A stretch of DNA of 64,000 bases. Source: an uncultured Actinomycetota bacterium. Its GTDB lineage: Bacteria > Actinomycetota > Actinomycetes > JAHEKZ01. Shown one piece after another: positions 1 through 64,000 of the stretch. Where the stretch lies: contig CAWHIJ010000003.1 in the NCBI GenBank assembly GCA_963829525.1, positions 320,001 to 384,000 on the forward strand. The letters are read 5' to 3'. Position numbers and translations under genes: made by a program. The notes under the pieces are model-generated. The model had not been told where the DNA came from and ran no database searches. It saw only the letters and a program-made list of their open reading frames with translations. The number at the start of each line of letters is the position of its first letter. Position 1 is the first letter of the stretch.

Positions 1-324
1 CAGATGCCGCTCTCGACCTTGAAGATCGACCGCTCCTTCACCTCACGACTCGCCGACGACCCCGCTGGGGCCACTCTGGTCAAGGCCATGGTCGACCTCG
101 CCCACGAGTTCGGCCTCGAGGTCGTGGCCGAGGGTGTCGAGGACGCCGAGGTCACGGCTCGGCTGCGTGAGCTCGGTTGCGACATCGGTCAGGGCTTCCT
201 GTGGTCACGCCCGGTCACATCCGATGACCTGCCCGACGTCCTCCTCCAGCTCTCGTTCCAGCGACGGCCCCCGAAGGGCAGCAGCTCGACTGCCGAAGTC
301 GAGCCAGCCCACTCGCCCAGCTGA
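1..324 (+). CDS. EAL-domain (c-di-GMP phosphodiesterase) protein, C-terminal part; 5' end outside the window
   Basis: Typical EAL C-terminal motifs LKIDRSF, VVAEGVE, GCDIGQGF. Confidence 0.9.
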   Translation, partial: QMPLSTLKIDRSFTSRLADDPAGATLVKAMVDLAHEFGLEVVAEGVEDAEVTARLRELGCDIGQGFLWSRPVTSDDLPDVLLQLSFQRRPPKGSSSTAEVEPAHSPS

Positions 325-335
325 CCCCCACTACC

Positions 336-421
336 GCCGAGTGCACAGCAGGTCGACACCCCAGCCCACCGAGTGCGCATCAGGTTGACGGATTTCTCTG
401 TCGAGTGCGAACCGAGGTGTC
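336..421 (+). repeat. Three tandem ~22-nt units (GCCGAGTGCACA..GG.TGAC-like), 32-bp period
   Basis: Units at 336, 368, 400; same family recurs at 8770-8845 (-) and 42912-42965 (+). Confidence 0.75.
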
Positions 422-435
422 GGTAGGCTCCCCTC

Positions 436-1704
436 GTGCTCGATCTCAAGATTCTTCGTGATGACCCGGACGCCGTGCGTCGCTCGCAGACGGCCCGCGG
501 TGAGGATCCCTCGCTCGTCGACGCCGCTCTTGCTGCTGACGAGCAGCGTAGGGCAGCCATTGCCGGTTACGAGCAGCTCCGCTCGGAACAAAAGGCGCTC
601 GGCAAGCAGGTGGCTACCGCGCAGGGTGAAGCCAAGCAAGTGTTGCTCGCGCGGACGAAGGAGCTCTCCGGTCAGGTGAAACTGGCCGAGGCTTCGGCGC
701 GTGAGGCTGAGGATGCGCTGACCGGCGTTCAGCTGCAACTCTCGAACGTCGTTGAACCCGACGCTCCGGTCGGCGGTGAAGATGACTTCACCGTCCTCGA
801 TCACGTGGGCGCTCCGCGAGACTTCGCGGCAGAAGGGTTCGAGCCGCGCGATCACGTCGACCTCGGCAAGCTGCTCGGCGCCATCGACGTCGAGCGCGGA
901 GCGAAGGTGTCGGGCAGCCGATTCTTCTATCTCACCGGACCTGGTGCACTTCTCGAGCTCGCGCTCATCAATCTCGCGGTGAAGCAGGCGGTAACAGCTG
1001 GGTTCACCCCGATGGTGACGCCGGTCCTGGTCAAGCCACCGGCGATGGAAGGCACCGGATTCCTTGGGCAGGCGGCGGAGAACGTCTTCCATCTCGAACA
1101 GGACGACTTCTACCTCGTGGGCACCTCCGAGGTTTCCCTCGCCGCGTACCACTCCGACGAGATCCTGGACGCGAGCTCATTACCGCTGCGCTACGCAGGA
1201 ATCTCAACGTGCTTCCGCCGCGAGGCCGGCACCTACGGCAAAGATACCCGCGGAATCATTCGCGTCCACCAGTTCGACAAGATCGAGATGTTCACGTTCT
1301 GCAAGCCCGAGGACGCGGTCGCCGAGCACCAGCGGTTGCTTGCGTGGGAGAAGCAGTTCCTGGATCAACTCGAGCTGCCTTACCGCGTGATCGACGTTGC
1401 TACGGGCGACCTCGGTTCAAGTGCCGCGCGGAAGTTCGACATCGAGGCGTGGATTCCGACCCAGGGCAAGTACCGCGAGGTCACCTCGACATCCAACTGC
1501 ACCGAGTTCCAGGCCCGACGGCTTGGCGTCCGGATGCGCGACGGCGACAGGACCAGCCCGGTTGCCACGTTGAACGGAACACTCGTGGCGATCCCGCGGG
1601 TGATTGTCGCAATCCTCGAGAACCACCAGCAGGAGGATGGGTCGGTACGCGTGCCCGCTCCGCTGCAGGCCACTCTCGGCACCGAGGTCATCCCACCCAG
1701 GTGA
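436..1704 (+). CDS. serS: Seryl-tRNA synthetase
   Basis: N-terminal coiled coil, [30 protein letters not shown] motifs; TAGGCT -10 box 6 nt before the GTG (leaderless). Confidence 0.98.
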
Positions 1705-1767
1705 GGGCACCTTGTGTCAACCCGTGACACTCTTGCCGGGTGACGTCGCGAACCGAGGGGCGCTGAG

Positions 1768-3538
1768 GTGGCGACGAGTGTGAAGGGGCCACGCGCTGGC
1801 CGCGCAGAACGACTGCTCGGCTACGTCCCGGGGATTGCCGCCGTCACGTCCTACGAACGGTCCTGGCTCGGCAAGGACATCGTGGCTGGGCTCGTGCTCT
1901 CCGCGCTGCTGGTGCCGCAGGGCATGGCCTATGCCGAGCTGGCGGGGCTGCCGGCGATCACCGGTCTGTACACATCGATCCTCTGCCTTGTCGGCTACGC
2001 GATCTTCGGCCCCTCCCGGGTGCTCGTCCTTGGCCCGGACTCGTCTCTCGGTCCGATGATCGCGGCAACGATCGCCCCCCTACTGCTGGCCGACGGTGAC
2101 CCAGCACGGGCTGTGGCGCTGGCCTCGTTCCTTGGCATCCTCGTCGGCGTCATCATGACGGTCGCCGGTGTTGCCAAGTTCGGCTTCGTCGCCGACCTGC
2201 TCTCCAAGCCGACACAGATCGGCTACCTCAACGGCCTAGCCCTGACGATCATCGTCGGGCAGCTCCCCAAGCTGCTCGGGTTCTCGGTGGATGCCGATGG
2301 GCTCATCGACGAGTTCCGTGGATTCGTGCAGGGAGTGGCAGATGGTGCCACGAACAGCATCGCGGCCCTTATCGGCATCTCGTCGCTGGTCGGCATCCTG
2401 CTTCTGCAGCGCCTGATGCCGAGGGTTCCTGCCGTTCTCGTCGCGGTGGTGCTCGCGTCCATTGCGGTCAATGTACTCAACCTCGAGGACGACGGCGTCG
2501 ACACCATCGGTGTTCTCCCTCAGGGATTCCCCCCGTTCACGATTCCGGACGTCAGCCTGTCCGACATCTCCATGCTGCTGGTTGGCGCGGTGTCCATCGC
2601 GCTCATCGCACTTGCCGACACGATGTCGACCGCATCGTCATTCGCGGCACGGCATGGTGCAGCGAGTGCGGGGCAACCAGGAGATGATCGGGATAGGTGC
2701 CGCCAATATCGCGGCTGGATTCTTCCAGGGGTTCCCGGTCAGCACGAGCGGATCGCGTACAGCGGTAGCCGATAGTGCCGGGTCTCGGTCGCAGGTGACC
2801 GGTCTCGTCGGGGCGGCCGTCATCACGATCGTCATCGTCTTCGCCACCGAGGTGATGCAGTACGTCCCACAGCCGACGCTCGGCGCGGTCGTGATTGCGG
2901 CTGCGTTTTCTCTGGCAGACATCCCTGCGACGCGTCGGCTCTGGCATCAGCGGCGGGTGGAGTTCATCCTGTCGATGATCGCGCTGCTTGGAGTTGCGCT
3001 TCTCGGGGTGCTTCCCGGCATCGTGATCGCTGTGGGCCTGTCCATCCTCAACGTTTTTCGACAGGTGTGGTGGCCGCATCAAGCAGAACTGGGACGGGTC
3101 GATGGCATCGCTGGGATGCACGACACCGCGAGCTATCCGGGCGCCGACCAGCTCCCCGGTTTGATCATCTACCGGTTCGACGCGCCCCTCATCTTCGCGA
3201 ACTCCCGGATGTTCGCCGAAGAGATGCGTGCTATCGCCGAAGAACGTGTGGACGTGAAGTGGATCCTGATCGCTGCAGAGCCGATCACCGACGTCGACAC
3301 GACGGCCTCGGACATGTTGGCAGACCTCGATAAGTGGCTGAATGAGCGGGGCGTCTCGCTGGTGTTCGCCGAAATGAAGGATCCGGTACGAGAGAAGATC
3401 GAGAGGTATGAGCTGACGCGTACCATCGATCCCGCTCACTTCTTCCCCACCCTGGATGACGCTGTCGCCCGCTATCGCAAGGAGACTGGAGCATCCTGGG
3501 AACGACCGGAGGCACCACATGACCCACAGTCGCGCTGA
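1768..3538 (+). CDS. SulP-family anion transporter with STAS domain; one apparent +1 frameshift near 2659
   Basis: PQGMAYA/GLY N-terminus in ORF 1768-2775; NQE..GxSRT and RFDAPLIFAN/DTTA STAS motifs in the next frame; removing one base near 2659 joins them (ARHG-QRVRGNQEM). Confidence 0.85.
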
Positions 3539-4877
3539 ACACCCTCCACCGAGACAGCGCCTGGCGGCAGTGGTGGCGCTGGCAGCTCTGGCCGTCACGG
3601 TGGCCGTTCTCGTTGGCGCGCTGTCTCACCGCTGGGAGGTGCTTGTTGCCAGCGTGCTCTCGTTGGGCGTCGCTGTGTTCGGTTCTTGGTTCGTGCTGAC
3701 GCGAAGGGGCGCCAAGCGAATCGCCGCGATTGTCGTGGTCGTTGCGGGACTGGCTGTCTTTGTCGGTGTTCTGGTCGCTAGCAAGAGCGTGTGGGTCCTT
3801 GTCGTTGCCCTCGCACTTGCTGCTCTCTCGGTCGCCGCCACTGGTGTGGCTTTCTCGGCGGCCGACGCCGCCGTGAAGGGTGTTGAAGCGGGCGCACCAC
3901 GTCCCCAGCGTCCGGTGCTGCTGATGAACCCCCGGTCAGGGGGAGGGAAGGCGGAGAGGTTCGACCTGCCCGCCCGGTGTCGTGAGCGCGGAATCGAACC
4001 GATTGTTCTGCAGCCAGGTGACGACCTTCTCGCGCTCGCTGAGGATACGATCGCCCGAGGGGCTGATGTCATCGGCATGGCCGGAGGCGATGGGTCGCAG
4101 GCACTTGTTGCCTCCGTTGCGAGCAAACATGGCGTTCCCCACGTTGTGATTCCCGCCGGAACCCGCAACCACTTTGCCCGTGACCTCGGCCTCGACCGTG
4201 ACGACGTAGTCGGGGCGATGGGTGCCTTCGTGGACGGCGTCGAGCAAGTGATCGATCTCGCCGAGGTCAACGGACGTGTCTTCGTCAATAACGCTTCGAT
4301 GGGTGTCTACGCGAAGGTCGTGCAGTCGGCTGAGTACCGGGATGCGAAAGTGAAGACGGCGGCGAAGGAACTGCCCGAAATCCTCGGACCAGATGCCACA
4401 CCGCTGGACGTGCGGTTCACCCTGCCCTCCGGAGAGGAAGCCGAGACTGCCCAGCTCATCCTGGTGTCGAACAACACGTACGAGCTGAGTCACCTGTACG
4501 GCGTAGGCACGCGAGCGCGTATGGATGCCGGCCAGCTGGGAGTCGTGACCGTCCAGGTGAACGGCGCTGTCGACGCTGAGAAGCTCGTGGCACTCGAGGC
4601 GGTCGGTCAGGTCCAGCGGTTCGGCGGCTGGCAGCAGTGGGGGGCACCGGAATTCGAGGTGCGCTCCAGTGGACCGGTGGAGATCGGTGTGGACGGTGAG
4701 GCACTGAGCATGGATGCTCCGCTGCGCTTCACGATTCGCGCCGGGGCTTTGCGGGTTCGCCTCCCCCGAAACGCCCCGGGATTACCTCCGGCGGTGCAGG
4801 TGGCGGCGCGTTCAACGGGAAACACCTTGTCCGACCTCTTCAAGGTTGCCCTCGGCCATCCCGTGGGATCAGCGTGA
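3519..4877 (+). CDS. Diacylglycerol/lipid kinase family protein with N-terminal transmembrane helices
   Basis: NPRSGG, GGDGS, PAGTRNHFA, VDGE motifs; ATG at 3519 after GGAGG. Confidence 0.88.
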   Translation: MTHSRAEHPPPRQRLAAVVALAALAVTVAVLVGALSHRWEVLVASVLSLGVAVFGSWFVLTRRGAKRIAAIVVVVAGLAVFVGVLVASKSVWVLVVALALAALSVAATGVAFSAADAAVKGVEAGAPRPQRPVLLMNPRSGGGKAERFDLPARCRERGIEPIVLQPGDDLLALAEDTIARGADVIGMAGGDGSQALVASVASKHGVPHVVIPAGTRNHFARDLGLDRDDVVGAMGAFVDGVEQVIDLAEVNGRVFVNNASMGVYAKVVQSAEYRDAKVKTAAKELPEILGPDATPLDVRFTLPSGEEAETAQLILVSNNTYELSHLYGVGTRARMDAGQLGVVTVQVNGAVDAEKLVALEAVGQVQRFGGWQQWGAPEFEVRSSGPVEIGVDGEALSMDAPLRFTIRAGALRVRLPRNAPGLPPAVQVAARSTGNTLSDLFKVALGHPVGSA

Positions 4878-5542
4878 CGGCCGACACAACACAGCCACCT
4901 GAGGATCGCCTCGCTGATCACATCGAGGCGCGCATCGACGCTGGACTGGCCGCGACAACCCCGGTCCGCGCGTCGACGGCCCGCCTTCTGCGCCGGTTGG
5001 GTCGCTGGGACCTGGCGGTTTACCGCGTTGTCGCCGCGACGTCGACGCCGGTTCTCGACGCTCCCCTGCGCAGGCTGTCGGACTTCGCCAACCACTCCAA
5101 ACCCTGGTTCGTGGTGGCTGCAGGTCTCGGGGTGGCCGGAGGACCACGGGGCCGTCAGGCCGCTGCGACCGGCGTTGCCGCGATCGGGATCACGTCCTTG
5201 GTGGTAAACCAGCCGATGAAGCTGGCTGGAGATCGTCCCCGCCCGGACCGTGAAGGGATGGGAGTTCCTGAGGAGCGGTGGGTGCACATGCCTACCTCCA
5301 GCTCGTTCCCGTCGGGGCACTCGGCGTCTGCTGTGGCTTTCGCCGTCGCCGTTGGCGACGTGATGCCATCGTTGCGGCTTCCGTTGCGGTTGGCGGGAGG
5401 GGTTGTCGCCTTCTCCCGCGTGTATACCGGAGTCCACTACCCGGGAGACGTGGTCGCCGGCGTCGTGTCGGGTGTGCTGATCGGAAAGTCGACGGTACGA
5501 GTGGGGCGTCGCATTGCGGCTCGCCGAGCCACCCTCAGATAG
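4874..5542 (+). CDS. PAP2-family phosphatase
   Basis: K..RPRP, SFPSGH, SRVYTGVHYPGDV motifs; GTGA overlap with the upstream gene. Confidence 0.92.
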   Translation: MTADTTQPPEDRLADHIEARIDAGLAATTPVRASTARLLRRLGRWDLAVYRVVAATSTPVLDAPLRRLSDFANHSKPWFVVAAGLGVAGGPRGRQAAATGVAAIGITSLVVNQPMKLAGDRPRPDREGMGVPEERWVHMPTSSSFPSGHSASAVAFAVAVGDVMPSLRLPLRLAGGVVAFSRVYTGVHYPGDVVAGVVSGVLIGKSTVRVGRRIAARRATLR

Positions 5543-5804
5543 CGACAACCACCTTGCCGCGGGCGTGCCCCTGCTGAACGTGACGGACGGCGTCCGCCGC
5601 TTGTTCGATTGGATAGACGGCGTCAATGACTGGTGACAATTTGCCGGACTCCACCAACTCGACGATCGCCTCGAGGTCTGCCAACCTGCGGCCGGCCAAC
5701 ATCGGTTTGAGTGTCTGGGAAACGAACGGTGACGTCGCAACCACCCGCACCTGCCGACCCATGCCGAGCCATTTGCCGGTCGACGCAGCACCGACCAAGA
5801 CCCG
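5535..5804 (-). pseudogene. C-terminal remnant of an NAD(P)-dependent MDR/quinone oxidoreductase (ADH-like)
   Basis: SPFVSQTL..ELVESGKLSPVIDAVYPIEQAADAVRHVQQGHARGKVVV; similarity stops at the repeat array and there is no N-terminus. Confidence 0.7.
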
Positions 5805-5995
5805 GACCGCACTTCCTCTATGCCAGGACCGCAGCAGACCCACGAGACCGCACTTCTTATGCCAGACCGCACTTCCCTTATGCCAGACGCAATGCCAGAC
5901 CGCACTTCCCCTTGTGGAGGATTCCGTGCGGTTTCGGGCTTGAAAATGGTCCGTCACCGCACGCGATCCCCCAGTGGAGGATTTCGTGCGGTGAC
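5805..5995. repeat. Tandem GACCGCACTTC(C)nTATGCCA repeats plus an imperfect GTCACCGCACG..CGTGCGGTGAC hairpin (REP-like)
   Basis: Copies at 5805, 5846, 5865, 5898; hairpin at 5953-5995. Confidence 0.8.
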
Positions 5996-6013
5996 AGGGG
6001 TCGTGACGGCGCC

Positions 6014-7378
6014 CTAGACGGCGGGGACGGTGGCCAATGCTGCGGCGAATCGCTCCTCGGACACCGGTTCGTCGGTCATCCGGCCGTCGAGGTAGGCGTC
6101 GTAGGCGGCCAGGTCGAAGTGGCCGTGGCCGCAGAGCGCGGTGAGGATCACCTTCTCTTCACCGGTCTCCTTGCAGCGCAGCGCTTCACGCACCGTCTCG
6201 GCGAGCGCATGGGTCGGCTCAGGTGCCGGCACGATGCCTTCAGTCCGGGCGAACTGGAGCCCGGCGGCGAAGCACTCGCTCTGGCCGATCGCCACGGCGT
6301 CCATCAGCCCGAGCTCGTAGACGTGTGAGATCAGCGGGGCCATGCCGTGGTAGCGCAGCCCACCGGCGTGAATCGGGTCTGGCACGAAGTCGTGGCCGAG
6401 GGTATGCATCTTCATAAGTGGCGTCATGCCGGCGGCGTCACCGAAGTCGTACGCGTATCTGCCGTGCGTGAGGGAGGGGCATGACGCCGGTTCGACGGCG
6501 CGGATGTGCGGGTTGATCTTGCCGGCCAGCTTCTCACGCAGGAAGGGGAACGAGAGGCCGGCAAAGTTGGATCCGCCACCGGTGCATCCGACGATGACGT
6601 CCGGCGTCTCGCCAATCTTGGCGAACTGCAGCAGCGCCTCTTCACCGATGATTGTCTGGTGCATGAGGACGTGGTTGAGCACCGAGCCGAGCGCATACCG
6701 CGTCTCTGGTTCGGTCACGGCGACCTCGACGGCCTCACTGATAGCGATGCCGAGGGAACCGGTGTGGTTCGGGTCGGCGGCAAGGTAGGCGCGTCCGGCC
6801 TGCGTCAGCTCAGATGGTGAACGGTGCACCTTGGCGCCGAACGTCTCGATCATCATGCGGCGGTAGGGCTTCTGGTCGTAAGACGCCCCGACCTGCCAGA
6901 CGTCACACTCGATGCCGAACATTGAGCACGCAAGCGCAAGCGCCGTTCCCCACTGTCCGGCCCCCGTCTCGGTGGTGAGCTTGGTGACGCCTGCCTTGGC
7001 GTTGTAGAACGCCTGCGGCACGGCGGTGTTGGGCTTGTGCGATCCAGCCGGTGAAACACCCTCGTACTTGTAGTAGATCCGCGCGGGAGTACCGAGCGCT
7101 TCCTCGAGGCGGTGCGCACGGAACAGGGGGGACGGACGCCAGAGGCGGTAGATGTCCTGTACTTCATCGGGGATGTCAATGAACCGCTCCGACGAAACCT
7201 CTTGCAGGATGAGGTCCATCGGGAAGAGTGGTGCGAGGTCATCAGGGCCGACGGGCTCGTGCGTTCCGGGGTGCAGCGGAGGCGGTGGAGGAGCCGGCAG
7301 GTCGGGCACGATGTTGTACCACTGTGTAGGCATCTCGGACTCATCGAGAACGATCTTGTGCTGCTTCGGCGCTGACAT
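6014..7378 (-). CDS. trpB2: TrpB-like PLP enzyme (TrpB2 type)
   Basis: GSHKPN PLP lysine, [36 protein letters not shown]. Confidence 0.92.
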
Positions 7379-7431
7379 GTGCTGCCCCTCTCGTCACTCG
7401 AACCCTAGCGAGGGGAGGACACAATGGTCGG

Positions 7432-8232
7432 GTGGACCTCCGACCTCGGCTCATCGCCACGGACCTCGACGGCACCATCGTTAACCACGACGGGTCGGTG
7501 TCGGCGCGGGTCGTGGATGTCCTGGCTGCGGCAATGGACGCCGGTATCCGCGTCGTCTTCGTCACCGGGCGGCCACCCCGATGGATGCACGAGGTGGCCG
7601 AAACGACTGGCCACAGCGGCGTGGGGATCTGCGGAAACGGTGCGTTTGTGTACGACATGAAGACCGAGCGCGTACTCGAGCTGTTCGGCATGTCTCGTGA
7701 GGTGGCGGTCGAAGCGGTCGAACGGGTCCAGGAGGTGCTACCCAGCTCGGCCTTCGCGGTTGAGTCGCTGTCGGGGTTCAGCTATGAGCCCGCCTACAAG
7801 CCGCGCTGGGACGTCCACGAGCCAACGACCACGGGTCCGATCCATGGACTGCTGACAGGTGAGGTGGCCAAGCTGCTGGTACGGGACGAGGTCATACCCG
7901 GTGACGCGATGCTCGAGGTCGCCGCCCCCGTCCTTGTTGGTGTGGTTGAGGTGACCCACTCGAATGTCAACGACTCCCTGCTGGAGTTGAGCGCGCTCGG
8001 AGTCACGAAGGGAACGACGCTGGCCAAGCTCGCGGCCGACTGGGGAATCGCGCAGGACGAGGTCGTCGCCTTTGGTGACATGCCGAACGACGTCGACATG
8101 CTGCGTTGGGCCGGGCGTGGATATGCGGTGGGCAATGCACATCCGTCCGTGCTTTCGGTGGCCGACGAACGCGCGCCATCGATCGATGAGGACGGCGTAG
8201 CCCAGGTGCTGGAACGGCTGCTTGCCCTCTAG
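7432..8232 (+). CDS. Cof-type HAD-IIB hydrolase
   Basis: DLDGT, TGR, KG, FGDMPND motifs. Confidence 0.92.
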   Translation: MDLRPRLIATDLDGTIVNHDGSVSARVVDVLAAAMDAGIRVVFVTGRPPRWMHEVAETTGHSGVGICGNGAFVYDMKTERVLELFGMSREVAVEAVERVQEVLPSSAFAVESLSGFSYEPAYKPRWDVHEPTTTGPIHGLLTGEVAKLLVRDEVIPGDAMLEVAAPVLVGVVEVTHSNVNDSLLELSALGVTKGTTLAKLAADWGIAQDEVVAFGDMPNDVDMLRWAGRGYAVGNAHPSVLSVADERAPSIDEDGVAQVLERLLAL

Positions 8233-8714
8233 TGCGCCTTGACGCGCAGCGTCTCGACGTTGAAGTGGCGGCGGATCTTGGCCGCGAGGTCGGTCGCCGT
8301 GAGTTCGTTGAGGTGGCGGTGACGGACCATCACGACGACCTCGTCTGGGTTGTGGTGGGCCACCAGGTCACCGATCGAGTCCAGTGGGTGGTTCGGGGTG
8401 ACGACGCCTTCAGCGGTGGCGCCAGCATCGGTGAGTGCCTGGACGGAGGCTGCGAGCACCTTCTCCGCATCATGTTGAGCGATCGCACCGGGGTTGTACT
8501 CAGCGTCCGCCAGTGACCTCGTACCAACCCCACGACCAGCGGCGACGCCGAGTTCCCAGTCGTTGACGACTGCGCCCATCGAAGACGACGTCGGTTCTTC
8601 GGGAACCGCGACGTAGAAACTCACCTTTGCGGCATCTCCGCCAGCGATGTCGACGAGCCCGCCAGCATCCTCGGCGGTGAGCGGGTGTGTGGTGACGACT
8701 ACGACGGTACTCAT
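8229..8714 (-). CDS. Conserved hypothetical protein, USP-like fold
   Basis: ATG after GGAGG; beta-alpha pattern and PDEVVVM..H..DLAAKIRR C-terminus resembling universal stress proteins. Confidence 0.6.
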   Translation of the reverse strand: MSTVVVVTTHPLTAEDAGGLVDIAGGDAAKVSFYVAVPEEPTSSSMGAVVNDWELGVAAGRGVGTRSLADAEYNPGAIAQHDAEKVLAASVQALTDAGATAEGVVTPNHPLDSIGDLVAHHNPDEVVVMVRHRHLNELTATDLAAKIRRHFNVETLRVKAH

Positions 8715-8769
8715 GAATCCTCCACGACTCAGGTGACTGCGGAAGTCAAGCACACTAGGGAAGGCCCCG

Positions 8770-8845
8770 GTGCACTCGGCGCCGAAAGACGTCAATCTGG
8801 CTGAACACTCGGCAGGCCTTGGCGTCAACCCGGTGTGCACTCGGC
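8770..8845 (-). repeat. Three units of the 32-bp-period GCCGAGTGCAC repeat family
   Basis: Reverse complement matches 42908-42951 at about 39/44 nt. Confidence 0.8.
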
Positions 8846-8875
8846 GAGCTTGGTGGTTGGCCCCGACGCGGGTCC

Positions 8876-9280
8876 TCAGGCGTCGGGCTGCTTGCGGATG
8901 TGCTCCTTGGGGATGACCGTGGTGCCCGTGGCACGGCAGACCACGATCGGCTCCTTGAGCACATCGGCGGCGCTGGGGGTCAGGTCGTAGCGGGACGCGA
9001 TGATCTTTCGAGCTTCGAACTCGACCGTACGGCTGGTGTTGCCGATCTTCGTGACGCGTCCGGTGGCCTCGATGAAGTCGCCAGCGTAGACAGGCGCCGT
9101 GAACTCGATGTTCGAGTAGCCGACGAACAGCCCCTCGTCGCCGTCGGTGATCACGGCGATCTCGGTGATGACGTCGCCGAAGAGCTTGAGCATGCGAGCA
9201 CCCTCGACGAGGTTGCCCCCGTAGTGCGCCTCCTCCTGGCCGATGCGGACGCGGAGGGTTGAGGTGATCTCGCTGGTCAC
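8876..9280 (-). CDS. kal: Hotdog-fold beta-aminoacyl-CoA ammonia-lyase (Kal/Acl family)
   Basis: [55 protein letters not shown] match the clostridial Kal signature as recalled. Confidence 0.85.
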
Positions 9281-11439
9281 TGTGGTGCTCCTTCGATGGT
9301 GGCGTGTGCCGGGGTGTGCGAGTCGAGGGTGATCGACTCGGGGTTTGGGGCGGTAGCCCGCTCGATGACTGCGTCGACGGCGACCGCGCGGTCGCGGCCG
9401 ACGATGATCGGGTTCACGTCGATGGCGACGACTTCGGGGTGCGCGATGCCGAGGTCAGTCACCGCAACCAGGGCGCGCGCGACGGCGTCAACGTCGAGGG
9501 CTCCCCCGCGTGCCTCGGCCATCATGCGGCCCACGTGGCTGGCGGCGAGCAGCCGATGCGCGCCGTCGAGGTCGAGAGCACCGACGTGAACGCTGACCGA
9601 GTCGAGCATCTCGGCCCAGACACCGCCGAGACCGACGATCGTTGTCGGACCGAACTGCGGGTCGCGCTTGTAGCCGACCACTACGTCCAGCGAGCCGGTG
9701 ATCTGCTCGACGACGAGCAGCTCGACGACGAGCCCAGCGGTTGACGCCGCGCACAACACTTCACGGGCGGCAAGCTGGACGGCGTCGGCACCGACGACGT
9801 TGGTCACGACCAGTCCGAGGTCGCTCTTGTGCAGCAGACCGTCGGCCACCGCCTTGATGACGACGGGACCACCAAAGCCGGCAGCGGCTTTAACGGCCTC
9901 GGCAGCCGTCGTGACGCGCTCCTGGCGTGGCGTCTGGATGCCGCACTCTCCGAGGATCTGCAGGGCGACGTCCTCGGTGAGCTCGACCGTCTCGGTGACA
10001 GCCGCGATGCGTGCGGGGTTCCGCTCGACTGCTGAGGCAGGTGGCGCCCGGTGTGCGAGTGCGCCGAGTGCGCGGAGCGCTCCACGCGCGCCGCGAAGCA
10101 ACGCGATGTCGTTGTCGTGGCAGAACGACGTGAGGCGCGGGTCCGGGTCTTGGCTCGTGGGGCTGAGCAGGACCGGCACGACGTTGCGGTCTCGAGTTGC
10201 GTCCGCGAGGTACCGGGCGAGGTCGAGGCCTAGCTGCCGCTCGTACTCGCCGGCAGTCACCTGCTGGTCCTGCGAGACGATGACGTTGTCGCCGCCTTCT
10301 CGGGCAACGGCGTCGATCGCGAGCGGGTAGACCGCGGTGTAGTCGTCGACACCCCACGGGTCGAGTGGGTTCGCGGTGTGGAACGCCGGCCACCGCTCGG
10401 CAAGCGGAGCAGTCGCAGCGTCGGTGAGGTCGGGCAGCTCGAGGCCCGCGTCCTCGGCGAGGTCGCTGAGCAGGTTCGCTTCTCCACCGGAGTTGGTGAC
10501 GATGTGCGTGCGCGAGCCGAGCACCCTGCGTCCGGTGCCCAGGATCTCACCCATAGTGATGAGCTCGTCGAGGTCGTCGGCGAGCACGACGCCGGCCTGC
10601 TGCAACGCGGCCGCGGTGACGCGCGCGCTCGGTGCGAGCTTTCCGGAGTGCGCGAGGATTCCATCGCGCGCCTTGGCCGACCGGCCAACGAAACAGGCAG
10701 CGACGGTCTTGCCGGCCTCGGCCACTTCGCGTGCTGCCGCAAGAACGTCGGGTGCGTCGACGAAGCCCTCGATGAAGACGAGCACCGCGTTGGTCTCGGG
10801 GTCGCTGGCAAAGAAACGCAGATAGTCGCCCGCGGTGGTGACGGCCTCGGTGCCGCTGCTGACAAGCGTGGAGAACGGGATGCGTCCACCGCAGTTGACG
10901 AAGGCCTCGATCACGGCGCCGCTCTGCGCGATGGCAGCGACGCCCCCGCGTCGCACCTGGCCGGGGACGGTGCCGACGTAGGGCATCGCGCCGGTGACGA
11001 GGTCGACGACCCCCATGCAGTTCGGTCCTACCACCGAGATGCCCGTGACGTTGGAGAGCGTGGCCAGCGATGCGGCGAGGTCGGTCGCGGCGCCGCCGGA
11101 GTCGGTGAAGCCGCCGCCCGGAACGATCACGGCGCCGGCCCCGATCGCGGCTGCCTCCTCGGCGATCGCTTGGACGCGCGCGGTTCCGACGAGAGCGACG
11201 ACCGCGTCCGGTGCGGTGTCGAGGTCAGAGAGAGTGGCAACCGTTGGGACACCGGCAACCTCGGAGTACTTGCCGTTCACCGGGACGATGAGCCCACCGA
11301 AGCGGTGATCGGCGCAGTTGCGCTGCACGATCTGTCCGGCGAACGAGCGTGGGCTTGCGCCGACGACGGCGATCGAGCGCGGGCGCAGGGTGGCTGCGAG
11401 TGCCGCCTGCGTCGGCTGGTGGGTGCGGCTGGCGTCCAT
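9277..11439 (-). CDS. NDP-forming acyl-CoA synthetase (acetate-CoA ligase family, fused alpha/beta)
   Basis: [20 protein letters not shown], phospho-His segment AHSGKLA, NPLD, ATP-grasp HKSDLG, DPQFGP, DVNP, VDA; start ATG at 11439. Confidence 0.88.
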
Positions 11440-11580
11440 GTACCAAGCGTCGAGAGTCGGCGAGCTAGCGGCTAGCGGCAGAGTGTTCTGACTGAGACCC
11501 GATGACGCGACACTCTGCCTCTTGGTGCGAGAGTGCCTCTGCAGAAGACTGGTCGTGTTCCCGAGTCTTGGAGTCTCTTG

Positions 11581-12579
11581 ATGTCGAGCATTCCCGCCAC
11601 ATTCGCTGCCTTTGTCGCGGAGAAGGACGGCGACGCCGTCGTCCGCGAGGTACGCCAGATCTCCGTCAACGACCTCGGCGAGGGTGACTCCGTCATTCGC
11701 GTCACGTGGTCGTGCGTCAACTACAAGGACGGCCTCGCCACGTTGGCGAACGGCAAGGTGGCCCGCATCAACCCAATCATCCCCGGCGTCGACATGGCCG
11801 GAGAGATCGTCGAGCCAGGGGACTCCGGGCTCGCGGTCGGCACCGAGGTGATCGCGCACGGGTACGACCTCGGCGTCGCGCACCATGGCGGCTACACCGA
11901 GTGCGCCCGCGTGCCGTCGCAGTGGCTCGTGCCGCTGCCGGACGGGTTGACCGCCAAGCAGGCAATGGCCATTGGCACCGCGGGCTTCACGGCTGCGCTG
12001 TCGGTGCACGCACTCGAGCGCCATGGTCTCAAGCCCGGCACCGGGCCCGTACTGGTGACCGGCGCGACTGGCGGCGTTGGTTCGGTGGCTGTCGGCATCC
12101 TCGCCGACCGCGGGTACGAGGTGGCAGCGTCCACCGGCAAGCCGGACGCCGAAGGGTTCCTGAAGGGGCTCGGCGCCAGCGAGATCGTCAGCCGCGACAA
12201 GACGTCCGGCCCAGGCAAGCCGCTCGAGCGTGAGCGTTGGGCCGGAGCCGTTGACTGCGTCGGTGCTTCAACGCTTCCGTACATCTTGCGCACGTTGAAG
12301 TACGGCGGTGCCGTTGCGGCGTCCGGCAACACCAGTGGCATCGGGCTGGAGACGACGGTCTTCCCGTTCATCCTGCGCGGCATCGCGCTGCTCGGGATCG
12401 ACTCTGTTGCGATGCCGATCGAGGAGCGTCGCGCCGTGTGGCAGCGGATCGCCACTGACCTGCGTCCGCGTAGCCTTGACGACATCGGCTCGCGCGAGGT
12501 GTCGCTCGCCGAGCTGCCGAGCGCGCTCGACGACGTCCTGGCTGGTGCCAACACCGGGCGCACGCTCGTCCGCCTCTGA
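11581..12579 (+). CDS. acuI: Acryloyl-CoA reductase-like MDR oxidoreductase (YhdH/AcuI family)
   Basis: VNYKDGLA, IPGVD, AMAIGTAGFTAALS, VTGATGGVGS, PFILRG..LLGIDSV. Confidence 0.85.
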   Translation: MSSIPATFAAFVAEKDGDAVVREVRQISVNDLGEGDSVIRVTWSCVNYKDGLATLANGKVARINPIIPGVDMAGEIVEPGDSGLAVGTEVIAHGYDLGVAHHGGYTECARVPSQWLVPLPDGLTAKQAMAIGTAGFTAALSVHALERHGLKPGTGPVLVTGATGGVGSVAVGILADRGYEVAASTGKPDAEGFLKGLGASEIVSRDKTSGPGKPLERERWAGAVDCVGASTLPYILRTLKYGGAVAASGNTSGIGLETTVFPFILRGIALLGIDSVAMPIEERRAVWQRIATDLRPRSLDDIGSREVSLAELPSALDDVLAGANTGRTLVRL

Positions 12580-12641
12580 CGCCAAGGACGCATCGCGCGG
12601 GTCGCTTGAGCCGCATCGCTGTGTTCCGCTGTTCCCCCCAG

Positions 12642-12715
12642 CCGCGCTGAAGACTTACCGCATTTCTTTTCGCCCGCGGAGAGGGCGTTCAGCTGGGGGT
12701 AACTCTTCAGGGCGG
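12642..12715. repeat. Imperfect intergenic inverted repeat CCGCGCTGAAGACTTACC..GGTAACTCTTCAGGGCGG (REP-like hairpin)
   Basis: Arm complementarity visible in the sequence. Confidence 0.6.
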
Positions 12716-12761
12716 AAATCTCGCTTGCCCTCCTGTCGGGGGATCCGGTTAGGGTCGCCTA

Positions 12762-13604
12762 ATGACTCCCCCCACGGAATCTTCTGCCCCTGCTCCCACC
12801 CACGGCGTCCCGGCCATCTCCGCGCGCGGCCTCGTCAAGACCTTCACCGGTCGCTCCGGCACGGTCGAGGCGGTGCGCGGTGTCGACCTGACCGTGCAGC
12901 CGGGTGAGGTGTTCGGCTTCCTCGGCCCCAACGGCGCTGGCAAGTCGACGACCGTCCGGATGCTCACGACCCTGACCGGAATCACCGGTGGGTCTGCCTC
13001 GGTGGCCGGTGTCGACGTCGCCTCCGACCCCGATGGCGTCCGGCACAAGATCGGTGTCGCCTTGCAAGAGGCTGGCCTCGACATGCGCCAGACCGGTCGC
13101 GAGTTGGTCGTATTGCAGGCCAGGCTCTTCGGCCTCTCGCGCGCTGATGCCGGAAAGCGCGCAGAAGAGCTGCTCGAGCTCGTCGAGCTCAGCGACGCGG
13201 CCGACCGTTTGATCAAGGGCTACTCCGGCGGCATGAAGCGACGCCTCGACCTCGCGTCAGCGCTGGTGCACCGGCCCGACGTCCTCTTCCTGGACGAGCC
13301 AACGACAGGCCTTGACCCGTCGAGCCGGCTCGTGGTCTGGGACGAGGTGCGGCGCATCAACGCGAAAGGCACCACTGTGTTCTTGACGACCCAGTACCTC
13401 GAAGAGGCCGACCAGCTCTGTGAGCGGTTGGCCATCATCGACGACGGAAAGATCGTGACCGAGGGCACGCCCGCCAGCCTCAAGGCTGAGCTGAAGGCTC
13501 GTCGCGGTCTGGAGGCCGACCCGACCCTCGACGACGTATTCCTCGACGTCACCGGTCGCCGGCGAGAACGCGGCGCCGGCGAGGTCAGCGAGGTGGCGTC
13601 ATGA
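12762..13604 (+). CDS. ABC exporter ATP-binding subunit (DrrA-like)
   Basis: GPNGAGKST, YSGGMKRRL, LDEPTTGLD, TTQYLEEAD. Confidence 0.93.
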   Translation: MTPPTESSAPAPTHGVPAISARGLVKTFTGRSGTVEAVRGVDLTVQPGEVFGFLGPNGAGKSTTVRMLTTLTGITGGSASVAGVDVASDPDGVRHKIGVALQEAGLDMRQTGRELVVLQARLFGLSRADAGKRAEELLELVELSDAADRLIKGYSGGMKRRLDLASALVHRPDVLFLDEPTTGLDPSSRLVVWDEVRRINAKGTTVFLTTQYLEEADQLCERLAIIDDGKIVTEGTPASLKAELKARRGLEADPTLDDVFLDVTGRRRERGAGEVSEVAS

Positions 13605-14356
13605 GAACTGTTCTCGTCCTCGGAGAGCGTGCCGTCCGCGAAGCCAAGCGGACGCCGGACGCGCTGCTGCCGACGCTGCTCATCCCGATCTTCTTCCTCA
13701 TCGTCAATACCGGCCAAGCGGCGAAGATCTTTCCAACCGGCAGCACTCCCTGGCTGGAAGGACAGAGCTACGCGGCCTTTCAGTTGCCAGCAACGCTGTT
13801 GTTGGCGGCTTCGTTCGGTACTGCGGCCCTCTACCTGGTGGAAGAGATCGAGAACGGCTACTTCGACAAGCTGCGCGCAACGCCGATTTCGCGAGGGTCG
13901 TTGGCGCTGGGGCGGCTCTCGGCCGAGGCGCTGAAGTCCACGCTGATGACGATCGTGATCCTCGCGATCGCCTTTCCGTTCGGGATCCGCATTGCCAGCG
14001 GCGTGGTCGGGGTGGTGCTGCTGATCCTGCTGACTGCCGGTTGGGCCGTTGGTTACTCCGGCTTCCTGCAGTTCGTGGCGCTGAAGACCCGCAACGCCGC
14101 CGCCACCAACTCCGCGGGGCTGATCTTCTTCCCGCTGCTCTTCCTGACACCGAACTTCGTCCCACGTGGGTTGCTTGCGCGGCCAATGGAGATTGCAGCG
14201 ACGTTCAACCCCGTCACCTATGTGATGGAGGCGTTGCGTTCGCTGATCCTGGTCGACCTCGACTGGGCCGTGATCGGTGTGGGATTCCTGGTCACTGGGG
14301 GCTTTGTGGCGCTGACCCTGTGGATGAACATCCGGACGATGGCGAAGTACGACTGA
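13601..14356 (+). CDS. ABC-2 type permease (DrrB-like)
   Basis: Six hydrophobic segments, NPVTY motif, ATGA coupling to the ATPase. Confidence 0.9.
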   Translation: MRTVLVLGERAVREAKRTPDALLPTLLIPIFFLIVNTGQAAKIFPTGSTPWLEGQSYAAFQLPATLLLAASFGTAALYLVEEIENGYFDKLRATPISRGSLALGRLSAEALKSTLMTIVILAIAFPFGIRIASGVVGVVLLILLTAGWAVGYSGFLQFVALKTRNAAATNSAGLIFFPLLFLTPNFVPRGLLARPMEIAATFNPVTYVMEALRSLILVDLDWAVIGVGFLVTGGFVALTLWMNIRTMAKYD

Positions 14357-14527
14357 CAGTTCGGGGGTCGCGGTGCGCCTACACGCTCAGGCAGCCGGGC
14401 GCGGAAGGCCTGGTCAGCCACAACTGATGTCTGGCTAAGACCGTCTTATGAAACCGCTGTTCCACAGGGTGGATCCTCTGCGTTTGGAGCGTGGTATTTC
14501 GACGTCAAGAGGCTTACCCTCGGAGAA

Positions 14528-15052
14528 ATGACTGAACGGTCGCTCAGTGAAATGCCGGGCGGCGCGTCTTACGACGCCGCCGACCCCGATGCCGCGCGCG
14601 TACGGGCGATCGCGGTGGCCCGCAGCGGCGAGCTCGGGCCGCTGATGGAGATCCTGCACGACATCCAGCACACCGTCGGTTACCTGCCTGCGAGCACGGT
14701 GCCTGTGCTCGCGGATGTCCTTAACCTCAGCCGCGCCGAGGTCCACGGCGTCGTGTCGTTCTACTCCGACTTCCGTACCAGCCCTCCCGCTGCCACCACT
14801 GTTGCCATCTGCCGTGGCGAGGCGTGCCAGGCGGTGGGCGCCGAAGCCCTTGTGGACCATGCGAAGACCAAGCTTGGGGTCGGTGTCGGCGAGCAGAGTG
14901 CCGATGGCTCGGTCGGTCTCGAGCAGATCTTCTGCTTCGGCAACTGTGCGCTGGGACCGACCGCCACCGTCGCTGGTCGGCTCCGCGGCAGGCTCACCCC
15001 AGCCTCGCTCGACGCGCTCATCGATGAGGCAACGCCAGGAGCACACCAGTGA
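14528..15052 (+). CDS. fdsG: NAD-dependent formate dehydrogenase gamma subunit (NuoE-like, 2Fe-2S)
   Basis: LSRAEVHGVVSFY, CRGEACQAVG, CFGNCALGP. Confidence 0.9.
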   Translation: MTERSLSEMPGGASYDAADPDAARVRAIAVARSGELGPLMEILHDIQHTVGYLPASTVPVLADVLNLSRAEVHGVVSFYSDFRTSPPAATTVAICRGEACQAVGAEALVDHAKTKLGVGVGEQSADGSVGLEQIFCFGNCALGPTATVAGRLRGRLTPASLDALIDEATPGAHQ

Positions 15053-16602
15053 CCGTCACCGTCTACGTCCCTCGCGACTCCTCGGCGCGTGCTGTCGGCG
15101 CCGACGAGGTCGCCGTTGCCCTGACGGCTGAGGCGGCCAGACGCGGTGACGACATCTGCATCGTGCGAAACGGGTCACGCGGCATGCTCTGGCTCGAACC
15201 GTTCGTCGAGGTTGACGTCGACGGCACTCGCATCGGTTACGGTCCGGTCCAAGCGGCCGACGTCGCTGACTTGCTGGACGCGGGGCTGCTCACAGGTGGT
15301 GACCATGCGCTGAAGCACGGGGTGGTTGACGAGCTCTCCTGGCTTTCCCGCCAGGACCGCCTCATGTATGCGCGGATGGGCGTCATCGACCCGATCGACC
15401 TCAGCGACTACCAGGCGCACGGCGGGCTTGTTGGCCTTCGCAAGGCCGTTGCGATGGCGCCGCAAGACGTCGTTGACGTGGTCACGGCGTCCGGGCTTCG
15501 CGGCCGTGGTGGCGCCGGCTTCCCGGCTGGCCGCAAGTGGCAGACCGTACTCGGCGCACCGGGCGACACCAAGTACATCTGCTGTAACGCCGACGAGGGC
15601 GACAGCGGCACGTACGCCGACCGCATGCTCATGGAGGGTGACCCGTTCACCCTTCTCGAAGGCATGACGATCGCCGGACTCGCCGTTGGCGCAACACAGG
15701 GCTACATCTACCTGCGTTCGGAGTACCCGGACGCTCGCGACATCCTCAACGCCGCGATCGAAGCCGCACGAGAGTTTGGCTGGCTCGGCGCCGACGTCCT
15801 CGGCAGTGGGCGAGCCTTCGACATCAAGGTCCGTATGGGCGCCGGTGCCTACATCTGCGGCGAAGAGACGTCGATGCTCGACAGCCTCGAGGGCAAGCGC
15901 GGCATGGTGCGCGCCAAGCCGCCGCTGCCGGCACTCGAAGGCCTCTTCGGCAAGCCAACAGTCGTCAACAACGTACTCACCCTGGGCAGCGTCCCGTTCG
16001 TGCTGGCCGAGGGTGCGGACGCGTATGCGTCCCGCGGGCTTGACCGCTCGCTCGGTACGCAGGTCTTCCAGCTCGCCGGCAACATCAAGCAGGGCGGCGT
16101 CGTCGAGCTCGGGTTCGGCGTGACGCTGCGCGAGCTGGTTGAAGACTTCGGTGGCGGCACCGCGTCCGGGCGCCCTATCCGCGCGATCCAGGTGGGTGGC
16201 CCGCTCGGCTCCTACCTGACTGCCGACCAGCTCGACCTGCCGCTCGAGTACGAAACCTTCGCTGCGGCCGGCGCCATGGTGGGCCACGGCGGAATCGTGG
16301 TGCACGATGACACGGTGGACATGGCGCAGATGGCGCGGTTCGCCATGGAGTTCTGCTCCGAAGAGTCGTGCGGCAAGTGCACGCCCTGTCGCGTGGGTTC
16401 GACGCGAGGTGTCGAGGTCATCGACAAGATAACCGCTGGCGACGACCGCACCGGCAACCTCACGCTGCTGCTCGACCTCTGCGACGTCATGACCGACGGC
16501 TCGCTCTGCGCGATGGGCGGACTCACCCCAATGCCCGTTCGCAGCGCACTCACCAAGTTCCCCGAAGACTTTGGCCTGACGGCTCAGGAGGTCACCCCAT
16601 GA
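15049..16602 (+). CDS. fdsB: Formate dehydrogenase beta subunit (NuoF-like, FMN/NADH-binding)
   Basis: RNGSRGMLWLEP, GLRGRGGAGFP, CNADEGDSG, YICGEETS, ESCGKCTPCR. Confidence 0.92.
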   Translation: MTVTVYVPRDSSARAVGADEVAVALTAEAARRGDDICIVRNGSRGMLWLEPFVEVDVDGTRIGYGPVQAADVADLLDAGLLTGGDHALKHGVVDELSWLSRQDRLMYARMGVIDPIDLSDYQAHGGLVGLRKAVAMAPQDVVDVVTASGLRGRGGAGFPAGRKWQTVLGAPGDTKYICCNADEGDSGTYADRMLMEGDPFTLLEGMTIAGLAVGATQGYIYLRSEYPDARDILNAAIEAAREFGWLGADVLGSGRAFDIKVRMGAGAYICGEETSMLDSLEGKRGMVRAKPPLPALEGLFGKPTVVNNVLTLGSVPFVLAEGADAYASRGLDRSLGTQVFQLAGNIKQGGVVELGFGVTLRELVEDFGGGTASGRPIRAIQVGGPLGSYLTADQLDLPLEYETFAAAGAMVGHGGIVVHDDTVDMAQMARFAMEFCSEESCGKCTPCRVGSTRGVEVIDKITAGDDRTGNLTLLLDLCDVMTDGSLCAMGGLTPMPVRSALTKFPEDFGLTAQEVTP

Positions 16603-19404
16603 CACTGCTTCACGAGCCTGTCGGACGCGTGCTGTCTGACATGGGCACGCCCGAAGTTCCGGGTGAGTCAACCATCGAGGTTGAGATCGACGGCGTCGCT
16701 GTCACCGTGCCCGAGGGCACCTCGATCATGCGGGCCGCCGCTGAGGCTGGCATCGACGTCCCCAAGCTCTGCGCCACTGACACGTTGAAGTCGTTCGGCT
16801 CGTGCCGGGTCTGCCTGGTCGAGATCGAAGGACGCCCGGGCACGCCTGCGTCCTGCACAACGCCCGTTGCTCCTGGCATGAAGGTCGCAACGAGCACACC
16901 GAAGGTCGACAAGCTGCGCCAAAGCGTCGTTGAGCTCTACCTCTCCGACCACCCTGCTGACACTTGCGTCGAGGGTGCCTGCGAGCTGCACGCGATGGCA
17001 GAGACCGTCGGGCTCACCGACGTCCGGTATGGCCAGGAGGGCCACAACCACCTCGACATCGAGGTGGATGCCTCCAACCCCTACTTCACCTTCGACCCGA
17101 AGGCGTGCATCGTCTGCTCCCGTTGTGTGCGTGCGTGCGACGAGGTGCAGGGCACCTTGGCGCTCACGGTTGAGGGACGTGGCTTCGAGTCGCTGATCTC
17201 GGCGTCCGGCACGTCATTCATGGAGTCGGAGTGCGTCTCCTGCGGTGCCTGCGTTCAGGCCTGCCCGACGACTGCACTTCAGGAGAAGAGCATCATCGAG
17301 CTCGGTATGCCGACGCGAACGGTGAAGACCACCTGCGCCTATTGCGGAGTCGGTTGCTCGTTTGACGCTGAGATGCGTGGCGACGAGCTGGTGCGCATGA
17401 CGCCATCGAAAGAGGGCGGCGCTAACGAGGGTCACTCCTGCGTCAAGGGTCGCTTCGCGTGGGGCTACGCAACTCACCGCGAGCGCGTCACCGTCCCCAT
17501 GGTGCGCGAGTCGATCACCGACGATTGGCGTGAGGTGTCGTGGGACGAGGCGATCAGCTTCACCGCTCAGCGCTTCACGGCACTGCAGCAGAAGTACGGT
17601 GCGGACTCTATCGGTGGGATCACATCGTCGCGCTGCACGAACGAAGAGGTCTTCGTCGTGCAAAAGATGGTGCGGGCTGCGTTCGGCAACAACAACGTCG
17701 ATACGTGTGCGCGGGTCTGTCACTCCCCCACTGGGTATGGCCTGAAGCAGACGTTTGGAACCTCGGCGGGAACTCAAGACTTCAAGTCGGTGGAACAGGC
17801 CGACATGATTCTGCTGATCGGCGCCAACCCCACCGACGCGCACCCGGTCTTCGGCTCTCGCATGAAGAAGAGGTTGCGCGAAGGGGCCCAACTCGTCGTG
17901 GTTGACCCGCGCCGCATCGATCTCGTGCGGACGCCGCACGTCGAAGCTGAACACCACCTGCAGCTGCGTCCAGGAACCAACGTTGCGGTCGTCAATGCAT
18001 TTGCGCACGTCGTCGTCACCGAGGGGCTCGTCGACCGCGAGTTTGTGGCCGCCCGCTGCGAGGACGACTCGTTCGCGTCGTGGGAGGCGTTCATCGCCCA
18101 GCCGGAGAACAGTCCGGAGGCGACCGAGTCAGCCACCGGCGTTCCCGCGTCAGAGATCCGCGAGGCCGCCCGGCTCTATGCGAAAGCGCCAAACGCAGCG
18201 ATCTACTACGGACTGGGTGTCACCGAGCACAGCCAAGGTTCGACGATGGTCATGGGCATGGCCAACCTTGCGATGGCCACGGGCAACATCGGTCGCGACG
18301 GCGTTGGCGTCAACCCACTGCGCGGGCAGAACAACGTGCAAGGTTCGTGCGACATGGGTTCGTTCCCCCACGAGTTCAGCGGCTACCGGCACGTCTCCGA
18401 CGACACCGTTCGCGTGCTCTTCGAGGACGTGTGGGGCCGGGAGATGCGCGCCGAACCAGGGCTTCGCATCCCGAACATGTTCGATGCCGCGGTCGCTGGA
18501 ACGTTCCGGGGCCTCTTCGTCCAGGGCGAGGACGTTGCGCAGTCCGATCCGAACATCACGCATGTCACTGCTGCCCTGACGGCACTCGACACGTTGGTCG
18601 TTCAGGACCTCTTCCTCAACGAGACGGCGAAGTTCGCCCACGTATTCTTGCCGGGAACGTCGTTCCTCGAGAAGGACGGCACCTTCACCAACGCCGAGCG
18701 TCGGATCAACCGGGTACGCCCAGTGATGGAGCCGAAGACCGGCAAGCAGGAGTGGCAGGTGGCCTGCGACATCTCCGCCGCAATGGGCTACTCGATGCAC
18801 TACGACGATGCCTCGCAGATCATGGACGAGATCGCCCGCGTCACACCAACGTTCGCCGGCGTCTCGTTCGCGCACCTAGATGCCGTTGGCAGCCTGCAGT
18901 GGCCGTGCAACGACGCCGCGCCAGAGGGTACGCCGATCATGCACGTCGACGGCTTCGTCCGGGGCAAAGGACACTTCGTGCAGACGCCGTACGTCCCCAC
19001 CGACGAGAAGACGAACCGCAAGTTCCCACTCATCCTGACGACCGGCCGCATCCTGTCGCAGTACAACGTCGGTGCGCAGACGCGTCGAACTTCCAACGTC
19101 GAGTGGCACCCCGAGGACCTGCTCGAGATGCACGAGGCCGACGCCGCCGAGCGCGGGATCAGCGAAGGTGACTGGGTTGCCCTCAACAGTCGGGTTGGTG
19201 AGACGCACATGCGCGCGCACATCACCGATCGTGTGCCACAGGGTGTCGTCTACACAACGTTCCACCACCCCGAGAGCGGGGCGAACGTCGTCACCACCGA
19301 GCACTCCGACTGGGCGACGAACTGCCCCGAGTACAAGGTGACCGCGGTGCAGATCCGTCCGGCGAACGCTGCTGATCCCAGCGCGGGCCGGTGCCGGAGT
19401 ATGA
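16599..19404 (+). CDS. fdsA: Formate dehydrogenase alpha subunit (Mo-bis-MGD, Cys active site); as sequenced it reads through into fdsD to 19613
   Basis: Fe-S motifs, CAYCGVGC, DTCARVCH, PLRGQNNVQG, CPEYKVTAV; deleting one G at 19385-19387 gives a TGA at 19402-19404 overlapping the fdsD ATG. Confidence 0.92.
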
Positions 19405-19613
19405 GCAACACCGACCTCGTGCGGATGGTCAACCAGATCGCCATCAATCAGGGTCATCTGCCCGAAGATGAGGCGGCGGCGCTGGTGGCACAGCACCTGA
19501 AGATGTTCTGGGCGCCGGCCATGCAGCGTGACCTGTTCGCTGCCGTCGATGCAGGTGAAGCAGACCTCAACGAGGTTGCGCTGCGCGCGGTGCGGCAGCT
19601 TCAGCCAGCCTGA
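19401..19613 (+). CDS. fdsD: Formate dehydrogenase delta subunit
   Basis: MSNTDLVRMVNQIA..VAQHLKMFWAPAM signature; GGAG RBS directly upstream. Confidence 0.85.
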   Translation: MSNTDLVRMVNQIAINQGHLPEDEAAALVAQHLKMFWAPAMQRDLFAAVDAGEADLNEVALRAVRQLQPA

Positions 19614-20390
19614 TCCGTTCGACGCCCGCGTAGCAGTTGAACGAGCTCATTGCGCGAGAATCCGACAAGCGTCAAGCCCGGACTCTCGAGCGAGGTCGAC
19701 GGCGAGCGTCGACGGCGCAGACACCGCAGCCAGCATCGGAATGCCAGCCATCACTGCCTTCTGCGTCAGCTCGAAGGACGCGCGAGCACTCACCTGAAGC
19801 AGCCATTCCGAGGCTGGAAGCGCCTCGTGCTGCAGCGCCCAGCCGACGACCTTGTCGACGGCGTTGTGGCGTCCGACATCTTCGCGGATGCAGACCGGGT
19901 CGCCGTTGAAGGTGAAGAGGCCAGCTGCGTGCAAGCCACCGGTGCGGTCGAACGCCGACTGCGCAGCGCGGAGTCGGTCGGGCAGCGCTGCGATCACCGT
20001 TGGCGAGATGGTGGCGGCGTTGCCGAGCACGGCGCCCCGGCGCGTGACGACCTCGGTGATGCTGTCGGCGCCACAGATGCCGCAGGCGCTGCTGGTCATG
20101 GTCAGCCGCGGTGCCGGTGGGATGAGTCTGTTGGCCAGGCGCACCTCAACGGTGTTCTCGTCACAAGCGATCGCGCCGATGACGTCTTGCGGGGTGTGCA
20201 CCGTTCCTTCGGAGACGAGCCACCCGAGCGCAAGCTCGATGTCGTGCCCCGGCGTCCGCATCGTCGTCGCGGTGTCGACCCCGTTGACCCGGATCGTGAG
20301 GGGCTCCTCGACCGCGAGCTGGTCGACGACCTCGGTGGCTACACCGTCGCGAAGCCGGGTCATCCGGCGTCGGTCTACGAGGCGTCCCAT
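19567..20390 (-). CDS. fdhD: Formate dehydrogenase sulfurtransferase FdhD; two apparent +1 frameshifts in the last ~35 codons (as sequenced the ORF stops at 19647)
   Basis: EEPL, MRTPGHD, SACGICG, TGGLHAA, EDVGRHNAVDK, SAPS; the canonical tail TLVGFSR..SFNCYAGVERI lies in shifted frames. Confidence 0.9.
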
Positions 20391-20436
20391 GGAACAACGG
20401 TGCCACAGGATGGGACAGATGGCGTCGCGCGTTCCA

Positions 20437-21162
20437 TCAGATGACCCGTTTGAAGGCGTTCGCGCAGGGCGGTCCCTCGGCATGGTCGTAGCGGACGCCG
20501 CCCGAGGTGACGACGACGGTGGCGCTCGAGACGGTGCCGTAGCGCTCGGCGTGGATGCAGGCGGGTGATCCGGCGTCTGAGGTCTCGTGCGACCGCAAGA
20601 TGTCGCCGAGGAGCAGGACGAGGTCGTCGGGGCTTGCTGCTGACGCGAGCGCGGCCTGCGCCTGGCCGCGGATGCGGGTGGCCTTGGGGTCGGCCGGGTC
20701 GTCAAGGTCCTGCTCGGTGAGCACATGGATGCCGGGTGTGAGCTGAGCGGTGACGCGTCCGCGTCCGTCGTCCAGCGACGTCCAGAACGCGGCCTGGCGC
20801 GAGGCGTAGAGCACGTTGACGGGGTTGAAGTCGCCCGGTTGCAGCGACTCCATCCAGGCCAACGCGTCGGTGTCAGAGCCAGCGAGGACCTCCAGCGGCA
20901 GCGTGCCGCGAGTTCGACGGGAGGGGTCTGGGGCTGCGAAGACTCCGCCGGGATGCCGGTTCGTCACCGCACCGATCCGCCCCTCGGGGTCGACGGCCAA
21001 CCAGGTGCCGCCCGCCAGCCGGTCACGCCCGCCCCATCTGGGTGGCTCCGACGTGAGGAGCAACGGCGGGTCGCTTGGGCGTCCCAAGAGCTCATCGCGG
21101 TTGGCGGCGACGACCAAGGGAACTTCGGGGTAGCACTGCGACGCGACGATGACGGTGCACAC
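20437..21162 (-). CDS. NRDE/TANGO2 family protein
   Basis: MC start, ANRDE, GGTWL, VTN, YGTVS. Confidence 0.9.
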   Translation of the reverse strand: MCTVIVASQCYPEVPLVVAANRDELLGRPSDPPLLLTSEPPRWGGRDRLAGGTWLAVDPEGRIGAVTNRHPGGVFAAPDPSRRTRGTLPLEVLAGSDTDALAWMESLQPGDFNPVNVLYASRQAAFWTSLDDGRGRVTAQLTPGIHVLTEQDLDDPADPKATRIRGQAQAALASAASPDDLVLLLGDILRSHETSDAGSPACIHAERYGTVSSATVVVTSGGVRYDHAEGPPCANAFKRVI

Positions 21163-21238
21163 CCGATCACTCTAAGTGGACGAGCCCCTTTGCAGCTGAT
21201 GTGCGTGCATCATATACGGTGATGGTATGATGCATGTC

Positions 21239-21487
21239 ATGCGTACCACGGTCACGCTGGATGACGACACGACCAATCTCGTGCGACGGCGCATGGCCGA
21301 ACGTGGGGTGGGCTTCAAACAGGCTCTGAACGACCTCATCCGTGAGACCGCCGAGCGCGGACGCCAACCTTTCCGAACCCCGACCTTCGCCATGGGTCAG
21401 CCAACGGTTGACCTCACGAAGGCGCTCCAGCTAGCAGCCCAACTCGAGGACGACGAGATCCAGCGCAAGCTGCACCGCGGCGTATGA
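21239..21487 (+). CDS. vapB: VapB-type antitoxin (RHH)
   Basis: MRTTVTLDDD..FKQALND; TATGAT -10 box at 21226-21231; TGATG-N6-CATCA inverted repeat at 21197-21212. Confidence 0.85.
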   Translation: MRTTVTLDDDTTNLVRRRMAERGVGFKQALNDLIRETAERGRQPFRTPTFAMGQPTVDLTKALQLAAQLEDDEIQRKLHRGV

Positions 21488-21915
21488 ACTTCCCGGACGC
21501 AAATGTCTTGGTCTACGCGGTCAACACCAAGGCAGCCCAGCACCTGGTGGCTCGTGACTGGCTCGACAGGGCGCTCAACGGTGATCGAACGGTCGGGTTC
21601 GCCTGGTCAGTCCTGCTCGCCTTCGTCCGGGTGTCGACCAACCCCGCAATCTTCCCCACCCCGCTGTCGGTCGGCGATTCGATGGACGTTGTTGACGGCT
21701 GGACGAGCCAACCCTCGGCGGTCATCGTGAATCCTGGTAAGGGTCACGGGGCCGTTCTCGGTGACCTCCTGCGAACAGCGCAGCAGGGTGGGAACTTGGT
21801 TTCGGACGCCCATCTCGCGGCGTTGGCTTTGGAGAACAAAGGAACGGTCGTGTCGTTCGACCGTGACTTCGGGAGGTTCGCCGGGGTCAAGTGGTTGATT
21901 CCCGGCAGCGTCTAG
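21484..21915 (+). CDS. vapC: VapC PIN-domain toxin
   Basis: DANVLVYA, DAHLAALALE, SFDRDF acidic PIN residues; ATGA coupling to vapB. Confidence 0.92.
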   Translation: MNFPDANVLVYAVNTKAAQHLVARDWLDRALNGDRTVGFAWSVLLAFVRVSTNPAIFPTPLSVGDSMDVVDGWTSQPSAVIVNPGKGHGAVLGDLLRTAQQGGNLVSDAHLAALALENKGTVVSFDRDFGRFAGVKWLIPGSV

Positions 21916-23552
21916 GGGCGAAGGGCTTCGTAGGCCATGACGGCGGCGTGGAGTGACGTGCAGGCCTCGGCGGAGTCGAGGTCCACCGAGAGCACCTTCT
22001 CGATCGTGGTCAGCCGTTGGTAGAAGGCTTGCCGCGACAGGTGTGCGGCGTCGGCCGCTGCCGACTTGTTGCGTCCATGCGTGAGATAGATCTGCAGCGC
22101 GCCGACGAGATCGGTGCCGTTCTTGGCGTCGTGGTCGAGAAGCGGTCCGAGGGTTCGCTCGACGAAGGCCTGCAGTCGCGGGTCTGCCCCGAGCACGTAC
22201 AACAGCCCGCGCAACTGAACGTCCGGCAGTTCGTAGTACGGCTTCACCTCCGGTGACCCCTGCGCCGCCTCCGCTGCGTGGGCCGCCTCCGCGAACGAGC
22301 GCCGCACGGCGTCGAGGTCACGCACCCACGAGCCGACGCCGATCACCGGCCGGCTGACGTTGGCCGAGTCGGCCTTCGCCAGGACGTGCTGCGCCACCCG
22401 GGTCAGCAGCACGGATGCGTCGGCGCCGTCAGGCAGTGGCAACAGGACTCCGACGCGTCCAGGTCGCAGCGAGCCAACCAGCGCCTTGACGTCTGCCGAT
22501 CGCAGTGCGGACGCCACGAGCTCGGCCTCGAGGTCGCGCGGTCTGGCGTGCGGCTGGTGGGCTCGGTCGGCGCTCAGCTCGACGACGACCGCGACCAGCT
22601 CACGTCGAGCCGTGGGGACTCCGAGCGCCGCCGTACGCGCATGAACGTCGTCTGACGACTCAAAGCGGCGGTCGATGATGTCGGCCAGCGTGGTGCGATG
22701 CGCCTGCAGCTCCATCGGGTCCTGCTGCTGCTCAAGGAGCCGGTTGAGAGTGAGTGCCGTCGCAGCCCGTTCCAGCACCATCAGCTGCAAGGGACCGGGT
22801 TCGCCATCCGGCAAGAGCACGAGACGCCCCCACACCTCACCGCGCGCCTCGACCATCGCCACGACCCACCCCTCCGGCCCGCAGACGTCACTGTGCGCTG
22901 ACGTCTGCGCGGCGCGCGAGCGCGTGCTCCAGTCGCGCAGCACCTCGTCCGTCGACCGCGCCGCTGGTGCATGAGCCACGACCTGGTGCACGAGGTTCTC
23001 GAACACGACGGCGCAACCGGAGAGCCGAGCGGCCTCGTGCACGATCGAAGAGGCCGACGCGCCCTCGACGCAGAGCCGGGTGAAGACGCGGTGCGCCGAC
23101 TCAGAGGCGTGCAGGGCGCTGATCTGTTCCTCGACGATCAACGAATGCACCGCCTGGGTGACCTTGACGAAGCGCAGCTCGCGCTGCAGCGAGATCAGCG
23201 GCAGCCGGTGTCCTTCACAGGCCCTGACGAGGGCGCGCGGCAGCTCGGAGTAACGTCGCCCCAGCTCGACCACGAGGGCCACAGCGCCAGCTGTCGCGAG
23301 TGCGTCGGCGTAGGTGCGAAGCGCCTCGTCCGTCTCCGGAAGAGCGATTCCGGTAGTCAGGATCACCTCGCCGCCCGACAGCAGCCCAGCGATGTCCGGC
23401 AGCTCGCTGACGTGGACCCAGCGCACCTTGGCGTCGAGCCCTCGGGCACCAGCGTCGACGCGCGGCAGGCCAACGGCGACATCCGGCAGCCTGAGGATGT
23501 CGCGAACACGCGGAAGCGCCGCCTGGGCGGTGAGGGCTGCGCGATCGGACAT
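21912..23552 (-). CDS. PucR-family transcriptional regulator
   Basis: VRWVHVSE..LLSGGEVILTTG N-terminus; C-terminal HTH (NKSAAADAAHLSRQAFYQRL). Confidence 0.9.
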   Translation of the reverse strand: MSDRAALTAQAALPRVRDILRLPDVAVGLPRVDAGARGLDAKVRWVHVSELPDIAGLLSGGEVILTTGIALPETDEALRTYADALATAGAVALVVELGRRYSELPRALVRACEGHRLPLISLQRELRFVKVTQAVHSLIVEEQISALHASESAHRVFTRLCVEGASASSIVHEAARLSGCAVVFENLVHQVVAHAPAARSTDEVLRDWSTRSRAAQTSAHSDVCGPEGWVVAMVEARGEVWGRLVLLPDGEPGPLQLMVLERAATALTLNRLLEQQQDPMELQAHRTTLADIIDRRFESSDDVHARTAALGVPTARRELVAVVVELSADRAHQPHARPRDLEAELVASALRSADVKALVGSLRPGRVGVLLPLPDGADASVLLTRVAQHVLAKADSANVSRPVIGVGSWVRDLDAVRRSFAEAAHAAEAAQGSPEVKPYYELPDVQLRGLLYVLGADPRLQAFVERTLGPLLDHDAKNGTDLVGALQIYLTHGRNKSAAADAAHLSRQAFYQRLTTIEKVLSVDLDSAEACTSLHAAVMAYEALRP

Positions 23553-23891
23553 GGCACCCCTCGTGGCTCGTCTCCCGGCTGGTTCGGCCGCCGTCTCCGG
23601 TGTCCGCGAGAGTAGCGACTGAGCGAAGTGCTTCGTTTCCGAAGTCGATTTTCGGGCGCGCACGCCCAGGGCCATCTGTTCCGGCCAACACGGTTCGATT
23701 ACAAACGCTAGACGCGTCCGGATTGAGCGGTTAGGTTCGGCCCACGCAGCAGGCACTGCTGGGTCGAGTGTGTGTGGAGTCCGGCGATTGTGCGGTCTGA
23801 GGGGGCGCAAGCCGGAGATCTTCCCGTCACACGTGGGTGAGGTTCACGAGAGGCCGGTGGCCGCACGGTGCGGCGCCAGGAGGGATTGGGC

Positions 23892-25751
23892 ATGTTGATG
23901 ACGCGGAGGGCTCTTCGATGGAGCGCCCTGGCGACCACGGCCGTGGTGGCAGGGATACTGCCATTGGCAGCGGCAGGGGGTTCGGCCCAGGCCGCTGAGC
24001 AGAGCGGCAAGAACATCTTCGTCGTCGGAATGCTGCAGGACGTCGACAATCTCAATCCCTTCAAAGGCATCACGGTTGCCGCCTACGAGTCGTGGGCGCT
24101 GACCTACGGTTACCTCACCGGCTACAGCGCCGAGGACTTCTCGCCGGTACCGGCACTGGCCGAGAGTTGGTCTGCTTCGGACGACGAGCTCACGTGGACC
24201 TACAACCTGCGCAAGGACGCGGTCTTCTCTGACGGGGTGCCGCTGACCTCGGCCGACGTCGCCTACTCGTTCAATCGGGTAATGGCCGGTGAGTCGATCG
24301 AGAAGACGAACTACGGCAGCTACGTGAAGAACATCGCCAGCGTCAAGGCGGTCGATGACTACACGGTCGAGATGACCGTCAAAAAGCCATCAGCAATCAT
24401 GAACAACTTGGCAGTCCCGATCTTGCCCGAGCACATCTGGAGCAAGATCAGTGCTGATGAGCTGAAGACTTACACCAATGAACCTGGTTCGGACCCCCCG
24501 GGCATGGTGGGTTCTGGCCCGTTCGTGATGACTGATGCGGTCAAAGGTCAGTACTACCGGTACACCACAAACCCGGATTGGTACGGCCAGACACCGAACA
24601 TCGACGGTATCGAGTTCAAGATCTACCAGAACGACAACGGACTGGTGACCGCGCTTGAGAACGGTGAGGTCGACTTCGCCGATGACATCGAGGCATCGTT
24701 GTTCAACACCCTTGAGGGCAAGGACAACATCACAGCGAAGTCGTCGCAGTACTCCGGCTTCAACTACCTGACGTTCAACGGTGGGGCGCAGACTGTCGAC
24801 GGAACCCCGATCGGGACGGGTCACCCGTCGCTGAAGGATCCGATCGTTCGTGAGGCGATCCACTACGCCATCGATGAGAACGCATTAGTTGATCGCACCT
24901 TGCAGGGCCGTGGGGCGCCGGGTGACACGTTTATCCCGCCGATCTACAGCGATTTCCACCTGAGCATCGCGGATCCGATCAGCTATGACCCCGATAAGGC
25001 CAACCAGTTGCTCGACGACGCCGGGTATACGAAAGGGTCGGACGGCATTCGCACCATGCCGGATGGCTCGGATCCGCTCGTCTACCAGCTGTACTCGCGG
25101 CAGAACTCCAAGACGTCGCAGACGACGATCCAGTTGCTGCAGGGCTTCCTGAAGGACATCGGTATCGACTCGAACGCGGAGTCGGTGTCGGAGGGTCGCC
25201 TGTACGGCATCGCTGGGGATGGCACCTTTGACATGTACGAGTGGGGGTGGGTGGTTGAGCCCGATCCTGACTACCAGTCCTCGGTCTTCACCTGCGGCCA
25301 GATGAGCTACGAAACCGGCAGTGGGCAGATCTACGCCGGACTCAACGACAGTTTCTACTGCAACAAGGAGTACGACAAGCTCTACCAAGAGCAGAGCACC
25401 GAGACCGACCGCACTGCCCGGGCTGACATCGTCAAGCAGATGCAGCAGATGGTCTACGACGCGAATGCGTACGTCATCTACGAGGTGTACGACTACCTGC
25501 AGGCGTACCGCAGTGACCGTTACACCGGTTTTGTCGAGCAACCCTCTGACAACGGCGCGATCTTGTTCCAGTACGGCATCTACTCGTACTTGAACATCGA
25601 ACCGGTCACCGCCGGTGCTGGCTCGGCAAGTTCGAATGAGACGAACACCGCCCTGATCGTCGGTGGTGTGGCTGCGGCTGCGGTGCTGGTTGGCTTGATC
25701 GTGTGGTTGGCGACTCGTGGGCGTCGCGGTAGCGGCGCCGACGTGGAGTAG
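23892..25751 (+). CDS. ABC transporter peptide/nickel-type (family 5) substrate-binding protein with C-terminal membrane anchor
   Basis: AQA-A signal peptide, LAESW, FSDGVPLTSADV, GSGPF, C-terminal TM helix followed by RGRR. Confidence 0.9.
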   Translation: MLMTRRALRWSALATTAVVAGILPLAAAGGSAQAAEQSGKNIFVVGMLQDVDNLNPFKGITVAAYESWALTYGYLTGYSAEDFSPVPALAESWSASDDELTWTYNLRKDAVFSDGVPLTSADVAYSFNRVMAGESIEKTNYGSYVKNIASVKAVDDYTVEMTVKKPSAIMNNLAVPILPEHIWSKISADELKTYTNEPGSDPPGMVGSGPFVMTDAVKGQYYRYTTNPDWYGQTPNIDGIEFKIYQNDNGLVTALENGEVDFADDIEASLFNTLEGKDNITAKSSQYSGFNYLTFNGGAQTVDGTPIGTGHPSLKDPIVREAIHYAIDENALVDRTLQGRGAPGDTFIPPIYSDFHLSIADPISYDPDKANQLLDDAGYTKGSDGIRTMPDGSDPLVYQLYSRQNSKTSQTTIQLLQGFLKDIGIDSNAESVSEGRLYGIAGDGTFDMYEWGWVVEPDPDYQSSVFTCGQMSYETGSGQIYAGLNDSFYCNKEYDKLYQEQSTETDRTARADIVKQMQQMVYDANAYVIYEVYDYLQAYRSDRYTGFVEQPSDNGAILFQYGIYSYLNIEPVTAGAGSASSNETNTALIVGGVAAAAVLVGLIVWLATRGRRGSGADVE

Positions 25752-25755
25752 CTGA

Positions 25756-26835
25756 GTGGCTCAGCTTGAACCCGCAGGTGGGTCTGCGGCAGCAGTGGAT
25801 CCGACCGGTGACGGAGCGCTGGACTCGACCTCAGAGGGTCGGGTCCAGCGCGGCTCACGGGTATCTGGGTTGTGGCGGTTCACCGGTCGTCGGCTGCTGA
25901 CGGGGCTGGGCACGCTGATCTTCGTGCTTTTCGTCAACTTCTTCATGTTCCAGATGCTCCCGGGCGACCCGCTCGCACGCTACAAGGGCGCGCGCGAAAT
26001 CTCTGCGGCAGACCTTGCCAAGCTTCGGGCTGAGCTCGACGCGCCTCTGTGGCAGCAGTTCTTCAACTACCTCAAAGATCCCCTGCAGCTGGACTCGTAT
26101 TCCACGATCCAGGGAAAGCCGGTGTGGGACGTCATTGCTGCCTCGACAACGCCCACGCTGATCTTGTTGGGAACGTCCACACTGATCGCCACGATTGCCG
26201 GAATCTGGATCGGCATCCGGGCTGGTTGGAACCGGGGAAGCCGCTTCGACAAGAACTCCACGGCAGTCACTCTCTTCCTTTATGCGACCCCGGAGTTCTG
26301 GCTTGGTCTCATCCTGATCCTGGTGTTCTCGACGGGTATTGGGCCTTTTCCTGGGATCTTCCCCAGCGGGTCGTTCATTGGGTCAGGGCTCGATCCATGG
26401 TCGATTGAAGGAGCGATCAGCATCGCGTTCCATACGGTGCTGCCTGCGTCAGCGTTGGCAGCGGTCTATCTGGCTGACTATTCGTTGATCATGCGGGCCT
26501 CCATGGTCGATGAGTTGGGCCAGGACTACCTCATGACTGCACGTGCGAAGGGTTTGATGGACCGAGCCATTCGGCGTGGTCACTGCGTTCCGAATGCATC
26601 GCTGCCGACGATCACGTTGATCTTCCTCAACATCGGATTCATCATCGGTGGAGCCATCACCGTGGAGACGGTGTTTTCCTATCCGGGGCTCGGTCTGCTC
26701 ACCTGGAACGCGATCACCTTCCAAGATCTACCGCTTCTGCAGGCGCTCTTCCTGCTCTTCAGTGTCTCGGTGATCGTGTTCAACCTCATTGCCGACATCG
26801 TGATCGCTGCGGTTGACCCGAGGATTCGTCTGTGA
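25756..26835 (+). CDS. Peptide ABC permease (OppB/DppB-like)
   Basis: PGDP, DYLMTARAKG, VETVFSYPGLG, VDPRIR. Confidence 0.92.
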   Translation: MAQLEPAGGSAAAVDPTGDGALDSTSEGRVQRGSRVSGLWRFTGRRLLTGLGTLIFVLFVNFFMFQMLPGDPLARYKGAREISAADLAKLRAELDAPLWQQFFNYLKDPLQLDSYSTIQGKPVWDVIAASTTPTLILLGTSTLIATIAGIWIGIRAGWNRGSRFDKNSTAVTLFLYATPEFWLGLILILVFSTGIGPFPGIFPSGSFIGSGLDPWSIEGAISIAFHTVLPASALAAVYLADYSLIMRASMVDELGQDYLMTARAKGLMDRAIRRGHCVPNASLPTITLIFLNIGFIIGGAITVETVFSYPGLGLLTWNAITFQDLPLLQALFLLFSVSVIVFNLIADIVIAAVDPRIRL

Positions 26836-27764
26836 GTACCGACACCGCTCCGCAACGCATACCGCAGTCAGTGAGGGCGATCCGCTGGCAGCGTCGGCGG
26901 GTCTCGACCACACGCTTCGTCAAGACGTTCGTCAAGCATCGGTCGGGTATGGCGGGGATCGGCATCCTTGTCTTCTTCGTGGTCGTGGCATTGACTGCAC
27001 CGCTGGTCTTTCCCGCCTATTTGCTTGACCCGAACCAGAACCTGCAGAACGGTCAGCTTGAGGCGCCGTCCTCGAGTTTCTACTACTGGTTGGGCACCGA
27101 CGAGCTCGGCCGATCGGTGATGGCAGAGCTGGCATGGGGGACGCGTCCGTCGTTGGTGGTGGGGATTCTTGCCTCGATCATCGCAATGGTCATCGGCACC
27201 CTCGTCGGTATCGCCAGCGGCCACTTCAGAGGTTTGTTCGGTGGTGCCATGGAACGGCTCACCGACTGGTTTCTGGTACTGCCGTTCGTGCCGCTGGTCA
27301 TTGTGCTGCAGGCGGTGCTGGGGCAGACGTCGATCTGGATCACGGTCGTCGTGCTCGGTATCACCTCGTGGCCGGGGACCTCCCGTCTAGTGCGAGCACA
27401 GACTCTGAGTGTGGAGGCGCGGCCCTATATCGAACGAGCCAAAGTACTGGGCAACAGCGACTGGATGCAGATGGTTCATCACGTGCTGCCCAATGTGATG
27501 CCGCTGGTAATTGCCAACACCACACTGACCGTCGCAATCGTGATTCTGTCGATGACGACGCTTGCATTCTTGGGGTTGCTGGACCCGAACATGATCTCGT
27601 GGGGTGGCATGCTCGACTCCGCCGACAACTCTGGTGCGGCACTGCAGGGTGCCTGGTGGTTCCTGCTCCCGCCAGGGCTTTGCGTGATCTTCGTGGTGCT
27701 CGCGTTCACCCTGATCGGGCGCACGCTCGAAGTCGTTCTGAACCCGCGCTTGGGGAGCAACTGA
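26832..27764 (+). CDS. Peptide ABC permease (OppC/DppC-like)
   Basis: WLGTDELGRS, RLVRAQTL, HVLPNV, SWG, NPR. Confidence 0.92.
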   Translation: MSTDTAPQRIPQSVRAIRWQRRRVSTTRFVKTFVKHRSGMAGIGILVFFVVVALTAPLVFPAYLLDPNQNLQNGQLEAPSSSFYYWLGTDELGRSVMAELAWGTRPSLVVGILASIIAMVIGTLVGIASGHFRGLFGGAMERLTDWFLVLPFVPLVIVLQAVLGQTSIWITVVVLGITSWPGTSRLVRAQTLSVEARPYIERAKVLGNSDWMQMVHHVLPNVMPLVIANTTLTVAIVILSMTTLAFLGLLDPNMISWGGMLDSADNSGAALQGAWWFLLPPGLCVIFVVLAFTLIGRTLEVVLNPRLGSN

Positions 27765-27765
27765 A

Positions 27766-28743
27766 ATGGCAGTCCTCGAGATGCGGGACGTCTCATTGAC
27801 CTACCACCCCGCAGAGGGTCCCGTCCCGGCGGTTCGCGGTGTGAACCTGTCGGTCGCGGCGGGTGAAGTGGTGGGCGTGGCCGGTGAGTCCGGATGCGGT
27901 AAGTCGACGCTGATCTCGACGGTGCTGCGCCTGTACCCCAAGAACGCCACCGTAGAGGGTGAAGTGCTCGTCGACGGCGAGAACGTGTTCGACATGAAGT
28001 GGAATCGGATGCGCGCGGTCCGGTGGGGTGAAGCGGCCGTCGTCTTCCAGGGCGCACTGCACTCACTCAATCCCATTCAGAAGATCGGCAAGCAGCTGTC
28101 TGAACCGATCCTGGTGCACGAAAAGGGCGCCACCGAGGCGTCAGCTATGAAGAAGGTACGTGAGCTGCTTGATCAGGTCGGGCTTCCCACGCGGCACGCG
28201 GACGCCTACCCGCATCAACTCTCAGGCGGGCAGAAGCAACGCATCATGATCGCCCTCGCCCTCACCTGCGACCCGTCGGTCTTGCTCTGCGACGAGCCGA
28301 CCACCGCCCTCGACGTCATGGTGCAGGCACAGATCCTCGATTTGCTCAAGGGGATCGCCCGCGAACGCTCAATGGGCATGGTGATCATCAGCCACGATCT
28401 CTCCGTGCTGGCGTCCAACTGCGACCGGATCGCCATCATGTACGCGGGACGCGTCGTCGAGCAAGGCGTCGCCCAAGACCTCTTCAGCAGCCCGGCGCAT
28501 CCCTACACCCGAGCCCTGATGGGAGCATTCCCCACGATCGGCGATGACCAGTCGCGCTACTCACCGAGCGGGCTACCCGGTGACCCTCCCTTCCCCGGCG
28601 ACCTGCCCAGCGGTTGCGCCTTCCACCCGCGTTGCCCGATAGCCACCGACGAATGCGCCACCGCTGTGGTCGACCTCAAAGTGGTCGGCCCCCGACGCGA
28701 GGCCGCCTGCATCCACATCACCCAGGGGGCATCGACACCGTGA
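27766..28743 (+). CDS. Peptide ABC ATPase (OppD-like)
   Basis: GESGCGKS, YPHQLSGGQ, DEPTTALD, HPYT, GCAFHPRC. Confidence 0.93.
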   Translation: MAVLEMRDVSLTYHPAEGPVPAVRGVNLSVAAGEVVGVAGESGCGKSTLISTVLRLYPKNATVEGEVLVDGENVFDMKWNRMRAVRWGEAAVVFQGALHSLNPIQKIGKQLSEPILVHEKGATEASAMKKVRELLDQVGLPTRHADAYPHQLSGGQKQRIMIALALTCDPSVLLCDEPTTALDVMVQAQILDLLKGIARERSMGMVIISHDLSVLASNCDRIAIMYAGRVVEQGVAQDLFSSPAHPYTRALMGAFPTIGDDQSRYSPSGLPGDPPFPGDLPSGCAFHPRCPIATDECATAVVDLKVVGPRREAACIHITQGASTP

Positions 28744-29771
28744 GCAGCGCAGCCGAGCAGTTCCCACTGTCAGCCGACAGCGCCATTGAGGTCGACGACC
28801 TCCACGTCACCTTTGCTGGTCGCGACGGCGGAATCGCCAAGGCCGTGGACGGCGTCAACCTCGACATTCGCAAGGGCGAGATCATCGCCATGGTCGGAGA
28901 GTCTGGCTGTGGCAAGACCACGCTGGCTCGCACCATCTTGGGCCTGGAAAAGCCAGCATCTGGCCAGGTCCGGTTCCACGGCGACCCGCTGGAGTACAGC
29001 GGGCGGGCGCTGAAGCGCTACCGCAAGCACGTCCAACTGGTGCTGCAAGACCCCACCGGATCGCTCAACCCGCGCCACTCTGTGTACGAAGCAGTTGCCG
29101 AAGGACCCAGGACACACGGCATGGACGACGAGATCGGACGCGTCACCCGAGCCATGTCGATGGCCGGGCTCCGTCCGCCCGAGCGCTTCTTCCTGCGCTA
29201 CCCCCACGAGCTCTCCGGCGGCCAGCGTCAACGAGTCGTTATCGCAGGTGCCCTCGCACTGGACCCCGAGATCATCATCGCCGACGAACCAGTCAGCAGC
29301 CTCGACGCGTCCGTGCGCGGCGAAATCCTTGCCCTGATGCTCAAACTGCGCGAAGAGCTTGGCCTCACACTGCTCGTCGTCACCCACGACCTCGGCCTCG
29401 CCTGGAACATCGCCGACCGCATCGTCGTGATGTATCTCGGACGTGTCGTCGAACAGGGCCCGACCGAGCAAGTACTGAACAACCCGCAACACCCCTACAC
29501 CCGAGCGCTGCTGTCAGTAGTCCCCGAGATGCACGGCATGGAGCAGATCGTCCTGTCCGGCGAAGCACCGGACCCCACGAAGATTCCTTCCGGCTGCCGC
29601 TTCCATCCCCGCTGCCAAGAAGTCCGCGATGGCGGCGCCGAAGCCGCCGGCGTTCTCGGAGCCTGCACCACCATCAGCCCCACGATCCTGTCGGCGCACA
29701 TTCCGGTTGGTGCTGCCGCCCTCGGACATGACTCCGCCTGCCACCTGGTCGTACCCCCACCGTCTGCCTGA
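28740..29771 (+). CDS. Peptide ABC ATPase (OppF-like)
   Basis: GESGCGKT, YPHELSGGQRQR, DEPVSSLD, GCRFHPRC; GTGA overlap. Confidence 0.92.
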   Translation: MSSAAEQFPLSADSAIEVDDLHVTFAGRDGGIAKAVDGVNLDIRKGEIIAMVGESGCGKTTLARTILGLEKPASGQVRFHGDPLEYSGRALKRYRKHVQLVLQDPTGSLNPRHSVYEAVAEGPRTHGMDDEIGRVTRAMSMAGLRPPERFFLRYPHELSGGQRQRVVIAGALALDPEIIIADEPVSSLDASVRGEILALMLKLREELGLTLLVVTHDLGLAWNIADRIVVMYLGRVVEQGPTEQVLNNPQHPYTRALLSVVPEMHGMEQIVLSGEAPDPTKIPSGCRFHPRCQEVRDGGAEAAGVLGACTTISPTILSAHIPVGAAALGHDSACHLVVPPPSA

Positions 29772-29822
29772 CGCGCCCCGCGGCCGTCCCTTGCACTGCG
29801 CCGTGATGAGCGGGTGAGTCGT

Positions 29823-30374
29823 CTACAGGTAGGGGCCGCTGGTGCGCTGGCTCTGGTCGAGCTCGCCGGGGACGCCGCCGCCGTCACGCCCTGCCGGGAG
29901 CGCTGCACGCCGCCGCATCTCTTCAAACTGCGCTCGCGCGGCAACCTGTTGGGCGAACAGAGCCGTTTGGATGCCGTGGAAGAGCCCTTCGAGCCACCCA
30001 ACCAGCTGGGCTTGCGCGATACGTAGCTCGGCCTCACTTGGGATGCTGTCATCGGTGAACGGAAGTGAGATGCGCTCCAGCTCGTCGACCAGCTCGGGTG
30101 CGAGCCCGTCCTCAAGCTCAGCGATCGACCTGCGGTGGATCTCCTTCAGGCGCGCGCGTCCTGCTTCATCCAGCGGCGCACTTCGCACCTCGTCCAGGAG
30201 CTGCTTGATCATCGTGCCGATCCTCATCACCTTGGCTGGCTGTTCCACCAGCTCGGTGATCGGTGGCTGGCCGTCGCCGCCCTCGGCGCCGGGGTCTGGG
30301 ACCTCCCCGACGGGCTGACCATCGGGGCCGACGATCACGATTCGGTTCGGTGTCTCGTCCTGCGGCTGCGTCAT
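29823..30374 (-). CDS. bpa: Bacterial proteasome activator Bpa/PafE
   Basis: VEQPAKVMRIGTMIKQLL, ELRIAQAQLVGWLEGLFHGIQ, C-terminal GPYL (HbYX). Confidence 0.93.
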   Translation of the reverse strand: MTQPQDETPNRIVIVGPDGQPVGEVPDPGAEGGDGQPPITELVEQPAKVMRIGTMIKQLLDEVRSAPLDEAGRARLKEIHRRSIAELEDGLAPELVDELERISLPFTDDSIPSEAELRIAQAQLVGWLEGLFHGIQTALFAQQVAARAQFEEMRRRAALPAGRDGGGVPGELDQSQRTSGPYL

Positions 30375-30435
30375 GGGTCCATCTTGGCGTAGAAACCTTG
30401 TGGACGAAGAACCGGTCCTCCGACAGGGTGAGCGC

Positions 30436-31431
30436 ATGGAATTCGCTGCCCTGGAGAAGGCGCTCCCAGACCACGAGATCCGGCCCATCAGCCTGGACGA
30501 CGTTCCCGCTTTGGCCAACCTGGTGGGGCGGCTCACCACCGTGGTTCTCGGTGAGCCGGACGTCAGTGAGGCCGAGCTTCGGGACGACCTGATCGGCCCG
30601 CACTTCGAGTTGAGCACCGACACTTTCGTTGCAGTCGCACCCGATGGGGGGGTGACCGCATACGGGCAGGGCTACGACGAACGCGATGGCTCAGGATGGA
30701 TCGATGTCTGTATCGACCCCGCGCTCGACGAGGCACGGCAGGACGCTGTCGCTGACGCTGGAATCGCTGCATGTGCTGCCCGAATCATCGAGTCGGCAAA
30801 AGCGCGGGGAGCGTCGGAGATCCATCTGACGGCTAACCTCTACGAGTCCGAGACCCTGATGCGCGATGCGTATGCGCGTGCTGGTCTGCCGGTCGAGACG
30901 ATCTACTGGCGCATGCAGCGCGAGTTCTCCGCGGCCGAAGCGCTCGAAACGCCGGTGGTGCCAGACGGCTTCCGGATCGGCAAGGTCGACCCACGCGACG
31001 ACGTCGTGATCGAGCAGGGCTACCACCTCATCAACGACACCTTCAGCGAGCACCACGGGTTCGGGGGTGAGGTGAAGTCGCTCTCTGACTACATCGAATA
31101 CGTGCGCAGCGCCGAAGCGTTCGACCCGGACGCATGGTGGTTCGCCTGGCAGGGGGACACGCCTGTCGGTTTGCTCATCGGCGACAACCGGCGCGAGGAA
31201 CAGGGCTTCGGTTACGTGCCCTCCGTTGGTGTCCAGAAGCGGCTCAGGGGACGCGGGATCGCGCGGGCGCTCCTGCTCGCTGCCTTCGCTGACTACCAGC
31301 AGCGCGGACGCGCCGGCGTGCAGCTCGGCGTCGATACTCAGAACTCCACAGGTGCGACACGTCTCTACGAGTCGGTGGGTATGACGTCGCTGCACTCCGC
31401 GCTTGCGATGGGCCGCAAAGTCACCCTCTGA
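30436..31431 (+). CDS. Tandem-GNAT acetyltransferase
   Basis: VGVQKRLRGRGIARALL motif A; LGVDTQNSTGATRLYESVG. Confidence 0.85.
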   Translation: MEFAALEKALPDHEIRPISLDDVPALANLVGRLTTVVLGEPDVSEAELRDDLIGPHFELSTDTFVAVAPDGGVTAYGQGYDERDGSGWIDVCIDPALDEARQDAVADAGIAACAARIIESAKARGASEIHLTANLYESETLMRDAYARAGLPVETIYWRMQREFSAAEALETPVVPDGFRIGKVDPRDDVVIEQGYHLINDTFSEHHGFGGEVKSLSDYIEYVRSAEAFDPDAWWFAWQGDTPVGLLIGDNRREEQGFGYVPSVGVQKRLRGRGIARALLLAAFADYQQRGRAGVQLGVDTQNSTGATRLYESVGMTSLHSALAMGRKVTL

Positions 31432-31461
31432 CTCCCTCCACGCCGTTACGGCCACCTTGGC

Positions 31462-32130
31462 TCAGGGGAAGGCGACCGTGTCGAGGAAGGCGTCTATCAG
31501 GTCGTAGCAGCGCTGACGGTTCTGCTCGGCAAGTTGCTCGGTCTGTTGGTAGACCTTCTCCAAGTCGACGCCATACGCGTCGGCGTCATCGGCGGCATCC
31601 TTGCCCCAGCGACGAATGATCTCGGTGGAAACTTCAGGGTGGAACTGCAGCGCGAGCATGCGACCCAGACGATAGGCCTGGGGGCCGGCATCGGTCGACG
31701 CGAACACCTGAGCGCCGAGTGGCGGGGTGAACTTGTCAACGTGGTACTCAAACCACGGTCCGGGTGGAGCAAGCTGGGGGTTTTGCGTCGTGATCTCATA
31801 CCAGCCGAGCTCACTGCGGTGTGCGCGCTCAACCGAACCACCAAGAGCGTGCGACATCAGTTGTCCGCCGTAACAGATCCCGAGGACGGGCGTGTCGGAG
31901 TCCGCCGCGGCGCGCACGAGGGCTGACTCACGGTCGACGTGGTTGGCGACCTTCTCCCAGTAGACCGACCAGTCCGACCCCAGCATCACCAAGAGGTCAA
32001 CGCCCTCGAGGTCAATCTGGCTGGCACCGTCGCGATGAAAGATCTCAAGCTCGAAGCCACGCTGCCGCAGTCGTTCGCCCACGTGCCCCGCATCGTCGTC
32101 GCCGCTGTTGGCGATCACCAGTGCCCTCAC
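31462..32130 (-). CDS. Type 1 glutamine amidotransferase-like protein
   Basis: LGICYGGQL (Cys) and QFHPE (His/Glu). Confidence 0.9.
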   Translation of the reverse strand: MRALVIANSGDDDAGHVGERLRQRGFELEIFHRDGASQIDLEGVDLLVMLGSDWSVYWEKVANHVDRESALVRAAADSDTPVLGICYGGQLMSHALGGSVERAHRSELGWYEITTQNPQLAPPGPWFEYHVDKFTPPLGAQVFASTDAGPQAYRLGRMLALQFHPEVSTEIIRRWGKDAADDADAYGVDLEKVYQQTEQLAEQNRQRCYDLIDAFLDTVAFP

Positions 32131-32140
32131 AGCAGGCAGG

Positions 32141-33442
32141 CTACGGCAGCGGAGCGTCCGACGGCTCGTCAGACGCTGCGTCCGAGGTTGTATCGGCGTC
32201 CTCGCTGCCGGCTGACGACCGCAGGTCGATCACCGCGGGCGGCAACGTGCGGATGAGCGCCCACGAGCTGTACGCCACCGGCAGGATCAGGGCGATCGCC
32301 ATCGTGGACGTCGTGGGCAGCAGTGACGCCATGGCGCCGGCTGCCAGCGCGCCGAAAGCCTGGATACCCATCAGTCCGGGTTGCACGATCGAGACGAACG
32401 GTGCCCGCAACTGCTCGGGCACCATCATCATCGAGCCCGTCATGGTGGGGACGTCTGCGGCGATCGTGACGCCGAACGCAGCGACCGCGAGGAACGCCAA
32501 CACAACGGTAGTCATCCCCTGGCCCGAGCCCGCGAGTGCGAAGAACAGTGCGGCAGGGCTCGCCGCCAGAATCGTGATGGTGCACGAGATGCGGAGTAAT
32601 CGCGTCGGAGTCCCTTCGCGCGGAACGATGGTGCCGCTAAACGCACCGATCAGCGGTGCGGTGGCAATGAGTGCAGCCATCACCATCGGGTTGATGGCTT
32701 CGCTACGCAGGAACACCGGAAGGAGCGCGCTGATCGCGGCGTCGGCAAGTGCCAGCAGCAGGAAGAAGAAGAGCATCTGACGCAGCAGTCCGCGGCGAGA
32801 CATCAAAGTGAACGCATTGCGCGTGCGGGTGATCGGGGGTTCTGGCGGCGGAGGCTGCCGCCCGGCTGAGATGCCGAAGAGAAGCACGGCGGAGATCCCG
32901 AACGTGGCCGCATTCATGATGAGTGTCGCCTGAGGTCCGATCAGCAGCAGCAGCGCACCACCGGCTGCCAGACCAGCCGCCTGGGCCGTCTGGAAGGTGA
33001 CATTGCTCAGGGCGTAGCCGTCGGCCATCCGGTCCTCGCCGGCGGCCTCGGGGATGATCGCCGTGCGAGCCGCCTCAAAGGGTGGAGAAGCCAGACCGGC
33101 GACGAATGCCAGCGCCAGCAGCGACCACGTCGGCAACGGCAGCGCGATCAGTGCGAAGAGCACCATGCGAATGAGGTCCGAGCCGATCATCATCTTGCGC
33201 AGGGAGTAGCGCTGGGCGATTGGCGTGATGATCGGGCTCAGCAGGTAGGGAAGGTAGGTGACAGCCAGCGTTGCTGCCGTCAGGAACGCAGATCCGCTGC
33301 GGTCGTAGACCAGGACGGCGAGCGCGAATCGAGCTGCCCAGTCGCCAACCTCACTGAGGACCTGCGAGCCCCAGACGCGTCGCATGTCGCGGATTTGTAG
33401 AACGCTGAAGGAGGCAACGAACCGCTGTCGCGCCTGCCCCAT
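32141..33442 (-). CDS. MFS transporter (DHA3-like)
   Basis: SEVGDW, MIGSDLIR, about 12 hydrophobic segments. Confidence 0.85.
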   Translation of the reverse strand: MGQARQRFVASFSVLQIRDMRRVWGSQVLSEVGDWAARFALAVLVYDRSGSAFLTAATLAVTYLPYLLSPIITPIAQRYSLRKMMIGSDLIRMVLFALIALPLPTWSLLALAFVAGLASPPFEAARTAIIPEAAGEDRMADGYALSNVTFQTAQAAGLAAGGALLLLIGPQATLIMNAATFGISAVLLFGISAGRQPPPPEPPITRTRNAFTLMSRRGLLRQMLFFFLLLALADAAISALLPVFLRSEAINPMVMAALIATAPLIGAFSGTIVPREGTPTRLLRISCTITILAASPAALFFALAGSGQGMTTVVLAFLAVAAFGVTIAADVPTMTGSMMMVPEQLRAPFVSIVQPGLMGIQAFGALAAGAMASLLPTTSTMAIALILPVAYSSWALIRTLPPAVIDLRSSAGSEDADTTSDAASDEPSDAPLP

Positions 33443-33632
33443 CTGACCCCCTCAGGTCCTGGCTACCCCGCCGCGTATATGACCACAAATGAGGGGCGTG
33501 GGTGGCCAGATCGCCAGTTGCTACGCCTATTCGGCCTGTCCGGCTTACTCAGCTGCTCTCTCCGCGGTTGGCGCTGCGACGGTGAAAGCAGCGGGGCGCG
33601 GTGCCGTTTGTTACCCATATGGGCTTATTGCC

Positions 33633-33668
33633 CCTGTGCTCCACAGGTTGTCCACAGACTTTGGACAA
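33633..33668. promoter_or_regulatory. Cluster of DnaA-box-like motifs
   Basis: TTGTCCACA at 33648-33656, TGCTCCACA at 33637-33645, inverse TTGTCCAAA at 33660-33668. Confidence 0.4.
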
Positions 33669-33725
33669 AACGGACACGCTGTGCGCTTGCCCCCTCACCT
33701 TCTGTCACGACGGTGGCTCGGTCGC

Positions 33726-34403
33726 TTAGGGCAGTCGCCAGCCGATCGGGTCGGCACCCTGGGCGGTTAGAGCGGCGTTCACCCGGCTAAAGGGGCGAGA
33801 TCCGAAGAAGCCACGCGATGCAGAGAGCGGGCTCGGGTGGGTGCTGACGATCTGCGGGACGTCACCCAACACGGGCGCGAGACTCTGCGCGTCTCGTCCC
33901 CAGAGGACGGCGACCAGCGGGCCGCCACGCTCGGCCAGCGCCTTCATGGCTGCTTCGGTCACTTGCTCCCAGCCCTTCCCGCGGTGAGACGCAGGCGTTC
34001 CCGGCTGCACTGTGAGCACCCGGTTAAGCAGCATGACCCCGCGATCGGTCCAGGGGGAGAGATCGCCGGTGGTGGGACGGGGCACGCCAAGGTCGTCTGT
34101 GAGCTCGGTGAAGATGTTGGTCAGGCTCTTCGGAAGCGGCCGCACCTCGGGAGCGACCGAGAACGAGAGCCCTACCGGGTGGCCGGGCGTCGGATACGGA
34201 TCCTGCCCGACGATGAGCACGCGGACGGCGTCCAACGGCGTCTGGAAGGCTCGCAGCACGTTCTCGCCAGTAGGAAGGTATCCGCGTCCAGCCGCGACTT
34301 CTGTGCGCAGGAACTCGCCGATCCGCGCGATGGTCGTGGCCTGAGGTTCGAGGGCCGGCAACCACGACGGGTCGACGAGCTCGGCGAGCGGGCGAGGGGC
34401 CAT
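33726..34403 (-). CDS. ung: Uracil-DNA glycosylase (family 1)
   Basis: [25 protein letters not shown]. Confidence 0.96.
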
Positions 34404-34446
34404 GGGGGATGAGCGTAGAGGCGTCCGCCCAGCTACGGTGACCGGC

Positions 34447-34902
34447 GTGACTTTCACGCTCGAGCATGTGCGCTACGACTCGCCCGACGCGCACATGCTG
34501 ATCGAGGAGCTGCAGGAGGAGTACGTCATCCGCTACGGAGGCCGCGACGAGACCCCTGTTGATCCTGACGACTTCGCTGCTCCCAAGGGCACTTTCCTTC
34601 TCGCGTACCGCGACGCCCAGCTCGTCGGTTGCGCGGGTATGCGGCGAAGGTCCGACGAGGACGTCGAGGTGAAGCGGATGTTCATCCGCCGTCCCTACCG
34701 TGGGCGTGGATACTCGCGTGACCTGCTAGCTCTCGTCGAGGACGAGGCCCGCACCATGGGGTTCACCCGGATCCTGATGGAGAGCGGGCTGGCCCAGCCT
34801 GAGGCGATGGGGCTCTACGAGACCAGCGGCTACGAGCGGATCCCCGGCTTCGGCCACTACCGCAACGAGCCGCAGAACCGCTGCTACGCCAAGGAGTTAT
34901 GA
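34447..34902 (+). CDS. GNAT acetyltransferase
   Basis: [24 protein letters not shown]; TACGGT -10 box before the GTG at 34447. Confidence 0.85.
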
Positions 34903-34920
34903 CGTGGACGGGGCGCTGGG

Positions 34921-35005
34921 CGGAGGGTGAGGGATTTGAACCCCCGGATGCTTTCGCATCGCTCGCTTTCAAGGCGAGTGCAATCGGCCGCTCTGCCAAC
35001 CCTCC
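34921..35005 (-). tRNA. tRNA-Ser(TGA)
   Basis: GGAGGGT/ACCCTCC acceptor stem, CTTGAAA anticodon loop, long variable arm, GTTCAAATC T-loop. Confidence 0.95.
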
Positions 35006-35081
35006 CGGGGTGGTCATTCTGCCGTACCCGGGAACGCAGATCACAACGTGTTGGCTCTCTGGGGTCATCCCCCCAGCCAAC

Positions 35082-36056
35082 TCACACGTTGTGAGGCGCA
35101 AAGTCGGCGGCGAGCCGCTCGAACCCCTCGGCAAGTGAGACGGCGGGCGTCCACTGCAGACGCTCATGGGTGCGGCGCTGGTCGAACCAGTGCGCGGTCG
35201 ACAGCTGCTCGGCCAGGAACCGGGTCATGGGGGGTTCCCCCTCGCGGCCGGTGGCCGCCCACGCCCGCTCGACAATCGCACCGGCTCCGGTCGCCACGGC
35301 GCGCGACACCGAACGAGTCGGTTCGGCAACGCCTGCCGCCCTGCAGATGCGGGTGAGCAGCTCCGCGACCGTCCTCGGCTCACCGTTGGTCACGACGAAG
35401 GCCTCGCCGCTGATGTCGCCAACACGGTCAAGGGCAGCCACCAGAGCGTCTGCGGCGTTGTCGAGGTAGGTCGTATCGATGAGCGCGCTACCACCGTTGA
35501 TCAGCACGAGACGCCCGGACGCCGCCCGCTCCACAATGCGACCCACCAGCTGGGTGTCGCCAGGACCCCAGACCAAGTGCGGTCGTACAGCCACCGCCGC
35601 CAGCGAGTCGTCGACGGCGCCGAGCACCAGCTGCTCGGCCATCGCCTTGCTGCGCGCGTAATGACCGTGAGCGCGATCAGGGTCGGCGGGGTCGGCGTCT
35701 GCAGCGACGAGCGGCTCGCCGAAGTGGGCCACGGACGGGGACGAGACATGAACCAGCCGCGGAACGTTGTGCGCGCGAACGGAGTCCAGCACGTTCTGCG
35801 TCCCGCCGACGTTGACCGACTCGAACTCGTCCCAGTCGCCGACGACGGACACGCGAGCCGCGAGGTGCACAACGGCGTCCGCACCGACAACAGCAGAGGA
35901 AACGGTGTCCGCGTGACGGATGTCTCCGCGCACCTGGCGCCAAGGGCCTGTGGCCTCGCCCCGCTGCATCGTGACGACGTCGTCCCCACGCTCGTGCAAC
36001 AGTTGCGCGACGGCTGCACCAAGCAGACTGGTGCCGCCGGTGACGAGCACCCTCAC
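35082..36056 (-). CDS. oleD: 2-alkyl-3-oxoalkanoate reductase (3-beta-HSD-like SDR)
   Basis: VTGGTSLLG, SSPSV, YARSK, RPHLVWGPGD; last gene of the ole operon. Confidence 0.85.
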   Translation of the reverse strand: MRVLVTGGTSLLGAAVAQLLHERGDDVVTMQRGEATGPWRQVRGDIRHADTVSSAVVGADAVVHLAARVSVVGDWDEFESVNVGGTQNVLDSVRAHNVPRLVHVSSPSVAHFGEPLVAADADPADPDRAHGHYARSKAMAEQLVLGAVDDSLAAVAVRPHLVWGPGDTQLVGRIVERAASGRLVLINGGSALIDTTYLDNAADALVAALDRVGDISGEAFVVTNGEPRTVAELLTRICRAAGVAEPTRSVSRAVATGAGAIVERAWAATGREGEPPMTRFLAEQLSTAHWFDQRRTHERLQWTPAVSLAEGFERLAADFAPHNV

Positions 36057-38623
36057 GAGCCGGCTCCACCGCCGGCGAGCACCTCGGCGGCCATGGCGGA
36101 GACCTCGAGCCGGTCGATCTTTGAGTTGTGTCGGATGTCGACCGGCAGCTCGTCCACCACAAGTGCCGCGGCGAAGTCGACTCCTGCCGCGAGTCGCAGC
36201 GTGTCAACTAGATCGATGGATGCGACACCCTCGGTCTGCTGCGGCGCTTCAACAACTGCGACGACCACTTGACGACCGGGGGGCCCTACCCCGACGACGG
36301 CAGCAAGAGCAACGGCGTCAAGCCGCTCGAGCCGTTGCTCAGGACCCACGGGCGTCACGACGCCCGCTGGTGTCGTTATCACGTGAGCGATGCGTCCTTC
36401 AACCCAGAGTCGGCCGTCGACATCGAGGTGGCCGATGTCGCCGGTGCGGTGCCACCCGTGATCGCGCGCGCTGTCGCGCTGGGTGGCCCAGAGCTGGTCG
36501 TAGTGGTCCTTGACGTGTGGTCCACGTACGCAGATCTCGCCACTGACGTCGGGGGTGTCGGTCAGGGGCCCGGTCGGTGCACCGGACTGATCGAGCGGGC
36601 TGATCGCCACCTGCACCCCGGTGACCGGATGGCCGACTAGCACCCCGTTGCCCCGTCCACCGACTTCGAGTTCTGCGAGGGTGACGTCAGCGACGGGTAG
36701 CGCCTCGGTCATGCCGTAAGGCGTGTGCGCCTCGCAACCCCCCAGCAAATTGGACGCCGCGCGCAGCGTCTCGCGCGATACAGGCGCTCCGGCCGACAAC
36801 AGGAGACGTACGCGGGCGCATCGTGCGCGCTGAGCAGGATCGAGCGTGGACGCAGTGCGCACGATGTTGCGCAGGGCAGCGGGTGCCGCGAAGACGAGAG
36901 AGGCGTCAATGGCAGCGATCGCGTTCGCGAGCGCATTCGAGGTGAGGGTGCCTGGCTTCGTGACGTCCATGTCGGGAACGGCCGATGCAATGCCGAGCGC
37001 TGGTCCGAAGAGCGCGAACGGCGCGAAGGCGGCGACCAGACGGTCACCGGGGCGGATGCCGAACGTGGCACGCACGATGTCACGTTGAGCCTCAAGCTGG
37101 GCGTGGCGATACACGACGCCCTTGGCCGGCCCCGTCGCACCGGAGGTGAAGAGCACCGCAGCCTGGGCCGTGACCGGTGGCGTGGACGACGTCGGCAGCT
37201 GGCGCCCGATCTGGGCCAGCTCGACGACGGTGTAGTCGACACCGAGGGCGCGGCGCAGGCCAGGGCCGAATCCGCCGACGGAGATGAACGTGCCGCGTAG
37301 CCCCATCCCCTTGGCAGCGCTCAAACCGCGTGCGACACCGATCACGTGCTGAACGCCCGCGCCGCGCAGGGCACGACGTAGGCCAGGGAGCCCGAGCCCG
37401 GCATCGGCGATGACCGGTACGGCTCCGGCACGCCAGGTGGCGTAGAGAACTGCGGTGAGATCAGCGCCAGGGGGAACGAGCAACGCCACCCGGTCCGCAG
37501 GTCGTACGCCGACGGCGGTCAGCCCCGCTGAGACGTCCCGAACGGTGGCCGCCAGCTGCTTCCAGGTGATGGTTCTGGCCGGCCCGCGACGGCCCATCTC
37601 GATGACGGCGACGGCGTTGTCGCCCGCGCGTCCCTCCAGCGCCGACCAGAGTGTGCGGCGTTCAGGCCCGGTTGTGGGTAGCAGCGGAGGGTGCGTGCGC
37701 AGCTCGCGCGTGCGACCAGCTGTGAGATCGTCGGCAAAACGCCGGACGGTGGCGGCAACGGGGGCATCTTCGATGACGAGGTGGCCGGCGCCCTCGAAGC
37801 GATGCGTCTGAGCCTGGGGCAACCGCCGTTGCAGGTCGCGAAGGTAGCGGTCAGCGAAGACCGGGTCGCGGGGACCCCAGAGCAGCAGCGTCGGGATGTC
37901 TCGAAGCACCGGCAGTCCTTCGGCCACCTCCTCAAGCGTCTCGCCGCTCGGGTGGTTGGCCTCAAGAGGAATGTCGGCGACGAAGTCGGCGATCGACTGC
38001 CGACTTGCAGCCGACCGGTAGGGAGCGCGGTAGGCGTCGGCAACGCCTCGAGGCAGAGCGGGATGCGCCAACCGGAGCGTGCCGTCGAGGAAGGTGCGGG
38101 TTCGCTGGGTCACGGTACGCAGCAGCCCACCTGCGCGAGCGGCGGAGATCAGTGGCGGGATGTGCGCACCGTCAGGCTGGCTGACGGCGGTGTTGAGCAG
38201 CACGATTCCGGACACGAGCTCGCGGTGCCGTTGCGACCAGCCGAGGGAGATCGGGCCACCCCAGTCGTGCGCAACGACGAGCACCGGCGCAGTGACGTCG
38301 AGTGTGTCCGTCAGTGAACCGAGCTGGTCTATTCGGTCGGCGAGTGTGTGGACTTCGCCGGTTCGTTCGCTGAAGCCCATACCGAGATGGTCGGGGGCGA
38401 TCACCCGCCAGCTGTCCGACAGCTCAGCGACCAGCGACCGAAAGGTGTACGACCACGTGGGGTTCCCATGCACACACAGCACGGTGCCCACTGGGTCAGC
38501 TGGGGCAGCGTCGAGGACGTGCCACTCGTGTTGGATGCCGCGGCTGTCTGGCGCCGTGACGATCTTTGACCATTGCGGATCGAGACCCGGAAGGTCGGAG
38601 GGAGGGAGAGACGCGCCGGTCAC
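36053..38623 (-). CDS. oleBC: OleB-OleC fusion (beta-lactone decarboxylase alpha/beta hydrolase + beta-lactone synthetase)
   Basis: HGNPTW and HDWGG in the N-terminal domain; FTSGATGPAKG, PYGMTE, HRTGD, DIRHNSKI in the ANL domain. Confidence 0.88.
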   Translation of the reverse strand: MTGASLPPSDLPGLDPQWSKIVTAPDSRGIQHEWHVLDAAPADPVGTVLCVHGNPTWSYTFRSLVAELSDSWRVIAPDHLGMGFSERTGEVHTLADRIDQLGSLTDTLDVTAPVLVVAHDWGGPISLGWSQRHRELVSGIVLLNTAVSQPDGAHIPPLISAARAGGLLRTVTQRTRTFLDGTLRLAHPALPRGVADAYRAPYRSAASRQSIADFVADIPLEANHPSGETLEEVAEGLPVLRDIPTLLLWGPRDPVFADRYLRDLQRRLPQAQTHRFEGAGHLVIEDAPVAATVRRFADDLTAGRTRELRTHPPLLPTTGPERRTLWSALEGRAGDNAVAVIEMGRRGPARTITWKQLAATVRDVSAGLTAVGVRPADRVALLVPPGADLTAVLYATWRAGAVPVIADAGLGLPGLRRALRGAGVQHVIGVARGLSAAKGMGLRGTFISVGGFGPGLRRALGVDYTVVELAQIGRQLPTSSTPPVTAQAAVLFTSGATGPAKGVVYRHAQLEAQRDIVRATFGIRPGDRLVAAFAPFALFGPALGIASAVPDMDVTKPGTLTSNALANAIAAIDASLVFAAPAALRNIVRTASTLDPAQRARCARVRLLLSAGAPVSRETLRAASNLLGGCEAHTPYGMTEALPVADVTLAELEVGGRGNGVLVGHPVTGVQVAISPLDQSGAPTGPLTDTPDVSGEICVRGPHVKDHYDQLWATQRDSARDHGWHRTGDIGHLDVDGRLWVEGRIAHVITTPAGVVTPVGPEQRLERLDAVALAAVVGVGPPGRQVVVAVVEAPQQTEGVASIDLVDTLRLAAGVDFAAALVVDELPVDIRHNSKIDRLEVSAMAAEVLAGGGAGS

Positions 38624-39636
38624 CAGACGATTTCGCAGAAGGCGGTGTTCAGACCCGAACCGATGCCCATGCAGAGCACGCGGTCACCTGGCATGAGGTT
38701 GTCGACCTCGTGAGCGAGGGTGAAGGGCACGGACGCAGGACCGATGTTGCCGAAGAACGGGAACGACAGCGGCACCTTCTTCTGGTCGATGCCGAGCCGC
38801 TCACAGAGCGCGCTGGTATGCACTCGGGAGACCTGGTGGATGATGAACCGGTCGGCGTCCGACCAGTCGAAGTCGCCCGTCTTCCAGGCGGCCTCGGCAA
38901 GATCGAGGCCGGCGTCCATGAGGCCTCGGGCGTCGGTGTGCATCTGCTCCATGTCGCCGACGCAGAGGCCGTGGTGTTCGGTGCCGGCCCGGGACACCCC
39001 ACCTATGACGCGGTGACCCTCGCTGTGAAGGTCGCTACGGCCAAGCACCATCGCCGCTGCACCCGACCCCAGCGTCAAGGTGGCGAACTCGCTGAAGAAG
39101 TCGGCCGTTGTTGCCATCGGCGAGCAGAGTCGGCGGATGGTGTTCTCCTGGACCTTCTGCGCGTCCTCACCGTTGACGATGAGGGCGTAGTCGATGTGTC
39201 CGGCGTCGATCATCGTGGCGGCTATATGAATGCCATTGACAAAACCGAGGCAGGCGTTGGCCAGGTCGAAGTTCATCGCTGAGGGCGGCAGCCCGAGCTT
39301 GTGGTGGATCCCGACGGCCGTCGACGGTTCGAGGAAGGCCCTCGACACCGATGAGTTGATCATGAGGCCGATCTGGGATGGGTCGACGCCGGCCTGCGCG
39401 ATCGCCTTGGCGCCGGCCATGGCGGCACCGTCGGCGAAGTTCATGCCCTCGGGCCACCATCGGCGCTCATGGATGCCAGCGAGCCCTTCAAGCAGCCCAG
39501 GGCGGGCGCCAAGGCGCTCGTAGGCAGGAGCCAGCTGCTCGTCGAGCTCGGTGGAGGTGACCACGACTGGGGCTTCGATCGCCACGACCGACAGCACTGA
39601 CGTGCGGGAGTGGCGGAAGGTTGAGTTGCCGTCCAT
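38620..39636 (-). CDS. oleA: Acyl-CoA:acyl-CoA alkyltransferase (FabH-like thiolase)
   Basis: LEPSTA (Glu), NACLGF (Cys), IHQVS, GNIGPAS, GIGSGLN. Confidence 0.88.
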   Translation of the reverse strand: MDGNSTFRHSRTSVLSVVAIEAPVVVTSTELDEQLAPAYERLGARPGLLEGLAGIHERRWWPEGMNFADGAAMAGAKAIAQAGVDPSQIGLMINSSVSRAFLEPSTAVGIHHKLGLPPSAMNFDLANACLGFVNGIHIAATMIDAGHIDYALIVNGEDAQKVQENTIRRLCSPMATTADFFSEFATLTLGSGAAAMVLGRSDLHSEGHRVIGGVSRAGTEHHGLCVGDMEQMHTDARGLMDAGLDLAEAAWKTGDFDWSDADRFIIHQVSRVHTSALCERLGIDQKKVPLSFPFFGNIGPASVPFTLAHEVDNLMPGDRVLCMGIGSGLNTAFCEIVW

Positions 39637-39700
39637 CAATTCCTCTCTGGGTAACCGCGAAAGTGTCCCATGAGGGGTAGTGATGGTCCGAACTCAGGGC

Positions 39701-41158
39701 TCAGAGGTTGATGACAGCCGCAGCGCCGTGCCGCCTGTGGTCGCCGGTGGCCTCCAGGCGACCATCGGGATGCCGCATCACCGCATTGACGCCGCCGAAG
39801 TACATGCTGCCGCGGCTCCAGCGATTGACTGGGCCCAGCGGTGCCAGGTCAGCGGCGACCCCCTCGGCCACGTCTGGCTCGAGCTGGCTGGTCGTGCCAT
39901 CGAAGTGCACCCGTGGTGCGGCGACCGCCTCGGCAAGGGGGAGGCCGGCCACCAGGTGTGTGACCGTCTGCAACAACGCGCTGCGGATGCGCTCGCTGCC
40001 ACCACTGCCGATCGCCACTACTGACCCGTCAGCGAGATCGAGAAGGCTGGGCGCCATCATTGACGCGACCCGGGTGCCGGGCTCGGCGTCATGGAAGCCA
40101 TCGGGATGCAGGTCCGCCTCGCCCAGCATGTTGTTCAGCTGGACGCCGGTTCCGGGGACGAGGACTCCTGAACACGAGCCGTTGGACGTCGTCATCGAGG
40201 CGACCATTCCGTCGGCGTCGATCACGCTGACGTGCGTCGTGCCCTTGGACGAGCTGGCGACGTTGCGCCGGGTCTTCTGCGCCTCGGTCGCAAGGTGCAG
40301 TGCTTCCACCAGATCCCGGGGTCTCGGACGTGAGTCACGCTCGTCACCGTCGAGTTCGCGCAGAGCGGCGCAGACGATCGAACCGCCAAACGAAGGTGGT
40401 GGGTTCGTCGTCAGCCGGGCTCCCCGGTAGTCGACGTGATGCGGCGCGCGGGCCTGCACGCGGTAGGACGCGAGGTCGTCATGGGTGAGGAGGCCATCGC
40501 TGGCGCGCATCCGGCTCAACAGTTCCTGCGTCTGGGGGATCTGGACCCAGCTCTCCGGATCGAGGCGTCCGAGCTGGTCGAGGAACCTTGCGTACTCAGA
40601 ATTGGCGAAGCGGTCACCGGCAAGGCGGGGTCGGCCTTCGGGAAGAAAGAGGTGGGCCGCGTCTGGGCTGAGGGCAAAGATGGCGCGCAGCAGCTGCAGC
40701 ACTTCGGCCTGGGTGGAACTGAGCACGGCACCCTGTCTAGCCAGGTTGCCGGCTGGCGCCACCACCTGTGAAAGGGGAATCCTGCCGAGCCTGCGGTGGG
40801 CAGCGAGGTAGCCACTGAGAACGCCGGGTACAGCCACAGATCCGAACCCTGCGTGAAATGTCTGCTCGGCGTCAGAGAAGACGACTGTGACGGGGGTGAA
40901 GTGGGGGGTCAGCTCTCCAGGTGGGAGGCCTTGCCCCGGGACGTCGACGAAGAAGTCCAACAGCTCGGTTTCGCCGGTGGGGCGCCGGGTGAGCAAGAAG
41001 CCACCACCGCCCAGGCTGGTAAGTCCTGGTTCTGCCACGGCGGCGGCGAACCCGGCCCCAAGTGCGGCGTCCACGGCGTTCCCCCCAGCACGAAGCACGG
41101 CGACTGCCGCCCCGACGGTCTGCCGGTCACCCGCGGCAACGGCCGCCTGCCCACCCAT
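39701..41158 (-). CDS. ggt: Gamma-glutamyltransferase family protein
   Basis: GGNAVDAA, LGGGGF, TTHVSVID nucleophile, NNMLGE, SMMAP, GSGGSERI. Confidence 0.88.
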   Translation of the reverse strand: MGGQAAVAAGDRQTVGAAVAVLRAGGNAVDAALGAGFAAAVAEPGLTSLGGGGFLLTRRPTGETELLDFFVDVPGQGLPPGELTPHFTPVTVVFSDAEQTFHAGFGSVAVPGVLSGYLAAHRRLGRIPLSQVVAPAGNLARQGAVLSSTQAEVLQLLRAIFALSPDAAHLFLPEGRPRLAGDRFANSEYARFLDQLGRLDPESWVQIPQTQELLSRMRASDGLLTHDDLASYRVQARAPHHVDYRGARLTTNPPPSFGGSIVCAALRELDGDERDSRPRPRDLVEALHLATEAQKTRRNVASSSKGTTHVSVIDADGMVASMTTSNGSCSGVLVPGTGVQLNNMLGEADLHPDGFHDAEPGTRVASMMAPSLLDLADGSVVAIGSGGSERIRSALLQTVTHLVAGLPLAEAVAAPRVHFDGTTSQLEPDVAEGVAADLAPLGPVNRWSRGSMYFGGVNAVMRHPDGRLEATGDHRRHGAAAVINL

Positions 41159-41238
41159 AGGCCGGAGAGTAACCACCGGCCTCGCCGTTACACACTGTCA
41201 CCCGTTCGGCCCGCCGCAGAGTGACTAATCCGGACGGA

Positions 41239-41266
41239 TCAAGAAAGGTCCAGTGGCTGCCGACAC
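41239..41266 (+). promoter_or_regulatory. Sigma-28 (WhiG/FliA)-like promoter
   Basis: TCAA-N16-GCCGACAC about 110 nt upstream of the MCP start. Confidence 0.55.
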
Positions 41267-41375
41267 AACTGATGTCTCGCCCGGATCGCTCGCGGGTGCG
41301 CCCTGTTTGGGGTGCGCTCGATTGAGTTGCTCGGGACGCGATGGCCGGGGGCGTTTCGACAGGCGGAAAGGCGCA

Positions 41376-42906
41376 ATGGACAACCCGCAGCAGTTGGCGC
41401 GCACTGGCGCCTTGGCGGCATGGGTCAATGCCGGCCTGGGCCTGGTGCTGACCGTGCTGATCCACGTCGCCGACAAGTCGGTCCCCGTGGCCCTCCTTCC
41501 CGCCCTGATCTGGTGCGTACTGGGATTCGCCTTTGCGGCCAGTCGTGACGGTCTTGGCCCGGAGAGCGGCTAGCCAGCGACTCGAGGTCGGCAACCGTCG
41601 TCTTGCGCATGCCCTGATCACCACCGAGATGGTGTGGGTCGCGGGCCTCGTCGCGCTTACCGGCGGTTTACGCAGTCCCGTCTGGGTGCTGTTCGTCACC
41701 GTTGCCGTCTTCGTGGCCGATGTCGTCGAGCGCAAGGGACTGGCCACCTTCACTCTGCTCGCACTCGGCATGCTCTTCGCGGCGGCTCTCGCGTCCGGAA
41801 CCTTCAGCCTGCAGGTTCTGCCATGGTTGCTGGCTGCCGCAGCGATCATCCCGCTCACCGTCGGGTTCGACGAGATGCTCAAGTCCGGTATCCATGAGGG
41901 TCACAACACTCGGTTGCAGCGGAGCGTCGAAGAGCTCTCGGTGTCTTTGGGACAGGCTGCCGAGGGTGATCTCGCAGTTGCCATCCCAACGCCGGATGGC
42001 GACGATGTGGCGCTTCACTCGCTGGCGATCAACATCGACGAGACGTTGGTCTCGCTGCGTATGTTGGTCGATCGAGTCCGCGATGGTGGTGAGCGCATAT
42101 CGGTGAGTGCGCAAGAGCTGCAGTCAGCTGCCGAACTTCAGGCGTCAGCCTCGTCGAAGCAGTCGGGTGCGGTGACCGAGTCGACAGTGACCTTGCAGCA
42201 GCTCGCTGACATGGCCGAGACGATCGCTTCCTCCAGCGCCGAAGTAGTCGACCAGGCGGCGTTGACCTACCGTTATGCCGAGGAAGGCCAAGAGGCTGTC
42301 ACGAACGCCGTCGACGCAATCGATGCGATCGCCCATCGTTCCCGGTTGGTGGCCGAGCGGACCGCTGCGCTGGCCGACAAGTCAGGTGAGATCGGCCGCA
42401 TTCTCGATGTGATCGACGAACTTGCCAACCAGACCAACTTGCTCGCGTTGAACGCTGCGATCGAGGCCGCCCGTGCCGGTGAGCATGGCCGGGGCTTTGC
42501 CGTTGTTGCTGCGGAGGTTCGCAAGCTGGCTGAGCGTGCCCAGGCGTCGACCAAGCAGATCCAGACGATCGTCTCGGAGATCCAAGCCGAGATGCGGGCC
42601 ACAACGGCGGCGACGGCAGAAGGTGCAGAGGAAGTACTCAACGGCGTTGCCCTCGCCCGCGATGTCGTGACCGTCCTCGAGCGCATCTCCGAGGTTGCTG
42701 ACGAGACGACGACGGCAGCACGCGAGATCTCCAACGCCTCCGCACAGCAGCGTACGGCCTCGGCCGAGGTCGCTTCTGCGATGAATGACGTCGTTGGCGT
42801 CTCCGAGCAGACCGCGACAGGTTCGCGCGAGGCGGCCCATGCAGCCGCATCCCTCACGTCCCTGGCCGACGACCTCAGAGAGTCGATCTCCCGCTTCCGC
42901 ATCTAA
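41376..42906 (+). CDS. Methyl-accepting chemotaxis protein with multi-TM N-terminus; apparent +1 frameshift near 41541
   Basis: [35 protein letters not shown]; the N-terminal TM segments from ATG 41376 lie in the adjacent frame. Confidence 0.88.
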
Positions 42907-42911
42907 GGCTC

Positions 42912-42965
42912 GCCGAGTGCACATCTGGCTGACGCCGAGGCTTGCCGAGTGCACATCAGGCTGAC
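42912..42965 (+). repeat. Two units GCCGAGTGCACATCWGGCTGAC, 32-bp period
   Basis: Units at 42912 and 42944. Confidence 0.8.
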
Positions 42966-42982
42966 ACAGTTCGCCGTCGGGT

Positions 42983-44341
42983 GTGGTGGTTTGGGAGACT
43001 GACGCGGTGGTTCCCCCCTCCCTTGCTCCCAGCCTCGGCGATGCCGCGCGGACGTGGGCGTACGTCGGAGTCAACAGCTTCGGGGGACCGGCTGGCCAGA
43101 TCGCCGTCATGCACCGAGTCGTCGTTGACGAGCGACGGTGGATCGACGAGAAGCGCTACCTGCACGCGCTCAACTTCTGCATGGTGTTGCCCGGACCAGA
43201 GGCACTCCAGCTAGCGGTGTATCTCGGGTGGGTGCTCAACGGCGTCACCGGCGGCTTGATCGCTGGCGTTTTCTTCGTCATCCCGGGCCTGGCAGTGATG
43301 GCGGTCCTTGCCGCCATCTATTCCTCGTTCGGCGACATCGGCTGGATCTCCGCGCTGCTCTTCGGCATTCAGACCGCCGTCATCGCGATTGTGGTGCAGG
43401 CTGTCATACGAGTGGGACGCCGCTCGCTCCGGACACCACTCCTCGTTTCGCTTGCAGTGGGCGCCTTCATCGCACTTGCACTGTTCAACGTTCTCTTCCC
43501 GTTCGTCGTCGTCGCCGCCCTCGTCATCGGTTGGGTGGTTGGCCGTCGATCGCCTCGCGCCTTGCATGTCACCGTCGACCACGACGCCGAAGTGGACCAT
43601 GTTTCGCGGGCGGCAACCCGTTCTGCGCGTCGTGCCGGGTATGCAGCTCTCGTTCTCTGGGCTGTGCCGCTGTTGCTGATCATGGCCACCCTTGGCATGG
43701 AGAACATCCTCAGCCAACAGGCATGGCTGTTCGCGAAGACGGCGGTACTTTCCTTCGGGGGCGCTTACGCGGCGCTTTCGTATGTGTCTCAACAGGCGGT
43801 GGTCAACTACGCCTGGCTCGAACCCCGGGACATGGTTGCTGGATTGGGGTTGGCCGAGACGACGCCGGGGCCACTTGTTCTGGTCATGACTTTCGTCGGG
43901 TATGTGGGTGCCTATCGGGCATCGGATGACCTTGGCCTGCCCGGAGCCGTTGCCGGACTCATCGGGTTCTCCATCGCCGCCTGGGCGACGTTCTTGCCGT
44001 CATTGGGCTTCGTCCTTATCGGCGCGCCATCGGTGGAACGGCTACGGCACAACCCCAGAGTTGCCGGTTCATTGGCAGCGGTGACCGCGGCGGTCGTTGG
44101 CGTCATCGCCGATCTGGCGCTGTGGTTCTCGCTGAACGTCCTCTTCGATGACCTCTCCTGGCGATCTTGGGGACCAATCAGAGTGGAAGTCCCGGTTCCG
44201 GGTTCGCTGGACGGCCCTGCGCTGCTTCTGACGGCGGCAAGCCTGGTCCTGGTGCTCGGGCTGAAGTGGGGGCTGCTTCGCGTTCTGTCGCTCGCGGCGG
44301 CAGCGGGCCTGACGCTGTCCCTCCTCGGCCTTCATCCCTGA
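42983..44341 (+). CDS. chrA: Chromate efflux transporter (long-chain CHR)
   Basis: SFGGPAGQI, LPGPEA, SFGGAYA, AETTPGPL; exact start uncertain. Confidence 0.9.
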   Translation: MVVWETDAVVPPSLAPSLGDAARTWAYVGVNSFGGPAGQIAVMHRVVVDERRWIDEKRYLHALNFCMVLPGPEALQLAVYLGWVLNGVTGGLIAGVFFVIPGLAVMAVLAAIYSSFGDIGWISALLFGIQTAVIAIVVQAVIRVGRRSLRTPLLVSLAVGAFIALALFNVLFPFVVVAALVIGWVVGRRSPRALHVTVDHDAEVDHVSRAATRSARRAGYAALVLWAVPLLLIMATLGMENILSQQAWLFAKTAVLSFGGAYAALSYVSQQAVVNYAWLEPRDMVAGLGLAETTPGPLVLVMTFVGYVGAYRASDDLGLPGAVAGLIGFSIAAWATFLPSLGFVLIGAPSVERLRHNPRVAGSLAAVTAAVVGVIADLALWFSLNVLFDDLSWRSWGPIRVEVPVPGSLDGPALLLTAASLVLVLGLKWGLLRVLSLAAAAGLTLSLLGLHP

Positions 44342-44394
44342 CAATCTTCGTCAAAATCCTCGCGCAAGAGGGCTGACGTTCCTAGGCTCACCGT

Positions 44395-45792
44395 GTGACG
44401 GAGCGCCCAATCGCCCCCAGCACCCTGAATGCGCGAGCTGCGTATCGGAGTGCTGTCGACCGCCTGCGGGTGCAATTCCGCGAGTTGGAAAGCGATGCAC
44501 CCATCAGGCTGGCGAAGCGAACGTCAAATCTCTTTCGCATGCGCGAACCCAATGACACACCCGGTCTGGACGTCGCGGCGTTCTCCGGTGTCATTGAGGT
44601 TGACCCCGTTGGTCGGACGGCAGACGTCCTAGGGATGACCACCTACGAAGACCTCGTTGACGCCACGCTCCGTCATGGGCTTATGCCGCTCGTTGTGCCT
44701 GAGCTGAAGACGATCACCTTGGGGGGCGCCGTCACTGGCCTCGGCATCGAGTCGACGTCGTTCCGCAACGGGTGTCCGCACGAGTCGGTCATCGACTTCG
44801 ACGTTCTGCTCGGCGACGGCCGGGTCATCACCGTGACCCCAGACGGCCCACACGCCGATCTGTTTACCGGATTCCCGAACTCCTACGGGACGCTGGGCTA
44901 CGCGTTGCGACTGCGGATCGAGCTTGAGCCAGTGAAGGCATTCGTCGTGCTGGAGCACTATCAGCACCACTCAGCGGCTGAGGCTGCCCAGACGATTCGC
45001 GAGATTGCACGGACCCGCGAGCACCGTAGCCGCCACGTCGACTTCGTTGACGGTGTCATCTTCGGTCGGAACCGTGTCATCATCACGGTGGCCCGATACG
45101 TCGATGAGGCGCCGTACCTCTCCGACTACACAAGGGCGAGTATCTACTACAAGTCGCTCGTGCAACGCAGCAGCGACTACCTAACGATTCGTGACTATCT
45201 TTGGCGCTGGGACACCGACTGGTTCTGGTGTTCGGGCGCTCTTGGTGTTCAGAATCCGATGGTTCGTCCGTTCCTGCCCCGACGGCTTCTGCGCAGCGAT
45301 GTCTACTGGAAGGCTGTCGGATTCGAACGGCGGCACCGGTGGAAGTCCGGTTGGGATGAAAGGCGTGGCCACCCACCGCGCGAACCGGTGATCCAGGATG
45401 TCGAAGTGCCGGTCGATCGCCTTGATGAGTTCCTCGACTTCTTCCACAGTGAGATCGGCATCGCGCCGGTGTGGATCTGCCCGCTGAGACAGCGCAGAGA
45501 TGATCTGACGTGGGACCTGTACGCCCTTGACCCTGACACGACCTATGTGAATCTCGGCTTCTGGTCGTCGGTGGAGATGACTCCCGGGCAGCGAGATGCT
45601 CACCACAACCGAAGGATCGAAGAGGTTGTCGCCGCGCTCGGAGGAAGAAAGTCGCTCTACTCGTCCTCGTACTACGACGAAGACGTGTTCTGGAGCATCT
45701 ACAACGGGGAGCAGTACGCGTTGTTGAAGAAGCAGTACGACCCGCAGGGTCGGTTGCTTGATCTCTATTCCAAGTGTGTGCGGGGACGTTGA
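44395..45792 (+). CDS. FAD-binding oxidoreductase (TmsA/Rv3719-like)
   Basis: KRTSNLFR, PELKTITLGGA, FPNSYGTLGY, YLWRWDTDWFW, KSLYS. Confidence 0.85.
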   Translation: MTERPIAPSTLNARAAYRSAVDRLRVQFRELESDAPIRLAKRTSNLFRMREPNDTPGLDVAAFSGVIEVDPVGRTADVLGMTTYEDLVDATLRHGLMPLVVPELKTITLGGAVTGLGIESTSFRNGCPHESVIDFDVLLGDGRVITVTPDGPHADLFTGFPNSYGTLGYALRLRIELEPVKAFVVLEHYQHHSAAEAAQTIREIARTREHRSRHVDFVDGVIFGRNRVIITVARYVDEAPYLSDYTRASIYYKSLVQRSSDYLTIRDYLWRWDTDWFWCSGALGVQNPMVRPFLPRRLLRSDVYWKAVGFERRHRWKSGWDERRGHPPREPVIQDVEVPVDRLDEFLDFFHSEIGIAPVWICPLRQRRDDLTWDLYALDPDTTYVNLGFWSSVEMTPGQRDAHHNRRIEEVVAALGGRKSLYSSSYYDEDVFWSIYNGEQYALLKKQYDPQGRLLDLYSKCVRGR

Positions 45793-45800
45793 GGAGGAAC

Positions 45801-47051
45801 ATGGCCACATCATCGGTCGCCACTGCCTTCGGCCGGGTCATCGGTGAGCGTCCGGGGCTTCGCCTGACGGCGTACGACGGCAGTGCGTTCGGAGACGATG
45901 CGGCCGACGTCACCCTCTCCATTCGGTCGCCCGAGGCCGTGCAGTACCTGGCCACTGCGCCGGGTGACCTCGGACTCGCGCGGGCGTTCGTGAGCGGTTC
46001 CCTCGTGGTTGAGGGAAGTTTGCACCGTGCGTTAACTCTGCTCGTGATGGACGGTGCGCAAGATGCCTCGACTCGCGACAAGCTCCAGGTCCTGCGAGAG
46101 CTTGGCGGCTGGGTTCTTCGGCGCCCTCCGCTTCCAGCAGAGGAAGCGTCACCACCATGGCGACGCGGTCTACGGCACAGCAAAGACCGGGATGCCAAGG
46201 CGGTCGCCCACCACTACGACGTGTCCAACCGCTTCTATGAACTGGTACTGGGTTCGTCGATGACCTATACCTGCGCCGTCTACCCGACGCCCGAAACTTC
46301 GCTTGCGGATGCCCAAGCATCCAAGTGCGACCTGGTGGCACGCAAGCTCACGCTTGAGCCAGGTATGCGATTGCTCGATGTCGGGTGCGGCTGGGGCAGC
46401 ATGGTGATGCATGCAGCTGAGCACTATGGAGTCAAAGCCCTAGGGGTGACACTGTCGCAGCAGCAGGCTGAGTGGGCGCAGAAGACGATTGCCGAACGCG
46501 GACTAGCCGATCGTGCCGAGGTGCGCTTTCTCGACTATCGCGACGTGCCGGAGTCAGGTTTCGATGCGATTTCCTCTATCGGGCTGACTGAGCACATCGG
46601 ACGCCGTCAACTCGGCTCGTACTTCACCCGGCTCGTGGGCAAACTGCACCCGGAGGGACGCATGCTCAACCACTGCATTACGCGTCCCACGACGCGGGAG
46701 CGAGCGCGCACTGGCGGGTTCATCGACCGGTACGTATTCCCAGACGGGGAGTTGCTCGGCGTAGGAACCATCGTGTCGTCGATGCAGAATCACGGTCTTG
46801 AGCCTCGACATGACGAGAACCTCCGCGAGCACTACGCGATGACGTGTCGTGACTGGGGCGCCAATCTGGATGCGAACTGGGAAGAGGCCGTCGCCGAGGT
46901 GGGAGAGCGACGTGCGCGAGTGTGGCAGCTCTACATCGCCGCATCACAGGCGGGTTTCGACATCAACAACATCCAGCTGCATCAGATTCTTGGAGTGAAG
47001 CTGGGGAAGGACGGCACCTCCGGGTTCCCACTTCGTTCGAACTTCTCTTGA
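45801..47051 (+). CDS. cfa: SAM-dependent fatty-acyl-phospholipid methyltransferase (Cfa/TmsB-like)
   Basis: HHYDVSNRFY, MTYTCA, LDVGCGWG, FIDRYVFPDG, LREHY. Confidence 0.9.
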   Translation: MATSSVATAFGRVIGERPGLRLTAYDGSAFGDDAADVTLSIRSPEAVQYLATAPGDLGLARAFVSGSLVVEGSLHRALTLLVMDGAQDASTRDKLQVLRELGGWVLRRPPLPAEEASPPWRRGLRHSKDRDAKAVAHHYDVSNRFYELVLGSSMTYTCAVYPTPETSLADAQASKCDLVARKLTLEPGMRLLDVGCGWGSMVMHAAEHYGVKALGVTLSQQQAEWAQKTIAERGLADRAEVRFLDYRDVPESGFDAISSIGLTEHIGRRQLGSYFTRLVGKLHPEGRMLNHCITRPTTRERARTGGFIDRYVFPDGELLGVGTIVSSMQNHGLEPRHDENLREHYAMTCRDWGANLDANWEEAVAEVGERRARVWQLYIAASQAGFDINNIQLHQILGVKLGKDGTSGFPLRSNFS

Positions 47052-48053
47052 CTAGAGCCAACGTCTACGCTTGAACATCACGTAGAGGAGGAGCGAGACG
47101 CCCACCCATATGACGGTGCTTGTCCAGAAGCCGCTGTGTGCCGCGAAACCCGGATAGGGGATGTTCTGCCCGTAGAAGCCGGTGACCGCAGTCGGGACGG
47201 CGATGATGGCCGCCCACGCCGCGAGCTGCCGAGTGACCGTGTTGAGCGAGTGATCGTTGAGTGCGAGACGTGTCTCGTAGATGGTGGTAATCAGGTCGCG
47301 TAGGCCTTCGATGGTGTCGTTGACACGCAGAACGTGGTCGTAGACGTCCTGGAAGTAGGGCTGCATAGCTGCGTTGACGGTTGATCGACCGCCCTCCTCG
47401 TGACGCATGAGTCCCGAAACGAGTTCGCGCATCGGCTGGGCCGCGCGGCGCAGCCGAACCAGCGCCTTACGAGTAGCGAAGCTGTGCTTCTGCGCGTCAC
47501 GCGGGTCGACGTCTCGACTGGGTTGGTCCTGGAACAGAACGTCCTCCATGTCGTCAACCGCGTCAGACAGCGCGTCGACCGTGTCGAGGTATGAGTCGAC
47601 GACAAGGTCAAGAAGTGCGTACAGCAGGGCGGGAATGCCCTGATCGAGCAGCTCAGGATTCTGCTCCCAGCGGGTGACAAGGTCGCTCATTTCGATGGGG
47701 TGCGAGTGCTCCACCGCGATAACGCTCTCGTTTGTGATGATCACCGGCGAACCGCGTAAGTCGAGGGTTGTGTCGTTGCCGAGCTCTGATCGGTAGAGAT
47801 ACAAGAGGACACAGTTGGGGAAGCGCTCGAGCTTAGTGCGGTGAGCTTGAATGCCGTCGCCGTTGGTGCTGTTGATGACCTCTTCGACCGCACGTGGGTG
47901 AATGTCTAGGAGTGGGCCAAGGTGACGCATCTCGTCGGGGGTCACCTGGATCCACACGACACTCTCGGGGTCTGACGCGAGGCCGACGGCGGCAGCGACG
48001 TTGACCGAGCGATGTTCCAGAGAACGTCCTCGCAACTCCCATACGTCGGCCAC
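47052..48053 (-). CDS. corA: CorA-family Mg2+/Co2+ transporter
   Basis: YFQDVYDH, PTAVTGFYGQN (GxN), C-terminal FKRRRWL. Confidence 0.9.
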   Translation of the reverse strand: MADVWELRGRSLEHRSVNVAAAVGLASDPESVVWIQVTPDEMRHLGPLLDIHPRAVEEVINSTNGDGIQAHRTKLERFPNCVLLYLYRSELGNDTTLDLRGSPVIITNESVIAVEHSHPIEMSDLVTRWEQNPELLDQGIPALLYALLDLVVDSYLDTVDALSDAVDDMEDVLFQDQPSRDVDPRDAQKHSFATRKALVRLRRAAQPMRELVSGLMRHEEGGRSTVNAAMQPYFQDVYDHVLRVNDTIEGLRDLITTIYETRLALNDHSLNTVTRQLAAWAAIIAVPTAVTGFYGQNIPYPGFAAHSGFWTSTVIWVGVSLLLYVMFKRRRWL

Positions 48054-48145
48054 GGACCCACGGTAGGGCAGAGATCCGGCCGCTAGGTGCTTTGCCGCCC
48101 CACGCCGCTGCCCGGTACCCTTCTCGGGCGGTCGAAAGACCGTGG

Positions 48146-48236
48146 GGAGGCGTCGCCTAGTCCGGTCGATGGCGCCCGCCTGCTAAGCGGGTTGGGGTCT
48201 TAAAGCCCCTCGGGGGTTCAAATCCCCCCGCCTCCG
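48146..48236 (+). tRNA. tRNA-Ser(GCT)
   Basis: GGAGGCG/CGCCTCC stem, CTGCTAA loop, long variable arm, GTTCAAATC. Confidence 0.95.
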
Positions 48237-48249
48237 CCCCGTCAGTCAT

Positions 48250-48307
48250 CGAGACTGCAGTAGATGCCCACTGAGAGCCCTCAGCGCGGGCATCTACTGC
48301 AGTCTCG
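48250..48307. repeat. Perfect 20-bp inverted repeat CGAGACTGCAGTAGATGCCC with an inner stem (REP-like hairpin or terminator)
   Basis: Arms at 48250-48269 and 48288-48307. Confidence 0.85.
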
Positions 48308-48384
48308 GCGGGTTGTTGCGCCCCGGACTCGATTTCGACGCCTGCTGGGCCCCCGGTAAGGTATCGCTTTGGCCCCTGGGCCAT

Positions 48385-48457
48385 GCGCCCGTAGCTCAAC
48401 GGATAGAGCATCTGACTACGGATCAGAAGGTTGGGAGTTCGAATCTCTCCGGGCGCG
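48385..48457 (+). tRNA. tRNA-Arg(ACG)
   Basis: GCGCCCG/CGGGCGC stem, CTACGGA loop, GTTCGAATC. Confidence 0.96.
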
Positions 48458-48737
48458 CAACGTCAGTGTTTGGTTCCGGCTGATGCGTGACGTTTTGGCT
48501 TCGGCTGATGAGTCACGGTGGTTCCGCATGATCGGTGACACTTCTCCGATGTTGGTGGAGCAGAGATTTCAAGTGGTCGACGTGACGGTAACTGCGTTTC
48601 ATTGCCTCTTCGTCGTGGCCACCCCAGACCGCAACCACGTGTCGGGCACACCCTTCGGCGAAGGGTATGGGCTGGCCGGTCTAGTCTTCCGGCGTGGCTC
48701 GTCATGAGCCAGGGCACCGCCGGAGCAGAATCGCGGC

Positions 48738-49373
48738 ATGGCAGCAGAGGACGCGGGGCCGAGACGCCGACGACTGACGACAGGGCGGCTGGAGGCGTTC
48801 AGCGATGGCGTGTTTGCGATCGCGGTCACGTTGCTCATCTTGGATGTTGCGGTTCCGGCGGACTCGGACAGCAATCTTCTCGCATCGATCGGGGACCAGT
48901 GGCCGTCGTACCTGGCCTACCTGGTGAGTTTCTCGACCATAGGGGCGGTTTGGCTGGCGCACACTGTTATCACGGAGTATCTGGATCGTGCCGATGCGGT
49001 ATTCGTGCGGTTGAACCTGCTGCTCCTGCTGGTGGTTTCATTCTTGCCCTTCCCGACTCGGCTATTGGCGGAGTACGTCGAGGAGAGCGGGGCCGAGCGG
49101 GTGGCGGTCACGATCTACGGGATCAACCTCTTTCTCGCGTCGGTCTTGGTGTCAGTTCTGTGGCGCTACGCCGTTCGGGAACGTCTGCTGCGTCCCGATG
49201 CGAACGACGACGATGTCCGACTGTTGACTCGGCGGCTGACACCGGGTCTCGCCGGATACCTGGTCCTGATTGCGCTCGGGCTCTTCCTGCCCGTCGCTGC
49301 GGTGATCGGATACCTGCTGGTCGCGGTCTACTTCATCGTGCCGATAAGGAAGATCCGACACCGACAGACCTGA
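48738..49373 (+). CDS. TMEM175-family potassium channel
   Basis: RLEAFSDGVFAIAVTLL (RxxxFSD), six TM segments. Confidence 0.9.
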   Translation: MAAEDAGPRRRRLTTGRLEAFSDGVFAIAVTLLILDVAVPADSDSNLLASIGDQWPSYLAYLVSFSTIGAVWLAHTVITEYLDRADAVFVRLNLLLLLVVSFLPFPTRLLAEYVEESGAERVAVTIYGINLFLASVLVSVLWRYAVRERLLRPDANDDDVRLLTRRLTPGLAGYLVLIALGLFLPVAAVIGYLLVAVYFIVPIRKIRHRQT

Positions 49374-49504
49374 CCGGCGTTGGGGCGGCGTCTCAACCTG
49401 TGGTGGCACAACTGTCTCGCAACGATGCGATCCACCTGCCGGCTTGGTGACGCGTCCCTCGCAGGGCACGACACCTGTGCAACCCCATGGCACACCAATG
49501 GCCA

Positions 49505-49548
49505 GACTACGGATCAGGAGGTTGGGAGTTCGAATCTCTCCGGGCGCG
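49505..49548 (+). repeat. tRNA-Arg 3'-half direct repeat (att-like), followed by CCA
   Basis: 43/44 identical to 48414-48457. Confidence 0.95.
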
Positions 49549-49673
49549 CCACAGGACGCCAGGTAAGTACCGGTTACTGCGGTGAAAGGACCGGGCGACT
49601 CTGGGCTTTCGGGGCGCATTACTGCAGCGATTACTGCAGTCCAGTTCGGGAGTGTTGCGGGCAGTCTCTGAAC

Positions 49674-49988
49674 CTAACTTGCCGTGGCGTCGCCGGCGAG
49701 GCCGATGAGGGTTGACCAATCGGGCGCTGCAATCAGTCCGTGCTCCACCCGGGGGAAGGGCAGCGCGAGCGGTTCGAGATGGCGCTGAACGTGCCCGCCG
49801 AACCCGTCGTGACCAACACCGGGTCCCCATACCAGCGTGACGAGCAGTCCCGCCTCCCCGCGGGCGACGACAACCGTGTCTGGTGACACGCCCCCCGAGC
49901 CCTGCCAGCGACGCGCTGCTTCTGCGTACCCGGCGAGGAGCACGTCCGGGTCGCCGGGGAAGTGCAGCATGACCACGTCTTGGCTCAT
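49674..49988 (-). CDS. Small hypothetical protein (possibly dimeric alpha/beta barrel)
   Basis: ATG after AAGGAG; divergent from MarR. Confidence 0.6.
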   Translation of the reverse strand: MSQDVVMLHFPGDPDVLLAGYAEAARRWQGSGGVSPDTVVVARGEAGLLVTLVWGPGVGHDGFGGHVQRHLEPLALPFPRVEHGLIAAPDWSTLIGLAGDATAS

Positions 49989-50039
49989 CGCAGGCTCCTT
50001 CAGTATAGTTTCTTTACTGTGAAAGGACGGTACAGGAAT

Positions 50040-50498
50040 TTGACCAACTCGTCTACGACCGGTGCGCCACTGGTAGGTGCACTGCTTCGTCGGCCGTTCT
50101 TCACGATGCGGCGCCGCATCGTGTCGGCCCTGCACCGGGAGGGTTACACAGACGTGCAGGCGTCTCACCTCGCCGTCTTCCAGTACCCCGGACCCGAGGG
50201 ACGGTCACCCCTGGAGTTGGCGCGGGATGCTCAGGTGAGCAAGCAGGTCATGAACCACCTACTCACCCAGCTCGAGCACGGTCAGTACCTGGAGCGGGTC
50301 ATCAATCCCGGCAATCATCGCCTGCGTCAGGTGGCGCTCACGGAGCAGGGCCACGCTGTCGTGGCGGTGATCCGCTCTGCCGTTGCAGAGGTGGAGTCGG
50401 AGTGGAAGACGGTCCTGGGACCAAGCACCTATCGACAACTGCGTGGCGCCTTGTTGGAACTCGCTGGCCATCTCGAGCTACCCGAGGGGGATCGCTGA
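50040..50498 (+). CDS. MarR-family regulator
   Basis: ELARDAQVSKQVMNHLLTQLEHGQYLER..LTEQG winged helix; CAGTATAG-TTT-CTTTACTG inverted repeat at 50001-50019. Confidence 0.85.
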   Translation: MTNSSTTGAPLVGALLRRPFFTMRRRIVSALHREGYTDVQASHLAVFQYPGPEGRSPLELARDAQVSKQVMNHLLTQLEHGQYLERVINPGNHRLRQVALTEQGHAVVAVIRSAVAEVESEWKTVLGPSTYRQLRGALLELAGHLELPEGDR

Positions 50499-50528
50499 GC
50501 CCGCGATCCCGTGGGGGAGCGGCCCGCG

Positions 50529-50601
50529 ACCGCGGACGACGTCGGCAGAACCGTGGCCCGGGCCATCGAGGCGGGTGTGGTGGGTGGCAACATCGAGGAT
50601 T
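50529..50601 (+). pseudogene. Fragment of an ICL/PEP-mutase family gene
   Basis: TADDVGRTVARAIEAGVVGGNIED is 19/24 aa identical to the intact gene at 52676-52748. Confidence 0.7.
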
Positions 50602-50752
50602 TCGGGCCGAATGATTTGATCAGCGATGGTGCCCTTGCCTTACTGCAACCGTTACTGCAACGCCGAGGAACTGAGGGAGACTCCGGAACACTTCCTGAGA
50701 ATGACGTGAGCGTGCTGACACGTCAGGAGACGTGGTGAGACGGCAAAACTAG

Positions 50753-50796
50753 GACTACGGATCAGAAGGTTGGGAGTTCGAATCTGTCCGGTCGCG
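50753..50796 (+). repeat. tRNA-Arg 3'-half direct repeat (att-like)
   Basis: 42/44 identical to 48414-48457. Confidence 0.95.
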
Positions 50797-51011
50797 CAAC
50801 ATTGCTGCAGGTCAGACGCACCGCGCCGCAGCCGACACCATCTCGACACCGGTGCAAGGGCACAGATACCTCGGTGAAGGAACTGTTTGACCGCCTCCGG
50901 GCATACGGGTTCTTTCCCCTGGTCCTGCTGGATGTTTTCGTTCTCGTCAAGGTCACCGACGATGGCGACCCAACGACTGCGTGCGCTGCTCACTGGGATG
51001 AATCTGACCGC

Positions 51012-51048
51012 ACCACGGATCAGGGGGGGGGGCTTTCGACTGCGTCCG
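51012..51048 (+). repeat. Degenerate tRNA-Arg 3'-half copy
   Basis: Gapless 26/37 match retaining ACGGATCAG..TTCGA..TCCG at the correct spacing. Confidence 0.5.
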
Positions 51049-51124
51049 ACCTATGGATGGCTTTGGCCTCTACCACGCCTCGCATTAGGTCGCCACGATC
51101 GAATTGTCAGGGGGGGTGGATGTC

Positions 51125-51496
51125 ATGACAGCCCCAGTCAGCCAGCGTCCAGTGGTTCCCAAGTCGACGCAATCCGCGTGGCTTGTCCTCGCTGTTGGCA
51201 CGCTTGTTACGTTCTTCCTGGGCGTGGCCTCGCAGTTGGCCGTCTTCATCTCTCTCGGTCTCTGCCTGGACGAGGATCCGGACTTGTGCGATCCGGGCAC
51301 GTATCCCACGACGGCCGAGCATCTGCTCGCCACGATCCCGACCTACGCCCTGTGGGTGGCGCCGGCACTCGTCGCGGTGTTCATGGGATACCGGATCGTG
51401 AAGTCCGGGAACGTTGCCGGGCGCACCGTGATGGTCACCGCGGGTGTCGTTGCTGCTCTCGTGACGGTGGTCGCGACGCTCATGTGGTGGATTTGA
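51125..51496 (+). CDS. Small hypothetical membrane protein (3 TM, Cys-x6-Cys loop)
   Basis: Hydrophobic ORF with high-GC codon usage. Confidence 0.6.
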   Translation: MTAPVSQRPVVPKSTQSAWLVLAVGTLVTFFLGVASQLAVFISLGLCLDEDPDLCDPGTYPTTAEHLLATIPTYALWVAPALVAVFMGYRIVKSGNVAGRTVMVTAGVVAALVTVVATLMWWI

Positions 51497-51524
51497 TTTC
51501 ACGGGTGCAACTGGCTGGGAATTG

Positions 51525-51552
51525 GGGAGTTCGAATCTCTCCGGGCGCACCA
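51525..51552 (+). repeat. tRNA-Arg T-arm/acceptor direct repeat (att-like) ending ACCA
   Basis: GGGAGTTCGAATCTCTCCGGGCGC is 24/24 identical to the tRNA 3' end. Confidence 0.9.
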
Positions 51553-51570
51553 CGTAACGTTCGCCTTAAG

Positions 51571-52146
51571 TCAATTTGGGCTGGGTAGCTCCCTCGGGGA
51601 GTACACGAGGCGCAGAACTCCCGTCGGGAAAGCTTGTGAGCTCACAAGGTCCATTGGGTAGATCGGCTCGCCGTCGTCGAACAGTCTCATACCGGTTCGC
51701 GCTGCAACGGGGTGCACCAGCAACCGTAGTTCGTCGAGCAGCTCCGCTGCGAGTAGTTGTCGCACTACCGAGATTGACCCCGCTACCAGGATCTTGTCCA
51801 TCGTCGCTTCGCGCTTCAGCGCCGTCACGGCTTCGATCAAGTCGCCGTGCACCGCGTGCACATTTCGCCAGCCAAGATCCTGGCCCCTATGTGTGGCAAC
51901 GAGTTTGGGGGTGTCTCCAAGCTGAGCGGCGAACGTCGAGTCCTCACCTCCGGCGGCCTCGCGCTCTGGCCAAGCACCGGCGAAGCTGTCGTAGGTGACT
52001 CGTCCCAGAAGGAGGAGGTCCACGTCTTCGTAGTCCTCGCTCACCGCTGCACCCATGTTTGCGTCGAAGTATGGGGAGTGCCAGACGGGGTCTACTTCCA
52101 CCACGCCGTCAAGCGCCATGAACAACGTGGAAACGATCTTGGTCAT
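51571..52146 (-). CDS. Dihydrofolate reductase/RibD C-terminal family protein
   Basis: FMALDGV, LLLGRVTY, GSISVV, LLDELRLLVHPV. Confidence 0.88.
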   Translation of the reverse strand: MTKIVSTLFMALDGVVEVDPVWHSPYFDANMGAAVSEDYEDVDLLLLGRVTYDSFAGAWPEREAAGGEDSTFAAQLGDTPKLVATHRGQDLGWRNVHAVHGDLIEAVTALKREATMDKILVAGSISVVRQLLAAELLDELRLLVHPVAARTGMRLFDDGEPIYPMDLVSSQAFPTGVLRLVYSPRELPSPN

Positions 52147-52396
52147 CTGTTCCCCCTGGACGTACCGAGGTGTGGAGTACCGGCCCCTCAGCAATGCCGA
52201 TGGTCACAGGGTCCATGGTGTGCGGTCAATGTCCTAGCCCAGCCACCTATGCCGGCACTTGCGTTCGGCGCCATTTTTCCCGGCGGCATGACGGTGCCTG
52301 GGTATCGCATCGGGCCGCCATTGTCGACAATGGGCTAGTGCTCACTGGCCAGCTGGACGACAATGGCTCGGTGTCTCTCGCCAACGTGGAGGGCTC

Positions 52397-53212
52397 GTGA
52401 CAGCCAAATCTCCGATGAACAGGGCAGCTGCCCTCCTTGCTTTGCACACCGGCCCCGGCTTCGTGCTCCCCAATGCGTGGGACGCGGGATCCGCCCGCGT
52501 CCTCGAGCAGGTCGGCTTCCCCGCCATCGCCACCACCAGCGCCGGCATCGCCTGGTCGTGCGGAGTTCCGGACGGAGAAGCGCTGGACCGCGACACGATG
52601 CTTGACCACGTGGCGCGCATCGTGGCTGCGGTGGGTGTGCCCGTGACCGCGGACCTCGAAGCCGGGTACGGCGACACCGCGGACGCTGTCGGCATCACCG
52701 TTGCCCGGGCAGTCGAACTGGGTGCCGTTGGCGGCAACATTGAGGATTCCAGGGCTGGCGGACTGATCAGCATCGATGAGGCCGTCGACCGTCTTGCGGC
52801 CGCCCGGGCAGCCGGGCCCAGCGGCACCTTCGTGCTGAACGCCCGAACTGACACCTACTTCGTCGGTACGAGTGGTGACGCATTCGACGAGACCGTCGAA
52901 CGCGCAGTTAGGTACGTCGAAGCGGGCGCCGACTGCGTCTTCGTGCCCGGGGTCGTTGAAGAGGAGACGATCCGCCAACTCTCCGAGGCCATCCCCGGCC
53001 CGCTCAACGTGGTAGCCGGGCTTGCGAACCTCATCGATGCGCCGACACTCTTCTCGCTTGGCGTCAAACGGGTCAGCCTGGGCGGCAGTTTGGCACGCGC
53101 CACACTTAGCACGTTGGAGCGCGCCGGCCGCGAGCTGCTTGACTCCGGAACGCTCGACTTCCTCGACGGCGCGATCGGGTACGCCGATCTGCAGCGACGC
53201 TTTGGCTCGTGA
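52397..53212 (+). CDS. Isocitrate lyase/PEP mutase family protein
   Basis: PNAWDAGSA, ATTSAG, DLEAGYG, GNIED, NARTD, GADCVFVP. Confidence 0.9.
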   Translation: MTAKSPMNRAAALLALHTGPGFVLPNAWDAGSARVLEQVGFPAIATTSAGIAWSCGVPDGEALDRDTMLDHVARIVAAVGVPVTADLEAGYGDTADAVGITVARAVELGAVGGNIEDSRAGGLISIDEAVDRLAAARAAGPSGTFVLNARTDTYFVGTSGDAFDETVERAVRYVEAGADCVFVPGVVEEETIRQLSEAIPGPLNVVAGLANLIDAPTLFSLGVKRVSLGGSLARATLSTLERAGRELLDSGTLDFLDGAIGYADLQRRFGS

Positions 53213-53219
53213 TCGAGGG

Positions 53220-54038
53220 ATGAAATCCTTCGACGTTCCACAGGCCCTGATCGAGGACTTCGCTGATGTAGGCGTTGTGTGCATCAGAAAAGTGCTGGAC
53301 GCGGACGAGGTGGCTGCCGCACGGGAGTCGATCGAGCGAGTCTTGGCCACTCCGAGTTCCCTCGCGCAAGTCGCGAGCGGAGCGGATGATCCTGGCTCAT
53401 TCTTCGAGGACTTCTGCCGGTGGGGTGACGTCACCGAGATCGAGGAGCTGGCTCGGCACTCAGCTGTGCCCCAGATCGCCGGTGAGTTGATGGCCACCGC
53501 TCAGGTGAGGTTCTACCACGACCATGTTCTGGTCAAGGAAGGAAGGACGCGTCAGCGGACGCCATGGCACCAAGACCAGCCCTACTACAACGTCGATGGG
53601 CGGGGTGTTAGTGCATGGATTCCGGTAGATCCGGTTCCGAAGTCGGGGTCCTTGGAGGTCGTGGCGGGTACACACCATGGGCCCTGGCTCATGCCTCGTA
53701 CGTTCTTGACGGGTGAGGCCAAGTGGTTCCCCGAAGGCTCACTGCTCGAGATACCCGATGTGGAGGCCAACCGCGAAGCGTTCGACATTCGTCGGTTCGA
53801 GATGCAGCCGGGGGACGGTATCTTCTTTGACTTCTTGTCCATGCATGGTGCCCCCGGCTTTCCCTTCAACGGACGGCGCCGGGTGCTGTCCTTGCGCTAC
53901 CTGTCCGAGGAGGCTCGCCATGCCCCTCGCCGCTGGCGCACGTCGCCTCCCTTCGACGGGCTCCAGGACGAACTGCCAGCTGGCGCCCTCCTGGATCACC
54001 CGCTGTTCCCCATTGTCTGGTCCCGGCCTACTCCTTGA
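53220..54038 (+). CDS. Phytanoyl-CoA dioxygenase (PhyH) family 2OG/Fe(II) oxygenase
   Basis: TPWHQD (HxD), WIPVD, distal MHGA His, RRVLS. Confidence 0.88.
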   Translation: MKSFDVPQALIEDFADVGVVCIRKVLDADEVAAARESIERVLATPSSLAQVASGADDPGSFFEDFCRWGDVTEIEELARHSAVPQIAGELMATAQVRFYHDHVLVKEGRTRQRTPWHQDQPYYNVDGRGVSAWIPVDPVPKSGSLEVVAGTHHGPWLMPRTFLTGEAKWFPEGSLLEIPDVEANREAFDIRRFEMQPGDGIFFDFLSMHGAPGFPFNGRRRVLSLRYLSEEARHAPRRWRTSPPFDGLQDELPAGALLDHPLFPIVWSRPTP

Positions 54039-54119
54039 CATTTTTCGGCTCCGGCCGTGAGCGGTAAGGTCTGCACGCTGCCAGCGCCTGGCGGTTGAGC
54101 TTGAGACGGGGAAGGTGTC

Positions 54120-56382
54120 ATGGTGTCAGCGAGCGTGTGGAGGTCTTCGTGGCCTCCCATCGTGGTCACCAGCATCGCTGTGGCAGCGATCCTGGTGTTC
54201 AACGACACCTCCGTGACCGACCTGCTCCTCTTCGTCGCATACTGCGGCCTGATCGTTGCACCGCCTGGGATCTTCGTCTGGCGATCCCTGCTGCAGCAGA
54301 TCCGGGAAACTGGCAGGGGCGCGCCGACGTGGCTCGAAGACCTGTCCATGGGGACCATCGTCGGGTTTGGCCTCCAGCTCCCGGTGTACCTGGTCGGCCT
54401 CGTCATCGGTTTCCCGTATCTCGTGCTCGTGTTGCCAGTTGCCACACTCGGCGCCCTGTTGACGCCGTTCGGACGGCGCATCTGGTCGCTGCAAACAGAG
54501 CGGTTCGACTATCGCGGATCATGGGTGATCAGCGGCACGATCATTTACGCCGTCTATTGGCTAGCGAACCGCGTCTTCGTATCCAGCCCAATGAACCTCC
54601 CAGCGTCCCGGACGCCGCGTCTCGACGAGACTTTCCACCTTGCCCTGATGGGCGAGCTCAGCCACCAGTTCCCCCCACAGTTCCCCTACGTCGAGGGCAT
54701 CACTCTCGACTACCACTGGTTCGTGCATGCCCAGCTGGCAACGATGCGCTGGATCACCGGGATCGACGGCACGCTGCTCATCCGGCAACTGCTTCCCGTG
54801 ATGTTGGTGGTGCTGATCGTTACTGGGCTGGCATCAGTAGCCAAGAGACTCACCCGCCGAACAGCAGCCGCGGTAGTTGCGCCTGTGTTGCTTTTTGCTG
54901 CTGGCGGGTTCCAGCTTTACAGCACCGACTTCAGCATCCGAATCATCACCGAGCCGGTGATGTCGGCACGGTTCGTCTCCAGCCCGTCGCAGTCATACGG
55001 CGTCATGATGTCGCTGCCGGCCCTCCTGCTGATCATGGAGATCCTGCGGCCGAAGGACGCGAAACCATCCCCTCACCTGGGTCGCCCTTGCCCTCAGCCT
55101 TCTCGCGCTGTCAGGGTCGAAGGCCACGTTCATTCCGATCTTCTTGTGTGGCGCAATCGGCGTCGTGCTCTTTCGCCTACTGGTCGAGCGTCGAATCGAC
55201 CGCACCGCGTTGGCCCTCGGCACGATGCTCATCGCCACGGCGCTCTTTGCGCAGTTTGTGCTCTTCGGCGGCAACAGTGGCGCAATGGCCTTCAACCCCG
55301 GGAGGTCCGTCACCGAGGCTCTGCGCCGGCAGAGTATCGAAGCAACGACGCTCAGCCTTGTGCTCATGGCATTGGCGATGCTCATGGGCTGGTTGCTCTA
55401 CGGGGCTGGCGCTATCGGGCTGGTCAAACGGGCCAAGTGGCGTGATCCCAGAGCCCTGTGGATCTTGGCGGCGATCGCTGCCGCTCTTGCTGTACCTTTC
55501 CTGCTCTTCAGGACGGGTGCGATCCAGTACTGGTTCCAGCGCAGTGCGGCAGAGCTGATCGTGTTGCTGTCAGTCTGGGGCTTAGCCCTGCTGCTGCCCA
55601 AGCCGCTGACCCGGCAGATGGCGCTGCGCCTTTCCGGGGTCGCGGTTGCCTCTGGTCTCAGCGCGTATCTGATCACACTCTTCGTCGGCAGCAGCTACGG
55701 AAAGGACGGGACTGCCTCTCTTGCCGGCCTCATACTCGTTGTGTTCGTGCCGGTGGCCCTGACACTCGGATTCTTGATCATCCGGTTCGTCCAGCGCCGA
55801 CGGGGGAAGGCTCCCTTGCCGGTGCTCATGTTGGTGACGGTGCTGCTGGGGCTTGGATTGAACAATGTGTACATCCTTGCCGGCGACATTTTGCAGGGAG
55901 AGGAACCCGGGGGCAACAGTCAGCTCTTTCCCCCAGGCGGTGAGAATGCGGCTGCCTACATCCGGGCCAACTCCGATCCCGACGACGTCGTAGCCACGAA
56001 CATGCACTGCCTCTCGCCTGAGAATGTCCCAGGTGACGCTGCCTGCGACAACCGACACTTCTGGGCCAGCGCCTTCAGCGAACGGCGATTTGTCATCGAG
56101 GGCTGGGGTTACAACCCCGAGGCCTACGAAAACGCGACCGGAAGTGAAGGCCTCGGGGACATCAAGCCACCTAACCCCGAGCTCATCGCTCTCAACGATG
56201 CAGCTTTCAACTACCCAAGTGAGGAAACGATCGGTCGTCTCGTGGAAGACCACAGCGTGGACTGGCTGTTCGTCGGCAAGGACTGGCCAGTCGACCTGGC
56301 AGGCCTGGACGCGCTCCCCGACCTCGTGACGAAGAGGTACGAAAACGGCAACTATGTGGTGTACGAGGTGATCGACTCATGA
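54120..56382 (+). CDS. Large polytopic membrane protein, probable GT-C-fold glycosyltransferase; apparent +1 frameshift near 55070
   Basis: DETFH and YHWFVH loop motifs, many TM helices, C-terminal extracytoplasmic domain; removing one C at 55069-55072 joins ORFs 54120 and 55144. Confidence 0.65.
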
Positions 56383-57323
56383 GTTCAGCCAGCAGCTCGG
56401 CATCGGCCAAGGAGATGCGCGGAATCATCCTGGCGGGTGGCACCGGTTCGCGGCTCTACCCGATCACGCACGCCGTCAGCAAGCAGCTGATGCCCGTCTA
56501 TGACAAGCCAATGATCTACTATCCCCTCTCTACGCTCCTGCTTGCTGGCATCAGGGACATCCTCGTCATCACCACACCCCATGAGGCAGACGGTTTCGAG
56601 CGGTTGCTCGGCGATGGCAGCCAGTTTGGAATCAGCCTCACCTACGCCCAACAACCCGCGCCTGACGGCCTGGCGCAGGCATTCACGATCGGGGCTGACT
56701 TTGTCGGATCAGCCACCTCGGCGCTGGTCCTCGGAGACAACCTCTTCTACGGCCAGGGCTTGGGGCAACAGCTCGGCAGGTTCCACGACCTGAAAGGCGC
56801 GGCGATCTTCGCCTACTGGGTGGCCGATCCGCACGCCTACGGCGTCGTGGAGTTTGACGACACTGGCAAGGCGCTCTCCCTCGAGGAGAAGCCTGCTGAC
56901 CCACGAAGCAATTACGCTGTACCGGGGCTGTACTTCTACGACAACGACGTTATCGAAATCGCGCGCGGCCTCCAACCATCGGAGCGCGGCGAGTACGAGA
57001 TCACCGACGTCAACCGCGTCTATCTCGAGCGGGGTGACCTACAGGTCGTTGTGCTGCCTCGGGGCACTGCATGGCTCGACACCGGGACCTTCGAGTCACT
57101 CAATGATGCCAGCAACTTCATGCGGACCGTTGAGAGCCGGCAGGGGCTCCGCGTCGGCTCGCCCGAGGAGATCGCCTGGCGTCAGGGGTTCCTGTCCGAC
57201 GACGATCTTCGAACGCGTGCTGAGGCAATGCGCAAGAGCGGCTACGGCGAGTACTTGCTTCGGCTGCTTGAACACCCTGACCTGCCCACGATGCGGGCAA
57301 GGGCCGTACACAACGGTGGCTAA
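56379..57323 (+). CDS. rfbA: Glucose-1-phosphate thymidylyltransferase
   Basis: [41 protein letters not shown]. Confidence 0.96.
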
Positions 57324-58309
57324 CGGGCCAGGCGCGCCCGCTGCTTGAGCGGCATCCACCAGGCGGCGTTGTCGCGGTACCAGGTGACGGTGTCCTCAAG
57401 CCCCTTCGCGAAGTCGACCTGCGGCACGTAGCCGAGCTCGGCGGTGATCTTGTCGATCGCCACCGAGTAGCGAAGGTCGTGGCCCTTACGGTCCTCGACG
57501 TAGCGGACGCTGCTCCAGTCGGCCCCACACGCCTCCAGTAATCGCGCGGTGAGCTCCTTGTTGCTCATCTCGGTGCCCCCGCCGATGTTGTAGACCTCAC
57601 CACTGCGGCCACCCTGGAGGACGAGGTGGATGCCTCGGCAGTGGTCGTCGACATGAAGCCAGTCGCGGATGTTGGCGCCCTCGCCGTACAACGGAACGGT
57701 GCCGCCGGTGATGAGGTTGGTGACGAAGAGTGGGATGACCTTCTCAGGGAACTGGTACGCCCCATAGTTGTTGGAGCAGCGGGTGATGCTGACGGGCAGT
57801 CCGTGCGTGCGGAAGTATGAGCGGGCGAGCAGATCACTCGAGGCCTTGGACGCGGAGTAGGGAGAATTGGGTTCGAGTGGGTGCTCCTCGTCCCAGCTGC
57901 CCGATTCGATCGATCCGTAGACCTCATCGGTGGAGACGTGCACGAACTTGTCGATCCCGTGGTGAAGCGCCGAGTCGAGGAGTGTCTGTGTACCGACCAC
58001 GTTTGTCATGACGAAGTCGGCAGCACCGAGGATAGATCGATCGACATGGCTCTCGGCGGCAAAGTGCACGACGGCGTCAACTGTCGGCATTAGGTCGTCG
58101 ACGAGTGGGCGATCGAGAATGTCGCCCTCGACAAACGTTAGGCGAGAGTCGTCAATCACCGGGCCGAGGTTGGCCAGGTTTCCCGCGTAGGTGAGTTTGT
58201 CGAGCACGGTTACGTGATCCGGGGTCGTCAGGCCCCAGGCATCGCCTAACAGAGTGCGGATGTAGTGGCTGCCGATGAAGCCGGCGCCACCGGTCACAAG
58301 AAGCCTCAT
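57320..58309 (-). CDS. rfbB: dTDP-glucose 4,6-dehydratase
   Basis: [35 protein letters not shown]. Confidence 0.96.
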
Positions 58310-58320
58310 AGAGATCCTTC

Positions 58321-59472
58321 TTAGCTGTGGGCCGAGAGGGCTGCGGTGAAGGAGCCAACCACGCGGTCCTGATCGTCGTTGGTGAGGTTGTTGTAAAACG
58401 GGAGTCGGAGCAGGCGACCGCTGATGTCTTCGCTTACGGGGCACTCGGTCGCGCGAGCGGCGAACCGGCGTCCGGCGTCAGAGCTGTGTAGGGGGACGTA
58501 GTGGAACGTCGGTGAGATTCCATGGGCACGCATCGCAGCCAGCACTGAGTCGCGCGTGGACCGGTCGGGAAGCAGCACATAGAACATGTGGTACGCGGGA
58601 TCGCAATGGTCGGGAATCACTGGCACGCGTAGCCCGTAGAGGTCAGCGAGGGGGTTCAGTGCCTCGACATAGCGGTCGAAGACGGCTTTGCGCTTACCCT
58701 GGATCACGGAGTACTGCTCGAGCTGCGCAACGAGGTAGGCGGCAAGGGCGTCCGACATGCCGAAGGAGGACCCGGTGTCCTTCCAGCTGTACTTGTCGAC
58801 CTGACCGAGGAAGAAGGCGCGACGGTTCGTTCCCTTGTCGTAGAGGACCCGCGCCCTGTCGACGTCTGCGGCGTCGTTGAGCAGCAGTGCGCCACCCTCG
58901 CCACACACGAAGTTCTTTGTTTCGTGGAAGCTGAGAGAGGCCATGCGACCAAGATGGCCGAGCGGTTCGCCGCGCCACCGACCGAAGAGACCGTGCGCGT
59001 TGTCTTCGATCACCGCGACATCCTGCCGATCTGCGAGCGCCTCGTTGAGACCGTCCATATCGCACGCCACGCCGGCATAGTGAACGGGGATGACCGCGCG
59101 CACTGAGTCGTCGAGCAGGTCGGCCACATGTTTGGTGTCCAGCCCGAGCGTGGTTGGTTCGATGTCGCAGAACAGGACACGCGCCCCCTGGCGGACGAAC
59201 GCGAGCGCGGTCGAGGTGAAGGTATATGAGGGAACGATCACGGTGTCTCCGGGCTGCAGGTCGAGGAGCATGCCCGACAGTTCGAGAGCAGCAGTGCACG
59301 AGGTGGTGAGGAGCACCTCCTCTGCACCGGTTGCGGTCGCGAGCATGGCCGCCGCCCGCTTGGAAAATGGTCCACCGGACGAGGTGTGGCCACTTTCGAC
59401 CGCCTGCCGGATGTACTCCAGCTCGTTGCCTTCCAGCGCAGGCCGATTGAACGGGATCGTGGGGGTGGTCAC
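58321..59472 (-). CDS. wecE: dTDP-4-amino-4,6-dideoxygalactose transaminase
   Basis: IPFNRP, SCTAALE, SFHETKN, EGGAL, KGTNR..GQVDKYSW, FHYVPLH. Confidence 0.92.
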   Translation of the reverse strand: MTTPTIPFNRPALEGNELEYIRQAVESGHTSSGGPFSKRAAAMLATATGAEEVLLTTSCTAALELSGMLLDLQPGDTVIVPSYTFTSTALAFVRQGARVLFCDIEPTTLGLDTKHVADLLDDSVRAVIPVHYAGVACDMDGLNEALADRQDVAVIEDNAHGLFGRWRGEPLGHLGRMASLSFHETKNFVCGEGGALLLNDAADVDRARVLYDKGTNRRAFFLGQVDKYSWKDTGSSFGMSDALAAYLVAQLEQYSVIQGKRKAVFDRYVEALNPLADLYGLRVPVIPDHCDPAYHMFYVLLPDRSTRDSVLAAMRAHGISPTFHYVPLHSSDAGRRFAARATECPVSEDISGRLLRLPFYNNLTNDDQDRVVGSFTAALSAHS

Positions 59473-59531
59473 TGCGGTTGGTCCTCACTCTGGCGGAGCC
59501 ACACGTGTCGGTTGAGTCTACCGGGGTGCTG

Positions 59532-60278
59532 TCATCGGCCAGCCCATGGCAGCGGACGACCCACGAGTGCTGTCAGACGTTCGTCGCTTTCGCGGAAGAA
59601 TCGGCGCAAGCGGAGCACAAGATCAGCCGGTAGCTCTGGCGTGGCCCCGTCGCTGGCGTTGACTCGTCTGCCGGGATCGACGGGTCGGAACGACGGATCG
59701 ACGCCGACCGCTCGGTACAAGCGCTCACGCGAGGCGCCCGAACCGGGATCGTCCTCGAGGAACTGGATGTGCAGAGTTTCGGGGAATGCGGAGTGCCACG
59801 GTTCGAGGTAGTCGCAATACCGGCCCCGCTCGAGGTAGGCAAACGGCGAGACAGACGTAACCGTGGGGTCCCATGTGCGCGGCCCCGCCAGGTTCTCGGT
59901 GAGCGCCTGCACGAGTGACCGATCCTCTGCCCCGTGCTTGGTGCTGAAGCGCCAGTTGGAGACGGCGCGCGCCACCGGGTCGCGTAACTGGACGATGATC
60001 ATCGCGACACCGAGCATTGCTGCGGCCCGCCGAGGTGCATCGGGGTCCTCGATGTAGCTGGTGCTCTTCTCGCCATAGACAAGCTCGTCCGTGGCATGCC
60101 CGAAGTACGTCGAGTGGTACCAGTCGACCCCTCGTTCGCTGAGCTCATCAGACAAGAACACTTTGGGCTCTGGGCGACGCGGCCTGGCCATCGTGATCTC
60201 AGGATGGTCGTCCAGCAGCTCGTAGAGAAGTGTGGTACCGCACCTCTGACCCCCTATGACGAGGAGATGACGAGTCAC
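59532..60278 (-). CDS. PAPS-dependent sulfotransferase
   Basis: 5'-PSB IGGQRCGTT, GEKSTSY, 3'-PB LRDPVARAVS. Confidence 0.85.
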   Translation of the reverse strand: MTRHLLVIGGQRCGTTLLYELLDDHPEITMARPRRPEPKVFLSDELSERGVDWYHSTYFGHATDELVYGEKSTSYIEDPDAPRRAAAMLGVAMIIVQLRDPVARAVSNWRFSTKHGAEDRSLVQALTENLAGPRTWDPTVTSVSPFAYLERGRYCDYLEPWHSAFPETLHIQFLEDDPGSGASRERLYRAVGVDPSFRPVDPGRRVNASDGATPELPADLVLRLRRFFRESDERLTALVGRPLPWAGR

Positions 60279-61273
60279 GGACCAATGCGATCTACGACGT
60301 GATACGAATCTGTGCTCGACACGGTGTTCAGTGTGCGCACAATGTACTCGCCGAGCATCGACAGCAGCATGATCGTGACGCCGTTGAAAGTGGCGGTGAG
60401 CACCACCAGCGTCGTCCATCCCGGCACCCGTGTGCCCTTGATCCAGCCTGAGACCAGGTAGAAAGCACCGAGGATGAAGCTGAGCGACGCGACGATGAAG
60501 CCGATTGCGGCGGCCACTCGCAGCGGAAAGACCGAATAGCTGAAGAGGATGGTCAGTACCAGACGAACGATGCGGAAGGTGCTGTAGGTGCTCTTACCAA
60601 CGGTGCGCTGGTCGTGGCGAACCTTAACGTGCACTGCGCTGTGCGAGTACAGCAACGACTGGCCGGTGATGTAGGGGTAGGAGGTCCGCGATGCGCAAAT
60701 CCGCTCGACCACGTCTCGCCTGATGATGCGGAAGTTCGAAACGATGAGCTCGGGTGGCTGCCCGAAGACGCGACGGTTGATCTGCCCGATCAGCTTGCTG
60801 CCGAGTCTGCGATAGCTGGTCGCCTGCTTGGTCTCGAACTCCCCGAAGACAACGTCGTGGCCCTCCATGGCCTTGGCGATCAGGATCTGCACCTGATCAG
60901 GCGGATTCTGCAGGTCGTCATCCATGGTGATTACGTAGTCACCTGTTGATTCACGAAGCCCGGCGAGGTTTGCGTTGTGCTGACCGTAGTTCTTGAGCAG
61001 CTTCAGCGCGATGACATGCCGGTTAGCCCGAGCCTTTGCTGCGATGACGTCCCAGCTGTTGTCAGGGCTGCCATCGTTGACAAGGATTAGCTCGTACGAC
61101 AGTCCCTGGGCTTCAAACGTCTCCACGATCTTGTCGACTGTGTCGCCCACGACTCCGGCGCTGTTGTAGACCGGCACCACGACAGAGAACGTGAAGTTAT
61201 GCGGGTCGAGCGGAGGGTTGGGAGCCGCTGGACCACCGTCAGGCAAGGATTTGTGGCTGTCTGACATATCCAT
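60275..61273 (-). CDS. GT2 polyprenol-phosphate glycosyltransferase (ArnC/GtrB-like)
   Basis: VVVPVYN, DGSPD, NYGQHNA, MDDDLQNPP, two C-terminal TM helices. Confidence 0.9.
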   Translation of the reverse strand: MDMSDSHKSLPDGGPAAPNPPLDPHNFTFSVVVPVYNSAGVVGDTVDKIVETFEAQGLSYELILVNDGSPDNSWDVIAAKARANRHVIALKLLKNYGQHNANLAGLRESTGDYVITMDDDLQNPPDQVQILIAKAMEGHDVVFGEFETKQATSYRRLGSKLIGQINRRVFGQPPELIVSNFRIIRRDVVERICASRTSYPYITGQSLLYSHSAVHVKVRHDQRTVGKSTYSTFRIVRLVLTILFSYSVFPLRVAAAIGFIVASLSFILGAFYLVSGWIKGTRVPGWTTLVVLTATFNGVTIMLLSMLGEYIVRTLNTVSSTDSYHVVDRIGP

Positions 61274-61331
61274 TCCGTGCGTGAGCGGCGACTGGATCGG
61301 GGCAACCCTATCGGACGCTAGGTTGGCCTTC

Positions 61332-62564
61332 GTGCGATCACGGTTCCGCGACACATCACTGCTCGCGAGTGCCTCGGTCCTCACGGGACTGCTGGCGTAC
61401 GCCTTTTTCGCACTCAGCACGCGCGCCCTGGGCGCAGAGGTGGCGGCGCCGGTGTCGGTGCTGTGGACCTACTGGAGCTTCGCATCCGCAGCTTTCACCT
61501 TTCCGCTCCAGCAATGGGTGGTGCGCTCGGTTGCTGCGCATGGAGGGGAGGGCGCTGTCCGCGCCGCCCTGCCGCGGGTTTCAGTGGTCGTACTGGCGGT
61601 CGCTGCGGTGTCCGGGGTCGGAGCTTGGTGGCTTCGGGAGGCTCTCTTCCGTTCCGACAGCCCATTGTTTCCGCTGCTTGTGGCGGTGGTGACCCTCGGC
61701 TCCGGTTTCATCGGCGTTGTTCGCGGAGGGTTGGCTGCACGACGTCGGTTCACAGCGCTGGCGGCGGCGCTGGTTGCGGAGAACGGTGTCCGAGTCGTCG
61801 CGGCCCTCGCCCTTCTCATCTCTGATGTCACCGATCCTGTTTCTTTTGGTCTTGTCCTTGCCTCTGGCGCCTGGGTGGGGTTGCTCTGGCCATCGGCTTT
61901 CAGGTTCGCCACGGGTACGGGTGACGGGGCGTCGGAGTCGGCGCTCGGGTTTCTCGGTGGAGCTTCGGGGGGTCAGCTGGCTGGACAGGCGGTGCTGACG
62001 GGCGGACCGGTGGTGCTGGCGCTCACCGGAGGGTCACCCGCCGATGTGACCATCCTGTTCGCGGCGTTGGCGCTGTTCCGCGCCCCCTACCAGGTGGCGC
62101 TGGTCGTCGTGGCACGAGTGACGGGAGGGTTGACCACTCGCTACGTCAGCGGCGATGTGGTTGCCATCCGGCGTTGGCGTCGAGGGCTGCTGACGGCCAC
62201 CCTGGTGGGAGTACCGGTGGGGGCTGCCCTGGGGGCTCTTCTGGGTCCCTCGCTGTTGCCCCTGATCTTTGGTGCTGGCGTCGAGCTATCAGCCGGCAGT
62301 TGCGCAGTGCTGGCGGCCGGTAGCACGGTGGCACTGACCAACCTGATGCTCACGGTGATGTTGATGGCACAAGGTCGTACATGGGCAGTGCTGCGTGGAT
62401 GGCTAGTAGGAATTGCGGCAGCTGCGCTTGTACTGACCCTGGTGGACTCAGCCGAGCTGACCGTTGTCAGCTGGGCATTTGTTGTGGCAGAGCTCGTCGC
62501 CTGTCTCGCGCTTGCCTCGAGCGAACTCCGCGGCGTCGCCGATAGCCTCGTGAAGCGGCGGTGA
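61332..62564 (+). CDS. Polysaccharide/lipid-linked sugar flippase (Wzx/MOP-like)
   Basis: About 12 TM segments, typical N-terminus; position in the sugar cluster. Confidence 0.75.
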   Translation: MRSRFRDTSLLASASVLTGLLAYAFFALSTRALGAEVAAPVSVLWTYWSFASAAFTFPLQQWVVRSVAAHGGEGAVRAALPRVSVVVLAVAAVSGVGAWWLREALFRSDSPLFPLLVAVVTLGSGFIGVVRGGLAARRRFTALAAALVAENGVRVVAALALLISDVTDPVSFGLVLASGAWVGLLWPSAFRFATGTGDGASESALGFLGGASGGQLAGQAVLTGGPVVLALTGGSPADVTILFAALALFRAPYQVALVVVARVTGGLTTRYVSGDVVAIRRWRRGLLTATLVGVPVGAALGALLGPSLLPLIFGAGVELSAGSCAVLAAGSTVALTNLMLTVMLMAQGRTWAVLRGWLVGIAAAALVLTLVDSAELTVVSWAFVVAELVACLALASSELRGVADSLVKRR

Positions 62565-62623
62565 TCGGGCACGGTGAGCGCCCATGGCAGCGTAGAGGCA
62601 CGTCGATGAAGGGAGTCAGCAAA

Positions 62624-63700
62624 ATGAAGATTGCGGTGTTGGGGGCCGGCGGCGGGGGGCTAGCGGTCGCCTACGAGTGGGCGAATCAGGGGCACGAGGT
62701 CGCGCTGTACGCGCAACACGCCCACGAGCACCACCTGAAGCCGGTCCGCGAGCGCGGCGGGATCCAAGCCGAAGGCATGCTTGAGGGGTTCGTTGCACTG
62801 GCGAAGGTCACCACCGACATCGCCGAAGCGCTGGACGGTGTGGACGTGGTCTTCGTCGTCGGGCCCGCCTATGCCACGGAGCCGTTCGGCCGTGACACTC
62901 GGGGGCACCTGCGCCCCGGGATGACCGTAGTGGTCTGCCCCAGCTCGTGCGTTGGCAGTCTGGCCTTCAAGCACGCCGCGGGGTTGGACCTCCATGACGA
63001 GAGCGTCGTTGTGGGCGAGACCAGCACGCTGCCGTATGCCGCACGCGCATCGATGCACGCCAGTGTGCAGATTTTCCACCGGTTTGACACCGGCTTCTCG
63101 GCTGCGGCCGCCCCGCGCAGCAACACACCTCGCCTGCTCGAGGTCCTGCGGCAGGTGTACCACAACACCGAAGAGGCCGCCGGGATCTTCCAGACCACGC
63201 TGCAGAACGGTAACCCGGTCATCCATCCGGCCGTCACCTTGCTCAACGCCGCCCTCATCGAACGCACGGGTGGTGACTTCATGTTCTATGAGGAAGGGGT
63301 TACTGAGGCTGTCGGTCGCCTGATGAAGGCGGTCGACAGCGAGCGGCTATCCGTCGCCAGCGCCCTGGGCGTGCAAATACTCACCGAGCCAGATCTAGGG
63401 GTTCGACAGGGTTACATGAGCGAGTCCAACTACTCCACCGGCTACTCCACCGCACCAGGTTTTCGTGGCATCAAGGCGCAGGACGAGCTCCACCACCGCT
63501 ACCTGACCGAGGACGTGGGCTATTCAATGATGTTCCTCACCGACCTGGCTCGGCAGCTGTCGGTGCCAACCCCCACCATGGATGCTGTCATCCGCATCGC
63601 CTCAATCGTCGCGGGCGAAGACTTCGCCACCAAGCGCGCCCGCACGATGGACAAGATGGGCCTGTCCGGTCTGACGCGAGACGAGCTCGCGGCGTACTGA
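62624..63700 (+). CDS. NAD/NADP octopine/nopaline (opine) dehydrogenase family protein
   Basis: GAGGGG, ETSTLPY, NGNPVIHP, HRYLTEDV. Confidence 0.9.
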   Translation: MKIAVLGAGGGGLAVAYEWANQGHEVALYAQHAHEHHLKPVRERGGIQAEGMLEGFVALAKVTTDIAEALDGVDVVFVVGPAYATEPFGRDTRGHLRPGMTVVVCPSSCVGSLAFKHAAGLDLHDESVVVGETSTLPYAARASMHASVQIFHRFDTGFSAAAAPRSNTPRLLEVLRQVYHNTEEAAGIFQTTLQNGNPVIHPAVTLLNAALIERTGGDFMFYEEGVTEAVGRLMKAVDSERLSVASALGVQILTEPDLGVRQGYMSESNYSTGYSTAPGFRGIKAQDELHHRYLTEDVGYSMMFLTDLARQLSVPTPTMDAVIRIASIVAGEDFATKRARTMDKMGLSGLTRDELAAY

Positions 63701-63917
63701 CCGGAAGTTCGGTCCACTTGACACACCAGAGCTCAGACCACGAATCAGAAGAGAAGGGAGCCTCCAGACTCGACTACTCCGGACCGGCGGTGGTGCGACC
63801 GGGTCCAAAGACTCTTAAGTGGTAGTCACGAGTCGCCGTAGCGTTGTGGGGTCACCTCACGTGGCGCCGCCCTACTGGGGTGCCATGTCTCCCTGAACAT
63901 CACAAGGGGTCGACCCG

Positions 63918-64000
63918 ATGCACTCATCTGGCAAGGCTGGGAAGCGGATAGCCACACTCGGTGCGGTACTTGGTATGTCGACCGCACTGGTGATCGTGAG
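63918..64000 (+). CDS. N-terminus of a probable secreted protein (truncated by the window end)
   Basis: MHSSGKAGKRIATLGAVLGMSTALVIV signal-like sequence after an AAGGGG RBS. Confidence 0.5.
   Translation, partial: MHSSGKAGKRIATLGAVLGMSTALVIV

Follow-up and report, generated by a model that had tools for sequence, protein, structure and literature searches.

The window, i.e., the whole stretch of 64,000 nucleotides that was analysed, contains an intact tRNA-Arg(ACG) gene that is followed by partial copies of its own 3′ end, with small genes and gene fragments between them. The features are, in the order in which they occur:

47052–48053, minus strand: CorA Mg2+ transporter gene (PF01544, E 8.9e-38), the conserved upstream anchor
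48146–48238, plus strand: tRNA-Ser(GCT) (ARAGORN and Rfam)
48385–48458, plus strand: intact tRNA-Arg(ACG) (ARAGORN and Rfam), the last 45 nt of which (48414–48458) are the att core
48466–48600, plus strand: IS481-like left-end remnant with three ~24-nt subterminal repeats and about 10 transposase codons
48738–49373, plus strand: TMEM175-family K+ channel gene, the cargo of cassette 1 (PF06736, E 5e-27)
49505–49549, plus strand: att copy 1 (44/45 ungapped identity to the core)
49550–49645, plus strand: type A P′ arm of cassette 2, with TTACTGCG at 49574 and tandem TTACTGCA at 49619 and 49631
49674–49988, minus strand: 104-aa open reading frame without family match, divergent from the MarR-type gene
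about 50040–50498, plus strand: MarR-type HTH regulator gene with inferred start codon and weak family matches
50529–50624, plus strand: internal fragment of a PEP-mutase/isocitrate-lyase family gene (74% nucleotide identity to 52676–52771 of the full gene)
50640–50752, plus strand: type A P arm, with tandem TTACTGCAAC at −113 and then a GACGTG..CACGTC palindrome
50753–50797, plus strand: att copy 2 (43/45 ungapped identity to the core)
50807–50815, plus strand: GCAGGTCAG motif 10 nt past the core, a hallmark of the P′ side of the element family, found at the same place in intact elements
51011–51048, plus strand: probable degenerate att copy 3 (27/45 ungapped), broken up by a run of 10 G
51104–51496, plus strand: 130-aa open reading frame with hydrophobic stretches and without family match (open reading frame list, profile scans)
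51521–51552, plus strand: att copy 4, right half of the core only (24 nt exact), ending in GCGCACCA
51571–52194, minus strand: RibD_C-family reductase gene, the first after the array (PF01872, E 2.1e-12)
52397–53212, plus strand: full PEP-mutase family gene, the downstream anchor (PF13714, E 1.5e-81)

The repeated unit comprises positions 30–74 of the tRNA-Arg(ACG). The copies at 49505, 50753, and 51525 (blastn-short E of 3e-18, 8e-16, and 4.5e-8, respectively) are far above chance because the next best ungapped core scores on both strands of the window are only 26 (once) and 25 (four times). Copy 4 has an in-register identity of 32/45 when counted from 51506, with the exact stretch at 51525–51548, and its short GCGCACC variant also flanks an integrase-bearing element in a relative (G006:C77). 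The sequence at 51011 is probably an att copy, too, its local alignment score being 15 (26/37 matched), whereas about 2,900 random 80-nt windows drawn from the same 64 kb scored 14 at best. The direct repeats of the 3′ part of the tRNA, which had been noticed from the letters alone, are thus borne out for three positions by ungapped identity and blastn-short and are probable for the one at 51012. When up to three mismatches are allowed, a 23-nt core pattern occurs four times genome-wide, always at the tRNA-Arg locus, and no further core copies were found elsewhere in the 2.96-Mb genome. The intervals between the copies have sizes of 0.2–1.2 kb. The GC content is 0.58–0.67 throughout the region and does not distinguish the cassettes by base composition. 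The 3′ end of the tRNA-Arg reads GCGCGC-AAC in the window and GCGCG-CCA in insertion-free relatives.

That small accessory genes are located between the repeats (TMEM175, a hypothetical gene plus MarR, a small hydrophobic protein) was confirmed by open reading frame and family scans. The match of the MarR-type protein is weak: MarR_2 and HTH_20 remain under the Pfam cut-off, and so do the NCBIfam MarR-family models (E 3e-6 to 7e-5) under theirs. The PEP-mutase fragment covers only positions 83–108 of the 240 of PF13714. The full PEP-mutase gene is found with 88–90% amino acid identity 3′ of the last att copy in G005 and G016, G009 showing a partial match, and CorA adjoins tRNA-Ser/tRNA-Arg also in relatives (54–68% amino acid identity). 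The RibD_C reductase gene was not found at the tRNA-Arg locus of the relatives fetched.

Immediately 3′ of the tRNA-Arg there is the trace of an IS481-like element, a truncated end spanning 48466–48560 with the subterminal repeats at 48469–48540 and the ATG of the transposase frame at 48549; the similarity ends after about 10 codons. This remnant shows 75–87% nucleotide identity to ends that in relatives are found directly after tRNA-Lys, tRNA-Met, and tRNA-Thr and that continue there into the transposase frame. In the single relative open reading frame scanned, that of G018, the transposase matches IS481 (NF033577, E 4.7e-44), under the curated cut-off because the frame is a fragment. The ~24-nt repeats after the tRNA had been candidates for integrase arm sites, a role that is ruled out by their identity as IS481-like element ends. 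The earlier statement that no transposase is visible therefore holds for the gene, for neither a transposase gene in the window nor an rve match anywhere in the window's genome was found, and has to be amended for the end remnant.

An integrase had not been seen in the window either, and indeed there is no PF00589 match in the 64 kb; the nearest is at C3:497373, 113 kb past the window end. Genome-wide, PF00589 matches two Xer-like genes, a split gene, a remnant, and an open frame of 410 aa. The latter lies at a tRNA-Pro and is 30–33% identical to the integrase of the tRNA-Arg type. The tRNA-Pro element is the only related element of the genome, and its arm repeats differ from those of the window (GCAGGTCAGAG after the core, then tandem TTGGTCACAGGA). 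With the relaxase of relatives as query, tblastn found only C3:493871–496267, which is outside the window, and thus no mobilization module within it. A tRNA-Arg-targeting tyrosine integrase, which the sequence-only reading had proposed to look for elsewhere in the genome, was searched for by profile and by homology, and none that is cognate was found.

The situation is different in relatives. Extra core copies with a left boundary at tRNA position 30–32, from which they extend to the 3′ end, are present in 10 of the 15 relatives whose tRNA-Arg locus was fetched, and in three of them (G007:C20, G016:C5, and G006:C77) the core copies enclose intact integrative mobilizable elements (IMEs) of 9–12.5 kb. 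The intact IMEs encode a tyrosine integrase of 400–402 aa (PF00589, 2e-24) with an N-terminal SAM-like region (PF14659) ahead of the catalytic domain, a TrwC/MobF relaxase-helicase (6e-71), an HTH_17 excisionase-like protein, split HipA-like kinase proteins, and variable cargo. Large integrase-bearing islands with these ends, which had been named beforehand as the sign of simple decay, are therefore indeed carried by relatives, and they share the 45-nt core. The next best integrase homologues of the order (43% and 37% identity) do not adjoin tRNA-Arg; the one on G007:C85 is without a nearby tRNA and the one on G006:C196 is at tRNA-Thr.

Cassette 2 (49550–50752) has kept both attP-type arms and has no integrase. 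Its arms, designated type A, have the architecture of the arms of the intact elements, designated type B: tandem TACTGCA(AC) is found at −113 (50640) and +71 (49619) in type A, and tandem CAGCTATG at −113 and +73 in type B. The repeats themselves differ (TACTGCAAC vs. CAGCTATG). Judged by its TACTGCA repeats and by the shared layout, type A is a sister lineage of the intact elements' type. The GCAGGTCAG motif recurs after many other att copies and also next to the genome's own tRNA-Pro element. The type B arm has the length of arm A and an equally sharp boundary beside variable cargo, and the boundary is thus a property of attP rather than of a cassette. In attP sites of the lambda/L5/pSAM2 style, arm-type integrase sites are present as direct repeats flanking the core. 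The sites described here are alike in that the direct repeats lie on both sides of the core at a distance of about 70–115 nt and in that the integrase contains a PF14659 region, but the TACTGCA repeats are only putative integrase arm-binding sites and the closest phage integrases are 32–37% identical to that of the tRNA-Arg type. Arm A was also considered as a structured RNA and rejected as such, since Rfam shows only the two tRNAs above threshold and the consensus fold of arm plus core is without covariation support (covariation term +0.4; compensatory change in 2/40 pairs).

The type A P arm, 83–97% conserved, occurs in seven copies in six relatives and also on seven metagenome contigs. Altogether 16 copies were seen (one in the window, seven in relatives, and eight on metagenome contigs, most of which are only 1–3 kb long), all without an integrase nearby. 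The left boundary is sharp, and the DNA further left differs throughout. Where the previous core is visible, its distance is 0.74–5.6 kb, and arm A units occur in pairs with a spacing of 785 nt on L064 and of 2.4 kb on G009:C50. Cassette 2 of the window is the only one among the examined type A cassettes that has kept the P′ arm, and the combined pattern of core plus type A P′ arm was found among 401 class genomes in the window's own genome only. G015:C91, from another genus (CorA 56% amino acid identity), is 97% identical to 50030–50800 of the window. Its core agrees with the tRNA-Arg of G015 itself at 45/45 and differs in four positions from the tRNA of the window; the GAGTC variant of the host is also present in the cores of G019 and G016. 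These host-type cores therefore argue for a horizontal spread by site-specific recombination. This does not mean that a simple host-core rule fits all units, since in G003 and G009 the cores that adjoin arm A have four substitutions in common that are absent from the tRNAs of their hosts.

Intact integrase-bearing elements of type A were not found in 20 genomes of the family and order, in 401 genomes of the class, or in one scan each of genome_contigs, metagenome_contigs, and viral_contigs. The arm A pattern retrieved six contigs from genome_contigs, all of them already known, seven short contigs from metagenome_contigs, none matching the type B integrase or relaxase, and none from viral_contigs; a tandem TACTGCR pattern scored in the family no better than the control. 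The descent of type A from an integrase-bearing parent would thus follow from its architecture rather than from an observed parent.

These findings make it probable, at roughly 0.78, that the locus represents an accretion array in which CIME-like remnants of decayed IMEs, now without an integrase, are joined by the remnant of an IS481-like end. The repeated tRNA-Arg ends are real integration scars. The intact tRNA forms the near end, and direct repeats of its 3′ part stand at the far ends (44/45, 43/45, and two weaker ones); cores bound every unit, and both full arm regions are present at cassette 2 only. Intact type B elements share the core and a homologous arm architecture, and an intact type A parent was not found in the genomes searched. 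The array would have arisen by repeated integration of IMEs whose attachment site is the 45-nt 3′ end of tRNA-Arg(ACG), with a copy of the tRNA end being pushed downstream every time. Afterwards, each element would have lost its tRNA-side, integrase-proximal part, presumably by deletion, and short cargo pieces would have been left between the att copies. The order of these events is likewise a reconstruction. Cassette 2 would be a miniature type A element, having both arm regions with arm-type repeats and no recombinase, and the remaining intervals would be degraded further; cassette 1 would in addition have been struck beside the tRNA by an IS481-like element that was itself truncated later. 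Deletion scars are the internal PEP-mutase fragment of ~100 nt, the IS481-like end cut after ~10 codons, and the missing P′ arms. With nothing in the genome able to move them, the pieces would now be immobile, and renewed movement would be expected only if a cognate element arrived with its integrase, by accretion or by action in trans. Of the two readings offered from the sequence alone, the scars and the integrase-bearing relatives at the same core therefore support the second one, the graveyard of serially deleted islands.

Alternatively, the type A units, which combine a short cargo with a conserved arm of 113 nt and core of 45 nt, could be a self-standing lineage of miniature integrative elements that, much like MITEs, are not autonomous and depend on an integrase supplied in trans by the community. 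The tRNA-Arg site would then serve as a platform for gene cassettes. We regard this as unlikely. The conservation of arm A across genera, its sharp left boundary with variable DNA beyond, and the lack of an adjacent integrase in 16/16 copies at intervals of 0.74–5.6 kb would suit such elements, but length and boundary are no different in the type B arm of the intact elements. Cassette 2 has both arms and arm A occurs in pairs on L064 and G009:C50, whereas the P′ arm is absent from all other inspectable type A units, in which half of the excision sites are thus missing. There is a precedent in the MccH47 island, which is described as small, integrase-less, and moved by host functions (PMC3191183), but the window's genome is without a cognate integrase, G003 (97% complete) contains a type A unit and as recombinases only two of Xer size, and there are pseudogene fragments within the cassettes. 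The earlier suggestion of an integrase acting in trans can thus be maintained as a possibility for cassette 2 only. If the type A lineage were indeed moved in trans among the genera of the family, the tRNA-Arg site would be the tyrosine-integrase analogue of an integron cassette array.

A true integron-like system, with a resident integrase that takes up promoterless cassettes at the tRNA attB and a common promoter for their expression, is highly improbable. In integrons, as here, short gene-bearing units are arrayed between copies of a recombination site. However, IntI, attI, Pc, and attC are absent here, neither the window nor the flank of the array contains an integrase, and a dedicated integrase plus promoter on the tRNA side was not seen in the loci of the 15 relatives fetched. 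The genes are on both strands and include a divergent regulator/target pair, the repeat is a directly repeated tRNA 3′ end with lambda-type arm repeats rather than an attC hairpin, and some units are non-coding or pseudogenes; the integron-like array considered in the sequence-only reading is accordingly unsupported. It is just as hard to believe that the repeats are an assembly artefact or arose by duplication of tRNA fragments other than by site-specific integration. Repeats can disturb assemblies, and several contigs of relatives stop at the core, but the array lies inside a 2.94-Mb contig with repeats of just 24–45 nt and unique DNA between them, the arm-plus-core unit recurs in independent assemblies, and the boundary at tRNA position 30–32 is constant across genomes.

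Loci of the kind favoured here, an accretion array of decayed IMEs, are already known, the decay of ICEs and IMEs to integrase-less CIMEs and their subsequent accretion having been described (PMC5704250). In the ICESt1/ICESt3 model treated there, CIMEs have also lost the genes for integration and transfer, have kept the flanking att sites, form tandem stacks at the 3′ end of the target gene, and have integrase-bearing relatives of the same site specificity (PMC5704250). Compared with these, the units of the window are unusually small, only one has both arm regions, and there is no helper element in the genome. For a Streptomyces population an actinobacterial tRNA-Arg hot spot is reported with accretion of AICEs/DAICEs, one to three elements lying between identical direct repeats, and with an old remnant element without transfer genes (PMC9513070). 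Those elements are TraB-type AICEs, whereas the intact relatives described here carry a TrwC/MobF relaxase and the window contains only remnants. For the ssrA islands of Dehalococcoides, many direct repeats of the target 3′ end downstream, a conserved motif adjoining the repeat, and islands with and without integration module (15 without) side by side are reported (PMC3146451); there a serine recombinase (CcrB-like) and tmRNA are involved, here a tyrosine integrase, arm-type repeats, and tRNA-Arg.

Since the formation of remnants and their accretion are on record, current concepts remain unchanged. What is added is an integration hot spot at tRNA-Arg(ACG) in poorly known uncultured freshwater and sediment actinomycetes and the definition of the family of small IMEs that supplies it, with a map of its att core, its two or three arm types of like design, and its gene modules that aids the annotation of such loci and the prediction of mobility. 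With respect to the cargo, the MarR-type protein is 98% identical in amino acids to that of G015:C91, and the TMEM175 gene shows 82–83% nucleotide identity to genes of other genera (G017 and G018) and 67–71% to those of relatives of the same genus, in which the homologues are located elsewhere in the genome.

The best reading of the array behind tRNA-Arg(ACG) is that mobilizable elements specific for tRNA-Arg have decayed there to remnants without integrase, one of which would still have its full set of cis-acting sites. The repeated unit, found with a repeat finder and with a scan of our own, comprises positions 30–74 of the tRNA (45 nt, 48414–48458); it is called the core here and is flanked by the P and P′ arms. 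The features are as follows (tRNA genes by ARAGORN and Rfam):

48146–48238, tRNA-Ser(GCT)
48385–48458, tRNA-Arg(ACG)
48738–49373, TMEM175 channel gene
49505–49549, att copy 1, 44/45 to the tRNA-Arg end
49674–49988, minus strand, 104-aa ORF of no family
about 50040–50498, MarR-type regulator, weak scores
50753–50797, att copy 2, 43/45 to the tRNA-Arg end
51011, probable att copy 3, ungapped 27/45, local alignment 26/37
51104–51496, 130-aa ORF with hydrophobic stretches, no family match
51506 in register (32/45), att copy 4, exact over 24 nt at 51525–51548

The sequence-only reading had described this gene content and the repeats at 49505, 50753 and 51525, all of which were recovered. After the core copies, ungapped scores in the window, both strands included, drop to 26 (one place) and 25 (four places), and all four occurrences of a 23-nt core pattern with ≤3 mismatches in the 2.96-Mb genome are at the tRNA-Arg locus. 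The repeats are genuine att copies. For the degenerate repeat, placed at 51012 by the sequence-only reading and at 51011 here, the local score is 15 versus a maximum of 14 in ~2,900 random 80-nt windows, which makes it a probable rather than a certain copy; ten consecutive G take the place of its middle (51022–51033), and another G-rich run, GGGGGGG, is found at 51111–51117. In insertion-free relatives (L039, L040, L042, L044, L047) the CCA end of tRNA-Arg is encoded (GCGCG-CCA). The functional tRNA-Arg of the window terminates GCGCGC-AAC (48455–48462), whereas att copy 1 terminates GCGCGCCAC, which agrees with the present 3′ end of the tRNA having come from an integrated element.

A 6.5-kb query was searched against 40 relatives, and the tRNA-Arg regions of 15 of them, MAGs labelled Actinomycetes or Candidatus Nanopelagicales, were then compared. 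Two genomes in that search are marked as unpublished, and none of the conclusions draws on them. Five (G001, G004, G012, G014, G017) have an intact tRNA-Arg alone within the stretch examined, the G014 contig stopping ~390 nt past the tRNA. The other ten (G003, G005, G006, G007, G008, G009, G015, G016, G018, G019) have extra core copies that start at tRNA position 30–32 and extend to the 3′ end, and the DNA between the copies varies from genome to genome; to judge by these sequences, tRNA-Arg is an integration hot spot throughout the family. When the cassette proteins of the window were searched with tblastn, the sole match was the MarR-type gene, in G015. The set and order of segments are thus not constant across the relatives, the comparison that the sequence-only reading had proposed.

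PF00589 has no match within the window, where the earlier reading had likewise seen no integrase. When the family was mapped in ten relatives, an integrase gene (400–402 aa in a 408–410-aa open frame) was found between core copies in three: G007 (contig C20, 10.1 kb from tRNA to core), G016 (C5, 9 kb) and G006 (C77, with 27 nt of the core at one end of the element and a complete core at the other). These type B elements are integrative mobilizable elements. According to Pfam and NCBIfam they encode a tyrosine integrase (PF00589 2e-24, PF14659), a relaxase of the TrwC/MobF type that includes an AAA_30 helicase portion (6e-71), an HTH_17 protein, possibly an excisionase, whose match (E 7e-5) falls short of the cut-off, a split HipA-like pair, and a variable cargo of ECF sigma factor plus META-domain protein, ABC transporter, or Fic. 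The integrase module lies nearer the tRNA, and the cargo at the opposite end. The tRNA-adjacent split HipA-like kinase (L041:236-1845(-), L032:14488-16187, L046:11837-12610) has the HipA N-terminal coupling domain (Couple_hipA) plus HIRAN in one ORF and HipA_C in another, a pairing of domains that is unusual for what may be an addiction module.

In type B elements ~113 nt ahead of the distal core are conserved, and this P arm opens with two tandem 12-nt units containing CAGCTATG; past the tRNA-side core there is GCAGGTCAGAG at +10, followed by a hairpin and, at +73, by a second tandem pair of CAGCTATG units. Ahead of att copy 2 lies arm type A (50640–50752), 113 nt long like the type B arm and opening with two tandem units TTACTGCAAC. 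Past att copy 1, TTACTGCG is found at 49574, and TTACTGCA occurs in tandem at 49619 and 49631 (+71). Since this layout is that of type B, cassette 2 (49550–50752) has the two arms of a similarly designed attP. Its arm repeats are different, and it lacks an integrase. TACTGCR-N(2-6)-TACTGCR has two occurrences in the genome, each of them in cassette 2, and the combined core-plus-P′ pattern is confined to cassette 2 among 401 genomes of the class. Between tRNA-Ser and tRNA-Arg a perfect inverted repeat of 20 nt around an 18-nt loop (48250–48307), probably a terminator, includes in its arms TACTGCAGTC, a 10-mer of the second type A P′ arm repeat (49632–49641); the hairpins of relatives at this place differ from it in sequence.

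A third variant of the arm design is found outside the window in the same genome, in an 11.6-kb element at tRNA-Pro(CGG) (C3:486526-498207). The tRNA end recurs there over 22 nt, an integrase adjoins the tRNA, GCAGGTCAGAG comes past the core, and the arm repeats are tandem TTGGTCACAGGA. The element is an integrative mobilizable element, apparently intact. Its TrwC-type relaxase and integrase are 31% and 30–33% identical to those of the tRNA-Arg type. Because its core and arm repeats are different, its integrase would not be expected to serve the tRNA-Arg units.

Arm A plus core is 83–97% conserved in 7 copies from 6 relatives (G015, G019, G008, G003, G009 twice, G006) and is also found on seven metagenome contigs, of which L064 holds two copies. 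The similarity begins at the first TACTGCAAC unit in every copy, with a different left side except in G015, and only the window's unit has kept the type A P′ arm. Where the previous core is visible, it is 0.74 kb (L064), 0.92–0.94 kb (G006, G003), 1.06 kb (L066), 1.2 kb (window), 1.7 kb (G008), 2.4 kb (G009) or 5.6 kb (G019) away, and PF00589 has no match at these places. Type B integrase and relaxase gave no tblastn match on the type A metagenome contigs, most of which are 1–3 kb long. As no integrase-bearing type A element was found in the searches made, a self-standing lineage of trans-mobilized mini-cassettes keeps a small probability. The graveyard of deleted islands, one of the two proposals of the sequence-only reading, is supported by the integrase-bearing elements at the same core in G007, G016 and G006. 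Its other proposal, an integron-like array, was not borne out by any integron feature tested: there is no intI and no attC, and the genes are in mixed orientation. The array fits the picture of cis-mobilizable elements (CIME) and accretion, in which an ICE/IME decays to a CIME and accretion follows (PMC5704250). Three further reports describe a Streptomyces tRNA-Arg that holds an old remnant besides one to three AICE/DAICE (PMC9513070), ssrA islands in tandem in Dehalococcoides, of which 15 lack an integration module (PMC3146451), and a small island without recombinase genes that is movable by host functions (PMC3191183).

Given this placement of integrase and cargo in the intact type B elements, deletions from near the tRNA would remove P′ arm and integrase and leave cargo, P arm and distal core, the pattern seen. 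The interval 50798–51010 has the GCAGGTCAG hallmark at +10 and no credible gene. Within cassette 2, 50529–50624 holds ~100 nt from the interior of a PEP-mutase family gene (profile positions 83–108 of 240), with 74% nucleotide identity to the complete gene (52397–53212). The fragment (50511–50640) matches 25/32 aa of the G016 and G005 genes, located downstream of att arrays (L032:3401-3496, L033:9877-9972), versus 22/32 of the window's own, which hints that an ancestor of cassette 2 took up adjoining host sequence while it resided in a previous host.

In G015, which belongs to another genus (CorA 56% aa identity), contig C91 matches window 50030–50800 at 97% identity over the MarR-type gene, PEP-mutase fragment, arm A and core, as far as the end of this 2,161-nt contig. 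Its core is 45/45 to the tRNA-Arg of G015 itself, with 4 differences from the window's tRNA. A crossover near the anticodon loop, by which the distal copy would keep the recipient's old tRNA end, predicts such a host-type core. The cores in G019 and G016 carry the GAGTC variant of their own host; as a counter-example, the arm A cores in G003 and G009 share 4 substitutions absent from their hosts' tRNA.

The TMEM175 gene is 82–83% identical in nucleotides to those of two other genera versus 67–71% to same-genus relatives, which fits acquired cargo. On metagenome contig L068 a distant gene of this family (1579-1998(-), 35% aa identity to the window's) directly precedes a type A arm plus core (arm A at 2293-2450), and the channel family may be recurrent cargo at the tRNA-Arg site.

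Finally, 48466–48600, 8 nt past tRNA-Arg, has three ~24-nt repeats and an ATG-TTG-GTG-GAG start, and matches at 75–87% (nt) element ends that adjoin tRNA-Lys, tRNA-Met and tRNA-Thr of relatives and lead there into a transposase frame; the single relative ORF scanned (G018) matched IS481. The window's similarity stops after ~10 codons, rve has no match in its whole genome, and one truncated end is the only IS481-like trace there. In relatives, IS481-like elements with 3–5 subterminal ~24-nt repeats (consensus about TTCGGCTGATGGGTGACA) are located ~10–20 nt past the 3′ end of tRNA genes or 3′ fragments for Lys-CTT, Met, Lys-TTT and Thr-CGT (L049:5660-5790, L050:5775-5900, L052:5655-5900 and 6730-6840, L053:1320-1435(-), L048:4990-5100(-), L051:940-1040), which suggests that one lineage of the IS481 family targets tRNA-gene flanks.

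Follow-up and report, generated by a model that had tools for sequence, protein, structure and literature searches.

The segment at 49550-50797 (1,248 bp) of the 64-kb window (the whole stretch of DNA analysed) very probably carries the arm-type sites of an att-flanked remnant without an integrase. This cassette, a small remnant left stranded, belongs to a known kind of mobile element and is nothing new. The likeliest reading is that it is a decayed element which may still be mobilisable in trans; taken separately, mobilisability at the present day appears rather doubtful. The features of the locus are the following (position, strand, description; the type of evidence is given in parentheses).

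48385-48458, + strand: intact target gene tRNA-Arg(ACG), head of the tandem array (ARAGORN; Rfam tRNA, 69 bits)
48459-49504, + strand: islet A, which precedes the cassette and encodes a TMEM175-like channel (48738-49373; ORFs, repeats, profile search)
49505-49549, + strand: att copy 1, attL core, in which the last 45 nt of the tRNA are repeated, anticodon loop through acceptor end (97.8% identity to 48414-48458)
49559-49567, + strand: post-core sequence CCAGGTAAG, in the place of the conserved GCAGGTCAG of related elements and differing from it at 2 of 9 bases
49570-49594, + strand: hairpin CCGGT...ACCGG with a third, 7/8 repeat copy TTACTGCG at 49574 (sequence and related left ends)
49619-49639, + strand: left pair TTACTGCAG-CGA-TTACTGCAG, predicted P' arm site (sequence and shuffles)
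49674-49991, - strand: ORF of 105 aa (ORF105), cargo (no Pfam or NCBIfam match)
49999-50023, + strand: imperfect palindrome TTCAGTA-N-TACTGTGAA, candidate operator between divergent genes (sequence)
50040-50498, + strand: MarR-family regulator of 152 aa, TTG start chosen by us, cargo (sub-threshold Pfam MarR_2 and HTH_20, weak NCBIfam MarR-type matches)
50511-50624, + strand: internal fragment of a PEP-mutase/isocitrate-lyase family gene, a pseudogene piece (repeat and Pfam)
50640-50661, + strand: right pair TTACTGCAAC-CG-TTACTGCAAC, predicted P arm site (sequence and shuffles)
50640-50752, + strand: conserved P-arm segment (right module) that contains the palindrome TGACGTG-N10-CACGTCA (50702-50725; homology with six other genomes)
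50753-50797, + strand: att copy 2, attR core, a 45-nt copy of the tRNA 3' end (95.6% identity, 2 substitutions)
50798-51551, + strand: islets C and D, whose att copies at approximately 51005-51048 and at 51521-51551 are decayed (repeat and flank comparison)

The cassette is the second of four islets that form a tandem array at the tRNA-Arg(ACG) gene. The att repeats of the initial annotation were confirmed: the last 45 nt of this gene (48414-48458) recur at both ends of the cassette, and the two cassette cores are identical across the 13-nt anticodon-loop segment GACTACGGATCAG. Farther downstream the att copy around 51005-51048 is degenerate (70% over 44 nt), and a 24-nt piece of the tRNA 3' end is present at 51525-51548. 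Comparison of the flanks of all cores revealed that in related elements the motif GCAGGTCAG is conserved directly past the tRNA end; islet C opens with this family motif.

The sequence agreed with the repeat pairs and coordinates as first described, including the 7/8 copy at 49574: the left and the right pair lie on the same (+) strand, both with a period of 12 bp. Their positions, originally put at about 70 and about 90 bp inside the att ends, were measured as 69-70 bp (from the tRNA-like end to the start of the left pair) and 91 bp (from the end of the right pair to the next att repeat). The first TACTGCA of the left pair is at +92 from the T-loop of the att copy, that of the right pair at -135. 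TTACTGCA occurs four times in the window, each time within the two pairs; the mean number expected from 100 dinucleotide-preserving shuffles was 0.30, and none of the 100 shuffles reached four. Both strands of the 2.96-Mb genome contain 15 copies of TTACTGCA, among which the only tandem pairs are the two of the cassette. A chance origin of the pairs was ruled out by the shuffles and the genome-wide counts. Exact period-12 pairs of at least 8 nt numbered 287 on the main contig, approximately 0.1 per kb.

The cassette hairpin at 49570-49594 occupies the place of a terminator-like hairpin in related elements, as judged from a comparison of left ends. Another hairpin, TACTGCAG (48250-48307, upstream of the tRNA-Arg gene), was considered as an extra arm site and discarded: it is missing in the closest relative (G008), and the genome contains it a second time at another place.

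The proposal that the repeats are arm-type sites was strengthened by comparison with integrase-bearing elements, whose predicted arm repeats have the same period, strand and core distance. Three elements with an integrase gene at the same tRNA-Arg as the cassette (in G007, G016 and G006) have the repeat CAGCTATG at offsets +94 / -133; in G006 the two repeat pairs enclose a tandem of two islets. The window's own genome has an 11.6-kb element at tRNA-Pro with an intact integrase of 403 aa and the repeat GGTCACAGGA at +91 / -134. In another actinomycete family (f48), TACTGCA elements are found at tRNA-Arg(ACG), with offsets of +93 to +95 / -135; a tyrosine integrase gene (464-474 aa) ends directly beside their left pair. 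The f48 integrase consists of 474 aa in G066 and is full length in G231; a small ORF next to it is a candidate RDF gene. In G199 both pairs are present and the integrase is truncated. Between the f48 integrase and the tRNA-Arg integrases found in the window's order, identity amounts to 43-46%. The overall range of integrase-bearing offsets (+91 to +95; -133 to -135) derives from both ends in five elements and from the left end only in two. A class-wide search with the pair pattern gave 25 matches in 23 of 401 genomes; 18 of the matches adjoin a tRNA or tRNA fragment with the layout of the cassette (seven in the order, seven in f48 and four in f3). The autonomous relative that was examined encodes a TrwC-type relaxase, indicating a mobilizable island.

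The tRNA-Pro integrase matched the Pfam profile Arm-DNA-bind_4 below threshold (21.5 bits, cut-off 22.3, E 1.8e-4). The N-terminal part of the G066 integrase was modelled as three strands followed by a helix (mean pLDDT 65), and a fold search with it returned AP2 (2gcc, Z 4.1) and the N-domain of Tn916 Int (1bb8, Z 3.6), both within the noise range.

No recombinase was found in the cassette: there was no PF00589 match near the locus, and tblastn with three integrase queries yielded nothing in the 64-kb window. Since the segment itself does not encode a recombinase, the element is non-autonomous, as had been assumed at the outset. None of the loci carrying the right module contained a recombinase either. 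In the window genome and 19 others of its order no TACTGCA-type integrase was detected by PF00589, by the pair pattern with at most one mismatch or by an f48 protein query, and 20 inspected integrase loci of the order had no tandem TACTGCA pairs. Other arm motifs were seen beside other tRNAs among the integrase loci of the order. The only intact tRNA-type integrase of the genome is associated with different arm repeats and a different tRNA. In G015, no TACTGCA pair was present on the contigs beside candidate integrases (C241, C192 and C52). Of the predicted linkage between the repeat, tRNA-Arg att sites and an integrase gene, the part that stood was the f48 integrases; within the window's order no such integrase was found.

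The search was extended to larger collections of contigs. Scanning of genome contigs for the right pair plus the exact core, a pattern that by design leaves module copies with variant cores unmatched, returned only two loci (L086 and L087, MAG loci assigned to Actinomycetes/Actinomycetota) with no integrase within 10 kb. Metagenome contigs scanned for the core plus the left pair gave 10 loci. One was a 98.7% copy of the window, two represented a tRNA-Gly locus of low GC content where a TTTACTGCAGG pair accompanies a truncated integrase, one had a tRNA- or tmRNA-like 3' end without an integrase, and six were coding or unrelated. The four loci obtained from viral contigs were each unrelated low-GC coding sequence. 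The samples that contain the window come from freshwater sediment. Neither excision nor a circle joint was supported by the contigs of four metagenome runs from four studies over the covered parts of 48300-51700, a weak test that used contigs only. A joint of 48460 to 50755 was set aside, as it occurred in a single contig with only 26 nt on the shorter side.

The right part of the cassette is conserved in the order. Homology to six other genomes begins exactly at the first repeat of the right pair and extends to the core. This 160-bp right module is present in 7 of 20 genomes at 83-97% identity, joined to unrelated cargo, whereas the neighbouring corA gene is 71-81% identical in the five genomes compared; this argues for selection on the module or for repeated recent movement. 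Among these genomes, intergenic DNA other than the module could be aligned only in G008. The right pair and module are found with TetR-led cargo in G019, where the palindrome has one compensatory change, and with a MarR protein of only 26% identity in G008; G009 has two right modules in tandem. G015, which belongs to a different genus, has 770 bp in common with the cassette from MarR to the core (97%) and an unrelated flank after the core. It matches 50030-50799 only, the point where its contig stops. Both core copies of G015 bear its own T-stem variant, which is not predicted by a simple recent integrase-mediated transfer. When the flanks of all cores were compared, none of the six other right modules had a matching left pair, indicating that most copies are one-armed relics. 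The left pair and ORF105 were found only in the window genome (G000) and in one 98.7%-identical metagenome contig.

The cargo is small. ORF105 was detected in none of the 19 other genomes of the order. The MarR-family protein is 97% identical in amino acid sequence to its counterpart in G015. The palindrome between these divergent genes overlaps TTACTGTGAAAGGAC (50014-50028), a repeat of 49574-49592, and TTACTG-N0-3-TGAAAGGAC occurs twice in the genome, both times inside the cassette. From the divergent arrangement with an imperfect palindrome between the genes it is plausible that the MarR/target pair is self-regulated. The third component of the cargo is a gene fragment: the intact gene lies at 52397-53212, and its part from 52676 to 52771 matches 50529-50624 at 74% identity; the fragment at 50511-50624 covers only positions 83-108 of the Pfam PEP_mutase profile, which points to decay.

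The following mechanism would account for the structure. The TTACTGCA pairs would be the sites bound by the N-terminal domain of a heterobivalent tyrosine integrase targeting the 3' end of tRNA-Arg(ACG), with the left pair as the P' arm in attL and the right pair as the P arm in attR. Repeated integration at one tRNA may have generated the four-islet tandem array, and an integrative element that lost its integrase and all other mobility genes would have left the 1,248-bp segment. Such a cassette would be unable to move alone. Upon entry of an element with a TACTGCA-type tRNA-Arg integrase, the two cores could recombine at the predicted crossover position and release the cassette as a circle in which the core lies between the P and the P' arm; alternatively, the cassette might be carried in cis along with the incoming element. 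As originally suggested, excision would join the P arm, the core and the P' arm.

An explanation with the same structural reading, which differs on present function only, is that the repeats are true arm sites of a past element whose capacity to recombine was lost, the conservation reflecting nothing but recent common descent or transfer. Its chances are only slightly short of even. The failure to find a cognate integrase in the genome or the order, the occurrence of the right module alone in six of the seven genomes, the pseudogene fragment in the cargo, the degenerate post-core motif (2 of 9 bases off the consensus) and the four metagenome runs without an excision joint, weak as that contig-based test is, all fit with it. 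However, a non-coding module at 83-97% identity, compared with 71-81% for corA, and attached to unrelated cargo speaks against a mere fossil. Moreover, an integrase donor could have been missed, since mobile elements are often lost in MAG binning and 13 of the 20 assemblies are split into at least 100 contigs. A different objection is that the two arms come from separate events and were never parts of a single element. One event would have supplied the left half, 49505-50029, with att1, the left pair and ORF105, and another the right half, 50030-50797, with MarR, the PEP-mutase fragment and the right module. The part in common with G015 begins at 50030, as does an independent metagenome contig (run X10), and with both contigs ending there the cassette may be a composite and not one unit. 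The absence of ORF105 and the left pair from the 19 other genomes and the 15-nt repeat (TTACTG..TGAAAGGAC) on either side of the left half (49574 and 50014), which is found nowhere else in the genome, point in the same direction. We nevertheless consider this origin unlikely. Contig ends are weak evidence, the 98.7% metagenome contig and a contig from another study cross the left half and the junctions intact, and a single rare motif is present in both arms in the same orientation and at the offsets expected of one attP. Even in a composite, attL and attR of one specificity would be usable.

Two further explanations assign the repeats or the module another function, and both can be given very little credence. 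The TTACTG repeats could be operators bound by the cassette's own MarR-family regulator instead of an integrase; the palindrome between ORF105 and MarR does have a half-site TACTG, and TTACTG is present six times in the cassette on one strand only. However, MarR dimers usually bind inverted repeats, and arm sites show just the arrangement seen here, direct repeats in tandem with a constant spacing to a tRNA core. The right pair and module also accompany TetR-led cargo (G019) and a MarR protein of 26% identity (G008), and the motif recurs with its offsets beside f48 integrase genes. The 160-bp right module, in turn, might be some other functional unit such as a small RNA, a regulatory element or an attC-like site of an integron-style platform. 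Such a role would agree with its strong conservation, sharp boundaries, position at the 3' end of variable cargo in arrays, tandem duplication in G009 and the one compensatory change in its internal palindrome. On the other hand, Rfam matched two tRNAs only and no further family, the module always terminates in the tRNA core, its repeat offsets are the P-arm offsets of integrase-bearing elements, and there is no integron integrase or other recombinase nearby. A more far-reaching version of the trans-mobilisation idea, which we regard as improbable, would make the tRNA-Arg(ACG) locus a cassette platform: short integrase-less units, each marked by a 160-bp P-arm module under selection (the best-preserved one has a P' pair as well), would be captured, shuffled and handed from genus to genus in trans by tRNA-Arg integrases encoded on mobilizable islands that MAG binning missed. 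The locus would then reflect more than decay and would parallel MITE or integron-cassette parasitism, with a tyrosine integrase as the enzyme.

Read as a decayed element with a possible remaining capacity for mobilisation in trans, the cassette is a clean natural example of tRNA-linked islet build-up and decay in an uncultured actinomycete lineage. It illustrates that a tiny islet can retain a full pair of recombination arms after loss of the enzyme. A by-product of the analysis is a set of related integrases with one core target and different arms of 12-bp period (CAGCTATG and TACTGCA, with GGTCACAGGA at tRNA-Pro); the tRNA-Arg integrases of the first two arm types are 43-46% identical. The set provides comparative material on the reading of arm DNA by the N-terminal domain, and is useful for choosing orthogonal integrase/att pairs in actinomycete genetics. 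The conservation of the non-coding right module above that of a housekeeping gene raises the question of whether one-armed relics still serve as landing or exit sites.

Comparison with known systems places the cassette among the relics of site-specific integrative elements. The initial annotation had called it MITE-like, a description that does not hold: it has neither terminal inverted repeats nor a target-site duplication; instead, a tRNA 3' end is directly repeated at its two ends, and both arm pairs point the same way. Furthermore, it is single-copy in G000 (the other two matches are att copies), and its left half was found in no other genome of the order. It resembles MITEs and integron cassettes in being small, non-autonomous and in need of an enzyme in trans. 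As in integron cassettes, the cargo varies within an array and is bordered on one side by a conserved recombination module. Classification as an integron cassette was nonetheless rejected, no IntI or other recombinase having been found in the window, and the module ending in a tRNA core and showing no attC-like site.

Arm repeats on both core sides in fixed orientation and at fixed distance, as in att sites of heterobivalent integrases, are found in the cassette (+92 / -135, period 12). In phage lambda attP (P1, P2 / core / P'1-P'3) the arms are bound by the N-terminal domain of the integrase, and excision by attL x attR recombination restores attP. The logic is alike in the cassette; the sequence is unrelated, and the number and spacing of the repeats and the tRNA core differ. 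In the mycobacteriophage attP sites described in excerpts of PMC3203893 (L5, Giles, Cluster K), arm-type pairs flank a tRNA- or tmRNA-derived core with a terminator between the core and one pair, and related integrases with a common core can differ in their arm sequences. The cassette resembles these excerpted examples in that short repeat pairs flank a tRNA-derived core and a stem-loop lies between the core and one pair. The phage sites are complete and have the integrase gene alongside, whereas in the cassette the arms are split between attL and attR and there is no integrase. The autonomous relatives of the cassette, unlike mycobacteriophages, are mobilizable islands with a TrwC relaxase. 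According to an excerpt of PMC2440964, actinobacterial elements (AICEs) integrate into specific tRNA genes by means of tyrosine integrases. By contrast, genes for AICE replication or for FtsK-type transfer were not observed in this analysis, and the autonomous relative has a TrwC-type relaxase.

The closest counterparts are the CIMEs of the ICESt1/ICESt3 group of Streptococcus thermophilus, for which the primary papers are reportedly Pavlovic 2004 and Bellanger 2011. In the excerpted text of PMC5704250, a CIME is a decayed ICE or IME that has kept attL and attR, and CIME tandems are explained by a three-step accretion model of integration, decay and renewed integration. Like the CIMEs of that excerpt, the cassette is in tandem with islets at the 3' end of the target gene. 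It differs from those of S. thermophilus in its very small size (1.25 kb, two genes and a gene fragment), in its uncultured actinomycete host and in its target, tRNA-Arg(ACG). Also in contrast to S. thermophilus, no functional ICE or IME with the same arms was found in its genome or order, and any mobilisation of it is putative. The cassette is flanked by attL and attR as direct repeats (the 45-nt tRNA copies) and has no genes for integration, excision or transfer, its ORFs being ORF105, the MarR-like gene and the PEP-mutase fragment. Autonomous relatives occupy the same att site (G007, G016 and G006 with the other motif; G066 and G231, of f48, with TACTGCA). With the predicted arms of attL and attR kept and the integrase lost, the cassette thus corresponds to a cis-mobilizable element (CIME).

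The genome holding the window (G000; 2.96 Mb, 65% G+C) carries a tandem array of four islets downstream of a single tRNA-Arg(ACG) gene. The last 45 nt of the gene, which begin in the anticodon loop and include the acceptor end, are repeated downstream of it. The features are as follows:

48146-48238, + strand: tRNA-Ser(GCT)
48385-48458, + strand: tRNA-Arg(ACG)
49505-49549: copy of the tRNA-Arg 3' end, 97.8% identity
49550-50797: islet B, the cassette
within islet B, - strand: ORF of 105 aa (ORF105), without family match
within islet B, divergent from ORF105: MarR-like gene, 152 aa as counted from a TTG start chosen by us
within islet B: internal fragment (96-114 nt) of a PEP-mutase family gene
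50753-50797: copy of the tRNA-Arg 3' end, 95.6% identity
near 51005-51048: degenerate copy of the tRNA-Arg 3' end, 70% over 44 nt
51525-51548: 24-nt piece of the tRNA-Arg 3' end

The PEP-mutase fragment is 74% identical to an intact gene 2 kb downstream, and its presence among the cargo was counted toward decay. Islet A contains a TMEM175-like channel gene; islets C and D are short and have decayed ends. A run of ten G residues lies within the degenerate third att copy (51022-51033). At the left end of islet A three direct repeats of ~24 nt (TTTGGTTCCGGCTGATGCGTGACG and variants; 48469-48540, spacing 25 and 23) begin 11 nt past the intact tRNA-Arg, and possibly serve as arm sites for another type of integrase whose layout differs. 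Between the tRNA-Ser and tRNA-Arg genes there is a 58-bp element (48250-48307), a perfect hairpin with a 20-bp stem containing ACTGCAGT, which is missing in the closest relative, G008. A second, slightly diverged copy (G000 contig C3, 478797-478854) is located ~56 bp from tRNA-Ser(GGA). The two copies seem to belong to a small family of palindromic repeats that is found next to tRNA-Ser genes and has no relation to the arms. Two metagenome runs from two studies (X1 and X5) yielded one contig each with 11 or 8 tRNA-Arg letters (ATAGAGCATCT) directly before att copy 1 (49505), where the end of islet A would be. These very short overhangs hint weakly that in some cells islet A is absent and the cassette stands directly behind tRNA-Arg.

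The initial annotation had placed matched repeat pairs inside both ends of the cassette, and this was borne out: all four copies of TTACTGCA in the 64 kb belong to the left (49619-49639) and right (50640-50661) pairs. The mean in shuffled sequences was 0.30, and four copies were reached in 0 of 100 shuffles. The whole genome contains 15 copies and no further tandem pair of the motif. Exact period-12 pairs of at least 8 nt occur on the main contig at ~0.1 per kb. Two pairs of one rare motif at both ends of a 1.25-kb unit are therefore not due to chance.

Relatives supplied the decisive evidence on what the repeats are. The window's order is represented in the collection by 20 species genomes of a single family. 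Three of these (G007, G016 and G006, the last with two tandem islets) contain elements of ~9-12.5 kb at the tRNA-Arg used by the cassette, each encoding a tyrosine integrase of 400-402 aa. The G007 element is an integrative mobilizable element, as it additionally encodes a TrwC-type relaxase, a HipA-like pair and an ABC ATPase. Just inside both ends of all three, a repeat with core CAGCTATG and a 12-bp period forms a tandem pair, oriented alike at the two ends; relative to the T-loop of the adjacent core, the first repeat is at +94 (left) and -133 (right). Outside the window, G000 itself carries an 11.6-kb element at tRNA-Pro(CGG) (contig C3, 486550-498207) with an intact 403-aa integrase and GGTCACAGGA pairs at +91 and -134 (each end has the arm pair TGGTCACAGGA); its tRNA end is followed by the GCAGGTCAG motif. 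It is the only integrative element of its type in G000 that appears complete; among the tRNAs called by ARAGORN in this genome, only tRNA-Pro(CGG) is followed by a pair of this kind at a distance of up to 150 nt. In the cassette, the TTACTGCA pairs are located at +92 and -135, with a period of 12 and on one strand. The match in offsets, period and strand indicates that the cassette shares the arm architecture of the family but uses a third repeat sequence.

Five PF00589 matches were found in the genome: the tRNA-Pro integrase, two pieces of one broken gene, and two others that are probably XerC/D-like, as judged from length and score. None of them was near tRNA-Arg. Similarly, tblastn with three integrase queries gave no match in the 64-kb window or at any locus carrying the 160-bp block that extends between the first right repeat and the core (right module). 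A TACTGCA-type integrase was found neither in the 20 genomes of the order nor by the collection scans. Since 13 of these 20 assemblies consist of at least 100 contigs, and mobile DNA is often lost from binned assemblies, the missing integrase is weak evidence.

A search of 401 genomes of the class for the pattern TACTGCA-N5-TACTGCA gave 25 matches in 23 genomes. Seven were in the window's order, every one beside a tRNA-Arg core; seven were in another actinomycete family (f48), six of them ~70 nt past a tRNA-Arg(ACG) gene or 3' fragment (ARAGORN called a tRNA at three of the seven); four were in family f3, and seven in coding or unrelated DNA. In two f48 genomes, G066 and G231, a full-length tyrosine integrase gene (474 aa and at least 464 aa, respectively; 64% mutual identity) has its 3' end right beside the left pair. 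A candidate for the kind of integrase associated with the repeats, whose identification had been proposed as a check, was thus obtained, and its position beside the TACTGCA left pair suggests that the G066-type integrase binds these repeats. The G066 enzyme and the tRNA-Arg integrases found in the window's order share 43-46% identity, in the N-terminal and catalytic parts alike. Genome G199 has a 7.7-kb unit whose TACTGCA pairs lie at +95 and -135 and whose integrase is reduced to its final 118 codons, a second, independent case of decay with both arms retained. The f3 matches (loci L114, L116, L117 and L118) are right-type pairs (TACTGCAAC; TACTGCAA(C/T)G(C/A)GTACTGCAAC) that precede, by ~110 nt, a tRNA-like 3' segment with conserved GGTCCTGAT(A/G)AGGAAG, after which two of the four loci have a T-arm and CCA end resembling those of a tRNA. 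These large-genome actinomycetes seem to use the TACTGCA arm specificity at a different tRNA. Downstream of a tRNA-Gly(TCC) in two metagenome loci of 34-37% G+C (L091, 6009-6663, and L094) come a hairpin, a TTTACTGCAGG-TTTTACTGCAAC pair of 12-bp period, a truncated integrase of 158 aa and a restriction-modification cluster; arm motif and layout recur in a very distant low-GC organism.

Tandem pairs with an 11-12-bp period also accompany further integrases of the order (loci L069, L071, L073 and L085). Three of them, 60-78 nt from a tRNA end, read AACTGAGACCAA (tRNA-Thr), TAGGGCACGGC (tRNA-Gly) and TGCGGACTCAT (tRNA-Met); the L071 pair is TGGCAGCCACGC, and ARAGORN called no tRNA in this locus. 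Each integrase appears to have one arm word of its own. At L065 (genome G015, contig C256, ~480-630) a putative tRNA-like gene, read as Pro-GGG, precedes GCAGGTCAG, a hairpin and a GCTGCTGCAGCCA-CTACTGCAGCCA pair; no integrase was visible in this locus, whose contig stops 480 bp further on. Nearly every left end has the motif GCAGGTCA(G/A) ~10 nt past the tRNA end, regardless of the tRNA (Arg or Pro), for example at 50806-50814 of the window, at L047 126-134 and in L022 beyond the core at 488. Within the P arm, type-1 and tRNA-Pro elements have the motif inverted, as TGACCTGC or a close variant. The motif is a candidate that may represent a shared binding site for some partner.

The right module was found in seven of the 20 genomes of the order (G000, G015, G008, G019, G003, G006 and, in two copies, G009), with 83-97% identity to the window copy. 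In alignments the homology starts exactly at the first repeat and stops in the core, the upstream DNA being unrelated. The associated cargo varies from genome to genome, comprising 5.6 kb with TetR, AMP-dependent ligase, S15 peptidase and MDMPI-like protein genes in G019, and another MarR (26% identical) plus another ORF in G008. The pair was at -135 in all six other genomes, and a matching left pair in none of the six. Identities of the module and of the neighbouring housekeeping gene corA were 91% and 81% in G008, 86% and 73% in G003, 86% and 72% in G009, 91% and 74% in G019, and 95-97% and 71% in G015. That a non-coding module outlasts a core gene is due either to selection or to recent movement. 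G015, which belongs to another genus, has 770 bp in common with the window (MarR, gene fragment and module; 97% identity), and its flank past the core is unrelated, showing horizontal exchange with the att core as right-hand limit. G015 also has its own T-stem variant in both core copies. In our reading a single recent transfer by an integrase does not account for this; gene conversion between repeats may. The palindrome TGACGTG-N10-CACGTCA within the module (50702-50725) shows one compensatory double change in G019 (TGATGTG...CACATCA), which suggests that the inverted repeat itself is maintained.

Outside G000, the left half of the cassette (left pair and ORF105) was detected in a single metagenome contig (98.7%). 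The left half is bracketed by a 15-nt repeat, TTACTG..TGAAAGGAC, present as TTACTG(CGG)TGAAAGGAC at 49574-49592 and TTACTGTGAAAGGAC at 50014-50028, the genome's only two matches to the gapped motif. The cassette may therefore be a mosaic. One contig of G015 and one of run X10 both end at 50030, two bases past the second copy, and this site may be a recombination or deletion junction. The 9-nt motif past the tRNA end is GCAGGTCAG in nearly all related left ends and CCAGGTAAG in the cassette. Like the gene fragment, this deviation, the narrow occurrence of the left half, the shared contig end, the bracketing repeat and the G015 core variant were counted toward decay.

By analogy with lambda-type enzymes, binding to the arm pairs would fall to the N-terminal domain of the integrase, and binding to the tRNA-derived core to the remaining domains. 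The Pfam match to an arm-binding domain was below threshold; the N-terminal model has three strands and a helix (pLDDT 65), and its fold comparison with AP2 and the Tn916 Int N-domain gave Z values of just 3.6-4.1. The two cores of the cassette are identical across GACTACGGATCAG, and this anticodon-loop stretch, which opens the repeat, is a likely crossover region as judged from sequence. A cognate integrase supplied in trans, probably with a directionality factor, would recombine attL with attR, releasing a 1.25-kb circle with a full P-core-P' site; if none were supplied the cassette would stay fixed. Alternatively, an incoming element could integrate beside the cassette and carry it along, as PMC5704250 describes for tandems of ICEs and CIMEs (cis-mobilizable elements, decayed ICEs or IMEs keeping attL and attR). 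Present-day mobility of the cassette is unproven.

The reading of the repeats as arm-type sites of an integrase-less, att-flanked element was right in substance. The MITE analogy was overstated and is ruled out: the ends are direct and not inverted, there is no target-site duplication, and the cassette is single-copy. An integron cassette was also rejected. The chief value of the system is comparative: it offers related integrases with swapped arm specificities, together with a relic P-arm module conserved beyond expectation. The cassette fits the CIME definition in PMC5704250, and the array agrees with the model of integration, decay and re-integration set out there. In PMC3203893, mycobacteriophage attP sites have pairs of arm-type repeats on either side of the common core, one pair being separated from the core by a terminator, and the arm sequences differ among related integrases; the arm layout of the cassette matches the layout described there.
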